Assembly: GCA_963789955.1 (NCBI GenBank)
Contig: CAWBMV010000035.1
Location: 13,366-77,365, forward strand
DNA length: 64,000 nucleotides
From: an uncultured Candidatus Rokubacteria bacterium
GTDB lineage: Bacteria > Methylomirabilota > Methylomirabilia > Rokubacteriales > CSP1-6
Reading direction: 5' to 3'
The notes beneath the pieces are model-generated. The model had not been told where the DNA came from, did not search any database, and worked only from the letters and a program-made list of their open reading frames with translations. Positions 1 to 64,000 of the stretch are shown piece by piece. Position 1 is the stretch's first letter; every line of letters starts with the position of its first letter. The translations under genes and the position numbers were made by a program.

Positions 1-542
1 AGGCATGGGTCGCGCAGACGGCCGCGCTACCGGTGCACGCATTCGACCAGACCGAGACCTTGCTCGGCCAGGGAACGCTCGGCATGGAGCTCGCGGAGCA
101 GGCGACGGTCGACACGGTGCTGGTGTCGGTCGGTGGCGGAGGCCTGATCGGCGGGGTGGCGGCGTGGTTCGCCGGATCGGTCAAGGTCGTCGGCGTCGAG
201 CCCGAGTTGGCGCCGACTCTGACGGAGGCCCTGAAGGCCGGACGACCCGTCGATGCGCCGGCGGGCGGCATCGCCGCCGATTCGCTGGCGCCCCGCCGCG
301 TCGGCGAGCTGATGTTTCCGATCGCGCGCGCTCACGTCGCCCGCGTGGTGCTCGTGAGCGACGAGGCGATCCGCCGGGCGCAAGAGGCGCTGTGGAGCGC
401 GGTCCGAATCGTGGCCGAGCCGGGCGGCGCGGCCGCGTTCGCGGCGCTGCTGAGCGGGGCTTACGCGCCGACGGCGGGCGAGCGGGTCGGCGTCGTCGTC
501 AGCGGCGGCAACTCCACCGCGGTCGATTTCGGTCGCGCCTGA
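1..542 (+). CDS. PLP-dependent threonine/serine dehydratase family protein (5' truncated by window edge)
   Basis: HAFD..GQGT, VGGGGLIGG phosphate-binding loop, ADSL, EPGGAAAFAA and SGGN motifs of fold-type II PLP enzymes. Confidence 0.85.
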   Translation, partial: AWVAQTAALPVHAFDQTETLLGQGTLGMELAEQATVDTVLVSVGGGGLIGGVAAWFAGSVKVVGVEPELAPTLTEALKAGRPVDAPAGGIAADSLAPRRVGELMFPIARAHVARVVLVSDEAIRRAQEALWSAVRIVAEPGGAAAFAALLSGAYAPTAGERVGVVVSGGNSTAVDFGRA

Positions 543-561
543 CGGCGCCCGCGCGCTCCGC

Positions 562-1161
562 CTAGATGATCGCGAAATGCGCTTCGGTCGTCCGGCCGCT
601 GCGGCCGTTGATCGGCAGAATGTCTTGCGGACAGGCGGAGAGCGCGATGACCAGATCCATCTCGGCGCGGAACACCACGTAGCTGCCCGGCTGCGAGACC
701 GGGTCGCCCCACGCGAGCTGGCCGTCGGCCGTCCACGGAATGTTCATGAACAGGTTCAGCGACGGCGGCGTGGCGCGGATCACCACGCCGAGGTTCGCGA
801 GCGCCGAGTGCAGGTTGTCCCGGCAGTTGTCGTGATAGCCCTCGACGCCGAGCAGGCCGTAGCGCCACCGGTCGCACGGCGCCATCAAGGTGTCGTGGGC
901 GCACCGCGACGTGTCCTCGACGAGGGTGAGGATCGGCTTTCGCTGGTTGGTGACGAACGTGTCGCCGACCGCCGCCGCGAGCTTCATGAACGAGGCGCGG
1001 CTGGCCTCCATCGACATCCACTCCGTCAGATCGCGTGCGTTGAAGGCCCACGCATCGACGACCTGCGTGCCGTGGGTGTTGACGACCTTGATGTGCTGGC
1101 CGGCGCCCGCCTGCGCCGCCTTGCCCCCACGGGCCGGAATCGTGACGAGCTCAGCGCTCAC
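562..1161 (-). CDS. DUF1989 / urea-carboxylase-associated family protein
   Basis: GTQVVD, HDTLMAPCD, HDNCRDNL, LNLFMN, SACPQD motifs typical of DUF1989. Confidence 0.85.
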   Translation of the reverse strand: MSAELVTIPARGGKAAQAGAGQHIKVVNTHGTQVVDAWAFNARDLTEWMSMEASRASFMKLAAAVGDTFVTNQRKPILTLVEDTSRCAHDTLMAPCDRWRYGLLGVEGYHDNCRDNLHSALANLGVVIRATPPSLNLFMNIPWTADGQLAWGDPVSQPGSYVVFRAEMDLVIALSACPQDILPINGRSGRTTEAHFAII

Positions 1162-1688
1162 TTGGGAGTCCCCCTTTCGGGCTTCTCACGGTAGTACGAG
1201 TTGATGCCGGTGTCCGGAGGCGAGCCGCTCGTCATCGTGAGCATCGTGGCGAGCTCACTCCGGTGGTGGGCCGCGTGGGTCGGGACGTGGAGCAGCAGCA
1301 TGCCGAGCGGCCGGCTGTACGTCCGGCCCTCGGGGGTCTTGCCGTCGAGCGACCGCCACAAGTCGGCCTCGGCGAGGCCGGCCAGAAACGTCCGCTGCTC
1401 GCCCTCGAGCTCGTCCCACTTTCGGCGGAGCTCGCCGAGATCGCGAATGACCAGGCCGTAGGTCGGATCGCCGCGGACGACCGCGGGCGGGCTGCCCCGC
1501 CACGTCGCGAGCCAGAACCAGTCGGCGCCGTACATGTGCACGAGCATCGCACGCAGCGACGACTCGCTGAACTGCTTGCCGATCTCGCGCCCGGCGGCCT
1601 CGTCACCGAGCGCCGCCACCACGTCGAAGAGCCGGCGATTGGCCCAGTGATGGTAGGCCCAGTACTCTCGGATCAGCTCGACGCTCAT
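1158..1688 (-). CDS. DinB/YfiT family protein
   Basis: YHHWAN N-terminus, LVHMYGAD, HVPTHAAHHRSE metal-binding His; overlaps both neighbours by 4 nt. Confidence 0.85.
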   Translation of the reverse strand: MSVELIREYWAYHHWANRRLFDVVAALGDEAAGREIGKQFSESSLRAMLVHMYGADWFWLATWRGSPPAVVRGDPTYGLVIRDLGELRRKWDELEGEQRTFLAGLAEADLWRSLDGKTPEGRTYSRPLGMLLLHVPTHAAHHRSELATMLTMTSGSPPDTGINSYYREKPERGTPK

Positions 1689-2512
1689 GATCCGCTCCGG
1701 AGACCGTGGCCTCCGCGATAGTCGGACGCCGCCGGCGGCGTCCAGCCCGCGAGCAGATCGGGCGCCGGCTGCCAGATCTCGACCCCGAGCGGCCGGCACG
1801 TGGCGAGCGCATCGCCGGCGCCGGGCCCCCACACCGCCACCGAGAGATCGCCGTGCGGACACACCGAGATCGCGGCCAGCACGTCGATCTCGGCGAAGAA
1901 CTCGACGAAATCACCGGTGCGCGCCGGACTCGGCTTGACGAAGTAGCGTCCCTCGGGGGTGAGCCCGGTGACCTGGAAGACGTTGAGCACGTCGTGCACG
2001 TCGAGCTCGGTCAGGTGAAAGGGCGCGACCGCGCGCACGAGATTGCTGTGACAGCAGAGGTCGAACTCCTCGCCGTTGAGCAGCTTGTGGACGTACGGGT
2101 CGCACCGCGTCCCGAGCAAGTCGTGACAGCCGCCGCCGTCCTCGTCGCGCCCGTAGCGGACGCTGTCGCCGGTCATCGTCAACATCGGCCTGAGGTACGG
2201 CAGGCACGACCACAGCCGGTCGAAGGGCGTGAGGTGCGCCTGGTGGAGCTGGCGCGTGCGCGACGCCCAGAAACGCTCGCGCGGGTTCGCCAGGCTCCAC
2301 ACGTTCAGATCCGCCACCTGCGGCCCCTCGACGGCGACGATCCGGAAGATCTGCCCGGCACGCACCGGCCACGCCCGGCCCGTCCGCCGGGGCACGACGA
2401 ACCGGTCGACCAGGGTGCGCTTGCCGGTCTCACGCGCCAGTCGACCGTAGAGCTCGCGGTCGACCTCGAGTGGTGAGCCGGGCTTTGCGTCGTAGATCAC
2501 GCGCGGTCGCAT
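1685..2512 (-). CDS. DUF1989 family protein (longer subfamily)
   Basis: GPQVADLN, HDLLGTRCDP, CCHSNL, HDVLNVFQVTG, SVCPHGD. Confidence 0.85.
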   Translation of the reverse strand: MRPRVIYDAKPGSPLEVDRELYGRLARETGKRTLVDRFVVPRRTGRAWPVRAGQIFRIVAVEGPQVADLNVWSLANPRERFWASRTRQLHQAHLTPFDRLWSCLPYLRPMLTMTGDSVRYGRDEDGGGCHDLLGTRCDPYVHKLLNGEEFDLCCHSNLVRAVAPFHLTELDVHDVLNVFQVTGLTPEGRYFVKPSPARTGDFVEFFAEIDVLAAISVCPHGDLSVAVWGPGAGDALATCRPLGVEIWQPAPDLLAGWTPPAASDYRGGHGLRSGS

Positions 2513-2596
2513 GTGCTGGGAGAAGGCGGCTCCTCTCCTATCTCAACGCGGCGCCTGGGCCCACGGTTGCACGCGCAGCGGGCAGTCGCGCCGACG

Positions 2597-2623
2597 TTGA
2601 CAATCCCTGATCAGGCATAGTCT
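2597..2623 (+). promoter_or_regulatory. Possible sigma70 promoter with palindromic operator upstream of the liv operon
   Basis: Perfect TTGACA at 2597-2602 followed by palindrome CCTGATCAGG (2606-2615) in the divergent intergenic region; -10 box is imperfect. Confidence 0.35.
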
Positions 2624-2681
2624 GATACCGGCCAGCCGGATCAGAATGCCGCATGATAGCGCCGATCAGGGAGGTCCAGCC

Positions 2682-3947
2682 ATGAGAGTGTTGCGCGTGA
2701 CCACGGCAATCGCACTGTTCCTCGGGCTCGTCGGCTTCGTCGCCGGCACCGACGCCCAGCAGTGCCCCAAGGGTAAGCTCCGCCTCTACACGTCGTGGCC
2801 GATGCAGGGCGCGATGCTGCCCGAGGGCACCGGCATGAAGAACGGCGTCGACCTCGCGGTGGCCGAGGTCAACGGCGTCGTCGCGGGCTACTGCCTCGAG
2901 ATCGTGAACCTGGACGACGCCTCGCCGCAAACCGGCAAGTGGGACGGCGCGGTCGAGGCCGAGAACGCGAACAAGGCGGTCGGCGATCCGCTGGCGATCG
3001 TGTACATCGGGACCTACAACTCCGGCGCCGCCAAGGTGTCGATCCCGATCACGAACCGCGCGCACATGGCGCAGGTCACGCCGGCCAACACCTATCCCGG
3101 GCTGACGAAGAAGCGCGGCGCTGCGCCGGGTGAGCCGGAGATCTACCGGCCCGGCGGGTTCGTGAACTACTTCCGGCCGATCCCGGCCGACGACATCCAG
3201 GGCGCGGTCGGCGCCAAGTGGGCCAAGCGTCTCGGCGTCAAGAAGGTGTTCATCCTCAACGACCAGGAGCTCTACGGCAAGGGCATCGCCGACGTCTTCG
3301 AGGCCACCGCGAAGAAGATCGGGCTGCCCGTCGTCGCCAACGAGGGCATCGACTGGAAGCAGCCCGACCAGAAGCCGGTGCTGACGAAGGTCCGGGCCTC
3401 CGGCGCGGACCTCGTCTACCTGGGCGGCGTCATCGAGACCGGCGCGCAGGTGATCATCCGGCAGATGAAGGAAGTCGGGCTCGTCGCGCCGCGGACGCGC
3501 TTCATGGGACCGGACGGGCTGCTGGAAGAAGAGCTCCTGAAGGGCGCCACGTGCGAGGCCGCCCTGGCGACCGACATGCGCGTCACGTTCGCCGGTCTGC
3601 CGTTCGAGAAGATGCGCGGCGTCGGCGCCAAGACGTACGAGACCTACAAGACGAAGTACGGGAAGGAGCCGACCTCGTACGCGCTGTACGCCGCCGAGGG
3701 CGGCCGCGTGATCGTCGACGCCATCAAGCGGGCCGCGCCGCAGATCGAGAAGGCGAAGGACGTCACCGAGAAGCGCGAGGCCGTGCGCAAGGCGATCGCC
3801 TCCACCAAGAACTTCGAGGGCATCAACGGCAAGTGGAGCTTCGACGAGAACGGCGACGTCGACTACGACACCATGTCCGGCTTCAAGGTGATGAAGGCCG
3901 AGGGGCCGATCGGCTGCAAGTTCCAGTTCGAGTCCATCCTCGAGTAG
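2682..3947 (+). CDS. livK: Branched-chain amino acid ABC transporter substrate-binding protein
   Basis: Signal peptide, GGAGG RBS, IGTYNSG, PANTYPGLT, DQELYGKG, GINGKWSFDENGD. Confidence 0.9.
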   Translation: MRVLRVTTAIALFLGLVGFVAGTDAQQCPKGKLRLYTSWPMQGAMLPEGTGMKNGVDLAVAEVNGVVAGYCLEIVNLDDASPQTGKWDGAVEAENANKAVGDPLAIVYIGTYNSGAAKVSIPITNRAHMAQVTPANTYPGLTKKRGAAPGEPEIYRPGGFVNYFRPIPADDIQGAVGAKWAKRLGVKKVFILNDQELYGKGIADVFEATAKKIGLPVVANEGIDWKQPDQKPVLTKVRASGADLVYLGGVIETGAQVIIRQMKEVGLVAPRTRFMGPDGLLEEELLKGATCEAALATDMRVTFAGLPFEKMRGVGAKTYETYKTKYGKEPTSYALYAAEGGRVIVDAIKRAAPQIEKAKDVTEKREAVRKAIASTKNFEGINGKWSFDENGDVDYDTMSGFKVMKAEGPIGCKFQFESILE

Positions 3948-4101
3948 CGGCCTCGAACGGAGCGCCGGCTCGGCGCCCGACTTCGCGACGCAGGCCGCGA
4001 TCCGCGGCCCTCGAGACCGCGAGCGCCCCGAGGGAGCGACGGCTGCGCGTCTCCGAGCGAGCTGGGGGCCCTGAGCCCACATCTCCTAACGCCCCCCACC
4101 A

Positions 4102-5040
4102 ATGAACTGGTGGGAGGTACTCGTCCAGCAGACCATCAACGGCCTGACGCGCGGGGCCGTCTTCGCGCTGATCGCGCTCGGCTACACGATGGTCTACGGG
4201 ATCATCGAGCTCATCAACTTCGCGCACGGCGACGTCTTCATGCTGGGCCTCTTCATCTCGCTCGCCTGGTTCGCGCTGCTCGGCGTCACGAAGACCTTGA
4301 CCGGCTGGGAGCTCGTGACGATCCTGCCGCTCGTCTTCGTCCTGACCATGCTCACCACGGCGGCGCTCAACGTGACGATCGACCGCGTCGCCTACCGCCC
4401 GCTGCGCCGCTCGACGCGGCTGGCGCCGCTGATCACCGCCATCGGCGTGTCGTTCATGCTGGAGAATCTGGCGCTCCTCTGGAAGGGCCCGGCGCCCATC
4501 GCGTATCCCGACGTGTTTCCGTCGGTCGACATCCTGCGCGAGTGGTTCGGCGTCGATTCGGCGATCTTCATCACCACCAAGGACGTGCTCGTGGTGGGCG
4601 CGACGATTCCGCTGATGATCGCGCTCAACTACTTCGTGACCCGGACGCGCTGGGGCAAGGCCATGCGGGCGACGGCGCAGGATCGCGAGACCGCGCAGGC
4701 GATGGGCATCAACGTCGAGCGCGTCATCCTGGTGACGTTCTTCGTCGGCGGCGCGCTGGCGGGCGCGGCCGGGTTGATCCAGGGCATCTACTACAACATC
4801 GGCATGTGGTGGATGGGCTACCAGGCGGGCCTGCGCGCCTTCACGGCGGCGGTGCTCGGCGGCATCGGCAACATGCCCGGCGCCGCGCTCGGCGGGCTCT
4901 TCATCGGATTTCTCTCGGCGTGGAGCGACCAGTACATCTCCGCGCGCTGGACCAACGCGATCGTCTTCGCGATCCTCATCCTGGTGCTCGTCTTCCGTCC
5001 CCAGGGACTCCTCGGCGCCCGATCGCCGGACAAGGTATGA
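4102..5040 (+). CDS. livH: Branched-chain amino acid ABC transporter permease
   Basis: ALGYTMVYGIIELINFAHGD, GKAMRATAQD, AFTAAVLGGIG, RPQGLLG. Confidence 0.92.
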   Translation: MNWWEVLVQQTINGLTRGAVFALIALGYTMVYGIIELINFAHGDVFMLGLFISLAWFALLGVTKTLTGWELVTILPLVFVLTMLTTAALNVTIDRVAYRPLRRSTRLAPLITAIGVSFMLENLALLWKGPAPIAYPDVFPSVDILREWFGVDSAIFITTKDVLVVGATIPLMIALNYFVTRTRWGKAMRATAQDRETAQAMGINVERVILVTFFVGGALAGAAGLIQGIYYNIGMWWMGYQAGLRAFTAAVLGGIGNMPGAALGGLFIGFLSAWSDQYISARWTNAIVFAILILVLVFRPQGLLGARSPDKV

Positions 5041-6983
5041 CGCCGGCGCTCCGCTGGACGGCGCTGGTCGTGGCGCTGCTCGCCTATCCGTTCGTCGACC
5101 GCGCGCTCGGGATCCAGACGGTGCACGCGGTCTCCGACGGCATGATCTACGTGCTGCTCGCGCTCGGCCTCAACATCGTCGTCGGCTACGCGGGCCTGCT
5201 CGACCTGGGGTACGCGGCGTTCTTCGCGATCGGCGCCTACGCGATGGGCCTCTTGAACTCGCCGGTCGCTCGGCTCGCCGCTCTACGGACACGGCTGGAG
5301 CTTCTGGCTCTGCATCTGGATCGCCGCGGCGGTGTCGGCGCTGCTCGGCACCGTGATCGGCGCGCCGACCTTGCGGGTGCGCGGCGACTATCTCGCGATC
5401 ATCACGCTCGGGTTCGGCGAGATCATCCCGGTCGCGATCCGCAATCTCGGCGACATCACGGTCGACATCGGGGGCTGGCGCCCGGTCGAGCGGCTCAACC
5501 TGACCGGCGGCGAGAACGGCGTCAACCCGATCGGCCGCCCGCACCTGCCCGGGCGTGCCGTTCGAGACCGATCCCGTGCCGTGGTACTTCCTGATCCTCG
5601 TCATCGGCGTCCTGTCGATCTGGGCGATGACCCGGCTCCACGATTCGCGCCTGGGCCGCGCGTGGATGGCGATCCGCGAGGACGAGACCGCCGCCGATTG
5701 CACCGGCGTCAACCCGATCTCGACCAAGCTCCTGGCGTTCGCGCTCGGCGCCTCGTTCTCGGGCTTCGCCGGCTCGGTCTACGCCGCGAAGCTCCAGGCC
5801 ATCACGCCGGGCGCGTTCGAGTTCCAGGTGTCGATCATGCTCCTGTGCATGGTCGTGCTCGGCGGCGCCGGCAGCATCAAGGGCGTGATCCTCGGCGGCA
5901 TGCTCATCACGATCTTCGACCGCGTCGTGCTCTCGCAGACGACGTTCTTCGTGCGCTGGATCGGACGCACGCACCGGCGTGCACGCACTGACGGTGGCCG
6001 ACGTCACGCTGTGGCGCTGGTTCTTCTTCGGACTCGGGCTCGTGCTCGTGATGCTGCTGAAGCCCGAAGGCCTGGCCGGCCGCCGGGTCCGTCCGATCGC
6101 GCCGACCGACGACGAGCTCGACGCGCCTCGCGATCGAGGAAGCGCCGCGCCGCACGGCCGCCCTGCCGGCGTGGCTCCTCGAGAGTGCCCGGCGTTCGGC
6201 CGCGCCCGATCCGATTCTCGACGTGCGCGGGGTCGCCAAGCGCTTCGGCGGCGTCGTGGCCCTCGGCGAGGTCGACCTGGTCGTCCCGCGCGGCGCCATC
6301 ATCGGGCTGATCGGCCCCAACGGCGCCGGCAAGACCACGTTCTTCAACATCGTGACCGGCCTCATCTCGCCCGACGAGGGCCGCATCGTGTTCGCGGGCA
6401 CCAGCATCGTGGGACTCCGGCCGAACGCGATCGTCGGGCGCGGGATCGCGCGCACCTTCCAGTCGATCCGGCTCTTCCCGCAGATGACCGTGCTGGAGAA
6501 CGTGCTGGTGGGCGAGCACTGCCGCCTGCGCGCGAGCGTACCCGGCGCCGTGCTGCGTCCGGCATCGGTCGTGGCCGAAGAGGCCCGCGCTCGCGAGCGG
6601 GCGCGCGAGCTGCTCGCGTTCATCGGCCTCGACGGCAAAGGAGACGATCTCGCGCGCAACCTGCCGTACGGCGACCAGCGCCGGCTCGAGATCGCCCGCG
6701 CGCTCGCGACCGAGCCGCGGCTCCTCCTGCTCGACGAGCCGACCGCGGGCATGAACCCGCGCGAGACCGAGAACCTGACCGACCTTGATCGGGTCGCTGC
6801 GCCGCGAGCTCGACCTGGCCATTCTCCTGATCGAGCACGACATGGAAGTGGTGATGGGCATTTCCGACCGCATCACCGTGCTCGACTACGGCGTGCGCAT
6901 CGCCGAGGGCACGCCGGCGGAGATCCAGCGGCATCCCAAGGTGATCGAAGCCTATCTGGGCACGGGCTACGAGCGCGAGCCGC

Positions 6984-6991
<8 letters not shown>
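5037..6991 (+). CDS. livM: Probable fused LivM permease + LivG ATPase (several single-base frameshifts near 5270, 5550, 5975, 6125, 6785)
   Basis: [47 protein letters not shown], then a linker with no stop or RBS into [35 protein letters not shown]. Confidence 0.8.
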
Positions 6992-7691
<700 letters not shown>

Positions 7692-7697
7692 CGCGGG

Positions 7698-8950
7698 TCA
7701 GCGGCGCGGCGTCAGGCCCTCGAGATCGAGCGCGGGCATGCGGCCCGCTCATCAGGTCGGCGACGATCCGGGCGGTGCCGCACGCCATCGTCCATCCCAT
7801 GTGGCCGTGCCCGCTGTTGAAGAAGAGGTTGCGATGGCGGCCGAGCCCGAGAATCGGCGGCCCGTCTGGCGTCATCGGGCGCAGGCACGCGCGATACTCG
7901 CCCCGGTCGTAGTCGGCGGCGTCCGGGAAGAGATCGCGCGCGAGCTTCAAGATGTTGTTGAAGTCGCGCGGCGTCCAGCCCCAGTCGTAGCCGGCGAACT
8001 CCGCGGTCGACGTCAGCCGCAGCCGATCGCCCAGGCGTGACCAGCCGACCAGCCATTTCTCGTCGACGCCCGGCACCATCGGCGCGCGGCCGCCGGGCTT
8101 CAGCGGGAACGTCGACGAATAGCCCTTCGCCGGATAGACCGGAAGGCTCACGCCGGCCGTGCGCGCGACGATCGGCGCGCCGACGCCGAGCGCCAGCACG
8201 TAGTTGTCCGCCGTGAGCACGCCCGCGTTCGTGAGCGCCGCGTCGATCCGGTCGCCGCCGGCCTGCAGCGCCGTCACGCGGGTGCCGAGCTTCACGACGA
8301 CGCCGAGCTTCTCGCGACAGACGCGCGCGAGATTCTCGACGAAGACGCGCGAATCACCGCTCGAGTCCCCGACGTCGCGGATCGCGCCGGCGATCTTGGC
8401 CTGGACGGGCTCGAAGACCGGATCGAGCTGGGCCACGCCGCGCGCGTCGAGGATCTCCTGCTTCTGCCCGTGCTCGGCGAGGAGCGCCATCTTCTTCACG
8501 CCGGCCTCGAGCTCGGCGCCATCGCGGTAGAGATAGAGCGCGCCTCTTCGTGATCGCGTGGTACTCGATCTGCTCGGCCCGCACCAGGTCGTTCATCACC
8601 GACTGGCTGTACTGGCAGAGCCGCAGCTTGATCAGGGTGTTCCGGCGCGCCCGGTCCGCGGTGCACTCGCGCAGGAAGCGCAGGCCCCACGTGTACAGGC
8701 GAAGGTCGGTCGTCGGCCGGATGCGGATCGCCGTCTCGCCGCCACGCAGCGAGTCCCACAGCATGCGCGGCGCGCGCGGCGACGCCCACGCGAACGAGTG
8801 GCCCGGCGCGATGATCCCGGCGTTGCCGGAGCTCGCCTCGAGGCCGAGCCCGTCCTTCTCCTCGAGGATCGTGACCTCGTGGCCCGCCTTGGCCAGGAAG
8901 TAGGCCGTCGTCACGCCGACCACGCCGCCGCCGAGCACGAGCGTCTTCAT
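7698..8950 (-). CDS. dadA: D-amino acid dehydrogenase (frameshifts near 8545 and 7745)
   Basis: GGGVVG FAD motif, ASSGNAG, VYPAKGYS, CLRPMTPDGPP, NSGHGHMGWTMACG. Confidence 0.85.
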
Positions 8951-8954
8951 GGGA

Positions 8955-9962
8955 TCACGCCTCGAGGAGGAATCCGGCTCGAACCGGATCGTCGGGATCG
9001 AAGAGGAACTGGCTGAATCCAGTCAGGTACGAGGTGCCGGTGATCTCCGGCAGGATCGCGCGCCGGCCCTCGACCGTGGTCTCGCCGGCGATGCGGCCCG
9101 TGAAGTCGAGACCCAGGAGCCCGCGGCTCGTGATGCTCTCGCCCACGCGCAGGAGCCCGCGGTGATGGAAGAGCGCCATGCGCGCACAGGTCCCGGATCC
9201 GCAGGGCGCCGCGTCGACCTGACCCGGCCCCCACACGAGCGCGTTCGGCGAGACGCCCGCGCCGTCCGGCAGCTCGTGCACGAGCACGTTGTCGACGCTG
9301 GCCTTGCCGAGGCCCGGCACGTTCACCTCGAGCTGAGCATTGACGGCCTCGCGAACGGCCATGCCTCGCTGCGCGATGCGCTTGGCCAGCTCGCGCCGCA
9401 CGCCGACGCCGAGCTTCTGCGCCTCGACGATGGCGAAGACGTTGCCGACGCCGACCGCGATGTCGACCGGCACCTCGCCCACCGATTCGACCTCGACGCT
9501 CTGTCCGGCGAGCACGACGAACGAGGGCGTCCAGCGCAAGGTGACCTCGCGAACGCGGTCGCGGTCCGAGCGCGCGACGGTCTCGACGACGCCGGCCTCC
9601 GTGTCGATGATCACGGGTGTCTCGGCGCCGACCCGCGGCACCATCCCGGTCTCGATCGCCACCGTCGCGGCGCCGATCGTGCCTTCGCCGCACGAGACGT
9701 AGTAGCCGCCGGGATAGATGAAGAAGAGCCCGAAGTGAGCGCCCGGCGTGACCGGCTCGGTCATCACCGCGATCAGGAGACTGCGGTGCCCGCGCGGCTC
9801 GAGGCAGAGACCCGTCCTCAGATCGTCGTGGTGCTCCTGGAAGAAGCGCCGCTTCTCGCCGATCGTGGCGCCCGGGAGCCGCCCGAGGCCGCTGGTGAGC
9901 AGACGCATCCCGATTCCGGCGGTGTGAAAATCGATGGTCGAGATGACTCGATCGGACCGCAT
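8955..9962 (-). CDS. Proline racemase / 4-hydroxyproline epimerase family protein with divergent active site
   Basis: DFHTAG, EPRGH, SCGE (vs MCGH), DAAPCGSG (vs DRSPCGTG), C-terminal DPDDP..GF. Confidence 0.85.
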   Translation of the reverse strand: MRSDRVISTIDFHTAGIGMRLLTSGLGRLPGATIGEKRRFFQEHHDDLRTGLCLEPRGHRSLLIAVMTEPVTPGAHFGLFFIYPGGYYVSCGEGTIGAATVAIETGMVPRVGAETPVIIDTEAGVVETVARSDRDRVREVTLRWTPSFVVLAGQSVEVESVGEVPVDIAVGVGNVFAIVEAQKLGVGVRRELAKRIAQRGMAVREAVNAQLEVNVPGLGKASVDNVLVHELPDGAGVSPNALVWGPGQVDAAPCGSGTCARMALFHHRGLLRVGESITSRGLLGLDFTGRIAGETTVEGRRAILPEITGTSYLTGFSQFLFDPDDPVRAGFLLEA

Positions 9963-10011
9963 GGGCACCTCACTCTGCGCGACGTCTGCGGCGCGCACCG
10001 CCGCGCCGAAA

Positions 10012-11493
10012 TCATACCGCAGACGCGGCCCGCCCGGCCGCTAGCCGACACGCCTGGAAGTAGGGCGCCGCGGTCTCCGCCAGCACGAGCCCTGGCCCGG
10101 CCGCGGCGCGAACCTCGCTCGCGATCGCGGCGACCTCGGCGAGCACGGCCGGCTCGTCGAACGCCAGGATGCGGCCGTCGCGCAAGACCCACACGCCGTC
10201 GATCATCACCGCCGCCACCGCGGCGGCGCCGCCGTGCTGGACCAGATGCGGCACCGTCACGGGCGATCCGGCCAGCGCGGCCGTGCGCGGATCGAGCAGC
10301 ACGAGATCGGCGCGCTGGCCCGGCTCGATGCGGCCGACCGCCCCGGCCTGGCCGATCGCGCGGGCCCCGCCGCTCGTCGCCATCTCGAGGATCCGGCGCG
10401 GCGCGGGCCACGCGCGCGGGTCCGGCGTGTCGGGCCGCGGCAGCATGAGGGCCAGGCGCATGATCTCGAAGAGGTCGTGGCGGCCGCCCGAGTTCGACGA
10501 GTCCGTCCCGAGCGCCAGCGGCACGCCGCGCTCCAGCATCATGGGCAGTGACAGGCGCCCGCTGCCGAGCATCAGGTTGCTGGCCGGATTGTGGACCACC
10601 GTCACGCCGTGGCGAGCGAGGAGATCGGCCTCCTCCGGCGCGAGCCACACGCCGTGTGCCACCGAGAGGCGCTCGCTCAGAACACCGGCGCGCGCCATCT
10701 CCGCGACCGTCCCGCCCGGCCACACCGCCGCGCCCCTGACCGCCTGGGCCCGTGTCTCCACGAGATGCGTGTGCGCGTGAAGTCCCGGGTCGGCGGCGAG
10801 ACGCCGCCACACGTCGATCAACCCCGAAGAGCAGCGCTGAAACGCGTTCGGACCGAGCAGGATCGTGACGCGGCGGTGACCGCGCCACTGACTCGCGAGA
10901 TCGCGATACATGCCTTCGGCGGCGGCGGGCTCGGAGCGCGGCGCGGTGTCGAGCGCGGCGCGGATCTCCGGTGGAAGCGCGAGCTGCAGGAATTCGTGGT
11001 CGAAGACGTCGTGCATGAACGGCGCGAACGCGACGCGCATGCCGCTCGCCGCGTGCGCGGCCAGCGCGGCCTCGGCAAATCTCGTGTGCGGGAAATGATC
11101 GAGGCAGGCGGTGATCCCGTTACGGATCATCTCGGCGGCGCCGAGCAGGACGGCCAGCCGGATCGCCTCCGCGCCGAGCGCCCGGCCGTAGGCCACGGTA
11201 TAGAGCGCCCATGGCTCGAGCGGCAGGCTGTTCTCGGTCCCTTTCAGCAAGGTGCCGTAGGAGTGATAGTGCGCGTTGACCAGGCCGGGCATCAGGATCA
11301 TCCCGGCGGCGTCGATCACCTCGCCGGCCCGGGCCCTCGTGTCCCGCTGCTCACGGTCCGTCAGGGCGACCGCCACGATCGAGTCGCCCTCGACGAGCAC
11401 GCCGCCCGCGCGCGGCTCGTTGCCCGCGTCGGGACGGACCAGCCGCGCGTTGGCGATGTAGACGCTCGACCGACCCGCGGCCGTTCCGCTCAA
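10012..11493 (-). CDS. Metal-dependent amidohydrolase/deaminase (MtaD/SsnA/AtzA-like)
   Basis: PGLVNAHYH, HTHLVET, AHGVWL, HNPASNLMLGSG, LGTD; TTG start overlapping the upstream stop. Confidence 0.85.
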   Translation of the reverse strand: MSGTAAGRSSVYIANARLVRPDAGNEPRAGGVLVEGDSIVAVALTDREQRDTRARAGEVIDAAGMILMPGLVNAHYHSYGTLLKGTENSLPLEPWALYTVAYGRALGAEAIRLAVLLGAAEMIRNGITACLDHFPHTRFAEAALAAHAASGMRVAFAPFMHDVFDHEFLQLALPPEIRAALDTAPRSEPAAAEGMYRDLASQWRGHRRVTILLGPNAFQRCSSGLIDVWRRLAADPGLHAHTHLVETRAQAVRGAAVWPGGTVAEMARAGVLSERLSVAHGVWLAPEEADLLARHGVTVVHNPASNLMLGSGRLSLPMMLERGVPLALGTDSSNSGGRHDLFEIMRLALMLPRPDTPDPRAWPAPRRILEMATSGGARAIGQAGAVGRIEPGQRADLVLLDPRTAALAGSPVTVPHLVQHGGAAAVAAVMIDGVWVLRDGRILAFDEPAVLAEVAAIASEVRAAAGPGLVLAETAAPYFQACRLAAGRAASAV

Positions 11494-12329
11494 GCCGTCA
11501 GCGACGGAAACCAGTGGCGCTTGCCCGCGCGAGCGAGCCGCGTGTCCCACTCGGCGAGGATTCGCACGGCCATGTTCGCCGCCTTCACGGAATGCTCGAT
11601 GCCGCCGTAGACGAAGCGATCGGTGATGCGGTTCGCGACCACCGTGCAGACGGCGCCCGCGCGGAGACTGTAGAGGCCGGCCATCGTGAAGATCGTGGCC
11701 GCCTCCATCTCGAAGTTGAGCACGCCGGCGCGCCGCAGGTCGTCCACCTTGTCGCGGAAGAACGCCTGCTCGTATCCGTTGAAGCCCGGCCGGCCCTGGC
11801 CGCAGTAGAAGGACGCGGTCGAGCAGCTCACGCCGACGTGGTAGCGGAGCCCGAGGCGCTCGGCGGCCTCCACGAGCGCCGCGGTCACCGCGTAGTGCGC
11901 GACGGCCGGGTACGCCGGATCGACGTAGTACTGGCTCGTCCCGTCGTGGCGCATCGCCCCCGACGAGATGACGATGTCGCCGCACTCGATCTCCGGCTGG
12001 AGCGCTGCCGTCGTGCCCACGCGGATGTAGGTGTCCCCGCCGAGGACCGCGAGCTCCTCCAGGGCGCTCGCCGTCGAGCCCCCGCCCGCGCCGGTCGAGC
12101 AGCACGTGAGCGCGACACCGCCGACCTTGCCGGAGAACGTGCGGTGCTCGCGATAGTTGGCGATGCGGCGCGACTCGTCCCAGTCGGCGGCGATCAGGTC
12201 CACGCGCTCCGGATCGCCCGGCAGGAGGACGTAGCGTTCCACGTCACCGCGCTTGCACCGGATGTGGTACTGCAGGCCCGCGTCCATCTCGGGCCGCGTA
12301 GCCGCCGACGTCCAGTTCGATGGCGTCAT
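11490..12329 (-). CDS. udp: Uridine phosphorylase family nucleoside phosphorylase
   Basis: QYHI, LLPGDPERV, REHRT, IRVGT, SFYCGQGR, NFEMEAAT, VANR. Confidence 0.88.
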   Translation of the reverse strand: MTPSNWTSAATRPEMDAGLQYHIRCKRGDVERYVLLPGDPERVDLIAADWDESRRIANYREHRTFSGKVGGVALTCCSTGAGGGSTASALEELAVLGGDTYIRVGTTAALQPEIECGDIVISSGAMRHDGTSQYYVDPAYPAVAHYAVTAALVEAAERLGLRYHVGVSCSTASFYCGQGRPGFNGYEQAFFRDKVDDLRRAGVLNFEMEAATIFTMAGLYSLRAGAVCTVVANRITDRFVYGGIEHSVKAANMAVRILAEWDTRLARAGKRHWFPSLTA

Positions 12330-13100
12330 CCCTTGGTCTCCTTCTTCACGACGATGGCCGGAATTCCGGTGCTGAAGCTCGCGACCGGCACGAGCTCGGA
12401 CACGTTTTCTTCGGCGCAGTAGCCCACGTCATCGGGCGAGCCGATGCGGCGCACGACGGCGGCCGACATCGACTGATCGAAGGCCTCGCGCGTCCCCGCG
12501 AACACCGACGCGGCGTTGCGCGCGATCGTGGCCGACTCGCGCAACGTCACTGTCTCCCCGCCGGCCCGAACGAGCTCCTCGCCGTGACGCAGGAGGGCCG
12601 CGGCGCAATAGGAGTCGTCGAGGGCGGGAATCAGGCTCTGCTCACGTCCCGGCGCACACCAGGCTGATGCTCCGGCCGAGCCGGCGCGCCAGCGCGACGG
12701 CCGATCGCATGACGGCGGCGCCGTTGCGCATGCAGCCGATCAGCACGTGCTCGACGCCGCAGTCGCGCACGAGCTCGGCCGCGAGTGTGCCGTTGGTCGT
12801 GGCGAGGATCACGCGGCGGCCCGCGAGGTCGATCGCGTGGAGCGCCGCCGGCGAGGGCGTGAGATCCGCGTCGGCGGCTTTCAGCCCCGAGGTGTCCTCG
12901 GCGCACACCAGCGCATCGAGCCGGGTGCGCAGCTCGGCGACTCGTGGACGATCACGCTGGCCGACCAGGATGACCTCAGAGCAGCCGCGGTCCAGCAAGG
13001 TCACGATCGTGGTGCTCGCGCGGATCACGTCGATCAGCACCGCGACCGGAGACGGCTGCCGCGTCGCCTCGCGCGGCAGGAAGCAGACCTCGAAGTCCAC
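12326..13100 (-). CDS. 2-phosphosulfolactate phosphatase (ComB) family protein (frameshift near 12648)
   Basis: [29 protein letters not shown] motifs across two frames. Confidence 0.75.
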
Positions 13101-13110
13101 TGAGCCGCGC

Positions 13111-14463
13111 TTACGAGGTGGCCGGCGCCGCGTTGGCGGAGGGGACGTCGCCCGGATCGGCGCCCTGCGCGCGCATCGCCCGCTGGATCGCGACGGGATC
13201 GACGTCGCGTAGACGCGAGCCGTGATTCAGCGCCAGCGCGGCCGCGATGCCGGCGGCCTGGCCCTGCACCATGCACGGCGGGATCTCGCGCGAGATCTTC
13301 TGCGCCTGCGGATCGGCCGAGTAGTGCCGCCCGGCCACGATGAGCTGGTCGAGGTTCTTGGGAAGCAGCGCCCGGTACGGCGTGTAGTAGTCGCGCCCCC
13401 GGCAGACCGTGTCGCGGAAGTGGCGCCGCTCGAGCACGTCTGCCTTGGTGACGACGTACTCGCCCTCGAGCAGCCGGCTCTGGCGCACGCCGAGCTGCGG
13501 CGCGACGTCGATCAGATAGCACTGAGCGAAGCCGGGAAGCTCGGCGCGCGCGAACGCCATCAACGACGCGATGCGGCGCCTGCCCTCCAGCTCGGCGGCG
13601 GTCATGTCCTCGACCTTGAGGGCGTCGTAGCCGGTCATGTGCGGGCAGTTGCACCAGACGATGCCGGGGAGCGGCGTCTTGAGCCACCAGAAGTCCCAGG
13701 CGCCACCGAGCAGTCGCTTGGCCTGCCGGTCCAGCGCGCTGAACTCCTCGGGGTGCTCGTACTCGAACCGGAGCGCTGCGTCGGTGTCCACGTTGCCGAG
13801 GCGGAACACGGTCGTCACCATGTACCCGCCGACGACGTGCGGGGCGCCGGCCCGCGCGGCGACGTCGAGGTCGCCGGTTGCATCGACGACGATCTCGGCG
13901 AGCAGCGCCTGGCGGCCCGCCTTGGTCTCGACCACGGCGCCGCGCAGGCGCCCGTCCTCGACGATCGGCTCGGAGAACCAGCTGTGCAGCCTCAAGTTGA
14001 CGCCGCTCTCGACGACGAGATCTTCCGAGACTGCGTTTCCAGCCGTCCGGATCGAACGCGACCGCGTAGACGATCGGCTGGGGCTTTCCGTGGGCGCGGA
14101 AGTCGTGGCATCCCCAGCGCGCCCACGTCCGCCACACGTCCCAGCCCACGCGGCGCTCTTCGATCGGCGGCGACACCGCGAGGCCGAGCTTCTCGAGCCG
14201 CTCGATGGCCTCGCCGATCAGCCCCGTCGTGGTGATTTCGGCTCCGTTCACCATGTCGTCGAGCACGAGCACCATGCCGCCCGACGCGAGCCCGCCGAGA
14301 TACGGATAGCGCTCGATCAACGTGACCCGCGCGCCGCTCCGCGCCGCGGCGACCGCGGCACTGACTCCGGCCGGACCTCCGCCCACCACGAGCACGTCGC
14401 TCCGGTCGACGATCGGGGTCGAGCGGGTCGCCTCGGCGACCGTGGGCGGCGGGGCGCAGCCAT
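13111..14463 (-). CDS. FAD-dependent oxidoreductase, FAD_oxidored family (frameshifts near 14450 and 14030)
   Basis: [55 protein letters not shown]. Confidence 0.82.
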
Positions 14464-15300
14464 CACGACACCTCGCCCTGTTTCCAGGTGACGATGCGCC
14501 GCTCGGCGAAGCTGACCACGGCGAAGAAGACGACGGCCCAGGCCGAGGAGACGAACACCGTCGCGTAGAGAAGCGGCGAGCGGAAGTTGTGGGTGGCCTC
14601 GATGATCAGGGCGCCCAGCCCCAGGTCGGCGCCGATCCACTCGCCGACGATCGCCCCGAGCACGGAGGTGGTCGAGGCGATCTTGAGCGCCGAGAACAGG
14701 AACGGCAGCGAGCTCGGCACGCGCAGCTTCCAGAACACCTCGGCCTTGCTCGCCGACAGCACGCGCATCAGCTCGAGCGATTGCGGGTTCACCGACGTGA
14801 GGCCCCGCACCATGTTGGCGAGGGTCGGGAAGAAGCAGATGAACGCGGCGATCACGACCTTGGAGGTCATCCCGAGCCCGAAGATCAGGACCAGGATCGG
14901 CGCCTTGGCCAGGATCGGGATCGTGTTCACGAACACCGCGATCGGATACAGCGCCGCTTCGAGACGGCGAGAGTGCACGAACAGCACGGCCACCGCGATC
15001 GCGATCGAGTTGCCGACGACGAACCCGATGAGGCTCTCGACCGCGGTCGGCACGAAGTTGCGCATGAGCATGGGGAAATCGCTCACCAGGGCTTTCGTCA
15101 CCTGGATGGGCGTGGGCGCGATGTAGATCGGGTAGCGAGAACACCTGCGCCAGGATCTGCCAGGCGGCGACGAGCACCGCCGCGGCGATGAACGGCAAGA
15201 GCGCCTGCGATCGGGGGCGCGGCGGCCGCGAGACGGCCGGCGCGGGAGCGCGGCGCGCGGCGGCGGGCTCGGCGATGACCGCGGTCGGCTTGTCGTCCAT
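14463..15300 (-). CDS. NitT/TauT (SsuC-like) ABC transporter permease (frameshift near 15135)
   Basis: [48 protein letters not shown]. Confidence 0.88.
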
Positions 15301-15316
15301 CAGCGCCGTCCGTCCA

Positions 15317-16099
15317 TCAGCACGTTTGGAGTAATGCGCGCAGGTGCGAGGCGATCCGGATGAACTCCGGCGTCTCGCGGACGCTGAGCGGCCGGGGATA
15401 GGGCAGCTCGCACGCGACGAGCTCGCGCACGCGCCCCGGGTTGGTGGCCAGGACCAGGACGCGCTCGGACAGAAAGACCGCCTCCGGAATGCTGTGGGTG
15501 ACGAAGAGGATGGTGGTGCCGGTCTCCCGCCAGATCCTCAGCAGCTCCTCGTTCAAGGTGTCGCGCGTGATCTCGTCGAGCGCGCCGAACGGCTCGTCCA
15601 TCAGGAGGATCCGCGGCTCCGAGACGAGCGCCCGCGCGATCGCGACCCGCTGGCGCATGCCGCCCGAGAGCTCGTGCGGCAGCGCGTGCTCACGCCCGGC
15701 GAGGCCGACGAGCCGCAAGAGCTCTTCCGGCTTGCGGAGCCCGGCGCGATCCCGCTTCTTCGGCCCGACCTCGAGGGGGAGCCGCACGTTTTCGAGCGCC
15801 GAGCGCCACGGCAGCAAGGTCGCGTCCTGGAACACGAACCCGAGCTCGCGGTTGAGTCGCGCCCGCTCCGGAGGTCCCCCGAGCACCGAGACCGTGCCGT
15901 GAGTCGGCGAGACGAGATCGGCGACGAGACGGAGCAGCGTCGACTTGCCGCATCCGGAGGGTCCGAGCAGGCTGACGAAGCCGCCCGGCTGCACCGCGAG
16001 GCCGACATTCTCGAGCGCGGTGACGGAGCCGCGCTCGCTCGTGAACCGGACGGTGGCGTTCTCGAGCTCGACGGCGAGTGTCGCGCCCGGACTGCTCAT
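15317..16099 (-). CDS. NitT/TauT ABC transporter ATP-binding protein
   Basis: [35 protein letters not shown]. Confidence 0.93.
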
Positions 16100-16121
16100 G
16101 GGCTCGCCGGACTCGCCCCGC

Positions 16122-17175
16122 CTACGCGCCGATCTTGGGCCGCGCGGCCGCCGTCGCCTTCAGAGATCGCATCGGTCATCACGTCGGTGACCTTCGGGGC
16201 CGGGCCCTTGAACTGCTGGAGCTCGTCGTAGATGTGCAGCTGCTGCTCCCACACGCCGGGCTCCATCGTGCCCCAGCCCTTGGCCGCGGTGGTCTTGGTG
16301 AAGCTGAAGCCGAGCACGGGCTTGATCGCCGCCATCTCGGCGTCGCGATCCAGGTTCGGGTACGCCTTCACCAGGAGATCGACGGCCTTGTCCGGATTCT
16401 GCTGCGCGTACGCCCAGCCCTTGGCCGCCGCGCGCGTGAACCCGGCGAGCACGTCGCCGTGCTTCTGGAGCGTGTCGTCGGTCGCGTAGTAGAGGTTCGC
16501 GTAGAGCTGGATGCCCGCGTCCCAGAGCCGCATGTCGACCCGGTCGGAGCCGAGCGGCTTCAAGGCACTCGCGTTCGTGAGCCAGCCGGTGACCGCGTCG
16601 ACCTGGCCCGTCAAGAGCGGCGCCATGTCGCTGCCCATCACCACGACCTGCACGTCGGACTCCTTGATCTTGTGCTTGGCCAGGAGCGCGCGCAGGAGAA
16701 TCTTCGCGGTGCCCTGCGTGCCGATCTTCTTGCCGATCATGTCCTGCGGCGTGCGGATCGGCTTCTTCGGAAGCGAGAAGTACGTGAACGGGTGCTCCTG
16801 ATATCCGACCGCGAAGCACTTGACCGGGATCCCGCCCGCGCGGGCGAGCATCAGCGACGGGCTCGACGACAGGTTGCCGGCCTGAGCGGATCCGGCGGCC
16901 ACGACCGCCACGCCGTCGACGTTCGGACCACCCGGCGCGAATTTCAAGTTGATCCCCTCGGCTTCGAAATAGCCGAGGCTGCGCCCGGCGACCTCGCCGA
17001 TCTGGCCGTTGCTCATGATCCAGCCGAGCTGGAACGTCACCTCACTCGTCGCGGCGCGCGCGCCGCGCGCGACGGAGATGACGCCGCCGCCCGCCGCCAC
17101 TCCGGCGAGCAGTGCGGCCGAGCGGCCGAGCATGTGGCGGCGGGTCAGATCGTGACTGGCGGGTGTCCGGCTCAT
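16122..17175 (-). CDS. NMT1/THI5-like ABC substrate-binding protein with twin-arginine signal (C-terminal frameshift near 16165)
   Basis: LTRRHML Tat motif, [27 protein letters not shown]. Confidence 0.85.
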
Positions 17176-17290
17176 AAATCCTCCTCGCGGCTCTGCTCGA
17201 CCGTTCCGCAACCTTAGCCGGTTTCCCCGGAGAATCCAAGCGCGCGAGGTTCCCTTTGACCTCCGTGCCGGCGTCACCTACGCTGCGACG

Positions 17291-18244
17291 GTGAACTCGA
17301 GCGTCGAATACATCGGGCCGCGGGCCGCCTTCGCGACGCTCGGTGGAAGCCCGACCTGGGGCCTCGGCGATCGGTTCCACGAGCTCGCGGCGACACGCGG
17401 ACACACGAGGCTCGGCATCCACCGACCTCGGACGCCCTACGGTCTCGGTCCCCAGGTGGAGCACTTCCGAGGGCCGAGCGGGCGTGAGTTCCTGCGCATC
17501 CCGACGTACGGTCAGGTCGTCGACGAAGATCCCCTGCTGCACGCCAGCGAGTGGAAGACGTTCTGGATTCTCTGGAAGGCAGGTGTGCGCGTGCTGCTCG
17601 TCGGCGGCACCAGCGGCAGCTGCGACTGGCGGCGAACGGCCGTCGACGAGGACGCCGTGCGTCCCGGCGACTTCGTGCTGCCGAAGAGCTACCTGACGCG
17701 CGACACGATGCCGACCGGCCTGCCCGGCACCGAGCTCGAGTTCTGCCTGCCGCGCCAGGTCGCGATCATGGACGATCCCTTCTGCCCGCCGCTCGCGGAC
17801 GCGCTGCGCTCGCGCGCCGGGCGCGCGCTCGATTTCAGATTCCGTCGCATCCACGGCCCGGAGGCCGGCGTGGTGCTGAACCGCTGGCTCGCCGGAAACG
17901 GCTTCGAGTCGCTCGCGACGTGCCGCATGCTCGAAGCGTCGGGCCGCCAGATCGGAATGCCGATCATCACCGGTGACTGCGTGAGCCCGGTGCTGGCGCG
18001 CGTGTGCGGGATGCACCTCGCGTACTACCACGTCGTGGCCAACTGGGGCACCGGGCTCGAGCCCGACGATCCGACGATCGTCTTGAATCGGCTCTACATG
18101 GAGACGCTTCCCGCGGTGGCCGCGGCCCTCGAGCTCTCGTTCCTCGACGAGGCGAGCGAGCCGACCGCGTGCCGGTGTCGCGAGCTCCTGCGCGCTCGCC
18201 CCCCGGAGTACGCGCGAGCGCTGAGCCCCCGCGCGACGCAGTAA
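17291..18244 (+). CDS. Highly divergent MTAP/purine nucleoside phosphorylase-fold protein
   Basis: LGGS, TPYG, LWKAGVR..GTSGS, RPGDFVLP, MDDPFCPPL, GFES, LAR..GM, VANW, C-terminal CxC. Confidence 0.65.
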   Translation: MNSSVEYIGPRAAFATLGGSPTWGLGDRFHELAATRGHTRLGIHRPRTPYGLGPQVEHFRGPSGREFLRIPTYGQVVDEDPLLHASEWKTFWILWKAGVRVLLVGGTSGSCDWRRTAVDEDAVRPGDFVLPKSYLTRDTMPTGLPGTELEFCLPRQVAIMDDPFCPPLADALRSRAGRALDFRFRRIHGPEAGVVLNRWLAGNGFESLATCRMLEASGRQIGMPIITGDCVSPVLARVCGMHLAYYHVVANWGTGLEPDDPTIVLNRLYMETLPAVAAALELSFLDEASEPTACRCRELLRARPPEYARALSPRATQ

Positions 18245-18267
18245 ACTCGACGTCCAGGAGGAGAGCC

Positions 18268-19209
18268 TTGAAGACGATCACTCCAGCGCTCAAGCAGATC
18301 GCGTCGGGGCTGCGATTCCCCGAGGGCCCGGTGGCGATGAGCGACGGTTCGGTGGTGCTGGTCGAGATCGAACGGCGCACGCTCTCGCGCGTCACACCCG
18401 ACGGCAAGATCCACGTGGTCGCCACCCTGGGCGGCGGGCCGAACGGCGCGGCGATGGGGCCGGGCGGCAAGATCTACGTGACCAACAACGGCGGGCTGAA
18501 GTTCATGGATCGCCCGGGCAAGCTGTTTCCGATCGCGCAGGGCGACGACTACAAGGGCGGGCTGATCCAGCGAGTCGATCCCGAGACCGGAAAGTTCGAG
18601 ACGCTCTACGATTCGTGCGACGGGATGAAGCTGCGCGGGCCGAACGATCTCGTGTTCGACAACGCCGGCGGCTTCTGGTTCACGGATCTCGGCAAGACGC
18701 GCGATCGCGACATGGATCGCGGCTCGGTCTACTACGCGAAGGCCGACGGCTCGATGATCAAGGAGGCGATCTTCCCGCTCGAGCGGCCGAACGGGATCGG
18801 GCTCTCGCCGGACGAGCGCACGCTCTACGTCGTCGAGACGCCGACCGCGCGCTGCTGGGCGTTCAAGCTCTCGGCGCCCGGCCAGATCGAATCGGCCAAT
18901 GGTCCGTATCGCGGCGAGAAGGGCACCGTCATCGCCGGGCTCGGCGGCTATCAGATGTTCGACTCGCTCGCGGTCGACGGCGAGGGCCACATCTGCGTGG
19001 CGACCCTGATCACCGGCGCGGTGAGCGACATCTGGCCGGACGGCAGCCGCGTCGACCAGTACAAGCTGCCGGACATGATGGTCACCAACGTCTGCTTCGG
19101 CGGCCGCGAGCTCAGGACCGCGTTCGCGACCCTGTCGATGGGCGGCACGCTCGTGTCGTTCGAGTGGCCGCGGCCGGGCCTCGCGCTCAAATACCTGAAC
19201 ACGCCATGA
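18268..19209 (+). CDS. SMP-30/gluconolactonase/LRE family beta-propeller
   Basis: FPEGP, GPNG, PNDLVFD..GGFWFTD, PNGIGLSPDE, FDSLAVD, TNVCFGG; AGGAGG RBS before TTG. Confidence 0.9.
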   Translation: MKTITPALKQIASGLRFPEGPVAMSDGSVVLVEIERRTLSRVTPDGKIHVVATLGGGPNGAAMGPGGKIYVTNNGGLKFMDRPGKLFPIAQGDDYKGGLIQRVDPETGKFETLYDSCDGMKLRGPNDLVFDNAGGFWFTDLGKTRDRDMDRGSVYYAKADGSMIKEAIFPLERPNGIGLSPDERTLYVVETPTARCWAFKLSAPGQIESANGPYRGEKGTVIAGLGGYQMFDSLAVDGEGHICVATLITGAVSDIWPDGSRVDQYKLPDMMVTNVCFGGRELRTAFATLSMGGTLVSFEWPRPGLALKYLNTP

Positions 19210-20498
19210 GTCTCTCCGACCGCTATGGCCTGACGCTCTCGACGACATCGGCCGACGCCGCCCGGCACTACCAGGACGGCATGGACCGGCTGCTCTCCTA
19301 CGGCTTCGGCGCCGATCAGTCGTTCGCCGCGGCGGTCGCGGCCGACGAGGGATTCGCCCTCGGCCACGCGGGCGCGGCGCTCTTCTCACTCTTCCAGGGC
19401 GACGGCGCCTCGGCGAAGGCGTCGATCGAGCGGGCGCGCGGCCTGACGGCCGGGGTGACGCGGCGCGAGCGGCAGCACGTCGAGGCGCTCGCCGCGATCG
19501 CCGGCGGCGAATCGGCGCGCGGCCTGGCGCAGATCGAGGAGCACGTGAAGGAATTTCCGCGCGACGCGCTGCTCGTCAACCAGGCGGGCAGCACCATCGG
19601 GCTCGGCGGCCGCGCCGATCGCGAGGCGCTGCGGGTCGGATTCATCGAAGGCCTGGCCCACGCCTACGGCGACGACTGGTGGTATCAGTCGGCGCTCGGC
19701 TTCACCTATCACGAGGTCGGACGCTACGAAGAATCGCGGCGGCTCTCCGAGCGCTCGCTCGCGCAGTACCAGGGCAACGCGAACGCCAGCCACAACATCG
19801 CCCACGTCTGCTACGAGACCGTCGACAACGAGGGCGGGATCGCGATGCTCTCGGACTGGCTCGGCGGCTACGACCGGCGCGCGCCGTTCCATTGCCACCT
19901 GGCCTGGCACGTGGCGCTCTTCGAGCTTCAGTGCGGCCGGCCCGAGCGCGCGCTCACGATCTACGAGCGCGACATCGCGCCGTCCTCCAATCCGCGCCTG
20001 GCCATGATCGACGGCTCGGCGTTGCTGTGGCGCTTCGGGCTCTACGACTATCAGAAGGGGCCCCTGCCGTGGCGTCGGCTGGCCGACCTCGCGACCCGGG
20101 TCACACGCCCGGGCTTCATCTTCGGCGACGTCCACGCCGCCCTCGCCTACGCGTCGGCCGGCGACGACGCGGCGCTATCGGCGCTGATCAGCGGCCTGGA
20201 AGCCCTGCACGCGAAGGGGCACCCGATCGCCGGCATGGTGGCCCTGCCGCTGGTCAGAGGCGTCGCGGCCTACGTGGCCGGCGACTACGCCGGGGCTCTC
20301 GGCCTCATGGAGTCGGTCGACGGCGAGATCCACCGGGTGGGCGGTAGCCACGCCCAGTGGGAGCTGTTCGAAGAGACGATGGTGGTCTGCCTGCTGCGGC
20401 TCGGTCGCCTCGACCAGGCCCAGCGACTCATTCGCCGGCGCCTGGGCGTCCGCTCGTCGCCGCGCGATCTCGCCTGGCTCGATCAGACGACTCACTGA
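19206..20498 (+). CDS. TTC38-like tetratricopeptide repeat protein
   Basis: DRYGL.LST, FPRDAL, HNIAHVCYE, HLAWHVAL, LLWR, GGSHAQ. Confidence 0.75.
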   Translation: MSLSDRYGLTLSTTSADAARHYQDGMDRLLSYGFGADQSFAAAVAADEGFALGHAGAALFSLFQGDGASAKASIERARGLTAGVTRRERQHVEALAAIAGGESARGLAQIEEHVKEFPRDALLVNQAGSTIGLGGRADREALRVGFIEGLAHAYGDDWWYQSALGFTYHEVGRYEESRRLSERSLAQYQGNANASHNIAHVCYETVDNEGGIAMLSDWLGGYDRRAPFHCHLAWHVALFELQCGRPERALTIYERDIAPSSNPRLAMIDGSALLWRFGLYDYQKGPLPWRRLADLATRVTRPGFIFGDVHAALAYASAGDDAALSALISGLEALHAKGHPIAGMVALPLVRGVAAYVAGDYAGALGLMESVDGEIHRVGGSHAQWELFEETMVVCLLRLGRLDQAQRLIRRRLGVRSSPRDLAWLDQTTH

Positions 20499-20622
20499 CC
20501 GGTACAACCTTGACCATGGTGATGCCGGACTGTCCAGTCAAAATAGTCAATCACTCGGCGTTCACGAGCGTGTCTCGCGCATAACTCGGCAATACGTCGT
20601 CGTTTCCGCAAACGATGACGCG

Positions 20623-20637
20623 TGGCATCCGATTTGC
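20623..20637 (+). promoter_or_regulatory. sigma54 (-24/-12) promoter
   Basis: TGGCATCCGATTTGC versus consensus TGGCAC-N5-TTGC, 21 nt upstream of ATG 20659; imperfect 11-bp inverted repeat at 20595-20620 just upstream. Confidence 0.6.
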
Positions 20638-20658
20638 CACTCTCCCGGATCGTTCGCG

Positions 20659-21192
20659 ATGAGAGCAGAGAGCGCCCGGGTCCACATCCGCCACACACGA
20701 GGTACCGCGCTACCGCTGCATATGCCGCTTCGCCGCCTAGCGTTGTGCCTCGATTGCGAGGCATGCTTTGAAATCGGAATCTCGTCATGCCCCGCGTGTG
20801 GCGGAGATACCTGGGTGCTCCTCTCCAAGTTCCTCGACCAGGGGCCGCTGAAGGTCCTGCCCCAGTTCCATCCGTTCCCGAAGAGCTGGACGGCCGAGTC
20901 GAAGGGCCGTGACGAGGCCTCGGGACAGGCCGCCAAGCAGATCCTGGTCGTCGCGCGCGATCGCCAGAAGCTCTTCGAGTACGCGAAGCGAGCGTTTACA
21001 GGCAATTCCTCGGTCGAGGTCGTCCTCGATCGCCGGCGGGCCGAGCGGCGCAGCGGCGAACGGGCCAGCTCGCCGGATCGCCGCCGGGGTGATCGCCGAC
21101 TCATGAACGAGATCGACAACCACCTCCGGGCCCTTGGCTGGGCGGTGGTTCGCCTCGACGTCTTCCGGACGCTCGGGTTGACGAGACGGTAG
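20659..21192 (+). CDS. Hypothetical protein: Zn ribbon (CxxC...CxxC) + Arg-rich 'DRR' domain
   Basis: CLDCEACF...CPACGG then QILVVARDR..LFEY..RAFTGN..VEVVLDRR...LRALGWAVVRL; C-terminal domain homologous to 47224-47706. Confidence 0.7.
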   Translation: MRAESARVHIRHTRGTALPLHMPLRRLALCLDCEACFEIGISSCPACGGDTWVLLSKFLDQGPLKVLPQFHPFPKSWTAESKGRDEASGQAAKQILVVARDRQKLFEYAKRAFTGNSSVEVVLDRRRAERRSGERASSPDRRRGDRRLMNEIDNHLRALGWAVVRLDVFRTLGLTRR

Positions 21193-21201
21193 GTAATTGA
21201 C

Positions 21202-21226
21202 ATGGGGGCCCCGAAATGGCCCCCAT
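21202..21226. other. GC-rich hairpin (terminator- or REP-like)
   Basis: Perfect 9-bp inverted repeat ATGGGGGCC-N7-GGCCCCCAT 10 nt after the stop at 21192. Confidence 0.45.
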
Positions 21227-21387
21227 ACCCCCTCGCTCGGCGTTTTTCTGACCTTGGTCGGTCTCCGTCGTTTCTGCGATCGCTACCCGACCGCTTGCTT
21301 CTGAGCTACCATTCCTGCCGTGGCCAGGCTGGCGGTCTGGCTTGTTCCTCTGGGTGGATCACGGCGCTTTCGGAAAGGAGCGGCGAG

Positions 21388-23084
21388 ATGACCTACGACC
21401 TGCTGATCAAGAATGGACGCGTCATCGACGGATCCGGGCGGCCCGCGTACCACGGTGACGTCGGTGTGGCGAAGGGCAAGATCGTCGAGCTCGGGCGTCT
21501 GAGCGGATCCGCGCGCCAGACGATCGAGGCCGACGGCCGGGTCGTCTCGCCGGGCTTCGTCGACAATCACTGCCACTACGACGCGCAGGTCGTGTGGGAT
21601 CCCCTCTGCACCTACTCCTGCCACCACGGCTCCACCACGGTGATCATCGGCAACTGCTCGCTCGCGCTGGCGCCCGTCAAGCCCGAGGCGCGCGAGAAGC
21701 TGGCGGGCATGCTCTCGTACGTCGAAGCCATCCCGATGGACGTCCTGCAGGCCGGCGTGCCCTGGAACTGGGAGACGTTCCCTCAGTACATGAGCGCGAT
21801 CGGCCAGCGGCTCGGCGTCAACGTCGGCACGCTCGTCGGCCATTCGGCCGTGCGGCTCTACGCCATGGGCGAGGAGTGCTCGGACCGCGACGCCACGCCG
21901 GACGAGCTCGAGACGATGCGCCGCCTGGTCCGCGAATCGCTCGAGGCCGGCGCGCTGGGGCTCTCGATCACGCGGAACATGAATCACTTCGACATCGCGG
22001 GCAAACGCATTCCCGCGGCCTGCGCGCCGGAGTCGGAGCTGTTCGCGCTGGCCGACGTGCTGCGTGAGGTCGGCACGGGGGTGATGCAGTGCGGCGGCGG
22101 CACCAATCCCGAGCTGAAGGACAAGCTCCTGTCCCGCATCTCGGAAGCGTGCGGCCGGCCGATCATGTACAACACCCTGCTCGAGCAGGCCCGGCAGCCC
22201 GGGCGCTGGAAGGCGCACCTGGCGCACGTCGAGGAAACCGTGAAGCAGGGCATCCGCGCGATCCCGCTCTGCAACCCCGGCAGCGTCGTCAACCGGTTCA
22301 CGATGAAGAACTGCCAGGTGTTCCGCAGCATGCCGACGTGGCTGCCGATTCTGCAGGGCGCCGACGCCGACAAGCTTTCCGCGTACGCCAATCCGGCGAT
22401 CCGCGCGAAGCTGCGCGAAGAGGTCGACGCGCCGCTCGGTCCGGACTCGACCTTCTCCAAGCGCTGGGACCTCATGTTCGTCGAAGAGCCCAAGCTCGCG
22501 AAGAATCGCGGGCTCGCGGGCAAGCACATCGCCGAGATCGCCCAGGCCAGGGCCAGCATCCGCTCGACGCGTTCCTCGATCTGGCCGTCGAGGAAAACCT
22601 GGAAACGGTGTACAGCCTGGGCGAGATCAACATGGACACCGAGGCCGTCGCGCAGATCCTCGGCAGCCCGTACGCGGTGGTCGGACTCACCGACGGCGGC
22701 GCTCACGTGCAGTTCCACTCGAACGTCAGCAACCCGACCCGGCTGCTCGGCTACTGGGTGCGCGAGAAGCAGATCATGTCGCTCGAGCACGCCGTGCGGC
22801 GGCTGACGTACGACTCGGCCTCGGCGTTCGGCATCTACGACCGCGGCCTGGTGCAGCCGGGCATGGCGGCGGACCTGGTGGTCTTCGACCCGGACACCGT
22901 CGCGCCGGTCAAGGAAGACGTCGTGCACGATTTCCCGGCCAACGGCTGGCGGATGCGCGAGCTGGCCGAGGGCATCCACTACACGGTGGTCAACGGCGAG
23001 GTGCTGCTCGAGAAGGGCCAGCACACCGGAAGTCATCCCGGGCGCGTGATCCGCAACGCTCGCTATCAGATGGCGGGCGCGTAG
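21388..23084 (+). CDS. N-acyl-D-amino-acid deacylase family amidohydrolase (frameshift near 22548)
   Basis: YDLLIKNGRVIDGSG, PGFVDNHCHYD, GNCS, VGHS, TDGGAH, DRGLVQPGMAADLVVFD. Confidence 0.88.
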
Positions 23085-23122
23085 CGCGGCGCTGGAATCG
23101 ATCGAACACTTCTGATCATCGC

Positions 23123-23147
23123 GAGGGGCGGCGTCGAGCCGCCCCTC
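23123..23147. terminator. Hairpin between convergent genes
   Basis: GAGGGGCGGC-GTCGA-GCCGCCCCTC 10-bp stem. Confidence 0.6.
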
Positions 23148-23190
23148 GGTCTATTCGGGTGGTCGGATCGCGCGGGGCAGAGTCAGCGGG

Positions 23191-24505
23191 TTAGTCCGGC
23201 CGGAGCTCCCAGACCGTGCCGCCGGGCGTGTCGCGGAGCTCGATGCGCGCCGCGATCAATCGATCACGAACGCGGTCGGCCAGCTCGAACGCGCGCGCGG
23301 CCCGGAGCTCTCCGCGGAGCGTGATCAGGCTCTCGACCAGCGGAGCCAGCAGCTCGCGCGGATCGCGCAGTCCGCCCGCCGCGGCCTCGCCGAGTCGTTG
23401 CACCAGCGAATGCAGGACGGCCCGCGCGCGGTCCGGATCGTCGGTCTGAAGCGTGTCGGCCGACCAGTCGCCGATGGCGCGGTCGAGATTCAGGATCGCC
23501 TCGGCGGCCTCGGGCGCCCGCCGCGCGGCGATCGCCGTCTCGAACGCCTGCTCGAGCCGGGTCGACCTCGGAGAGCAGCGGCGATCGCTGCGACGCCGGT
23601 GCGTTGGCGCTCGCCGGCGTCGCAGCGCGCCGCCGCGGCCGCGCCCTCCGTCGCACGCCGCGCCGTGTCCGCTTCGCCGCGAGCGGCGGCGAGCAGCTCA
23701 TCCAGGCCGAGCTTCGTGCCCGCGGGAAACACGCGCGACCGGCCGCGACGGCGCACCGTGACGCCGCCGCGCCCCGAGACGGCGACCGTCTTCGCGTCGA
23801 GATCGGCCACCAGCACGGTGTGCTCGTCGATGCCGAGCACCCACGCATCGTCGGGGCAGCATGCCCTCCATCACCGCGAGCCGCCGCTCGCCGAGATAAC
23901 AGAAGCGCGTGTCGTGCGTGCCGCCCTCGGCGTTGTCGTAGTGCGGGATGACCACGCACGAGCCCTCGAAGCCGGCCGCGCGCATGAGATCGAGCCCGTC
24001 GAGCCAGTGCACGGGATGACCGACCTTGTAGATCTCGTACACCGGAACGCTGAAGCGGCCGAGCGTCAGCGCCGCCGCGCTCGAGAACACGACCGCGCCG
24101 CCCTCGGCGAGCTTGGTGGTGAGCGCCTCGGGCACCGGCGAGCTGCGCCAGACCGAGAGCGCGTACGACGGGCTGCCCGGCCCGGCGAACACGAAGCCGG
24201 CCGTGCGCAGCCGCGAGAGCGCGGCCGCCTCGGCGAGCGGGGCGTGATGGCCCTGGTCAGCCGCGAGCGGCCCGAGAATACCCGGCGGCTTCGATCGTCA
24301 GCTGCACGCGATGCGCGAAGTACTCGACCGCCCGCTCGGTGATCTCCGATGCGTTCTCCTGGAATCCGTAGGGCGTGTCGAGCAGGACCGCGCGCGGCGT
24401 CGGCTCGCCCAGGCGCGCGACGATCTCGCGGTGCGGCGTGACCATCGTGGGCGCGGTCTCGCCCGAGCCCATGATCGCGAGGATGCGCGGCGCGCGCGCG
24501 CTCAC
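23191..24505 (-). CDS. Peptidase S51 (cyanophycinase/dipeptidase E-like) domain fused to CysRS-like DALR/anticodon-binding domain (several frameshifts)
   Basis: MGSGET, FAGPGSP, FSSAAAL, IPHYDN, LGIDEHT, then ..FETAIAARRAPEAAEAILNL.. and LITLRGELRAARAFELADRVRDRL..IELRDTPGGTVWE. Confidence 0.72.
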
Positions 24506-25390
24506 GCGAAGAATCCTTCGCGCAGCGCCTGCAGGAAGAGCTCCGCCACGCGCTCGGGAGACTCGAGGTGCAGATCGTGGTGGCCGGGCGAGAACCAGAC
24601 CGAGCGGATCTGGCCGCCGGCCGCGAGCGCCGCCGCCTCGGCGCTGCGCTTGCGGGAGGTTCTCGAGCCGTCGCCGCTGTCGGCGAGCAGCAGCATCGTC
24701 GGCGCCTTCAAGGTCGCCCAGCGGGTCGAGGGGCGATGCTCCCAGAGCGAGCGCAGGATCGAGAGATGCCGGCGGCGCTGCAGTCGCGGCTCGATCGTCC
24801 CGTCGGCGCGCGTGCGGAAGCAGTGCAGGTACGCGGCAACCGCGCGATCGGTGAAGTGCGGCACGCTCTTGCGAATCCGCGCCTCGAGCTCCGCCAGGGT
24901 GAGATGATCGAGCGCCGGCGGGGTCAGCGCCGCCAGGCACTCCTCCCACGAGGGATACGCCTGGGACAGCTCGATGACGCCGCCGTCGACGCAGGCGATG
25001 CCGCGCACGACATCCGGCCGGCGCCAGCCGAGCTCCAGCACCACGTTGCCGCCCCAGGACTGGCCGGCGAGGACCGGGCGCTCGAGCTCGAGCGTGCCGA
25101 TCAGCGTGAGCAGGTCGGCGACCGCGGTGTCCAGGTCATAGCCGATGTCCGGCGCGTCGGAGAGGCCGTGGCCACGCTGATCGATCACGACCACCGTGTG
25201 GCCGGCGGCGTGGAGATGCTCGGCCACGCCGTCCCAGAGCCGCGCGTTGGACGCCAGACCGTGGACGAGCACGAAGGGGGCCGTCGCCCGATCGCCGAGC
25301 CCGCACCTCGACGTGCAGCTCGACACCCGGCGCGACCACGACGCGCCGCTCGACCACCTTGGCCACCGACGATCTCGCTGGCTCCGTCAT
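24502..25390 (-). CDS. Alpha/beta fold hydrolase (frameshift near 25300)
   Basis: VHGLAS, DQRGHG, GQSWGG nucleophile elbow, GHHD. Confidence 0.88.
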
Positions 25391-25509
25391 GGCGCCAATC
25401 CTAGCATCGCTGGCGGCAGGCCGGGGCGCACGCCGGCGCGCCGGCGCGAACCGGCTCGACTCGCGCCAGATAGAATGGCCCTGACGAAGTCGTCCACGGG
25501 GAGGCGCGC

Positions 25510-25891
25510 ATGGCAGGCGGGATCGATCGACGGGTCTGGCCGGGGTGCTCATCTGGACGGAGGCCGATCGCTTCCCGGCGATGGCGCAGCTTCTACCGGG
25601 ACACGCTCGGGCTCACGCCGCGCTCCTCGAAGTCGGATTTCATCAACTTCGACTGGAGCGGCGTTCGGCTGAGCGTGGGCGTGCACGACCGGGTCCGCGG
25701 GACGAGCCGCGAGCCGCTGCGGATCATGCTCAACCTGACCGTCGCCGACATCCGCGCCGTGCACCAGCGTCTGACTCGCGCCGGCGTCGTGCTTCAGTCG
25801 CGAGCCCGCGCGCGAGGAGTGGGGCGGGTGGGTCGCCACGTTCACCGATCCCGACGGCAACATCCTGCAGCTGATGCAGCTTCCGGCGTGA
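25510..25891 (+). CDS. VOC/glyoxalase family protein (frameshifted)
   Basis: FYRDTLGL, MLNLTVADI, WGGWVATFTDPDGNILQL across frames. Confidence 0.8.
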
Positions 25892-25896
25892 TGCGT

Positions 25897-26422
25897 TCAG
25901 CGGTCCTCGCGTAACCGTCGCGAAGGCCGGCGGGTCGAGCCGAACACGCCCCGTCGAAGTGCGACGCGTACCATTCGTCGTCGAGGCTGCGCGATGCCGA
26001 CACGCCGACCGGTCTGTCGTGGCGTGAATGAAGCGGCCGTCGCCGACGTAGATCCCGTTGTGGCGCCGGTGATCGAAGAAGACCAGGTCGCCCGGCTCGA
26101 GATCATCGCGCGCCGACCGGCGCGCCGAGCCGGTACTGCTGGGCGGCGTTGTGCGGGAGCGCGACGCCCGACCTGCGCGTACACGTAGCGCACCAGACCC
26201 GAGCAGTCGAAGCCCGACGGGCTCGATCCGCCCCAGCGATACGGCGCGCCGACGTACTGCTTCGCGACGGCGACGACCGTCACGGCCGCGCGCGGCTTCG
26301 GCGAGCCGTGCGATCGATCGGGACCGGTACCGACACCTTCGCGCATCCGGCGGACGACCGCCGAGATCGCCGACGAAAATGACAAAGCCTGCAATGCGTC
26401 CAATCATGGCCAATCCAATCAT
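25897..26422 (-). CDS. NlpC/P60 (C40) cell-wall peptidase (frameshifted)
   Basis: [41 protein letters not shown]. Confidence 0.8.
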
Positions 26423-26472
26423 GGGCCGAGCCCGAGTGCTCGGCGCGGGCCTCGACAGAAGGCCCGAGAGCG

Positions 26473-27754
26473 TCAAATCGCCAGCGCGCAGTTCACGCTG
26501 ACCGGCGCCGGCGACCGGCCGGCGCAGATCGGGGACCAGCTCCTCATAGACATCCACGAGCGCCCGCGCCACGGTCGGCCAGGCAAAGCTCTGCGCCCAC
26601 CGGGCCGCGTGCCGGCCGAGCGTGCGCCGCCGCGGCCCGTCGGCCAGCAGCGACCCGATCGCCGAGGCGAGCGCGACGTCGTCGCGCGGTGGGACGAGCA
26701 CGCCCGTGACGCCGTCCTGAATCGTGGTGGCGAGGCCGCCCACGCGCGAGGCGACGACCGTGGCGCCGCACGCCATGGCCTCGAGCGCCGCCATGCCGAA
26801 CGATTCGTGATGCGACGGTACCAGACAGAGATCGGCCGCGCGGTAGTATTCCGGCAGCGCCGATTGCGGCTCGGGTCCCTTGAAGTCGACCCACCCGCCG
26901 ACCCCGAGCCCGTCGGCCAGCGCGCGCAGGCGCGCGCGATCCTCGTTGCCCTCTTCGTTGCGATCGCCGCCCACGATCACCAGCCTCACGTCGGCGTGAC
27001 CGAGCCCGTCGGCCTTCAAACGCGCGAGCGCCTGCAGCAGGACCTCGAGTCCCTTGATCGGAGCCGGCCGCCCCACGAACAGCAGCACCCACTCGGCGTG
27101 GAGCCCCAGGCGCTCGCGCGCCGCGACCGCGCTGCCCGGGCTGAAGAGCTCGACGTCGACTCCGCACGGAATCGTCCGCACCCGCTCGACGGCGGCCCCG
27201 CAGTACCAGGCGAGCTCGGCGCTCTCGAGCGGCGTCGCGGCGACGATGCGATCGGCGAGCGCCGCCACTTTCGCCTCGGCGTCGACGCGCGCCTGCGGCA
27301 CCTGATCGCCGGGCTGATCGGCCAGCGCGTTCTTCACGACGCCCAGGGTGTGGAACATCTGGACCACCGGGACGCCGCCGAAGCGTCGCGAGAGATCGAC
27401 CGCGACCAGGCCGGACAGCCAGTAGTGGCCGTGCAGCAGCGCGTACTCGGCGCCGCTCCGGCGCTGGAAGGCCATCACGCCGTCGGTGAACTCGTCCAGA
27501 TCGGTGACGATCTCGGGCGGCGGCACCGGCCGCTGCGGGCCGGCGTCGATGTGAACGACGCGCGCGCCCCAGCCGAGCGGCACGATCGTCGGCACGCCCG
27601 GCGTCTGCTTTCGCGTGAACACGTCGACCGCGAGCCCCAGCCGCCCGAGATGGCGCGCGACCTCGCGCACGTAGACGTTCATGCCGCCCGTCTCTTTGCC
27701 GCCGAGCGCGGCCAGGGGACAGGTATGAACGGAGATGACGCCGATGCGCTTCAT
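26473..27754 (-). CDS. MshA-like GT4 glycosyltransferase (D-inositol-3-phosphate glycosyltransferase homolog)
   Basis: SVHTCPL..GGMNVYV, DVFTR, HGHYWLSG, MFHTLG..KN, GVD, FVGR..PIKG, PSHHESFGMAALEAMACG; 3' end approximate. Confidence 0.8.
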
Positions 27755-28734
27755 GCGGCGAGCCCGGCCGCCCCGCGCAGCCGTTCGAGGACCGCGAGCA
27801 GGGTGATCGATGCGGCGCACGGTCGGCGCGGCACGTCGCCGCCGCGGACCACCGCATGAAAATGCTCGATCATCTCCCGATACGGATCGGCGCCGGCGGT
27901 CACGATGGTCTCGGCCCGGCCGTCGCGGTGGCGGAGCGTCATCGCGGTGTCCGCGGGCCCCGGCGTGTACGCGCGATCGAGGACGACCGACGCTTCCGTG
28001 CCGACGATCTCGAGAAATTGACGCTCGGGCGCGTCGAACGAGCACTCGATCGTCGCGGTGAATCCATCGCCGAAGTCGAGCCAGCCGGAGAACGACGCGT
28101 CGACACCCGACTTCGCGAGCGTGGCGGACGCTTCGACTCGCGCGGGCGTGCGGCCCGCCGCCGCCAGGAGCGGCGCCAGACAATAGATGCCGACGTCGAG
28201 CAGCGCGCCTCCTCCCATCTCGGGACGCCAGCGATGGTCGTCCGGGCGGTCGAGCACGCCCGTGAAGGCGGCCCGCGCGAAGCGCAGCGCCCCCAGGCGG
28301 CCCGACGCGACGAGCGTGTCGAGCGCGATCGCCCGGGGATGGAACGGCGTCATGTAGGCCTCGCACAGCGCGACCCCCGCGCCCTCGCACGCCGCCGCCA
28401 TCGCCTCGGCATCGGCCACCGTCGGCGCCAGCGGCTTCTCGCAGAGCACGTGCTTGCCGGCGGCCGCGGCGCGGACGACCCACGCGCGATGCAGGCTGTT
28501 CGGCAGCGGCACGTAGACCGCCTCGACCTCGGGATCGTCGAGCACGGCGTCGTAGGCTCGGTGGGCGCGCAGGGGCTCGAACCAGCCGGCGCCGCCGTCG
28601 GCGGCGCTCTCGCTCGCGACCGCGACGAGGCGCGCGCCCGGGCTCGCGACGATCGCGGGCAGCACCGCCTTCTGGGCGACCTGCGACGTGGCGCCGATCA
28701 CACCCCAGCCGACCGGCAGCGCCGGGGCGGGCAC
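27751..28734 (-). CDS. Gfo/Idh/MocA family oxidoreductase
   Basis: VYVPLPNSLH, GKHVLCEKP, GGGALLDVGIY. Confidence 0.9.
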   Translation of the reverse strand: MPAPALPVGWGVIGATSQVAQKAVLPAIVASPGARLVAVASESAADGGAGWFEPLRAHRAYDAVLDDPEVEAVYVPLPNSLHRAWVVRAAAAGKHVLCEKPLAPTVADAEAMAAACEGAGVALCEAYMTPFHPRAIALDTLVASGRLGALRFARAAFTGVLDRPDDHRWRPEMGGGALLDVGIYCLAPLLAAAGRTPARVEASATLAKSGVDASFSGWLDFGDGFTATIECSFDAPERQFLEIVGTEASVVLDRAYTPGPADTAMTLRHRDGRAETIVTAGADPYREMIEHFHAVVRGGDVPRRPCAASITLLAVLERLRGAAGLAA

Positions 28735-28735
28735 G

Positions 28736-30409
28736 TCAGCTCCCGTCGTCCTCGATCACGACGGGCGCGCCGCCCGCGCGTGCTCGACCGCTGCGCGGCT
28801 TCGAGGACGCCGATGACGCGCCGGACCGACGCCGGGGTGATCGCGAGGGGCTCGCCGAGGTGGAGGTGATCGGCGAGGTTACGGTGAAAGGCGAACGGCT
28901 GATCGACGGCCGGCGGCAGCCGGGTCTCGCTGATCCCGTAGCCGCTCTCGTAGCGCGCCAGCACCAGCTCGGCCGGCGCCTCGGCGTGATGCGGCTGCGT
29001 GGCCACGTAGCCGCGGCCGGGCTCGATCGCCTCGAGCGTGATCGTGCGGTACGAGCCGACGAGCGTGCCGGCGGTGCCTTGCACGTAGAACTTGGGCCGG
29101 CGCACCGCGGCGATGTCGCTCTGAAGGAACTCGGCCTCGCGACCGTCGGGCCATATCATGCGGACCCGAATCTGATCGTGATTGGTCACGTCGTGCCAGA
29201 CGCGCTTGTGACCGTGCGCCTGCACGACGCGCGGCGCGCCCCGAGATGAGCTGGAGCACCCAGTCGACGTGGTGCGAGCCCCAGTCGTAGCCGGCGCCGC
29301 CGGAGACCGCGGTGTCCGAGTGCCACGTGCGGCAGGGATGGGCGTAGCCGCCCACGAAGGTCTCGACGTTGAAGATCTCGCCGAGGAGCCCGGCGCCGAC
29401 GGCGCGGCGCAGCGCGACGAAGTCGGGATCCCACCGCCGGTTCTGGTGGACCGTCAGCATGCGCCGGCTCGACGCCGCGGTGGCGATGATCTGGTCCGCC
29501 TCCGCGACCGTCAGGCAGAGCGGCTTCTCGCAGGCCACGTGCTTGCCCGCGCGCAGCAAGGTGAGGGTCAGCGCGACGTGGTGCGCCGGCGGCGTCGCGA
29601 CCAGCGCCACCTCGACGTCGTCGTCGCTGACGAGCTCGCTCACCGACGCGTACGTCCGCACGCCCGGGAAGTCCGTCTCGGCGGCCTTGCGCCGCTCGAC
29701 GTTCGGATCGACCACGGCGACGAGCTCGAGCCCGTCGGTCGCCGTCACCCCGAGCCCGTGGTGATAGCCCATGCCGCCGAGCGGGCCGTAGCCGACGATG
29801 CCCACGCCGATGTTGCGCCCGCAGCAGTGCAAGTCGGGACGCAGCGCGCGCCCGAGCAGCTGGGCGAGCTCGGGGTTGCCGCAGCGCCGCGTCGGTGTTC
29901 CCGAGCCCGCACGCCACCACGCGGCCGGCGCCGCGAGACGTCTCGACCACGGCGGCGAGGTCACGCAGCGCGACGCTCACGTCGACGATGACCTTGCCGT
30001 CCGCGATCGGGATCAGCGGCACGAACCCGTCGACGAGCGCGAACTCGCGCGTGACGCGGGCCGAGATGTGGGAGTGTGCGTCCGTGACCCTCGCGTAGTA
30101 CTCGCCCGGCGGCGGCTCCGGACCCGCCACCGCGCCGAGCAGCTCAGCCCAGAAGCCGTCGCGCTCGACCGGCGCGCCGCCGATCGCGACCAGTGCCATG
30201 CCGCGCTCGACCGCCGCACGGATCGCGGCGAGGAATTGCAAGGGCTGGGCGGGCTGCGGCCCGTCCACGACGATCGCGTCGCATTCGGACATGTCCGGCG
30301 CCGGATCGCCGGGCGTGACGAATTGGGGCTCGCCGAGCTCTCGCGTCAGAGCCCGGAACGCGGCGCGACGATTCTCCGTGAGACGCGAGGACAGGACCAG
30401 GATGTGCAT
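28736..30409 (-). CDS. ThuA-like (class I GATase-like) domain fused to Gfo/Idh/MocA oxidoreductase (frameshifts near 29880, 29240, 28775)
   Basis: N-terminal ..AVERGMALVAIG..GAGRVVACGLGN; C-terminal GIVGYG, TPPAHH, CEKP, HQNRRWD, DWGSH. Confidence 0.72.
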
Positions 30410-30415
30410 GGCGGC

Positions 30416-31874
30416 CTAGAAATGCATCACCTCGGCCGCGTGGTCGAACACATCCTGGATGCGGCCGTGCGAGATCGCGCTTGCCTGCACGGCCGCCACC
30501 AGGTGGCGCCAGCGCAGCGACGGACGGGTCGCGTAGAACTCCTCGTACGTCGCCTGATGGTGCTTGAAGGCATGCATCTCGGTGAAGTTGTCGCGACAGG
30601 CGATCTTGGCCAGCACGTCGATCAACGCCTCCGGTGCATAGCCGTTGTCGGCGTACTGCTGCGCGAGCGCGGCCGCGTGCTTGACCTCGTCGGTCGAGCG
30701 CCAGCTGGCGAGACCCGCCGTCGGCAGCCGCTCGCCGACCGGGCAGACTGCTGATGAGGCTCTCGAGCTCCTCGAGCAGCTGGTCTTGCGTGCGGGCCGA
30801 CAACGCCGCCACGCGCTCGGGCTCGGGCTGGACGTCCGACGCGAGCATGCGCTGCGCCATCCGCACCTCCGGCCCCGTGTTCCAGGTCAGCAGCGCCTGC
30901 AGCTTGATTCGCCGCGAGAGCTCCGGCTGCCGCAGCAGATAGCGCCGGGTGTTGGCGCCGGTGTTGATGTGCACGTCCATCGGGTTGCCGGTCTTCGAGC
31001 GCAGGAAGAGCGTGGATCCGCCGACCGACAGGGCTTCGCCGGCGCCCTCGAGCGACAGGCCGCCGCCGAGCGCCCGCGCCAGCATCTCCGGGATCTCGCC
31101 GAACTCGGTGCAGCGCCCGATCTCGTCGGCCAGCGCCGTGATCGCGGCGGTCTCGTCGTCGCCCGTCTTCGCGCGCAGATCGCGCTCGAGCAGCTCGTGC
31201 TTCCGGATCAGCTCGTCGACGTCGAGCATCATCGCGGGATTCGTCGGACGCGTGATGTAGCGCACCGGCGCCCGGCCGATGTACTTCGCGTAGTCCCAGC
31301 CGAAGTATTCGAGGGCCCGCACCGTGAACACCGGGAACAGGAAGTAGTGGTCGTCGAGCTGGTTCTTCGGCACGCCGACCTCGAGCAGGAGCTCGAGAAT
31401 CTGCATCGGCGAGAGGCGATCGAGCAGGTACAGGAAGTAGTGATCGCAGGCGTTGTAGACCCCGCGGCTCACGGCGGTCCGGAACGCCTTCACCGTCGCC
31501 TCGACGTCGTCGTTCTCCGAGACGGGCTTCGCGTCGGCGAGCACGTAGGGGCCCATCGCCGGCGAGTGGATGTGCTTGTTCGCGACCGCGACGTTCTGGA
31601 TGACCGGCAGCATCGCGTACTCACCGGAGAGCCGGGCCGAGATGTGGTGGACGGCGTGCAGCCCGCAGAGCGGGTGGACCGGGCCGCCGTGATGGCCGGG
31701 CGGCAGATCCGAGGAGCGCACGACCGCCAGCGCCGAGGCGAGGAGCATGTCCTTCACCGTCGTGCCGGCGCCGAGCCTGTCGTGGGTCGCGGCCACAATG
31801 CGGTCGGGCGTCGTCTCCTCGACGAACTGCACCAGCGGCTCGATGTGCTCTGGAAAGCGAACACGTTGGGCCAT
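30416..31874 (-). CDS. Uncharacterised His-rich helical protein (frameshift near 30740)
   Basis: Long GC3-biased ORF with GHHGGPVH, HAVHH, NKHIH, DDHYF, MDVHINT, EMHAFKHH motifs. Confidence 0.7.
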
Positions 31875-31890
31875 GACACGATCCTCCCGG

Positions 31891-32817
31891 TTACCTGAGC
31901 GTTGCGCCGGCGGGCGAAGCTGCCGCGAGGGCCTCTCGCACGAAGGCGGGTTCGAAGATCCGGTCAGCCATCACCTGACAGCGCTTCATCAGCCGGTGCT
32001 CGTCCGGCCGGTAGTCGGCGACCGCGTTGTGAAGCGTACCGATGTGATCCCACATCAGCACGTCACCTTCGGTCCAGCGGTGCGTGAACTGATACTTCGG
32101 CTGCAGCTGGTGCGCGAACAAGGTCTCGAGCACCCGATCGCTCTCGGCCTCGTCGAGCTCGTTGATGCGGATCGCGTAGCCGGGGTTGCAGTAGAGCACG
32201 CGCCGGCCCGTGATCGGATGCGTGAGAAACAGCGGATGCACGGACGGCGGACGACGCCGGCGCTGCTCCGCGGTGAGCGGCCCCCGCAGGCTGCCGGGGC
32301 GGCGCCGCATGTTCTCCCAGAACTTGTTGAAGTCGTGGGTGGCCGTCGCGTTCGCGAGCCTGGCTTTCAGCTCGGGCGCCAGATCCTCGTACGCGGCCTG
32401 CGTGTTCGCGAACATCGTGGCGCCGAGCACCTGCCCGTCTCGGCGCGGCACCTTGACCGCGTAGAGCACGTTCAGGAACCCGATCGTCTCGTTGTAGGAC
32501 ATGTCGGTGTGCCAGTCCTGCCCCGCGTCGGTGATGCCGATCGGCTCGCCGTTCTCGATGATGTTCGAGAGATAGCCGACCTCGGGCATGCCGGGCTCGT
32601 GGTGCCGGCCGGTGAGCGTGGCCTGGATCTGGCCGAAGCGCCGGGAGAAGTCTCGTAGCTGGACGGCCTCGAGCTTTTGGCCGGGAAAGCGCAGCACGCC
32701 GTGCCGGCCGAGACCTTCCAGAATCGTCGCGAAGTCCGCGTCGCTCAAGGGTTTCGCGAGGTCCATCCCCCGGACCGTCGCACCCAGGATCTGCCCGCTC
32801 GGCTCGATGGCCGTCAT
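31891..32817 (-). CDS. TauD/TfdA family Fe(II)/2-oxoglutarate dioxygenase
   Basis: WHTDMSY HxD, HPITGRR, H.W..GD..MWD, LH, R. Confidence 0.9.
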   Translation of the reverse strand: MTAIEPSGQILGATVRGMDLAKPLSDADFATILEGLGRHGVLRFPGQKLEAVQLRDFSRRFGQIQATLTGRHHEPGMPEVGYLSNIIENGEPIGITDAGQDWHTDMSYNETIGFLNVLYAVKVPRRDGQVLGATMFANTQAAYEDLAPELKARLANATATHDFNKFWENMRRRPGSLRGPLTAEQRRRRPPSVHPLFLTHPITGRRVLYCNPGYAIRINELDEAESDRVLETLFAHQLQPKYQFTHRWTEGDVLMWDHIGTLHNAVADYRPDEHRLMKRCQVMADRIFEPAFVREALAAASPAGATLR

Positions 32818-32892
32818 GCCATCCTCCTCACCGCTTGGCGGGATTATACTGCGCCGAGTTCGCTAACGTGTCGCGCACCAGGAGGAAGCCCG

Positions 32893-33990
32893 ATGGAGAT
32901 GCAGGCCGCCGTCTTTCGCAAGGTCCACGAGCCGTTGACGATCGAGTCCGTCGAGATCGACAAGCCCTGGGGCCGCGAGGTCCTGGTTCGCACCGCCGCC
33001 ACCGGCGTCTGCCACAGCGATCTGCACGTTGTCGACGGTTTCGGCCGGTTTCCGCTGGATCGCCCGATCGTGCTCGGCCACGAGGGCTCCGGCGTCGTCG
33101 AGGCGGTCGGCGCCGACGTGACGACGGTGCGACCGGGCGACCACGTGGTGGCCTGCCTCTCGGGCTTCTGCGGCACCTGCGAGCAATGCCTGGGCGGCCA
33201 CCCGAATCTCTGCGTCGCCGGGTTTGTCACTCGGGCTGACTCGAGCGCCCCACGTCTTTCGCAGAAAGGCGCTCCGGTGCGGCAGTTCATCGGCATCTCG
33301 AGCTACGCCGAGCGGATGCTGCTCCACGAGAACTCGATCGTGAAGATCGATCCCGACCTCCCGCTCGACCGCGCGGCGCTCGTCGGGTGCGGCGTGCTCA
33401 CCGGCGTGGGAGCCGCGCTGCGGTCCGCCGGGCTCGAGGCCGGGCAAACCGTCGCCGTCTTCGGCTGCGGCGGGGTGGGGCTGTCGATCGTGCAGGGCGC
33501 GCGGATCGGCGGCGCCAGCCAGATCATCGGCGTCGACGTCTTCGACGGAAAGCTCGAGATGGCCAAGCGCGTGGGCGCCACGCACGTCGTGAACAGCTCG
33601 AAGGACGATCCCGTCAAGGCGGTGCGCTCGCTCACGCGCGGCGCGGGAGTCGATCACGCCTTCGAGGCGGTCGGCAACACCACGCTCGTCCGCCAGGCGA
33701 TCGAAAGCCTCGCCATCCGGGGCACGGCCACGATCGTGGGTGTCATGCCCCCGGACGCGAAGATCGAGTTTCCGTGGATGGCGATTCGGCCGGAGTGCAA
33801 GGTGCAGACCTCGCGCATGGGCAGCAACCGGTTCCGCACGGACATTCCGCGCTACCTGGAGTTCTATCGCCAGGGCCGCCTGATGCTGGACGAGATGGTC
33901 AGCCGTCGCGGCCGGCTCAGCGACATCAACGAAGCGTTCCGCGCGATGAAGGCGGGCGAGGTCGCGCGGTCCGTTCTCATGTTCAATTAG
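32893..33990 (+). CDS. Zn-dependent alcohol dehydrogenase (class III-like)
   Basis: GVCHSD, GHEG, CGTCEQC..HPNLC, GCGVLTG, GCGGVG. Confidence 0.92.
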   Translation: MEMQAAVFRKVHEPLTIESVEIDKPWGREVLVRTAATGVCHSDLHVVDGFGRFPLDRPIVLGHEGSGVVEAVGADVTTVRPGDHVVACLSGFCGTCEQCLGGHPNLCVAGFVTRADSSAPRLSQKGAPVRQFIGISSYAERMLLHENSIVKIDPDLPLDRAALVGCGVLTGVGAALRSAGLEAGQTVAVFGCGGVGLSIVQGARIGGASQIIGVDVFDGKLEMAKRVGATHVVNSSKDDPVKAVRSLTRGAGVDHAFEAVGNTTLVRQAIESLAIRGTATIVGVMPPDAKIEFPWMAIRPECKVQTSRMGSNRFRTDIPRYLEFYRQGRLMLDEMVSRRGRLSDINEAFRAMKAGEVARSVLMFN

Positions 33991-34037
33991 CCGGCGATCC
34001 TCGGAGCCAGAGGCCCCGCGGCATCAGGAACGCAGCG

Positions 34038-35075
34038 ATGATCGTCGACATGCACGCGCACATCATTCCGGAGAATTTCCCGCCGGCGGGGACGCGCCCG
34101 AGCGCGTGGTCGTGGCCGTCGATGGATCATTTCGAGGCCGGGCGGGCGCGCGTGATGATCGGCGGCGAAAACTATCGCACCGTGCACGACGGCAACTGGA
34201 GCGTCGAGCGCCGGCTGCGGGACATGAAGGCTCAGAGCGTCGACGTCGAGGTGATCTCGCCGATGCCCGAGCTGTGCGCCTACTGGTTCACGGCGGCGGA
34301 CGCGCTCGACTTCTGCCGCTACACCAACGACGTGATCGTCCGCATGTGCGCGGCGGCGCCCGGCCGCTTCATCGGCCTCGGGATCGTGCCGCTCCAGGAT
34401 CCGGAGATGGCCGCGAAGGAGCTGGCTCACATCAAGAGTCTCGGCTTCCCCGGCGTCGAGCTCGGATCGAACGTGAATGGCCAGTCGCTGGGCATGGCGG
34501 AGTTTCAAGGATTCTTCCAGGAAGCCGAACGGCTCGGCGTCGCGGTCTTCGTGCACGCGCTGCGGCCGACGATGATGGACCGCTTTCCCACGAAGGCGCT
34601 CTTCAATCCGGTCGGCTACCCGACCGACACGAGCCTGAGCATCGCGTCGATGATCGACGGCGGCACCGCCGAGAAGTGCCCGAGCTTGAGGATCGCGTTC
34701 AGCCACGGCGGCGGCACGTTTCCGTTCCTGCTGCCGCGCTACAACCATCACTGGAGCGGCACGTGGAACGAGGAGACGCCCGTTCCGGGCCGCGGCGCGG
34801 CGGCGCCGGACGCGCTGCCGCGCTCGCCGGCCGAGTACGCGCGCCGCTTCTACTACGACACGTTGCTCTTCGACCGGCGGGCGCTGCGCTACCTGATCGA
34901 CATGGTCGGCGCCGGACAGATTCTCGTCGGCACGGACTACCCCTACATGGCGCCCGAGCTACCGGTGGACAAGACGCTTCGGACCTTGAATCTGCCGCCG
35001 GACGTTCACGCGGACATCACCTGGAACAACTGCTTCCGTTTCCTCGGGATGACGCCGCCGAGCCTCTCCAAGTAG
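34038..35075 (+). CDS. Amidohydrolase_2 family, ACMSD-like decarboxylase
   Basis: VDMHAH, SPMP, PLQDP, VFVH, SHGGG, YYDT, GTDYP. Confidence 0.85.
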   Translation: MIVDMHAHIIPENFPPAGTRPSAWSWPSMDHFEAGRARVMIGGENYRTVHDGNWSVERRLRDMKAQSVDVEVISPMPELCAYWFTAADALDFCRYTNDVIVRMCAAAPGRFIGLGIVPLQDPEMAAKELAHIKSLGFPGVELGSNVNGQSLGMAEFQGFFQEAERLGVAVFVHALRPTMMDRFPTKALFNPVGYPTDTSLSIASMIDGGTAEKCPSLRIAFSHGGGTFPFLLPRYNHHWSGTWNEETPVPGRGAAAPDALPRSPAEYARRFYYDTLLFDRRALRYLIDMVGAGQILVGTDYPYMAPELPVDKTLRTLNLPPDVHADITWNNCFRFLGMTPPSLSK

Positions 35076-35118
35076 CCATCGCGACGCGTTGCGCGCGCCT
35101 CGCCGAGCGGAGGAGTCG

Positions 35119-36291
35119 ATGCTGAAGGTCACCCAGAATCTGATGCTGCCGACCGCCATCACCGGGTCGTATCCGCGGCCGCTCTGGTTCACCGAGAGCC
35201 TGCATGGACGGTCGTTCAAGTCGGCGCTCGGCGACTCGATCTTTCGCGAGCAGTATCTGGACGCGGTCGCGTGCGTCGTCAACGCTCAGGAAGCCGCCGG
35301 GCTCGACATCGTGACCGACGGCGACACGCGGTTCGATCTCGCCGTCGGCGGCAAGTCGTGGTTCTTCTACCCGATCGAGCGCCTGGGCGGCATCGAAGGC
35401 CACCGCGACACCTCGCGCGGCTGGATGGCTCGGCACGGCCTGCGACCCGGCCGCATCCTCTGGGAAGTGCAAGAGGCGTATCAGCCCGGGGTGGTCCGGG
35501 AAAAGCTGACCCGCGGCCCCCTGGAATACACCGCGCTCTGGAAGACGGCGCAGCGGCTGACCGACAAGCCGATGAAGTTCGGCGCGATCTGCGCGCCCGC
35601 GCTGGCCAGCATGCTCTGGGACGAGCACTATCGTGACGAGAAGGCGCTGATCAACGACCTCTGCGACATCATGAACGCCGAGTTCCGCGAGCTCGCGGCC
35701 GCCGGCTGTCCCCTCATTCAGGTGGAAGAGCCGCCGCACCACGGTCGCACGACGCGCCCGGACTGCACCGACGCCGATCTCGAGTTTTTCACGCAGGCCT
35801 TCAATCGCCAGCTGAAAGGAGTCGACTCCGAGATCTGGGTCCACACCTGCTGGGGCAACCCGAATCAGCAGCGCGTGTACTGGGAGCCGCCGAGCTACGA
35901 GCGGGCGCTCCCCCATCTGCTCCAGCTCGACGGCGACGTGATCACGTTCGAGTGCGCCAGCTCGGACGGCCGCGATCTTCACCTCTTCGGCAAGTATCGA
36001 ACCGACAAGAAGATCGGGATCGGCGTCGTGAACCACTGCAACACGGTCGTCGAGCCGCCCGAGCACGTGGCGCGGTTGATCCGGAAGGCGTTGGAGTACA
36101 TCCCGCCGGAGCGGCTCGTGATCACGACCGACTGCGGCTTCGGACGCGAGGGGCTCAGCCGCCGGATCGCGTACTACAAGTGCGTGGCGCTGGTCGAGGG
36201 CACCAACATCGTCCGGCGCGAGCTCGGTCTGCCCGAGGCGCGCGTGCGCGCCGCCGACCCACGGCTCTGGTTCGCCAGCGGGCCCGAGTAG
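35119..36291 (+). CDS. Single-domain cobalamin-independent methionine synthase II family protein
   Basis: TGSYPRP, QEAAGLDIVTDG, QVEEP, HTCWGN, DCGF zinc ligands; lacks the N-terminal MetE barrel. Confidence 0.85.
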   Translation: MLKVTQNLMLPTAITGSYPRPLWFTESLHGRSFKSALGDSIFREQYLDAVACVVNAQEAAGLDIVTDGDTRFDLAVGGKSWFFYPIERLGGIEGHRDTSRGWMARHGLRPGRILWEVQEAYQPGVVREKLTRGPLEYTALWKTAQRLTDKPMKFGAICAPALASMLWDEHYRDEKALINDLCDIMNAEFRELAAAGCPLIQVEEPPHHGRTTRPDCTDADLEFFTQAFNRQLKGVDSEIWVHTCWGNPNQQRVYWEPPSYERALPHLLQLDGDVITFECASSDGRDLHLFGKYRTDKKIGIGVVNHCNTVVEPPEHVARLIRKALEYIPPERLVITTDCGFGREGLSRRIAYYKCVALVEGTNIVRRELGLPEARVRAADPRLWFASGPE

Positions 36292-36336
36292 TCCTGCCTT
36301 GCATCGGTCTGGGTGGCGCAGCCGGGAAACGCGGCC

Positions 36337-36903
36337 CTACTCGACGTACAACTGGCCTGCGACCACGCGGGTTCCGTCCGGGGCACGGCGCAGCACGACG
36401 AACTCGCCCATACGGATGTTGAGTCCGGTCAGATCCGTCACGACACTGCCGTGAGTGACGACAACGAGCGGCGCTCCGCCCTGGTACGCGTCGATGACTT
36501 TTCGCGTCTCGGCCAGGCGGCGTTGGCGGAGCTCGGTGTCGTTGAGCGCGCCCTGAAGCACATCCCACGGCTCGACCCGGCCGAAGGCGAGGCGCGCCGT
36601 GTCCAGGCAGCGGCAGCGCGGGCTCGAGAGGACCCTGGCCACGGCGATCGCGTGCTGGCGGAACGCCTCGCCGACCCGCCGCGCCTGAGCCCGGCCGTTC
36701 TCGTCCAGGTTGCGCTGGGTCGAGCAGTCCTCGAGCTTTGCATCGGGCGGATCGAAGCCGCCGGGAGCGTAGCTATGCCGCAGCACCACGACGCTGCCCG
36801 GCGCGCGCAGCGCATCCCACACCGACTCCGCGTGCGCGATCGACGCGAGGGCGACGCCGATCGCGACGATCAGCAGCACGACCACCCTCTGTCGTGCCTG
36901 CAT
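36337..36903 (-). CDS. Secreted histidine phosphatase (PGAM) family protein
   Basis: Signal peptide, LRH motif, CSTQRNL, SSPRCRCLDTA, VTHG. Confidence 0.85.
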   Translation of the reverse strand: MQARQRVVVLLIVAIGVALASIAHAESVWDALRAPGSVVVLRHSYAPGGFDPPDAKLEDCSTQRNLDENGRAQARRVGEAFRQHAIAVARVLSSPRCRCLDTARLAFGRVEPWDVLQGALNDTELRQRRLAETRKVIDAYQGGAPLVVVTHGSVVTDLTGLNIRMGEFVVLRRAPDGTRVVAGQLYVE

Positions 36904-37025
36904 GGCGGCTCCTGTCTGACGTTCTGGCAAGCTGATCTACCCCCGGTGGCCCTCGCGGCCGCCGGGCGCACCATCCCTGCTGCTAATTGCCGGACATTGC
37001 ACCATATCTCGCCCGTCGCCGCTTC

Positions 37026-37041
37026 GGGCATTGGATGTGCA
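37026..37041 (+). promoter_or_regulatory. Putative sigma54-type box upstream of pal
   Basis: GGGCATTGGATGTGCA (GG-N10-GC). Confidence 0.4.
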
Positions 37042-37114
37042 GACTTGCGTCAGCGCCCGCGGCCCGCGACCGAATCGCGGCCCCATCCAGGGCTCGCGGA
37101 AGGGAGGATCTCAA

Positions 37115-37684
37115 GTGAAGCACTTCTCACAGACCGCTCTCGTCCTGATGCTGGCGGCAGCGCCATTCCTCGCCGGATGCGCGATGACGCCGAACACGAT
37201 GGCCGACTCCGGGTCGGCGCCTGCACCCGGCGGATCGAAGGGTGGATCGATGGATGGAGGTCGCGCGGTCGGGTCTGCGGCCGGCGATCGTTCGGGCTCG
37301 AATGCGCAGGGCGCCGCCCGGCCCAACCCGAAGGAGTTCACCGCGAAGACGGACCTTCGGGACGTTCGCTTCGAGTTCGATTCCTACCAGATCCGTGCTG
37401 AAGACACGCAGGTTCTCGACCAGAACGCCGACATGATGAAGGCGAACCCTGGTTGGATGGTGCTCATCGAAGGGCACGCCGATCAGCGCGGGACGACCGA
37501 CTACAATCTCGCGCTCAGCGAGCGCCGGGCTCGCGCGTCGATGAACTACCTCGTCTCCCGAGGCGTCCGGGCTAACCGGATCTCGGTCATCAGCTACGGC
37601 AAGGAACACCCGATCTGCGCGGAGGCCAGCGAGGATTGCTGGAGCCTGAATCGCCGAGCGCACTTCGCGGTCAAGGCGAAGTAA
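37115..37684 (+). CDS. pal: Peptidoglycan-associated lipoprotein (OmpA-like domain)
   Basis: LAGC lipobox, FEFDS, IEGHADQRG..YNLALSERRA, SYGKEHP, NRRA. Confidence 0.88.
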   Translation: MKHFSQTALVLMLAAAPFLAGCAMTPNTMADSGSAPAPGGSKGGSMDGGRAVGSAAGDRSGSNAQGAARPNPKEFTAKTDLRDVRFEFDSYQIRAEDTQVLDQNADMMKANPGWMVLIEGHADQRGTTDYNLALSERRARASMNYLVSRGVRANRISVISYGKEHPICAEASEDCWSLNRRAHFAVKAK

Positions 37685-37709
37685 CCCCTAACCCTAACCG
37701 TTCACGAAG

Positions 37710-37740
37710 AAGGAGGCGGCACGTGGCCGCCTCCTTTTTT
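37710..37740 (+). terminator. Rho-independent terminator (likely bidirectional)
   Basis: AAGGAGGCGGC-ACGTG-GCCGCCTCCTT followed by a T run. Confidence 0.85.
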
Positions 37741-37759
37741 GTTTCACCTTCCGTCCGGA

Positions 37760-38461
37760 CTATCGTCCCTGGAGTGAGACCGTCGTGAGCCGGCGGGGTG
37801 CGACGTTCGTATACGTCACGCTGCCGTCGCGCGCGACGTACTGCTGGATGCCGCCGCTGCCCTGCAGCTCCCACGCGAGCGGGGCGCCGTAGTAGCGCAG
37901 CACGCGCGCGACGTATTCCCGCGTCTCGGGATACGGCGGGATGCCGCGGAATGCCGCGACCGGCCTGTCACCGGCGTTGTAGGCGGCGATGGCCATCGGC
38001 AGGTCGTAGTGGAAGCGATCCATCATGCCGCGAAGATGCCGGGTGCCCGCGTGGATGTTTTCGCGCGGATTGAACATGTCGCGAACGCCCAGAATCGCGG
38101 CGGTCTCCGGCATCAGCTGCATCAGCCCGCGCGCGCCTTTCGGCGACACGGCGCGAGCATCGAATCCCGACTCGACGCGGATGACGGCCCAGATGAGGCG
38201 CTCGGGCACCCCGTATCGCGCCGATGCTTCCGCGATCTCGCGGGAGTACAGGCCGTAGTCACTCGAAGCCGGACGCTGCGATTCCCGCGCGGGCACCGCG
38301 TACGCCACGCGTTGCACCGTAGGATTCGGCTGGATGTTCGTGAAATAGGTGGTCCCGTCGGAGGCGGTCCGCTTGTAGACCTGTGCGGCCGCCGGCGTCG
38401 CCGTGGCCATCGCTGCGGCGACCGCGAGGAGTCCCAGGGACCGCGTTCCCAACCTGCTCAT
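37760..38461 (-). CDS. Lytic transglycosylase (SLT) with DUF4124-like segments
   Basis: Signal peptide, AVIRVESGF, SPKGARGLMQLMP, AAYNAG, PYPETREYV. Confidence 0.9.
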   Translation of the reverse strand: MSRLGTRSLGLLAVAAAMATATPAAAQVYKRTASDGTTYFTNIQPNPTVQRVAYAVPARESQRPASSDYGLYSREIAEASARYGVPERLIWAVIRVESGFDARAVSPKGARGLMQLMPETAAILGVRDMFNPRENIHAGTRHLRGMMDRFHYDLPMAIAAYNAGDRPVAAFRGIPPYPETREYVARVLRYYGAPLAWELQGSGGIQQYVARDGSVTYTNVAPRRLTTVSLQGR

Positions 38462-38475
38462 GCCAGGGTAATATG

Positions 38476-38490
38476 GCATATTCGATGCCG
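38476..38490 (-). promoter_or_regulatory. Putative sigma54-type box upstream of the SLT gene
   Basis: Minus strand CGGCATCGAATATGC (GG-N10-GC) in an AT-rich intergenic region. Confidence 0.45.
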
Positions 38491-38607
38491 AGCGGAATAT
38501 CGTTATGTTTCATATGGTTAGAACGAATCGACCGGAAACAGGCCTGGTGAGTTTCTGGCCGGACGGCTCATTCCCGGACACCCCATTGGGGGCCCGGTCG
38601 CTCCGGA

Positions 38608-39606
38608 TCAGTACTCGTCGAACATGCGCTGGATCTCGGACACGTTGTCGGTCCTGGTGAGGGCCAGCATGGCCAGCACGCGCGCCTTCTGAGGAGTCAG
38701 GTTGTCGGCGACGACGATCTCCTGCTGACGCAGGAGCGTACGGGGAAGGACGCGACCGCTTCCCGCGCGGCTCGAAAGCACGATCAGGACTCCCTGCCGG
38801 CGGGCTTCGAGAAGGGCTTCCGTCTCGGCCGGCGTGGTGACGCCCGGCGGGAGCGAGGCCGATACGATCGCCCGCGCGCCGGCCGCAACGAACGCGCGAA
38901 TCGCCGCGCCATCCGCCCCTGAATACGACGCCGCGATGTCCACGCGCGGCAGATCGGTCCGCCCTCGCACATCGAACTCCGTGTCCGGCGCATGACGGCG
39001 CGATGGCCGGCGGTAGATGGCGATTCGGCCGTCGGGATCGGCGTAGCCGAGCATGCCGAGGTCCGGACTGCGAAACGTCTCGAGACGCAAGGTCGACGTC
39101 TTCGTCACGTCGCGCGCGGTCTGGATCTCGTCGTTGAGGAGTACGAGCACGCCGAGACCGCGCGCCTCGGACGATCCGGCGACCCGCACCGCGTTCAGGA
39201 GATTGAGCCCGGCGTCCGAGCTGAGGCCGGTGGCCGGCCGCTGCGAACCGACCAGCACGACGGTCGCGTCGACCTTGAGGGCGAGATTCAGAAAGTACGC
39301 CGTCTCCTCGAGTGTCGCGGTGCCGTGCGTGATCACGATCCCGTCGAGGGGGGTGTGGCTGACCGTCGCGTCGCTCACCGCCGCGGCGAGGGCGAGCCAG
39401 TCGCCGGGTCCGATCGCCGCGCTTCCGACCGAGCGGAAGTGAACCGGGACGATCTCAGCGGCCTCGGCCGCCTCGGGGAACCGCACGAGGAGCTCGTCGG
39501 GCTCCGCCTTGCGGCTCGTATCCATGTACTCCCACAGATCGAGGCTCCCGCGGCCGATCGACGAGATCGTGCCGCCCGTGCCGATCAGCGCGACCCGTCG
39601 CTTCAC
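38608..39606 (-). CDS. L-asparaginase family protein (HGTAT variant)
   Basis: GTGGTI, HGTATLEE, GSQRP, VTKT, LTPQKARVL. Confidence 0.85.
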   Translation of the reverse strand: MKRRVALIGTGGTISSIGRGSLDLWEYMDTSRKAEPDELLVRFPEAAEAAEIVPVHFRSVGSAAIGPGDWLALAAAVSDATVSHTPLDGIVITHGTATLEETAYFLNLALKVDATVVLVGSQRPATGLSSDAGLNLLNAVRVAGSSEARGLGVLVLLNDEIQTARDVTKTSTLRLETFRSPDLGMLGYADPDGRIAIYRRPSRRHAPDTEFDVRGRTDLPRVDIAASYSGADGAAIRAFVAAGARAIVSASLPPGVTTPAETEALLEARRQGVLIVLSSRAGSGRVLPRTLLRQQEIVVADNLTPQKARVLAMLALTRTDNVSEIQRMFDEY

Positions 39607-41054
39607 CTGGGTCGGGCGAGCACCTCCGCCGCCTGCTTCTCCACCACCGTGCCCTTGAAGAAGTCCGGGTTCAGCTGACCCCAGAAGCGCACGGCATTCT
39701 CGAACACGAAGTCGCGGAAGTCGTTCTCGTCGAGGAGCCCGTGCTCGACCAGCTCGTACGCCTCGGGAACCACCTCGGTCATGTCGGGCACGTCGAAGTG
39801 GCCGATGTCCGAGCTGAAGAACGCGTTGAGCCGCGCGTGCATCGGGTTCGCCTTGCGATTGAAGGCCCACGCGTTGATCGGGTCGTCGGCCTCGCAGCCG
39901 AAGTAGAAGCGCTTGATGTAGAGGTCGTTGAAATCCTGCTTGCTCGTGATCTGGCAACGCGAGTAGTCGTCGAGATCCTCGACGCCGCCGGTGCCGTCAC
40001 CGTTGTCGTCCAGCCCCTCGCCGCGACGCACCGCCTCGATCACGGTGGGCTTCCCGTACTTCTCGGCGAGCGCGAGCAGCTGGGCCCGGTCGAGTCGCGC
40101 CGGGTTGGTGTTCTCGAGCGCGTCGCGCTTGCGCTTCTCCCAGTGCCCGATGAGATCGGCGAAGAGCGAGCACGCCCAGCCGACGCCGCCCTCGAGGAAG
40201 GCGAAGTTGATCTCGGGGAATCGGCGCGTGACGCCGCCGAAGAAGATGGCCTTCGCCATGGCCTCGCTCGCGGAGGCGAAGTGTCCGATGTGGTTGTAGC
40301 AGAAGTTCGACGGCGAGTTGCGAAGCAGGATCGAGCGCGCCCCGTTGTGGAAGCTCGGCGAGATGCGCAGCTCGCGGCACTTCGCCCAGACCGGATCGTA
40401 GTCGTGAATGCTGTCGATCGCGATCGGGTCGTACCACTCGACGAACTTCGCGGCCTCCGGATGCTCCTCGACGAGCGCCTGGATCGGCCGGCGGATCAAG
40501 CTTCCCATCATCACGACCCGGTAGCCCAGCTGCCGTGACGCGAACTCGAGCTCTTCGCACGCCTCTTCGGGCGAGTACATCGGGATGATCGCGGCGGGAA
40601 TGAGCCGATCGCCGTACGGGCGGAACTGGTCCATCGTGAACACGTTGTAGGCGCGACACAGGGCGCGCCGCAGCTTGTCCGGCGGCAGCCGGTAGTAGCC
40701 GAGCCCGGCGGTCGGATAGATCACGGAGAAATCGAGCCCGAGATCGTCCAGGCGCTCGTAGAGCAGGCGCGGCATCATCGCGGTCGCGCGATCCAGGGTG
40801 TTCTTCGTCGGCAGGAACCAGAACGCCTCCTGCCCGATCCGGCGCCGGCGCCGCTCGGCCACGGACATGTTGAGCGAGTTGGGGATACGCGCGCTCGCCA
40901 TCGCCAGCGCCTCGACCGCCGCGTCGCCGCCGATGCGACGAAACTCCTCGCGCATGTGCGGCGCGAACTCGGCCCAGTGGCCATCCGCGTCGATGATCGG
41001 GTGCTTCAGGCCCGCGCGGAGCTTCTTCGCCTCGTGCTGTCCATTGCTCGACAT
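39603..41054 (-). CDS. Amidohydrolase_2 family protein
   Basis: IIDADGH, IYPT, SFH, FLEGGVGW, GCEADD, SSDIGHFD. Confidence 0.85.
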   Translation of the reverse strand: MSSNGQHEAKKLRAGLKHPIIDADGHWAEFAPHMREEFRRIGGDAAVEALAMASARIPNSLNMSVAERRRRRIGQEAFWFLPTKNTLDRATAMMPRLLYERLDDLGLDFSVIYPTAGLGYYRLPPDKLRRALCRAYNVFTMDQFRPYGDRLIPAAIIPMYSPEEACEELEFASRQLGYRVVMMGSLIRRPIQALVEEHPEAAKFVEWYDPIAIDSIHDYDPVWAKCRELRISPSFHNGARSILLRNSPSNFCYNHIGHFASASEAMAKAIFFGGVTRRFPEINFAFLEGGVGWACSLFADLIGHWEKRKRDALENTNPARLDRAQLLALAEKYGKPTVIEAVRRGEGLDDNGDGTGGVEDLDDYSRCQITSKQDFNDLYIKRFYFGCEADDPINAWAFNRKANPMHARLNAFFSSDIGHFDVPDMTEVVPEAYELVEHGLLDENDFRDFVFENAVRFWGQLNPDFFKGTVVEKQAAEVLARPR

Positions 41055-41227
41055 GGCCACCCTCCGGGGCAAGCGTTATCTCGGGATGATACTCCGATGT
41101 GCCGGGTCGAGGAATGCCGTCGCGACGGGGGCGAACCAGGCGGCTTGATCGCCGGCCTCTTTGCTGGCTAAATCGGGGCGGTCGCGGAATCTTTCCAGAA
41201 TCTACCGTCGCGACAGGAGAGACCGAT

Positions 41228-42154
41228 ATGCTTCCGGCACCGGGCTTCCATCATCTCCATCTGAACTCCGTCGATCCGGACGCGGCGATCGCGTTCTACG
41301 TCGAGCAGTTCCCGACCAGCGCCAAGTCGAGCTGGGGTGGCTTCCCGGCGCTCGCGGCGCCGAACAACGTCCTGATCTTGTTCACGAGGGTCGCCACGGC
41401 GGCGCCGACCTCACCGCAAACCGCGCTCTGGCACTTCGGCTGGCATGTCACCGACACGCGCAAGAGCCTCGACACCTACACGGCTCGGAAGAGCCTCACG
41501 CTCCTGCCGCTCTACACCACGGACGAGGGCGGCTCGGTCTTCATCAGCAGCGACAGCTGGCCGGGCACGGGCGGCGTGCCCGGGCGAACGAAGGCGCAGA
41601 TCGCCGAGGCCAAGGCGCAGGGCATCCAGCCGGCTCGCAGCGGAGGCTTCGGCTACATGCAGGGCCCCGACGACGCCCTGGTCGAATATGCGGGGAACCA
41701 TCCGGCCGAGCGCTTCAACCACGTGCATATGTTCCAGGACGATCCGTTCTGCGCGCAGATCTGGTATCAGCAGCATCTCAACGCGCCGGTGTTCGCGGGT
41801 CGCACGAGCCCGGCCGGAATGACGGAGAGCACGTGCCAGGTCCCGCGCGGACCTGAACGCTCGTGGCCGGCGCTCGAACGCCAGGGAATGTTCCGGTCGC
41901 CGTCAGCGGCCGTGATGTTCGGAGACGTGGCGCTGCCGTGGTACATGCGGCAGGACGACAAGCCGCTCGCGAGCTCGCGCGGTCACCTCTACGATCACAT
42001 CGCGCTCACGGTGGCCGACCTCGATGCCTGGGTCGCGAAGCTGCGCGGCGAAGGCGTGCGGTTCCTCGAAGAGCCTTATCGTCTCGGCGCTACGCGGGCG
42101 GCGATGATCGAGGGCCCGAGCCGCGAGGCGATCGAGCTGGTCGAGGTCAGGTAG
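41228..42154 (+). CDS. Two-domain VOC/glyoxalase family protein
   Basis: FHHLHL, WHFGW, FNHVHM, YDHIAL, IELVE. Confidence 0.8.
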   Translation: MLPAPGFHHLHLNSVDPDAAIAFYVEQFPTSAKSSWGGFPALAAPNNVLILFTRVATAAPTSPQTALWHFGWHVTDTRKSLDTYTARKSLTLLPLYTTDEGGSVFISSDSWPGTGGVPGRTKAQIAEAKAQGIQPARSGGFGYMQGPDDALVEYAGNHPAERFNHVHMFQDDPFCAQIWYQQHLNAPVFAGRTSPAGMTESTCQVPRGPERSWPALERQGMFRSPSAAVMFGDVALPWYMRQDDKPLASSRGHLYDHIALTVADLDAWVAKLRGEGVRFLEEPYRLGATRAAMIEGPSREAIELVEVR

Positions 42155-43328
42155 CGGCCTGCCGCCGCGCTCGGATGTCGGAGGACGAGGAGTCGAGGCG
42201 GAAGCGGCTCTCCGGGATCGCGACGAACAGGCGGGCAAACCGCTCAGGAACGGCGACGTCGCTCAGCGCGCGCACCCGGCCGGCGCGATCCACGCGCACC
42301 GCCACGAGAAACGAGCACCCGCGGTCGGCGATCTCCTGGAGCGCCGCGGCCATCCGCTCGGCGCTATCGCCGTAGTACCGCGCCGCCACCAGACGCTCGG
42401 CCGTGTCGGCGCCGATGACGAACGCCGCGCCCGGGAACAGCCGTGCCTTCTCGAGGAACGTCGGCGCCCGGGTGAGCTCGACGCGCGCCCGCCACGCGAA
42501 CTGCGCGAGCCGGTTTCGTACCTCGCCGGCCGCGAGCGGCGGCTTGTCGACGTTGAGCACCGCGATCTCGAACGCGACCGGCTGCTGCCGGATGTCCTCG
42601 GCGACGCGCGCGAGCAGGAGATGTCCGGCGTGCAACGGATTGAACGAGCCGGGCAGCACGACACCAGGCGGTGCGGCCGCCGGCACGAGCTGTCCATCGG
42701 GCCACACCGTCACGCGAGAGACTCCGCCGGCGAGGAGCTGGTCGATCAGATCGCCGGTCTGCACGACGGCCTCCGCGTAGCGCTCGTCGGCCTCCAGCAA
42801 GGTGCGCGGCGACGGGACCGGGACTCCGCACGCGCGGGCCAGCCACAACACGATGGCACGCGCCACGAGGTCCTCTTCGCCGGGACGATCGCGCCGCCCC
42901 TTCGCCAGCACGATCGAGCAGTGGTCGGTCCCGGCTCCGGTGGTGACGGCGATGTGGAAGCGGTGCTCGCCCTGCCTGGGCCGATCGGTGACGAGCCCCG
43001 CCGTGGCGCCGAGGCCGACCAGCTGAGCGCCGGTCGGCGCGAATTTCGCCGCGCGCTCGCGCGCACGCTGCGCCATGGCCACCGCCGTCTCGACGCTGCA
43101 CGCCTGCTCCGGCTCGAAGCCCAGGAACGCTGTCAGCGCCCGCGAATCGTAGGGCACCAGCGCCTCGAGCAGCAGCCGCGACCCGCCCGGCACCCGCAGT
43201 AGCTCCGAGATCGCGCCGCTCCCGCCCCCGGTGATGGCGAGCACCGCCTGGCGGCCGGACGCATGCATCTCGGCGATCGTTTGTCGCCACGACGCGTCGG
43301 ATTGGCGTTCGACTCCGCTGGAATCCAC
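42147..43328 (-). CDS. CinA/PncC-like domain fused to NadD/NMNAT-like nucleotidyltransferase
   Basis: ITGGG..VPGGSR..PY..ETAVAMA N-domain; PGSFNPLHAGH, GADT, SSSDIR C-domain. Confidence 0.72.
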   Translation of the reverse strand: MDSSGVERQSDASWRQTIAEMHASGRQAVLAITGGGSGAISELLRVPGGSRLLLEALVPYDSRALTAFLGFEPEQACSVETAVAMAQRARERAAKFAPTGAQLVGLGATAGLVTDRPRQGEHRFHIAVTTGAGTDHCSIVLAKGRRDRPGEEDLVARAIVLWLARACGVPVPSPRTLLEADERYAEAVVQTGDLIDQLLAGGVSRVTVWPDGQLVPAAAPPGVVLPGSFNPLHAGHLLLARVAEDIRQQPVAFEIAVLNVDKPPLAAGEVRNRLAQFAWRARVELTRAPTFLEKARLFPGAAFVIGADTAERLVAARYYGDSAERMAAALQEIADRGCSFLVAVRVDRAGRVRALSDVAVPERFARLFVAIPESRFRLDSSSSDIRARRQAAT

Positions 43329-43341
43329 GGCGGAGGAGATT

Positions 43342-44178
43342 CTACATGACGGCTCCGCCGTCGACGTTCCACGCCTGGCCCGTGATGTGGTCGCTCTGCG
43401 CCGAGGCGAGGAAGAGCGCGAGTCGCGCGACGTCGTCGGGTCGCGCGACCCGCCCGGTCGGCGGCAGGCCGAGGACCGCGGCGCCGGGCTCGCGCTCGGC
43501 GAGCGCGCGCTCGCGGCGCGAGGTCGATTCGCGGCGGCTCGTGTCGACGCTGCCCGGGCAGATCGCGTTCACGGTGATCCCGTGCGGGGCGAGCTCCTGA
43601 GCCATGGCCTGCGTGAGGCCGATCACCCCGAACTTCGACGCGGTGTAGGCGCCGCGGCGGGGCGTGCCACGCTTGCCCGAGATCGACGCCATATTGACGA
43701 TGCGGCCGCTGCGGCGCGACAGCATGTGCGGAATCACCGCGCGGCTCATCAAGAACGTGCCCTTGAGATTGACGTCGATGACGAGATCCCACGCCTCTTC
43801 CGGGACCTCCCAGAGCAGACGACGGTCGGCTCCGTGGGGCGCGGCCGCGTTGTTGACGAGCACGTCGATGCGGCCGAACCGCGCAAGCGCTTCCTTCACG
43901 AAACGCTCGGCGTCGGCGGCGCGACTCACGTCGCCCTCGAGCGTGAGGATCCGGCGTCCGAGGCCTTCGATCTCCTTGGCCAGGCTTTCCAGTCCCGTCC
44001 AGCCCAGGCGGATCTCCTCGAGCCCTTCCTCGTTCTCGTTGCGCGTGCCGCCGATCGCGATATCGGTCGCGACGACATCGGCGCCGGCCCGAGCGAACGC
44101 GACCGAGAGGGCGCGGCCGATTCCGCGGACGCGCCCGCATCCGGTGACCAGCACGCACGTTCCTTCGAATTCGCTCAC
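43342..44178 (-). CDS. Short-chain dehydrogenase/reductase
   Basis: TG...GIG, NNAA, YTASK, NAICPG, ITGQ..NVDGG. Confidence 0.92.
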   Translation of the reverse strand: MSEFEGTCVLVTGCGRVRGIGRALSVAFARAGADVVATDIAIGGTRNENEEGLEEIRLGWTGLESLAKEIEGLGRRILTLEGDVSRAADAERFVKEALARFGRIDVLVNNAAAPHGADRRLLWEVPEEAWDLVIDVNLKGTFLMSRAVIPHMLSRRSGRIVNMASISGKRGTPRRGAYTASKFGVIGLTQAMAQELAPHGITVNAICPGSVDTSRRESTSRRERALAEREPGAAVLGLPPTGRVARPDDVARLALFLASAQSDHITGQAWNVDGGAVM

Positions 44179-44363
44179 GGCCCGTACCTCCCTATCCTCT
44201 GGACCCCGAACGCCGAGATGGCTCGGGGCCGGGCCCGACCATACGGCAGGACCCGGCCCTCGTCCAGCCGGCCCCCAGGTCTCGCCGTTTTCTTTGGCCC
44301 TGCCCACCACACGTGGTAGTCATGGGGTTGGACACGGCTCAATTTGCCGCAAAGGGGGATTGG

Positions 44364-44537
44364 ATGACGAAGCGCACGGCCAGTAAGAAACCCGCATTCG
44401 GAGGCTACGCGATCAGCTTTCGGGGTCGCACGGACAGCCTGGAGTCGCTGTTCGGCGCCACGCCGATCGGACCCGCCGAGATGACCAAGAAGCTCTGGAG
44501 CTACGTGAAGCGGAAGGGTCTGGCCAGCAAGAGCTGA
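44364..44537 (+). CDS. Small basic SWIB/MDM2-like protein (57 aa)
   Basis: LFGATPIGPAEMTKKLWSYVKRKGL resembles the SWIB core; GGGGA RBS. Confidence 0.55.
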   Translation: MTKRTASKKPAFGGYAISFRGRTDSLESLFGATPIGPAEMTKKLWSYVKRKGLASKS

Positions 44538-44588
44538 GCTGACGCCGAGCCGGGCGGCCCCCCACGCCGCCCGGCCCAACCTCGCGGC

Positions 44589-45278
44589 GTGACGATCGCA
44601 TCACGTCGCCGCCTCCCTGATCGCTCGACTCGAAGCGCGCCGGCGAGCAGCCCCGCGCTCAGGACGTACCTTGCGAAGGCCCGAGGGGGCACCAGCAAGG
44701 ATTACCGGAAGAAAACAACCGTCTTCTCGCAGGGTAGTCCCGCGGATTCAGTTTTCTACATTGAGAAGGGCAAGGTGAAGCTGACCGTAATCTCCACGCG
44801 CGGGAAGGAAGCGGTCGTCGCGATCTTGAGCAGCGGCGATTTCTTTGGTGAAGGTTGCCTGGCGGGACAGCCGCTTCGCATGGCCACGGCGATCGCGATC
44901 ACTGAGTGTTCACTCCTTCGACTTCAAAAAGAAACTATGGTCCGAATGCTCCACAATGAGCCCGCATTGTCCGAGCTCTTCATGTCGTACCTGCTGTCTC
45001 GGAATGTGCGGATCGAAGAGGACCTGGTCGATCAGCTTTTCAATTCCAGCGAGAAACGGCTCGCGCGCATTCTGTTGCTGCTGACCCGCTTCGGCAAAGA
45101 CGGGCAACATGAGCCCGTCGTGCCCAAGATCAGTCAGGAAACCCTGGCCGAAATGGTCGGGACGACGCGATCCAGGGTGAGTTTCTTCATGAACAAGTTT
45201 CGGAAGCTCGGCTTCATCGAATATAACGGCGGCTTGAACGTCCATAGCTCCCTCCTCAATATCGTCCTCCACGACTAG
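44589..45278 (+). CDS. Crp/Fnr family transcriptional regulator
   Basis: GDFFGE..RMATA cNMP-binding cassette, EKRLAR, SQETLAEMVGTTRSRVS HTH. Confidence 0.92.
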   Translation: MTIASRRRLPDRSTRSAPASSPALRTYLAKARGGTSKDYRKKTTVFSQGSPADSVFYIEKGKVKLTVISTRGKEAVVAILSSGDFFGEGCLAGQPLRMATAIAITECSLLRLQKETMVRMLHNEPALSELFMSYLLSRNVRIEEDLVDQLFNSSEKRLARILLLLTRFGKDGQHEPVVPKISQETLAEMVGTTRSRVSFFMNKFRKLGFIEYNGGLNVHSSLLNIVLHD

Positions 45279-45367
45279 AGGGCATTCGTACCGTTAGTCT
45301 GTCGTCGCTGTCGACCAAAAACCCGATCCTCCCGCCTCGTTCTGTGCTTCGCCACGGTGGCCCCCGC

Positions 45368-45429
45368 TTGACACCGTAAGTAACCAGCTAGATACTCACG
45401 GCCACGGTTTGGTATCCAGATGGTTACTT
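45368..45429 (+). promoter_or_regulatory. sigma70 promoter with two inverted TetR-type operators
   Basis: TTGACA-N17-GATACT; AAGTAACCAGCTAGATAC (45378-45395) and GTATCCAGATGGTTACTT (45412-45429) are 16/18 inverted copies. Confidence 0.7.
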
Positions 45430-46052
45430 CGAGCCGCGACCCGGTCCGTACTCGCGAGCGCATCCTTCGCGCCGCCCGGCGCGAATTCGTCGCCAAGGGG
45501 TTCGCCGGCGCGCGCGTCGACGTGATCGCGCGCGCCGCGGCCGTGAACAAGCGGATGCTGTACCACTATTTCGACAACAAGGAAGGCCTCTATCGCGCCA
45601 CGCTCTACGAGGGCATGGCGACGAACCTCGATCTGGTCGCCTCCGCGCCGGCCGATCCCGACGACCTCTTGCCGTTCCTGTTCGCGCGCGCCGCGAAGCG
45701 CGTGGACGGGATCCGCCTCCTTCAGTGGGAAGCACTGGGCGCCGGCGCCCGCAAGCCCATTGCCGAGGACGAGCGGCGCAAGGCGTGGGTCGAGGGCACC
45801 GAGCGCATCCGTGACGCGCAGCGCGCCGGCCGGCTGCACCCGGACCTCGACGCCGAGTACCTCGTTCTGGCGCTCATGGCGCTGACGATCTTTCCCCAGG
45901 CCTTCCCCCAGCTCGTGCGCATGGTCACCGGCTCACGACTGTCCGACGCCGAGTTCCAGCAACGCCAGGCGCGCTTCCTTCGCCGCCTGGGCAGCTATCT
46001 GCGGCCGTCCGTGGGGCGCGCGGCGCTCGCGGACAAGGAGAAGCAGCGATGA
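45420..46052 (+). CDS. TetR/AcrR family transcriptional regulator
   Basis: ILRAARREF..GF.GARVD.IA..A.VNKRMLYHYFDNKEGL. Confidence 0.93.
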   Translation: MVTSSRDPVRTRERILRAARREFVAKGFAGARVDVIARAAAVNKRMLYHYFDNKEGLYRATLYEGMATNLDLVASAPADPDDLLPFLFARAAKRVDGIRLLQWEALGAGARKPIAEDERRKAWVEGTERIRDAQRAGRLHPDLDAEYLVLALMALTIFPQAFPQLVRMVTGSRLSDAEFQQRQARFLRRLGSYLRPSVGRAALADKEKQR

Positions 46053-47227
46053 GCTCCGTACCGACCACACTCTTCGGACGCTCGACCGATACGTACACGC
46101 GCGTCGATTCCGTCGGTCTCTACCGGGTCGCGCTCTGGGTGCTGCTGGGCGCCAATCTCCTCGCCGGCTGGGGCGTGCAGTGGGACATCCAGTGGCACGT
46201 GCGCATCGGCCGCGACACGTTCTGGATTCCGCCGCACGTCATCACCTATTCGGGCGTGACGATCCTCGTGCTGGCCAGCTTCGGCGTGCTGGCGCGTGAC
46301 ACGCTTCGCCATCTGCTCGCGGGCCGCGCCCCCGAGGGCACGGAACGCGTGCTCGGCCTCACCGGCACGCCGGGGTTTCTCCTGGCGGCGTGCGGCATCG
46401 CGCTGACGGTTCTGGCGGCGCCGATCGACGACCTCTGGCACCGCTTGTTCGGCATCGACGTCACGTTGTGGAGCCCGCCGCACCTTCTCGGTCTGGTCGG
46501 CGTCACGATCAACACCTTGGGATGCGCGCTCATCGCCCGCGAAGCGTACCCGGCGAAGAGCTGGGTGCGGTTCGCCGGCGTGGTCATCGCGCTCACCAGC
46601 TTCTACGGCAGCCTCTCGATCGGGCTGCGGCCCGCCAGCCGGCTCGCGTATCTATACGGCGGGCTCTGGTTTTACGCCTTTCCGATCCTCGGCGCGCTCT
46701 TCCTGCCGCTGGCGATGATCACGGCCGTGCGCCTCAGCGGGCGGCGCTGGACGCCGATCGCACTGGTGATCGTCGGACTCGCCGTCGGCACGATCGGCGT
46801 GAACATCGCGCGGATCGGCTTCGACATCATGCGGCCGGTCTCGGTGATCGAGGATGAGATCGCCAAGGACCCGACGTCGCCGATCGCGGTGTCCCACGCG
46901 ATCGCGCGGAAGAACGGCAGTACGCCCGGCGGGGTCCCCGGCGGAAGCTTCGCGCGGTTTCTCTCGCTGGTGCCCGTGCTGCTGCTGGTCGCCGTCGACC
47001 CCCGGCGACGGCCGATGTCGGCGACCTTGGTCTACGCCCTGGGGCTGTTCGCCCTCTGGGCCTTCACGATCGGCCGGACACCGGCCTTTCAGCCGATGAT
47101 GCCCGGACCGGCGCCGACCGTGGTCGCGCTGGTGATCACGACCGCGATGGCCGTGGTCGGAGGACTGGCCGCCCGCTGGCTCGCCGAGACCCTGGCGACT
47201 GCGGACCGGGTTCCGGTGGAGGGTTAG
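46049..47227 (+). CDS. Multi-pass membrane protein with PmoC/AmoC-like metal-binding motifs
   Basis: About 9-10 hydrophobic segments; DIQWHVRIGRDTFWIPPH and DDLWHRLFGIDVTLWSPPH; ATGA-coupled to the TetR gene. Confidence 0.75.
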   Translation: MSSVPTTLFGRSTDTYTRVDSVGLYRVALWVLLGANLLAGWGVQWDIQWHVRIGRDTFWIPPHVITYSGVTILVLASFGVLARDTLRHLLAGRAPEGTERVLGLTGTPGFLLAACGIALTVLAAPIDDLWHRLFGIDVTLWSPPHLLGLVGVTINTLGCALIAREAYPAKSWVRFAGVVIALTSFYGSLSIGLRPASRLAYLYGGLWFYAFPILGALFLPLAMITAVRLSGRRWTPIALVIVGLAVGTIGVNIARIGFDIMRPVSVIEDEIAKDPTSPIAVSHAIARKNGSTPGGVPGGSFARFLSLVPVLLLVAVDPRRRPMSATLVYALGLFALWAFTIGRTPAFQPMMPGPAPTVVALVITTAMAVVGGLAARWLAETLATADRVPVEG

Positions 47228-47706
47228 GCGCGCGCGTCGGGAGGGTGGTTTCGGCGAATCTTCGGGCCGCGCAGACGCACGATGGTCCAGCCGATCGCGC
47301 GGAGGAGCCCTTCGGTCCTCTCGGGCGAGCGTCGATTCCTCGGGCGTCGTGCGCCGGGCCGGCGCACCGGATCCAGGGGGCTATCGCCGCGCCGATCCAG
47401 GACGATCTGGACCGTCGCGTTGCCCTCGAAAGCCCGTCTGAAGAAGTTGTAGAGGTGTTCCCGATCCGGTGAGACGACGATGAGCTGTCGGGATCCTCCC
47501 GGCCGCTCGTCGAGGGTCCTCACCCGCCGAACCAGCTCATAGAGCGCGCTCTTACCCCCGTTGTAGCCGAGGGTCTGGGCCCGGCGCATGATTTCGACCG
47601 CCGAGATCGTAGGCTCCTCCCGCAGCCACTGCGCCACCTGGGCCGCGTACTGGGCCACGATGGAAGGGCGCCGTGCATTGCTCGGCTGGGAGCCGCCATC
47701 ACCCAT
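47224..47706 (-). CDS. Hypothetical protein: IS21 IstA-like HTH segment + Arg-rich 'DRR' domain
   Basis: RPS..QVAQWLREEPTISAVEIMRRAQTLGYNGGKSALYELVRRVR then QLIVVSPDREHLYNFFRRAFEGNATVQIVLDRR..LRAIGWTIVRL. Confidence 0.65.
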   Translation of the reverse strand: MGDGGSQPSNARRPSIVAQYAAQVAQWLREEPTISAVEIMRRAQTLGYNGGKSALYELVRRVRTLDERPGGSRQLIVVSPDREHLYNFFRRAFEGNATVQIVLDRRGDSPLDPVRRPGARRPRNRRSPERTEGLLRAIGWTIVRLRGPKIRRNHPPDARA

Positions 47707-47720
47707 AGAAGACCTCTTGG

Positions 47721-47735
47721 GCAAATTTGATACCG
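47721..47735 (-). promoter_or_regulatory. Putative sigma54-type box
   Basis: Minus strand CGGTATCAAATTTGC (GG-N10-GC, TTGC) 14 nt upstream of ATG 47706. Confidence 0.5.
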
Positions 47736-47927
47736 AAACAACATTACAAGCGGATCAAGAGTTTCGGTGACACGACCGCTAGCTCCGACTGGCTCGCCTT
47801 TGACCGGATAGCTCAGTTTGGAACCAGCACCTGCCTTGACAGCGTCACCGGCGGGGGCGCAGTATCGCGCCAACCAACGGGCACTCGCCACCTTCAGAAG
47901 GCCAACAAATTTCGCGGACTCAGGAGC

Positions 47928-48875
47928 TATGGGTTCTACGCCATCCGGACTTTCGAGAAGTACACGGTCCCGGTGACCGCCGCGATCATGATGCTGATGA
48001 GCATCCTCGCCTGGAGCCGTCCCGGCGTCGTCAACTGGGGACTCACCAGCTCGCTGCCGCCGGCCGCGCACATGGCCATGCTCTCCCTGCTGATGACGGC
48101 GATCGGCGTGGGCTGGGGAATCTCGTGGGTCACGTGGGCCTCGGACTACTCGCGCTTCGTGCCGCGGTCGGTCTCGTCAGCCGCCGTGTTCTGGTACAGC
48201 TACATCGGCATGCTCGTCCCTACGGTGTGGCTCGCCATACTCGGGGCAACCGTCGCCAGCGTGACCAAGGACACCGATCCGGCGAAAATGGTCAGCGCGG
48301 TGTTCGGCGGCGTCACGAGCATCCTGGTGCTGCTGATGGTGCTGCACGGCCCGATTGCGACGAACATTCTGAACGTGTACTCGGCCGCCCTTGCCGCGCT
48401 CAGCATGGGTCTTCGGCTCTCGCGCACGGTCCTGGCGCTCGTCGCCGGCGTCGTCGGCTATCTCGTGACGATCTATTTCGTCTTCCAGCCCTCGTTCGCC
48501 AAGGCCTTCGACAACTGGATGATCAGCCTGCTGCTGTGGATGAGCCCGTGGGCCGGCGTCGTCCTGACCGACTTCTTCATCGTGCGACGCGGCCGCATCG
48601 ACGTCGACGAGCTCTATCGCGAGCCCGAACGGAGCGCCTACGGCGACATCAACTGGGGTGCGATCGTCGCCTTTCTGGTCGGACTGGTCGCCGGCTGGTC
48701 GGTCGAAGACGGTCTCGTGCCCGCACTGCAGGGGCCCATCTCGACGAAGCTGCTGAGCGGCGCCGATCTCAGCTGGCTCGTCGGAATCGTCGTGGCCGGC
48801 GGCGTCTATCTGGCGGTCGGCCGCCGCGTCGCGCCGGCTCCCGTGTCGCAGCCGTTAGGCAGCGCCAGGCGGTAA
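47928..48875 (+). pseudogene. 5'-truncated NCS1 purine-cytosine permease
   Basis: YGFYAIRTFEKY, SWVTWASDYSRF, TNILNVYS, PWAGVVLTDFF; N-terminal TMs missing and replaced by non-coding-like low-GC sequence. Confidence 0.7.
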
Positions 48876-48945
48876 GCAGGGCCGCTCGCCGTTCCTCCCG
48901 GGGCGTCGGGGTTTTCCCTGCGCCCGGTACCGGGTTCCTACCCGA

Positions 48946-49893
48946 TTGCCTCTCCGCGCGGCAATTGGCTTAGTGAATTCGGTGCCCCTTCGAACGACCC
49001 TCAAGCGCCGACTGTATTCGACCGGCGTCTCGAGCGCGCTGGCGCGTCGTGACGGCGCGAGCTTCATTCTCGCCGCGCACATCGTGCTGGAGGAAGAAGC
49101 CGAGCAACTCGCGGCGATCATCCGCCTTCTGCAACAAAGCTTCGCGTTGGTGTCGATCGACGAGTATCTCGACGCCTTGCATGCCGGGAAGTGCCGGAAC
49201 CTGGTCACCCTGACCTTCGACGACGGCCTCCGCAATCAACTCACGGTCGCTCACGAAGTCCTCTCGCGCCTCCGGGTGCCGGCAACCTTCTACGTGTGCC
49301 CAGCGCTGGTCGGCACACCCTTCTCGACGTGGACATGGGAGCTCGAGCCTCGGCTCGCGCGCCTATCGAGCCTCCGCCGGCAAGAGATCTTCGCCCGCGG
49401 GTCGGCCGACTCGTTCGCCGCGTTCCTGCACGGGCTGAAGACGATGCCGCTCCGCCGGCGTGAAGCGCTCTGGGACGAGATCGTGAAGGCCACGCCGGAG
49501 TTCGCGTTCACTCCCGACGAAGAACGGCAGTTCGGCCTGATGGACTGGGCGGAGCTGGCGCGGCTGGACCAATCGCTGATCACCATCGGCTCCCACACGC
49601 ACACGCACGTGGATCTGCCTCAAGTCGACGCCGAGCGACTGGAAGACGAGCTGGCCGCCAGCAAGGCCATGCTCCGAGAGAAGCTCGGGTACGACGCGCG
49701 ACACTTCGCGTATCCGAACGGAAGCCACGACCAGCGGGCGTCACGGGCCGTGGCCCGGCACTTCGACTCCGGGGTGACGATGGAGCACCGCGCCGTCGGA
49801 CGCGCGTCGGCGCCTCACCTGTTGCCACGCGTTCACATCCAGTGGGATCCGTCGGAGCTGGCCTGGACCTTGGCGAGGGTCGCGCGTGACTGA
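48946..49893 (+). CDS. Polysaccharide deacetylase (NodB/CE4) family protein
   Basis: LTFDDG, PATFYV, IGSHTHTH, FAYPNG, LPR; start uncertain. Confidence 0.85.
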   Translation: MPLRAAIGLVNSVPLRTTLKRRLYSTGVSSALARRDGASFILAAHIVLEEEAEQLAAIIRLLQQSFALVSIDEYLDALHAGKCRNLVTLTFDDGLRNQLTVAHEVLSRLRVPATFYVCPALVGTPFSTWTWELEPRLARLSSLRRQEIFARGSADSFAAFLHGLKTMPLRRREALWDEIVKATPEFAFTPDEERQFGLMDWAELARLDQSLITIGSHTHTHVDLPQVDAERLEDELAASKAMLREKLGYDARHFAYPNGSHDQRASRAVARHFDSGVTMEHRAVGRASAPHLLPRVHIQWDPSELAWTLARVARD

Positions 49894-51709
49894 GCTAACG
49901 TCGTCCGATCGCGTGCTCGTACTCGACGGCTCGAGCCGCGCCGCGGTCGAGGCCGTGCAATCGCTCGGCAAGCGGGGCCTCGAGGTCCACGTAGCCGCGC
50001 GCTCGAACTGCCCGGCGTTTCACTCGCGCTGGGCGGCGAGCACGCTCGTCCAGCCGTCCACGTCGGACACGCAGCGGTTCACCGACTGGCTGCGCGCCTT
50101 GCCGGACGAGTACGCGCTCATCATTCCGGCCACGGGCTACAGCCTTCATCATCTCGCCGGCCTGCCGAACTCGGATCCGCTGCGTGAGCGCGCCGTCTTG
50201 CCCCCGCCGGACGCATTGCACATTGCCCTCGACAAGGCGCGAACGATCGACACGGCGGTCAGGCTGGGCATCAGTGCTCCCTCGTCCTCGCTCGTGACGA
50301 GCCTGGATGAGGCGGGCAAGCACCAGCCGCCGTGCGTGCTCAAGCCGACCCGCAGCGTGATCGAGAACGACGACGATCTGGGCGAGGTCTTTCCGGAGCT
50401 GGTCCACGACGCGGCGCACAGAAGGGAAGCGCTCGGGCGCCTGCTACACCGAGGTCCGGTGCTCGAGCAGGAGCTCGTGCCGGGCATCGGGATCGGCGTG
50501 GAATGCTTGTACGCGGACGGAACCCTGATCTGGCACTTCGCGCACGAGCGGCTCCACGAGGGCACCGGCGGCGGGCTCGGCAGCGGGAGCTTCTATCGCA
50601 AGTCGATCGTCGCGCCGCCGCCGCTGCTCCAGGCCGCCACGACGTTGCTCGACGCCTTGCGCTGGCACGGCGTCGCGATGGTCGAATTCAAGTACGACCC
50701 CTCTACCGGCCGATTCTGGCTGATGGAAATCAATCCCCGTCTGTGGGGGTCGGTCGCGCTCGCGATCGACGCGGGTGTGGATTTCCCCTACGGCATGTAC
50801 TGCCTCGCGACCGATGCCAACCCCGGTCCCCAGCCGAAGTACAAGCAGCCGTACTACACGCGGCTCGTCCCGCCGGATCTCGACTGGATCGGCCGACAGA
50901 TCAGACGATCGGGGATCTCGCGGTCGGTCGAGCTCCTATCGTTCCTGAGAGTGCTGATCGGACGGGAGAGCTGGGATCACTTCGCCTGGACCGATCCCCG
51001 GCCCCTGGTGACGAGCGGCCTCGCGTTCCTCCGTGAAAAGCGCGCCGCGCTGGACCATCGCCGCCGCGCCTGGGCCGACTCGCAGGCCGCCCTGCGACAG
51101 CACGTCGCTAACGTGCCGCGGCTCGGCGCGCACGGGGCCTCGACCAAGGTGCTGTTCGTCTGCACGGGCAATATCTGTCGAAGCCCGCTGGCCGCCACCT
51201 TGTGGGAGGCGCAGTATCCGACGATGAAGGTCGCGTCCGCCGGGTTCGTCTCGCGGGAGGGTCGGCAGTCGCCGGACAACGTGCTGGCCGTCGCCGCGGC
51301 GAGGGGGATCAGCCTCGTCGACCATCGCTCGCGCACCCTCGACGAGGCGATGCTTCGAGAAAGTGACCTGGTCGTGCTCTTCGAGCCCCGACAGTTCGTC
51401 GAGCTGCGAGCCGCGTTCCCGCAATACCTCGACAAGGTCGTGATGCTCGGCGCGCTCCTGAGCGCACGAACGGCGTTCATCGACGATCCGTATCAGCGCT
51501 CGATCGCCGAGACCGAACAGATCGCGGCGCAAGTGGAATTGGCCCTCGGCGAGCTCGCGAAGCTCCTCGGCCTACCGCCTCGAAGTGAGGTCGATGAACC
51601 GATGCACCCGCCGGCAGCGTCTTGCCCGACTGTTCGAGCCGCCACTCGGGCTAGCCTTCTCAGGCCGTCGCTCCCGGACTCAGCGCTTCCGCCCGCCCCA
51701 GGGCACTGA
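49886..51709 (+). CDS. ATP-grasp (carboxylate-amine ligase) domain fused to low-molecular-weight protein tyrosine phosphatase
   Basis: DK..T, VLKP, QELVPG, WHGVAMVEFK, EINPRLWGS; C-terminal VCTGNICRS P-loop and DDPY. Confidence 0.85.
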   Translation: MTELTSSDRVLVLDGSSRAAVEAVQSLGKRGLEVHVAARSNCPAFHSRWAASTLVQPSTSDTQRFTDWLRALPDEYALIIPATGYSLHHLAGLPNSDPLRERAVLPPPDALHIALDKARTIDTAVRLGISAPSSSLVTSLDEAGKHQPPCVLKPTRSVIENDDDLGEVFPELVHDAAHRREALGRLLHRGPVLEQELVPGIGIGVECLYADGTLIWHFAHERLHEGTGGGLGSGSFYRKSIVAPPPLLQAATTLLDALRWHGVAMVEFKYDPSTGRFWLMEINPRLWGSVALAIDAGVDFPYGMYCLATDANPGPQPKYKQPYYTRLVPPDLDWIGRQIRRSGISRSVELLSFLRVLIGRESWDHFAWTDPRPLVTSGLAFLREKRAALDHRRRAWADSQAALRQHVANVPRLGAHGASTKVLFVCTGNICRSPLAATLWEAQYPTMKVASAGFVSREGRQSPDNVLAVAAARGISLVDHRSRTLDEAMLRESDLVVLFEPRQFVELRAAFPQYLDKVVMLGALLSARTAFIDDPYQRSIAETEQIAAQVELALGELAKLLGLPPRSEVDEPMHPPAASCPTVRAATRASLLRPSLPDSALPPAPGH

Positions 51710-51760
51710 CGACCGCTATCATTCCGGCACCAGAACCTCGTGACGGCGACGGAGAATGTG

Positions 51761-53116
51761 ATGGGCAAACAGATCGAAGAGCTGGCCAGCTTCGCCGCGG
51801 CGACACCGTGGGATGCAATTCCGGGCGCTGTTCGAGAGCACGCCAAGCTCGTGCTGCTGGACACCCTCGGCGTGATTCTGGCCGGCTCCGTGCAGCCCGA
51901 GGTCGCCGGCGTGCGGGCGCGGCTGACCGCGACCGGCGGTCGGGGCGCCACGGTCTACGCACCGGGATGGCCGACGACGGATCCGCGTACGGCGGCTCTG
52001 CTCAACGGACTGGCAGGGCGCTCGATCGAGCTCTGCGAGGGACATCGCTACGTCTCCTGTCAGGGCGCCGTGCAGGTCTTGCCGACGGCGCTCTCCTGCG
52101 CCGAGTGGCTCGAGCGATCCGGACGCGAGGCGCTCGCCGCGTTGATCTTCGGCTACGAAGTCGCCGCGCGGCTCGGGGCCGGACTGACGGCACGGCCCCT
52201 CGCGCACCAGAACGGCCAGGCGCCGCTGCTCGGCGCGGTGGCCGCAGGGGCGCGGTTGCGCGGATTGAGCGGCGAGCAGATGAGCCTCGCGCTTCGGATC
52301 GGCGCGATCCTCGCCCTCACGCCCGGCTACACGAACGCCGTCGCGGGCGCGACCGCCCTCAACGTGGCCGGCGGAATGAGCGGCTTCGCCGGAGCGCTGG
52401 CGCCGGAGCTGGCGATGGCCGGGGTCGCCGCGCAGCCGAACGCGATCGAAGAATCCTTCGGGCAGCTGGTCGGAGACGGATTCCAGGCTGCCGCCGTGAC
52501 CGAAGAGCTGGGCAGTCGCTGGGAGATCGCCCGCAACTATTTCAGATTGCGCGCCTGCTGCAACCCGATCTACGCGGCGCTGGACGCGCTCGAGGACATC
52601 CTCGACGATCTTCGGCCCGAGCCTGCCAGCATCGAGCGCATCGACGTGGCAACCTATCGCTTCGCCGCGAACATGCGCGAGCCGAACCCGATCAACTATT
52701 TCGCGGCGAAGTATTCCCTGCCCCACGCGGCCGCCGCGCTGGTCCTGCGCGGCAACGCCGGCTATCACGCGTTCACGGAGGACGTCGTTCGCGACCCGGC
52801 GATCGCGGCCTTCCGCCGGCGGGTCGCCGTGCGCGAGGACCCCGAGCTCAGCGCCGCCGTGCCGCGACTCAAGCCGGCGCGAGTGACCGTGACCTTCACC
52901 GACGGCCGCCAGGTCACGCGGCTCCGCGAGAGCGCGCGCGGCGACTATCAGGATCCATATCGTGACGACGAGATCCGTTCGAAGTTCCGCGAGCTGGCCG
53001 GCGTGGTGCTGAGCCCCGCCGGCGTGGCGCAGGTGGAGGAGCTCGTCGATCGACTCGACCAGCTTCCGCGGCTGGGAACGCTCGTCGAAACGCTACGCGC
53101 TGATCGCGCGCTCTAG
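51761..53116 (+). CDS. MmgE/PrpD family protein
   Basis: LLDTLGVILAG, AALLNG, GYEV, AKYSLP, RG, KFREL. Confidence 0.85.
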   Translation: MGKQIEELASFAAATPWDAIPGAVREHAKLVLLDTLGVILAGSVQPEVAGVRARLTATGGRGATVYAPGWPTTDPRTAALLNGLAGRSIELCEGHRYVSCQGAVQVLPTALSCAEWLERSGREALAALIFGYEVAARLGAGLTARPLAHQNGQAPLLGAVAAGARLRGLSGEQMSLALRIGAILALTPGYTNAVAGATALNVAGGMSGFAGALAPELAMAGVAAQPNAIEESFGQLVGDGFQAAAVTEELGSRWEIARNYFRLRACCNPIYAALDALEDILDDLRPEPASIERIDVATYRFAANMREPNPINYFAAKYSLPHAAAALVLRGNAGYHAFTEDVVRDPAIAAFRRRVAVREDPELSAAVPRLKPARVTVTFTDGRQVTRLRESARGDYQDPYRDDEIRSKFRELAGVVLSPAGVAQVEELVDRLDQLPRLGTLVETLRADRAL

Positions 53117-55565
53117 AGAGGCCCAAAGGCGGGCGGCGGCACGCGGCGTTTCGAGGCCGCTTCGTACGCCGACGCGATCTTCAGGAGGACGTCTTCGCGG
53201 CCGGGCTCGGCCCGGAACACCAGCGAGAAGGGTAAGCCCGGCTCGGGAATCGCCGTCGGCGTGTCCGAGGGCACGGGCACGTACCGCATGCCGTCCGGGC
53301 TGAGCGTGAAGACCGGATCGTAGACGGTCGTGACATAGCCCGCCGGCACCAGCACCTCCGTCAATCCCGCGTTCGGTCCGTAGAACGTCTCCAGCCGAAG
53401 ATTGCCCGGCAGGCCCGGTTGATAGGCGCCACCGATTCTTCCCGGCGGAAACGGCGTGTGCAGACGGACCAGCGCGTCCAGGCGGTTCTCGATCAGGACC
53501 ATCATGTCCACCCGGCGCAGCAGCTCGCGGAGCATGATTCGCTCGTCGACACCTTGACGCCGGCCGAGGGGATTGCGCGGGTCCGTCACTTCTTCCCAGT
53601 TCTTGAACGCGGCGCGCCCGTCGTCGCCCCAGAACTTGGATCGCGCGTTGAGCGCGGCAAAGTCGACGAGCGTCTCGGTGAATCCCCGCGCCTGCCAGTC
53701 GGCGGCCCGCCGGCTCAGGTACTGCGGGACGTGGAATCTGAACGCCATCGCGAGCTCTTGCTCCTGGATCGTCGCGATGTCGAAGTTCCTCGGCGGCTCG
53801 ATGCGTCCTTCCGCCAGCGCGACGCAATAGTCGATCGGCTGCATCGTGCCCGTGCCGAAGGTCTTCCCCGGTGCGAACTCGGTCGGCACGATCGCCGCCG
53901 CGAATTCCTTGAACAGCGGCCGCCCGTCTCGCCCGAGCCTGAACAGCAGATCGGGCATGATGATGGGCACGAGCTGAGCGAGCGCGCGCCTGAAATCCGT
54001 CGTCATGGCCTCGACGTCGGGATCGCGCGTCCACAGGGGATCGGACGACTCGACGAGCGTCGCGCCCAGGCGGCCGCCGAGCATCGCCTTGATCTCCCGG
54101 GCGGCAGCGGTGACGATCGGCTCCTCGGTCTTCGACCCGGGCGCAGTACACCATCGATTCTCGAACGATGCCGATGCGCATCCCCGCGAGCGCGCCCGGC
54201 GTGCCGGCCGTCCGCGCATGACTCGCGTACGACGTGCTCAGCACCGACGAGCGCGGGACCGTCGTGTAGGGATCCCGCGGGTCGTAGTAGCCGTGGACGG
54301 GATCCTTCAGCGCGTCCAGCACCTTCGCGCAATCGGCGAGCGTGCGGCAGAGGATGCCGCTGCGATCGCAGTAGATGTCGGCGCCGATCGCGCCACCGTT
54401 GAACCCGAGCATCGACTTGTGCGGAAGAATCAGCGCCACCGCGTTGTGATTGGCCGGGCCGCGACACGATGCGCGGGTCTCCTCGCCGAGGCTGGCCATC
54501 ACGAGATTGGTACTGACCGACACGCCCGACCCCGAGCTCGAGCCCAGCGAGGCCGCGCGCGTCGTGTCATACGGATTTGCCGGATTGCCGCCCCACGTGC
54601 TGCGCTGGTAGCCCAGGGTCGACGGCAGCACGTTGTCGGGCGTGTGGCGGCCGCCCGGATTGCCGGCGCGCCCGTTGTATTCGGTATTGACCGCCTTGGC
54701 GAAGATGATCGCGCCCTTGTTGCGGAGCTGCTCGACCAGCACGTGATCGCGCGCCGGGAAATCGATGTCGTAGCGCGCGTCGCCGCCGGCCGTGGTGCGC
54801 ATGTCCTTCGTGTCGAACGGATCCTTGAACGAGAACACGACGCCGTACATCGGCATCGCCTCGAGATCGGGATTGCGTCCATACGCGGCGTCGAGCTCGG
54901 CGGCGCGCTCGAGCGCGTCGGGCAGCCGGCGGAACATCTCGCACACCGGCGGCGCGCCCGGCGGCAGTGGCCCCGCCGACGGATGCCGGTCGAAATCTCC
55001 CCGGCAGGTCACGGATCGCTCACCGCGAATGTTGAGCGTCGCCGAGCGCATTCACCTGTCCGGCATTCGGCTTGCCGACGACCATTCCGTATTGCTGCGG
55101 TACGGACGGGTCGGACGCCGTCGCCTCCATGCGCCCGAATTCGAGTGCCGGCCCCCGGTACTTGTGGAGATCGGGCAGCACCACCGACGCCTTGACGGTT
55201 TCCGTGGGAAAGCGCAACGGCGCCAACGCCCGCACCGCGCCGTTCATCGCCGGTATCGGGTTGCCGTCCTCGGTCACGAGCAGGCTGGCGACTCCGTTGT
55301 AGGCGCGCACGCGATCGATGTACTGCTGGACGACCGCGAGACACGTCGTCCGCCCAGACTTGATCGCCGTGTGCAGCTCGTCGATCGTCGCCTCGTCGAC
55401 ACGAAACGGCTTGTCCTGGGCGTCGGGCGCTGGTGTCACGACGTCGCCTCCCCTGCTCCGCGTTCTTGCTCCGCCTTCTGCGCGCGTTCGCTCAGGGCGG
55501 CCCACGGCGAAGAATAGTGTAGCCGCGAGTCTGAAGCCAGCGGGCCGTCCCGACTTCTCAGCCAA
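53113..55565 (-). CDS. Large amidase-signature family protein (frameshifts near 55045 and 54145; start uncertain)
   Basis: EATIDELH, AAELD, SFKDPFDT, GAIIFAK, NPYD, GSSSGSG, ETRASCRGPA, LP, YEAASKRRVPP. Confidence 0.8.
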
Positions 55566-55618
55566 TCCTCATGTTCCTCTCACACTCGCCTGCCACGCTC
55601 TGTAAAGGAGGGACCGCC

Positions 55619-55981
55619 ATGAAGAAGGTCGTCGCAACACTCGTGACGTCGCTGGCGATGGTCGGCGTCGGCTTGCCGACTCCGGGCTGGTCACAGGACT
55701 CGGCGGTCGATAGCACCGCCAAGCCTCGGAAAGCGGTGGCGACTCCGCGTCGCATGGCCGCCGAGGTGCTGGCCGTGAATCGGGGAGCCGACGCCCTGAC
55801 CGTGAGATCGACCGCCAACGGCAAGGAGACGGACGTCATTTTCTCGGTCCAGGAGTCGGTGTCGCCCGTGCTCGACACGCTCGAGCCCGGGGATCGAGTG
55901 CTGGTCACCTACGTACGCGTCAACGACCAGCTTCAAGCGCAGCGGATCGTGAAGGCGCCGGAGGCGGCGCCACGGCAGTAG
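55619..55981 (+). CDS. Small exported OB-fold-like protein
   Basis: AGGAGG RBS, signal peptide, EVLAVN..LTV, LEPGDRVLVTY..A.RI. Confidence 0.65.
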   Translation: MKKVVATLVTSLAMVGVGLPTPGWSQDSAVDSTAKPRKAVATPRRMAAEVLAVNRGADALTVRSTANGKETDVIFSVQESVSPVLDTLEPGDRVLVTYVRVNDQLQAQRIVKAPEAAPRQ

Positions 55982-56009
55982 GTGCGAAGCAATAGCAGGA
56001 GGGTTCGTG

Positions 56010-56499
56010 ATGGAAAGAAGAATCGGAACGGGTCTCGTGGCCGGCCTGATCGCCGGTATCGTGTTCACGCTTGTCGCCCTATTCCTCAAGACGACCGGGC
56101 CGGACGGCGGGCAGACGTCCATGCTGATCGTCGCCGCCGAGGAGCTCCATTCCCACGGCTGGGTGGCCGGCTGGATCGCCAGCCTCATCTACACCATCGT
56201 CATCGGTGGCATCTTCGGCTGGCTGGTCAGTGCCGAGGCGCCGAACGAGCCGCGGTTGATGGTGTGGGGCGGATTGTATGGTCTGGTCTGGTGGATCCTC
56301 AGCGGGCTCTTCGTCGTGCCGGCGCTGCTCGGCGAAGGTGCCCTTGTCCTCCGCGGCGCTCGACACGATGAAGCCCGTCGCGCTGGCGTCCCTGATCGAG
56401 CACGTGCTGTACGGCGTGATTCTCGGATTCGTCTTCGCGCTGCTCACGACGTACGTCGACCGGCGTCATGCGCCCCATGCCGCCCACCATGCCGCTTGA
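56010..56499 (+). CDS. Small 4-TM membrane protein with His-rich tail (frameshift near 56335)
   Basis: GLVAGLIAG, GLYGLVWW, SLIEHVLYGVILG, C-terminal RRHAPHAAHHAA. Confidence 0.65.
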
Positions 56500-56574
56500 T
56501 CCTGGATCGGAATTCGGCAGTCCGGCTGAGGCCGACCGCAGATCCGTGGTCGGCCTCGCCAAGGAGGACGTACG

Positions 56575-56836
56575 TGGCTGTTGCTCGAGCAAGCGGCGGC
56601 TGAAGATCCCGGCATCACCGCCGGATCGCCGGAACACTGCCGACGCGAGATTCGAGGTGGTAGCCACCAGCAACGCGACACCAGTGCCAGACGTGATGCT
56701 CGACGGCAGGTCGTACGATCTCATCGTGATGGACACGGATCTGCCCGGAGCTCAGGGGTTCGCGGTGCCCGAGGCAACCGGGTCATCGCCCTCACCGGCC
56801 GCGAATCCCGGCTCCTCGAGTACCTGATGCGCAATC
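56575..56836 (+). pseudogene. Remnant of an OmpR/PhoB-type response regulator
   Basis: YDLIVMDTDLPGAQG (receiver fragment) directly joined to RGNRVIALTGRESRLLEYLMRN (winged-helix fragment) in another frame. Confidence 0.55.
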
Positions 56837-56923
56837 TCTCTGTCATCGCTCTCCCCTCCTCTCCGTGTACCGGGACCACGTTCAAGAGCGATGGGAGGCG
56901 CATGAGCGCCCCGCCGGCCGGGA

Positions 56924-58330
56924 TCAGGCAGTCGTTTCGAGCACTCGGCGGGCCGCCGTCAGCTCGGGCGCGCCCGGAGCAAGTCCAGCCTCCCCGGCCC
57001 TCAGGACGAGCTGGCGGCAGGCCTGGCGGTGCAGCGCGGCGTTGCCGTTGCGCTCGTAGGCCCAGGCGAGCGCGGCGAGCGACTGCACGTGGTTGGGATT
57101 GGCGAGCAGGCGCTGATGCGCCAGCTCGATCACACGCTCGACGTGACCGAGACGACGGTGCAGCTCCATGAACGCGTCGCGAAAGATGTCCTTCTGCTCG
57201 CGACTGCCTCCGCCCATGGAGTGCAGATCGTCGATCGCCGGCGCCATGAGCCGCACCGCGGATTCGAGATCACCCTTGACGATCGCCATCTCGCCTTCGA
57301 GGAGCGCGACGCCCCGGGTGGACCAGTGGCCGCTCGCGCGCCCCGCCGGCATCCGGCGTAGCCGCTCGAGCTGCTGCTCGGCTCTCGTCCAGTCTCCGGC
57401 GCGCGCGAATGCAACGCCCAGCCAGTGGTGCATCCATGTGGTCTGCCAGTCCGCGTACTCGGCGAGCACCCGTTCGCCTTGCTTCGAGAGGTCACGCCAG
57501 ATCGCGGAGTCTACCGGCGTACCGCGCAGCAGCTCGAGACGCCAGAGCAGCTCGATCCGCTCGTAGATCGGTAGCGGCGGTGCGGTGGACGCCCAGTAGT
57601 CGCGCGTCATCCGATCGTGACCGAGGAGCGCCTGCGCCTCGGCCAGGTGCCAGAGCAGATGCGGATAGCGCTCGAGCGACGCCGCACGCTCGAACGTCTC
57701 GAGCGCGTGCGGATAGTCGCCGCGGGCCTGATAGGCGTGACCGACCGCGTGGTACGTGTAGAGGCTGGTCGGATCCTGGGCCAGCGAGCGCAGGCTCATC
57801 GCGAGCCCCTCGTCGTTGTACCCGGACTGTTCCAGGAAGAAGCCGAGCATCGTCTGGTACTGCGGCTCCTCGGGGCTCGCCTCGAGACTTCGCCGCGCGA
57901 TGTCGATGCCGCCGCGATAGTTGCCCTGCGTGATGCAGTTCAGCCCGATGATGCGCACGGCGATTCGATCGGTCGGATACTGCGCGGCGATCTGTCCCAG
58001 GACGTCATAGGTCGCGGCGTGGTCCCCGCGCCCCATCGAATCGACCGCCCGTACGTGCAGTCGCTCGCGCTCGTGTCGTGCGTCATCGGCCACCGCCGTC
58101 GCCTGACGCGCCGCCGCGGTCGCCAGGTCCGCGCGACCCATGCGCCAGGCGATGTAGGCCTTCGTGCAGTGCGCCAGCGCGAAGCGCGGATCGCTCTGTG
58201 CCGCGGCATCCAGCGCTTCCACGGCTCCCCCGCGCCAGCGCAGGAACAGGTCGAGCCCGCGCTCGTACGCGGCCAGCGCATCGGACGACGTCGTGGACAC
58301 GCCGAGTCCCTTGATGTCGGTGGCCGTCAT
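56924..58330 (-). CDS. TTC38-like tetratricopeptide repeat protein
   Basis: D..GL.VST, DPRFALAH, ERERLH, YHAVGH, HLLWHL, LLWRL, GGSREQ. Confidence 0.75.
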   Translation of the reverse strand: MTATDIKGLGVSTTSSDALAAYERGLDLFLRWRGGAVEALDAAAQSDPRFALAHCTKAYIAWRMGRADLATAAARQATAVADDARHERERLHVRAVDSMGRGDHAATYDVLGQIAAQYPTDRIAVRIIGLNCITQGNYRGGIDIARRSLEASPEEPQYQTMLGFFLEQSGYNDEGLAMSLRSLAQDPTSLYTYHAVGHAYQARGDYPHALETFERAASLERYPHLLWHLAEAQALLGHDRMTRDYWASTAPPLPIYERIELLWRLELLRGTPVDSAIWRDLSKQGERVLAEYADWQTTWMHHWLGVAFARAGDWTRAEQQLERLRRMPAGRASGHWSTRGVALLEGEMAIVKGDLESAVRLMAPAIDDLHSMGGGSREQKDIFRDAFMELHRRLGHVERVIELAHQRLLANPNHVQSLAALAWAYERNGNAALHRQACRQLVLRAGEAGLAPGAPELTAARRVLETTA

Positions 58331-58343
58331 GCTTCCCTCCGGG

Positions 58344-59219
58344 TCAGTCCGTCTCGATCGGCAACGATGGATCCCTCGCCCACTCTCCCATGGAACCATC
58401 GTAGAGCGTGAGCGAGTCGTGGCCGAGCTGGTGCAGCAGGAAGAGATCGATCGTGGCCGAGATCCCGCCGCCGCAGTAGCAGATCACGCGCTTGTCCTTG
58501 CTGACGCCCTGGGCCGCGAACTTGGCTTCGGCGTCGGACAGCGTCGTGAAGTCTTTCTGCGCGGCGTTCACGAGATTCGCCGCCGGTACGTTGACGCTGC
58601 CTGGGACCCGGCCGGGCCGTCCGTACCGGCTGGGCTCCAGTCCCTTGTGGAATTGCGGGCCGAGCGCGTTGACGATCACGGTGGAGCGCTCCTTGGTTGC
58701 CGCCAGCACCGCGCGCTTGTCGACGAAGAAGCCCGGGCGCGGCGCGGCCTTGAAGGCCGCCGGCGGATAGCCGCGAGCCGGACCGCTCTCGGTCGGTCGG
58801 CCTTCGGCTTTCCATTTGTCGAAGCCGCCATCCAGCACGGCCGCACGGTCGAAGCCAAGCGACCGGAGCATCCACCAGAAGCGCGTCGCCCACATCATCG
58901 TCCCGATGCTGTAGAGCACGACCCGGTTGTCCCCGGCGAGCCCGTGACGGCCGAACGCCGCCTCGAGCTGCGCGGTCGCCGGCATCATGAAACGAAGCCG
59001 GGTGGTTGCATCGGAGAACTCGCCCTGCAGGTCGAGGAAGTCGGCGCCGGAGATGTGCGCCTCCTCGAACGTCCGGCGCCCGGCCACCACGACGTAGGGA
59101 TCGTCGTTGCCGGGCGGCGGTGGCTCGAGATAGGTCGTGCAGTCGTAGATGCGCAGGCTCGGCTGCCCAAGGATCTTCGAGAGCTGCTCGGTGCTCATGA
59201 GGGCCTGCGGATCACGCAT
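58344..59219 (-). CDS. Tandem-domain rhodanese/sulfurtransferase (SseA-like)
   Basis: HISGA, ATRFWW, LDGG..KW, GRVPGS, YCGGGISA, YDGSMGEW. Confidence 0.9.
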   Translation of the reverse strand: MRDPQALMSTEQLSKILGQPSLRIYDCTTYLEPPPPGNDDPYVVVAGRRTFEEAHISGADFLDLQGEFSDATTRLRFMMPATAQLEAAFGRHGLAGDNRVVLYSIGTMMWATRFWWMLRSLGFDRAAVLDGGFDKWKAEGRPTESGPARGYPPAAFKAAPRPGFFVDKRAVLAATKERSTVIVNALGPQFHKGLEPSRYGRPGRVPGSVNVPAANLVNAAQKDFTTLSDAEAKFAAQGVSKDKRVICYCGGGISATIDLFLLHQLGHDSLTLYDGSMGEWARDPSLPIETD

Positions 59220-59236
59220 GTCTTCCTCCAGGGTGT

Positions 59237-60076
59237 CTAGTCGCGAGGATGCCACGTGACGATTCCGAGAGGCACCGGCTCCCACGATAGCGCCCAGCGC
59301 CCGTCTCGGCTCGTGATCGCGTCGCGCGCCAGCGCGGCGAGGCGCTGCCCCTTCTCGGTATCGGGCGTGATGAAGAGCTGTTGATAGAGCCAGCGCAGCG
59401 GTCCCTCGCGCTCGGCGTGCGTCAGCGGATCGCGCGCGCACAGGCGCAGCTCGAAGAGGCGCCGGCGGGCCAGCAGCAACACGAGGAACTCGCTGAGGCC
59501 GGGCAGGGCGATGCGCGCCTCCCCGTGGACGGGGGGCCAGAACGGCTCGGCCAGATAGGGAGGCGAAGGCGACACGAGCACGGCCACGCAGAGCCGCCGC
59601 GCCGAGGCCTCGACCGCATCGAGAAAGGGGCCGATCTCCTCGATGTCGTAGCCGAGGTGCGACATGAGCGCGACGTCGGCCGTCGGAGCGCCGGGCATCG
59701 GAAATCGGGACGGAACGAGCTCGATGTTCGAGATCCCGTGCTCGACCATGCCGGCCTGCAGCACGTTCCGCATTCCCTCCGACGGCTCGACGGCGATGAC
59801 GCTCTTGGCCAGGAGCGCCAGGGGCAGCGCGTAACGCCCGCCGCCGGCGCCGACGTCGATCCACGTCTCACCCGGCTGCGCCAGCGAGCGCAACACGTCG
59901 AGCGCCGGCTCGTTCGTGCGGCGGGGATTCGCGCGGAAGTCGGGGGCCACGGCCGCGTAGAAGTCGCGCGGCGGCGTGCCTTCGCGCAGGCGCTCGGCCT
60001 GCTCGCGATTGGCGCTCACACGCCGGCGCCAGGCCTCGAGCGCGTCGGCTGCCTCGGGACGAAGCACGTCGGACAT
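59237..60076 (-). CDS. Class I SAM-dependent methyltransferase
   Basis: IDVGAGGGRY, AVEPSEGM, DVALMSH. Confidence 0.85.
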   Translation of the reverse strand: MSDVLRPEAADALEAWRRRVSANREQAERLREGTPPRDFYAAVAPDFRANPRRTNEPALDVLRSLAQPGETWIDVGAGGGRYALPLALLAKSVIAVEPSEGMRNVLQAGMVEHGISNIELVPSRFPMPGAPTADVALMSHLGYDIEEIGPFLDAVEASARRLCVAVLVSPSPPYLAEPFWPPVHGEARIALPGLSEFLVLLLARRRLFELRLCARDPLTHAEREGPLRWLYQQLFITPDTEKGQRLAALARDAITSRDGRWALSWEPVPLGIVTWHPRD

Positions 60077-60089
60077 CTGGCGAAGGTCT

Positions 60090-61256
60090 CTAGCGCGCGC
60101 GCCCGGTGAACGCCGGCATGACCTCGGCGGCAAACCACTCGAGCTGCTCGAGCATCACCGATTCCGGCGCGCCCATGGGATGGCTGACCGACACGCGCTC
60201 GAGCCCGGGATAGTCCTTCTCCAGCCGCATGAGCGTGTCGATGATCTGCGCGGGCGGACCGCAGAGGTAGGCCCCCTGCGCCGCCGCTTCCTCGATCGTG
60301 GGAAGGCCGGCGTACGGTGCTCGCTTCGGATCGGCCATCACGGCGATTTGCTCCTCGGACATCGAGCGCACCAGACGCAGCGGCCCGAACATCTTGAGGT
60401 TCTCTTCGAAGTAGCCCGCCGCGGCCTTGATGGCTTCCTCTTTCGTCGCGGCGAGCTGGAAGTGGAACCCGATGCAGAGCCCCTCGCCCAGCGCGGTCTC
60501 TCGCCCGGCCCGGCGCTGCGCGTCGCGATAGCCCTCGACGACGGCACGCATGGCGCCGCCCTCGGCCACGCCGCCGCCGATGAGTCCCTTGATGCCGTGC
60601 TTCGCCATGAAGTCGAGCCCGCGCGGCGTCGCGCTCTGGATGGGCTGCCAGCACTCGACGGGGTGCACGGGCCGCGGCACCAGGGTGAGGTCCTTCAAGT
60701 CGTAGCCGCGATACGGCACGCGGGCCGGAATGGTGTAGTGCTTGCCTTCGTGTGAGAACACGGCGGCGTTGAAGGCTTTGAAGATGATGTCGACCTGCTC
60801 CTCGAAGAGCTCGCGGTTGGCCGCCTGGTCGAGCAGCGGCGCGCCGAAGGTGTCCACTTCGCGCGTGTGATAGCCGCGCCCGACGCCGAAGCGCACGCGT
60901 CCGCCGGTGAGCACGTCCGCCATGGCGAAGTCTTCGGCGAGCCGGAGCGGATGCCACATCGGCGCGATGTTGAAGCCGCACCCGATCTTCAGCCGCTCGG
61001 TCTGGTGGGCCAGGTCGAGCGCCATCATCAGGACGTTCGGGATGCATTCATAGCCTTCGCGCTGGAAATGATGCTCGGCGAGCCAGAAGGTGTCGTATCC
61101 GCATCGATCGAGCAGGCGCGCCAGATTCCGGGCCTTGGCGAAGGTGGTGACGAGGTGCTCGTTGGGAAACACGCGGCTGTTCACGGCGGTGCCGCCGTAG
61201 CCGATGTCGTCCATGTCGACGTGGCCGGCGTACAGGCTGTCGAACTTGGTGATCAT
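60090..61256 (-). CDS. LLM class (luciferase-like) flavin-dependent oxidoreductase
   Basis: WLAEHHF, HPLRLAED..D.LTGGR..FGVGRGY, CGPP. Confidence 0.9.
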   Translation of the reverse strand: MITKFDSLYAGHVDMDDIGYGGTAVNSRVFPNEHLVTTFAKARNLARLLDRCGYDTFWLAEHHFQREGYECIPNVLMMALDLAHQTERLKIGCGFNIAPMWHPLRLAEDFAMADVLTGGRVRFGVGRGYHTREVDTFGAPLLDQAANRELFEEQVDIIFKAFNAAVFSHEGKHYTIPARVPYRGYDLKDLTLVPRPVHPVECWQPIQSATPRGLDFMAKHGIKGLIGGGVAEGGAMRAVVEGYRDAQRRAGRETALGEGLCIGFHFQLAATKEEAIKAAAGYFEENLKMFGPLRLVRSMSEEQIAVMADPKRAPYAGLPTIEEAAAQGAYLCGPPAQIIDTLMRLEKDYPGLERVSVSHPMGAPESVMLEQLEWFAAEVMPAFTGRAR

Positions 61257-61286
61257 GCGCTCTCTCTTCCTTTCGCGATTCGCCGC

Positions 61287-62438
61287 CTAGTCGAACAGCG
61301 ACAGATCGATCGCGTCACCCATCGCGCGATAGCCGAGATCGCTCGGGTGGAGGTGATCGCCGCAGTCGTAGATCGGGAGCATCCGGGTCGGATGGCCGGG
61401 ATCGCGCAACGCTCGATCGAAGTCGACGATCGCGTCGAAGCCTTCGGCCTTGCGCAGCCACTCGTTGACCGCCTGGCGCACCGCCTCGCGCCTCGGGTTC
61501 CAGGCGCCGGGCAGAAACGTTTCGTTCTCGAACGGCGTGAGCGTGGCCGCCATGACCTTGATCCCGCGCGCGCGCCCGCGCACCGCGAACTGCTTGAGCC
61601 CGGCGATCATCTGCGGCGCGGTCACTTCTTCCTCGGCCTTGCCCGGGCGATTCCGCAGATCGTTCGTACCGAGCATGACGATGACGTGCGTGGCGCCCGG
61701 CTGGGCCAGCACGTCGCGGTCGAACCGGCGCAGACCGCTGTCGCCGCGGATGTCGTGCAGGATTCGGTTGCCGCCGAGTCCCTGGTTCATGACCGCGATC
61801 GGCCGGCCGCTCGTCCGCGCGATCAGACGGCGCGCCAGCTGCGAGGGCCAGCTGTGATGACCGTCGTGGGTCGAGATGTTGGCGTCGGTCAGCGAATCGC
61901 CGACCGCGACGACGGCGCCCGTCTCCCCCGGCGCGATGACGTCGACGCCGCAGACGAAGTACCAGTCGTCGGTCAGCCGGCCGACCGGCATGACGTCTTC
62001 TCCGGCGAAGTCTCCCGGCGGCGAGATGTAGTTCGTCTGCCGCGCATAGCGCCCGGTGATCCCGAAGCTCGCCGGCAGATCGGCCGGCAGGTGCACGCTG
62101 ACGGCAAGGTCCGCCAGCGGCGCGATCTCGAGCTCGACCGGATCGCTGACGATCAGCGCGCCGGCCGCGATCGTCGCGCTGCTCTCGCCACCGAAGGTGA
62201 GCCGCCGGTTGGAGCCCGCGACGACGGCCGGTCCCGCGCTCCGTAGACCCGCGTATGCGGCGCCGACCGCCAGCGGGCGCGTGCCGTAGGCGTTCGAGAT
62301 GCGCACGCGCAGGATGCGGCCGCCGATGCTGACCCGCGGCATCATCCGCAGCGTGTGGTTACTGAAGGCGGCGCCCTCGCCGGGGGCGGGGGTGGCCGTC
62401 CAGGTGCCGACCCAGTGCGGGCTGTCTCTCATAGCCAT
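61287..62438 (-). CDS. SGNH/GDSL hydrolase with N-terminal beta domain
   Basis: WVGTW, GDSLT, NQGLGGN, GTND, DHLHP. Confidence 0.9.
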   Translation of the reverse strand: MAMRDSPHWVGTWTATPAPGEGAAFSNHTLRMMPRVSIGGRILRVRISNAYGTRPLAVGAAYAGLRSAGPAVVAGSNRRLTFGGESSATIAAGALIVSDPVELEIAPLADLAVSVHLPADLPASFGITGRYARQTNYISPPGDFAGEDVMPVGRLTDDWYFVCGVDVIAPGETGAVVAVGDSLTDANISTHDGHHSWPSQLARRLIARTSGRPIAVMNQGLGGNRILHDIRGDSGLRRFDRDVLAQPGATHVIVMLGTNDLRNRPGKAEEEVTAPQMIAGLKQFAVRGRARGIKVMAATLTPFENETFLPGAWNPRREAVRQAVNEWLRKAEGFDAIVDFDRALRDPGHPTRMLPIYDCGDHLHPSDLGYRAMGDAIDLSLFD

Positions 62439-62545
62439 TGACGCCTCCTTAACACACTCGAGCCACTCGCGTCGCTCCCGTGTCGGCGAGAACCGCCGCA
62501 ACCCCGGTGCTATGCTACGCGCAATTCCGGCGCGGGAGGTCAGGT

Positions 62546-62992
62546 ATGGCGGGATCTCAGGTCACCGAGTTCAGGAAGCTCACCCTCGATTCGTTGAAGG
62601 TCGGCGAGGAGTTCGTCTCCGACGACCATCTCGTCATTCCCGAGGACATCGAGGCGCACGGCTTCGCCGTGGAGGACGACCATCCCTGGCTCGCCGAGCA
62701 GACCGCGCCGCCGACGTTGATGGCCAATCAAGCGCTGCACCTGCGGCACAGCAAGTACATCGTGCACGCCGGGCTGCACGCCAGGATGGAGTTCAACTTC
62801 CTGGAGCCCATCCGGCTCGGGATGCGCGTCCGCACGCGCGGCAAGGTGATCGACAAGTTCGAGCGTCGGGGCAAACCCTACATGGTGACCGAGTACGTCA
62901 CCGAGGACGAGACCGGCCGCGTGCTCGTGCGCGGGCAGTTCACCCAGATGATCATCCCCGAGCCGGAGGCGCCCCATGGCCACGCGCGTTGA
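62546..62992 (+). CDS. MaoC-like hotdog-fold protein
   Basis: DDHPW, APPT, LHA, FLEPI..G, DKFERRGKPY. Confidence 0.78.
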   Translation: MAGSQVTEFRKLTLDSLKVGEEFVSDDHLVIPEDIEAHGFAVEDDHPWLAEQTAPPTLMANQALHLRHSKYIVHAGLHARMEFNFLEPIRLGMRVRTRGKVIDKFERRGKPYMVTEYVTEDETGRVLVRGQFTQMIIPEPEAPHGHAR

Positions 62993-63392
62993 GACCGAGA
63001 CCACCGTCGGGCAGGTCCTCCCTTCCCTCGCGAAAGACGTCTCCCAGCGTCGGATCGACGTGTACTCCGGCGTCAAGCCGCGCTCCATCCACAGCGACGA
63101 AGCGTGGGCGCGTCAGAAGGGGTTCCGCGCCTGTCTGGCCCAGGGCATGATGTCGACGGCCTACGTGTCGCAGATGATGGTGAACCTGCTCGGCCCCAGC
63201 TTCGCCAGAGGCGGCACCATGTCGATGGCGTTCATCAAGCCCGTCTACGCCGGCGACCGTCTCAGCGTGCACGGGATCATCAAGGACAAGCAGCCGGACA
63301 ACGGCGCCACGCGCGTGGTCGTCGAAGTCTGGGTCGAGAACCAGCACGGAGAGAAGACGGCCGTCGGGCACGCGACCGGCCTCGTGTCCTGA
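62976..63392 (+). CDS. MaoC family dehydratase
   Basis: SIHSDE..A..GF...AQGM, FIKPVYAGD, NQHGE. Confidence 0.85.
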   Translation: MATRVETETTVGQVLPSLAKDVSQRRIDVYSGVKPRSIHSDEAWARQKGFRACLAQGMMSTAYVSQMMVNLLGPSFARGGTMSMAFIKPVYAGDRLSVHGIIKDKQPDNGATRVVVEVWVENQHGEKTAVGHATGLVS

Positions 63393-63407
63393 TCACCGAG
63401 CGGATTC

Positions 63408-63948
63408 ATGCATGCCTGGCACGACGTGGAGCTCGGCGACGCCATCGAGAGTGGCTTCCGGGCCATCATCGAGATCCCGAAGGGCTCGAAGGTGAAGTAC
63501 GAGCTCGACAAGCAAACGGGGCTCCTCTGGGTCGATCGGGTCCTCTACAGCGCGGTGCACTATCCGGCGAACTACGGCTTTCTGCCGCAGACCTACTGCC
63601 TCGACGGGGACCCGCTCGACGTCCTGGTGCTCGGGCAGGAGCCGGTCGTCCCGCTGTGCACGCTTGCGCGCGAAGGCGATCGGCGCGATGCCGATGGTCG
63701 ACGACAAGGGCCCCGATGACAAGATCATCGCGGTTCACGCCGACGACCCGGAGTACGCGCACTATCGCGACATCTCCGAGCTGTCGGGCCACCGGCTGAA
63801 GGAGCTCGAGCGTTTCTTCCTCGACTACAAGGTGCTCGAGCACAAGGCCGTGAGTGTCGGCGATATGCATGGCCGGGTGGAGGCCGAGCGGCTGATCCGC
63901 GAGGCGGCGCAGCTGTATCGGGAGAAGATCAAGCCGACCCGGCAGTGA
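63408..63948 (+). CDS. ppa: Family I inorganic pyrophosphatase (frameshift near 63668)
   Basis: IEIPKGS.VKYELDK, DRVL, YPANYG, DGDPLDV, DDKIIAV, FFLDYK. Confidence 0.92.
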
Positions 63949-64000
63949 TAGGCTACAGCCCGTGGCGCGACTGACGATTCGCATCGACCTTTCCGCCCAT

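Follow-up and report, generated by a model that had tools for sequence, protein, structure and literature searches.

The closest described systems are the methane and ammonia monooxygenases (pMMO and AMO), which belong to the CuMMOs. These are three-subunit enzymes that are hard to express, and whether their active site is CuC, CuD or both is still debated (PMC13058606). For pMMO, the ligands are Asp156, His160 and His173 at CuC and Asn227, His231 and His245 at CuD, and Arg165 of PmoC binds a water beside CuD (PMC12576850). D146 and E218 of AmoC are named as site residues (PMC13058606), and in archaeal AmoC helices 1 and 2 of the bacterial subunit are described as absent (10.64898/2026.08.31.748207). 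The S-components of ECF transporters, which also resemble part of the protein described below, work by toppling (PMC7145868).

The gene considered here lies in a 64,000-nucleotide stretch of DNA (the window) from a soil bacterium, and the close matches that carry a name are from Candidatus Rokuibacteriota/Methylomirabilota. The product of the gene, P0001, appears to combine counterparts of two CuMMO subunits in one chain.

Gene and predicted architecture

The gene (46049..47227, + strand) is an open reading frame for 392 amino acids with about ten hydrophobic segments or helices. Scans of P0001 with Pfam and NCBIfam gave no family above cut-off, PF04896 included, and its AlphaFold model has a pLDDT of 92.5 and a pTM of 0.90. 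Two halves can be told apart in that model. The N-terminal half (residues 22-166; 46112..46546, + strand) consists of four long helices (22-52, 61-91, 108-134 and 143-166) and has profile matches to AmoC and PmoC, while the C-terminal half (residues 168-392; 46550..47224, + strand) is a six-helix domain whose isolated model reaches a pLDDT of 95.1. From sequence and model, the chain is best described as a C-like half followed by an A-like half, arranged as in xmoCA; this order of C then A is also the customary order of xmo operons.

The N-terminal half and its two metal-site motifs

The initial annotation had pointed out two motifs of the kind that bind copper in PmoC, and reading of the P0001 translation bore out both, in position and in spacing. 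The CuC-like site comprises D46 (nt 46184), H50 and H63 (nt 46235) with spacing x3/x12 and, together with R55 and D56, occupies 46184..46237 (+ strand); the CuD-like site comprises D127 (nt 46427), H131 and H145 (nt 46481) with spacing x3/x13 and, together with the invariant D137, occupies 46427..46483 (+ strand), both as delimited by motif and alignment. The comparison with PmoC that accompanied them held as well, the site 1 pattern D-x2-WH-x12-H being present in 16/16 fetched XmoC sequences and the site 2 pattern N-E-x-[GA]-H-x13-H in 14 of the 16. P0001 thus shares with PmoC/AmoC (PF04896; 9cl6_C, 7s4m_G, 9pxf_G, 9leg_C) both spacings in the same order, the four helices, and the W, R, D and P of the first loop. 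It differs in having Asp in place of the CuD Asn, in an interval of 64 residues between H63 and D127 (54-57 between the sites in the fetched XmoC), in falling below the Pfam cut-off, and in the absence of the N-terminal helices of bacterial PmoC. Archaeal AmoC, too, is without the first two of these helices, which counts in favor of the relationship.

The spacing pattern alone is not decisive, since eight of the 43,483 stop-to-stop ORFs in this genome match it and five of the eight do not belong to the family. The significance of the motifs is instead established by the invariance of the six ligands across divergent relatives. All six were unchanged in 98/98 aligned relatives, in 85/85 sequences that were picked for full length from database matches and have a mean identity of 28%, and in 70-71 of the 71 members of a far subfamily; both motifs were present in 113/120 relatives, among the matches listed. 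The proposal that Asp takes the place of the CuD Asn likewise stood, with Asp127 found in 98/98 relatives and both histidines and their spacing kept. Conservation extends to the second shell, with R55 in 98/98, D56 in 94/98 and D137 in 98/98 aligned relatives. R55 aligns at the position of PmoC Arg165, D56 matches AmoC D146, and D137 is one position off AmoC E218. Both sites would face outwards, because basic residues occupy the opposite loops.

Profile searches, HHalign and reciprocal detection all upheld the suggested relationship to the CuMMO C subunit, and on this sequence evidence the N-terminal half is almost certainly a distant PmoC/AmoC homologue. When a family profile was compared with 177,635 PDB sequences, five matches appeared at E<=10 and the top four were AmoC or PmoC (E 0.0012-0.026); the same kind of search with the single P0001 sequence or with a narrow profile gave nothing relevant. 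Three N-half alignments, when compared by HHalign with a 16-sequence XmoC profile, scored 89.3, 91.4 and 94.0% (E 2e-6 to 1e-7), and register was kept over the two sites and the linker between them. Against the preferred reading, the first N-half alignment scored 39.5%, and subfamily K scored 0.4% and out of register, this subfamily matching the first family alignment at 98.6% and so being plainly part of the same family. The Pfam AmoC profile picked up one family member (L103) across both sites at E 9.8e-4 and, in the reverse search, the family profile picked up a true XmoC (L199) at E 5.1e-5. Among members, PF04896 matched only 5/85, at E 0.026-0.1, and matches of named clusters in the ESM Atlas to AmoC (score 0.88) serve as a lead only. 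It also counts against the relationship that PmoC was absent from the matches listed in three structure searches with the whole P0001 model, in which the N-terminal half matched generic four-helix bundles.

In a quick tree, eight bacterial XmoC rows lie together beyond a long branch (about 3 changes per column, SH-aLRT 99); the tree is unrooted and holds 63 chosen rows, and the order of events is not readable from it. From this separation on a long branch, the family is regarded as a sister group of XmoC and not as nested within it.

The C-terminal half resembles PmoA/AmoA and ECF S-components

The initial annotation had called the C-terminal membrane half long and unrelated, and this part of it was refuted: judged from the model, the fold is very probably one that is common to PmoA/AmoA and to ECF S-components. 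P0001 is therefore not simply a lone C subunit. In the structure search with the whole model, the top match was the ECF S-component 5edl, over residues 170-392 (Z 13.7). This entry we take to be YkoE. When the isolated half was compared with 48,161 chains, the best 15 were all ECF-type components and PmoA 3chx_B stood at rank 18 (Z 6.3). Foldseek with the isolated half gave a probability above 0.5 only for 5edl (0.91) and AmoA 9cl6_B (0.84), among the matches listed, with a TM of 0.41 each, and no match at E<=0.001 for either the whole model or the isolated half.

Realignment of Foldseek's best 1000 chains again placed 5edl at the top (Z 13.7, 167 residues, 3.9 Å), followed by PmoA 9cl2_Ca and 7s4h_B (both Z 10.7, 173-174 residues, 3.4 Å), AmoA 9leg_A (10.6), 9cl1_Ca (10.5), 6cxh_B (10.2), 9pxf_D (9.9) and 9cl6_B (8.9), with RibU at 9.0; unrelated chains began at 6.0. 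By the tool's own warning, a Z under about 13 can arise from common helical arrangements. Overall, six PmoA/AmoA entries at Z 8.9-10.7 align over 169-176 residues at 3.4-3.8 Å and fall within the top nine of the best 1000. On the modelled structure, the matches form two coherent groups that span the whole domain and stand well above the rest. The half is nearer to 5edl by Z-score than to PmoA, which counts against the preferred reading, and the PmoA/AmoA alignments are longer and of lower rmsd than that of 5edl and rank above all S-components but one.

Sequence comparison of this half gave weaker signals. HHalign against PmoA profiles gave E 0.017-0.33 and beat all block shuffles in one of seven comparisons, as against five of six with the S-component profile PF09819 and two of six with a PmoC decoy. 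This test is low in power, because true subfamilies reach only E 0.019-0.08 with one another; the PmoA profile is also shallow (Neff about 3) and without archaeal sequences, and a search for viral pmoA that might widen it found none. HHalign in global mode against PmoA gave nothing, and a profile of the C-terminal half run against PDB sequences gave neither PmoA nor an S-component. Comparisons of HHalign with S-component families gave E 0.001-0.03, and Pfam Trep_Strep matched 2/41 members (E 7.6e-4). The paper on RibU reportedly noted a likeness to a chain of pMMO; the literature searched for a likeness between RibU and pMMO yielded nothing.

The half thus shares with PmoA/AmoA (PF02461; 7s4h_B, 9cl2_Ca, 9leg_A, 9cl6_B) its fold and its placement after C, and differs in an identity of 8-12%, in a profile match that is not significant, and in being joined to the C-like core. 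The ECF S-components (5edl; RibU, FolT, ThiT; PF09819, PF09605), which act together with an ECF module and bind a micronutrient, provide the best fold match (Z 13.0-13.7) and a weak profile similarity, whereas in P0001 the domain sits behind a metal-site bundle in one chain. No gene for an ECF ATPase or T-component was seen among the 12 window neighbours scanned.

xmoCAB genes and a third part in relatives

That the protein occurs without pmoA and pmoB, as first proposed, was supported: PF04896, PF02461 and PF04744 had no match in the 87.2%-complete genome, the first two having given control matches in other genomes and PF04744 having been run without such a control. Profiles for A, B and C also found no match over 80 related loci. 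P0001 accordingly differs from the xmoCAB holoenzyme, which has separate A, B and C genes and a cupredoxin B, none of which were found here. That holoenzyme is a trimer of protomers and depends on copper to oxidize methane, ammonia or short hydrocarbons. Within the host family, AmoC matched 2/158 genomes, one match being a true xmoCA and the other a member of the P0001 family. The true xmoC-xmoA pair (L102 1426-3105, G071:C365; AmoC E 4.3e-48) follows an alcohol-dehydrogenase-like ORF, and its genome also has six matches to the P0001 family.

Ten of the relatives inspected carry a third part, either fused or as the next gene (L003, L005-L008 and L168; L009, L165, L194 and L196). It opens with a signal-like helix and a histidine where cleavage seems, by eye, to take place; a beta-rich domain comes next, and a membrane anchor follows. 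The domain is present without that histidine in others (L166, L182, L169-L173, L191), and the third part is missing from all 80 of the Rokubacterial loci. In position and layout it is like PmoB/AmoB (PF04744), from which it differs in having neither the H-x-H pair nor a profile match; P0001 itself is without it. Homology of the third part to PmoB was considered and found unsupported, HHalign giving at most 6.6% and aligning only the membrane helix, and Pfam showed weak FixH/YtkA matches in 3/16. The sole relative of the third part in this genome is a small gene for a protein with N-terminal His on another contig. It belongs to a copper cluster (L346 3870-9000, G000:C37) that also encodes CopD, CopC, a cupredoxin and, twice over, a membrane protein that has no name.

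Distribution and variants of the family

The family comprises 2,315 representatives at 50% identity. It was present in 113/251 genomes of the host phylum and 100/158 of the host family, and in 18/121 and 7/121 genomes of two other phylum-level samples, one of the latter seven being a true XmoC; these tallies partly include genomes marked unpublished (G398, G547, G217, G076), as does the AmoC count over the host family, and nothing else claimed here depends on those genomes. Plasmid-borne members occur in Actinomycetota, Bacteroidota, Deinococcota and Chloroflexota. The literature searched, to which subscription papers mostly did not belong, yielded no account of such a family.

The host genome has three paralogues. 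Both motifs are present in those at L001 7918-9258 (G000:C6) and L002 7461-9075 (G000:C12), the latter of which shifts frame after about residue 290, through a frameshift or an assembly error. The neighbours of the paralogues are different and bound to lineage. Tandem pairs of family genes are frequent (L186, L188, L189, L160/L161) in several genomes of the Chloroflexota group and in genomes of the host family, and in the latter a longer subfamily carries a C-terminal soluble domain; the paired proteins possibly act as heterodimers. On a Chlorohelix plasmid, a histidine kinase (L347 2941-7062) begins with the family domain, in which the histidines have been lost and a beta-propeller is inserted within the A-like half.

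Regulation and genomic neighborhood

A gene for a TetR-family repressor (45420..46052, + strand; Pfam TetR_N E 1.8e-14) precedes the membrane-protein gene, and its stop overlaps the start of the latter by four bases (ATGA, 46049-46052). Upstream lies a promoter-like site (45368..45396, + strand) made up of TTGACA (45368-45373), a spacer of 17 nt and GATACT (45391-45396), both hexamers being invariant in 9/9 aligned upstream regions; this element would function as the promoter. Two 18-nt pseudo-palindromic, operator-like sites (45378..45429, unstranded) form inverted repeats that are 89% complementary. That at 45378-45395 covers the promoter spacer and the -10, that at 45412-45429 covers the tetR start codon, and their cores are kept in 9/9 aligned upstream regions. 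It is likely from this arrangement that TetR binds at both sites and that tetR and the membrane-protein gene constitute an autoregulated two-gene operon. The coupling to TetR put forward initially therefore stands at the window locus, given the overlap and the operators, and falls as a trait of the family, tetR being upstream only in the 8 closest of 80 related loci. A family-wide TetR link was rejected on counts of 8/80, 0/80 and 0/62 loci with three TetR queries.

Twenty runs of RNA libraries contain 10-47% of the sequence words. Four aligned runs consist of contigs only, one of which bridges tetR and the membrane-protein gene, and this does not show transcription. One RNA-library contig joins window positions 44654 and 45360 and omits the upstream Crp-family gene; a related strain therefore lacks that gene. 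Downstream and convergent is an ORF of 166 amino acids (47224-47724, - strand) whose N-terminal stretch resembles an IS21 transposase (E 7.5e-6), and such an ORF adjoins the membrane-protein gene in 3/80 related loci. Farther along, what by eye looks like a single amidase-signature protein is divided among three ORFs that overlap and differ in frame (53093-55565, - strand).

Ten plasmid loci, taken from 7/10 matches of one search and 3/8 of another, were examined for neighbors: copper or heavy-metal genes clearly flank five, and two more are ambiguous. Elsewhere, 13 queries found copper-type neighbors at 1/80 Rokubacterial loci and at 4/80 and 0/62 chromosomal or metagenomic loci, and a CopD query over the chromosomal and metagenomic related loci had 0 matches. 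A family-wide link to copper islands was rejected on these counts. The neighborhoods point to no pathway, and there is no conserved B-like, electron-transfer or pathway gene beside the Rokubacterial genes; this, and the presence of copper genes at only 1/80 Rokubacterial loci, count against the reading preferred below.

Possible functions

The preferred reading is that P0001 is a one-chain, CuMMO-related membrane metallo-oxidoreductase, probably with copper, and the case for this reading as a whole is about evenly balanced. Its parts differ in strength. That P0001 binds metal is very likely, and copper is the somewhat favored metal; redox catalysis is close to an even call, and it is reasonably probable that both halves descend with CuMMO C and A as a unit. 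Two histidines and a carboxylate also suit iron or zinc. On present evidence P0001 does not count as a monooxygenase of methane or ammonia; it would rather work like the C and A core of a CuMMO, yet outside the xmoCAB family.

In the mechanism proposed, the N-terminal half would be the four-helix metal core of PmoC/AmoC, with two 2-His/1-Asp sites next to each other on the outward side of the membrane, where they would bind a pair of redox metals, copper being the most likely. Packed on these sites, the A-like half would provide the pocket in which a small organic or lipophilic molecule is bound as substrate, and the site could activate O2 or pass electrons, with quinol as a likely donor. TetR, on its two operators, would silence both genes of the operon until it was released by a small ligand, for which the substrate or its product is a plausible candidate.

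The structural match at the top of the list, a transporter S-component at Z 13.7, could be taken to mean that the protein handles metal, its sites capturing copper or another metal outside and the S-component-like half moving it on, as an importer, a buffer or a chaperone relay, with the N-terminal-His partner domain of relatives feeding metal to the sites. The weak similarity in sequence to S-component families (HHalign; Pfam Trep_Strep) agrees with this, as do the clear copper or heavy-metal genes at half of the plasmid loci, the weak FixH/YtkA matches of the partner domain and the position of its genomic relative beside CopD, CopC and a cupredoxin. We nevertheless consider it unlikely, because copper-type neighbors are rare at chromosomal and metagenomic loci (as counted above, over a limited set of queries), the islands on plasmids are mobile elements related to one another and do not count as independent cases, the regulator at the window locus is a TetR and no member of a metal sensor family, and an N-terminal half of 168 residues would be expected to impede the toppling of an S-component.

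If the metal is not a redox one, a dimetal site of Zn, Mn or Fe might hydrolyze or dehydrate a lipophilic substrate held in the S-component-like half: the Asp/His/His sites, the invariant acids D56 and D137, and R55 could accommodate a pair of divalent ions together with a water, and the surroundings show no conserved gene for a redox partner. This is improbable in that the sole characterized relatives are copper oxygenases, which the W-H-x-x-x-x-R-D loop matches in detail. About equally improbable, and if anything slightly more so, is an independent fusion of a PmoC-like module with an ordinary S-component, acting as a sensor or binding protein for a ligand or metal, in which the likeness to PmoA would be one of fold only. 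The sequence links do favor S-components over PmoA, and one relative without the histidines is joined to a histidine kinase, but a C-like core would then have met the same rare fold twice, in xmoCA order, the PmoA/AmoA structures have the rank and the alignments described above, and none of the ligands varies among the stand-alone proteins.

Implications

P0001 may be a simple, single-chain relative of the methane and ammonia monooxygenases. A natural chain in which both sites are joined to an A-like domain could be expressed and mutated directly, and the family offers a natural Asn-to-Asp change at CuD as well as an outgroup for CuMMO phylogeny. A broader picture can be put forward tentatively, and is doubtful in its entirety: a large sister group of the CuMMOs with C and A in one chain and a PmoB-placed His domain in many lineages, which would retain the ancestral layout from before pMMO and AMO were split, tie PmoA to S-components, and include an active one-gene copper oxygenase. 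The family is found mostly in organisms without CuMMOs, as in the host family, where 100/158 genomes have it and one has a true xmoC. Its size and its mostly non-CuMMO hosts point to an undescribed metal chemistry at the membranes of common soil bacteria.
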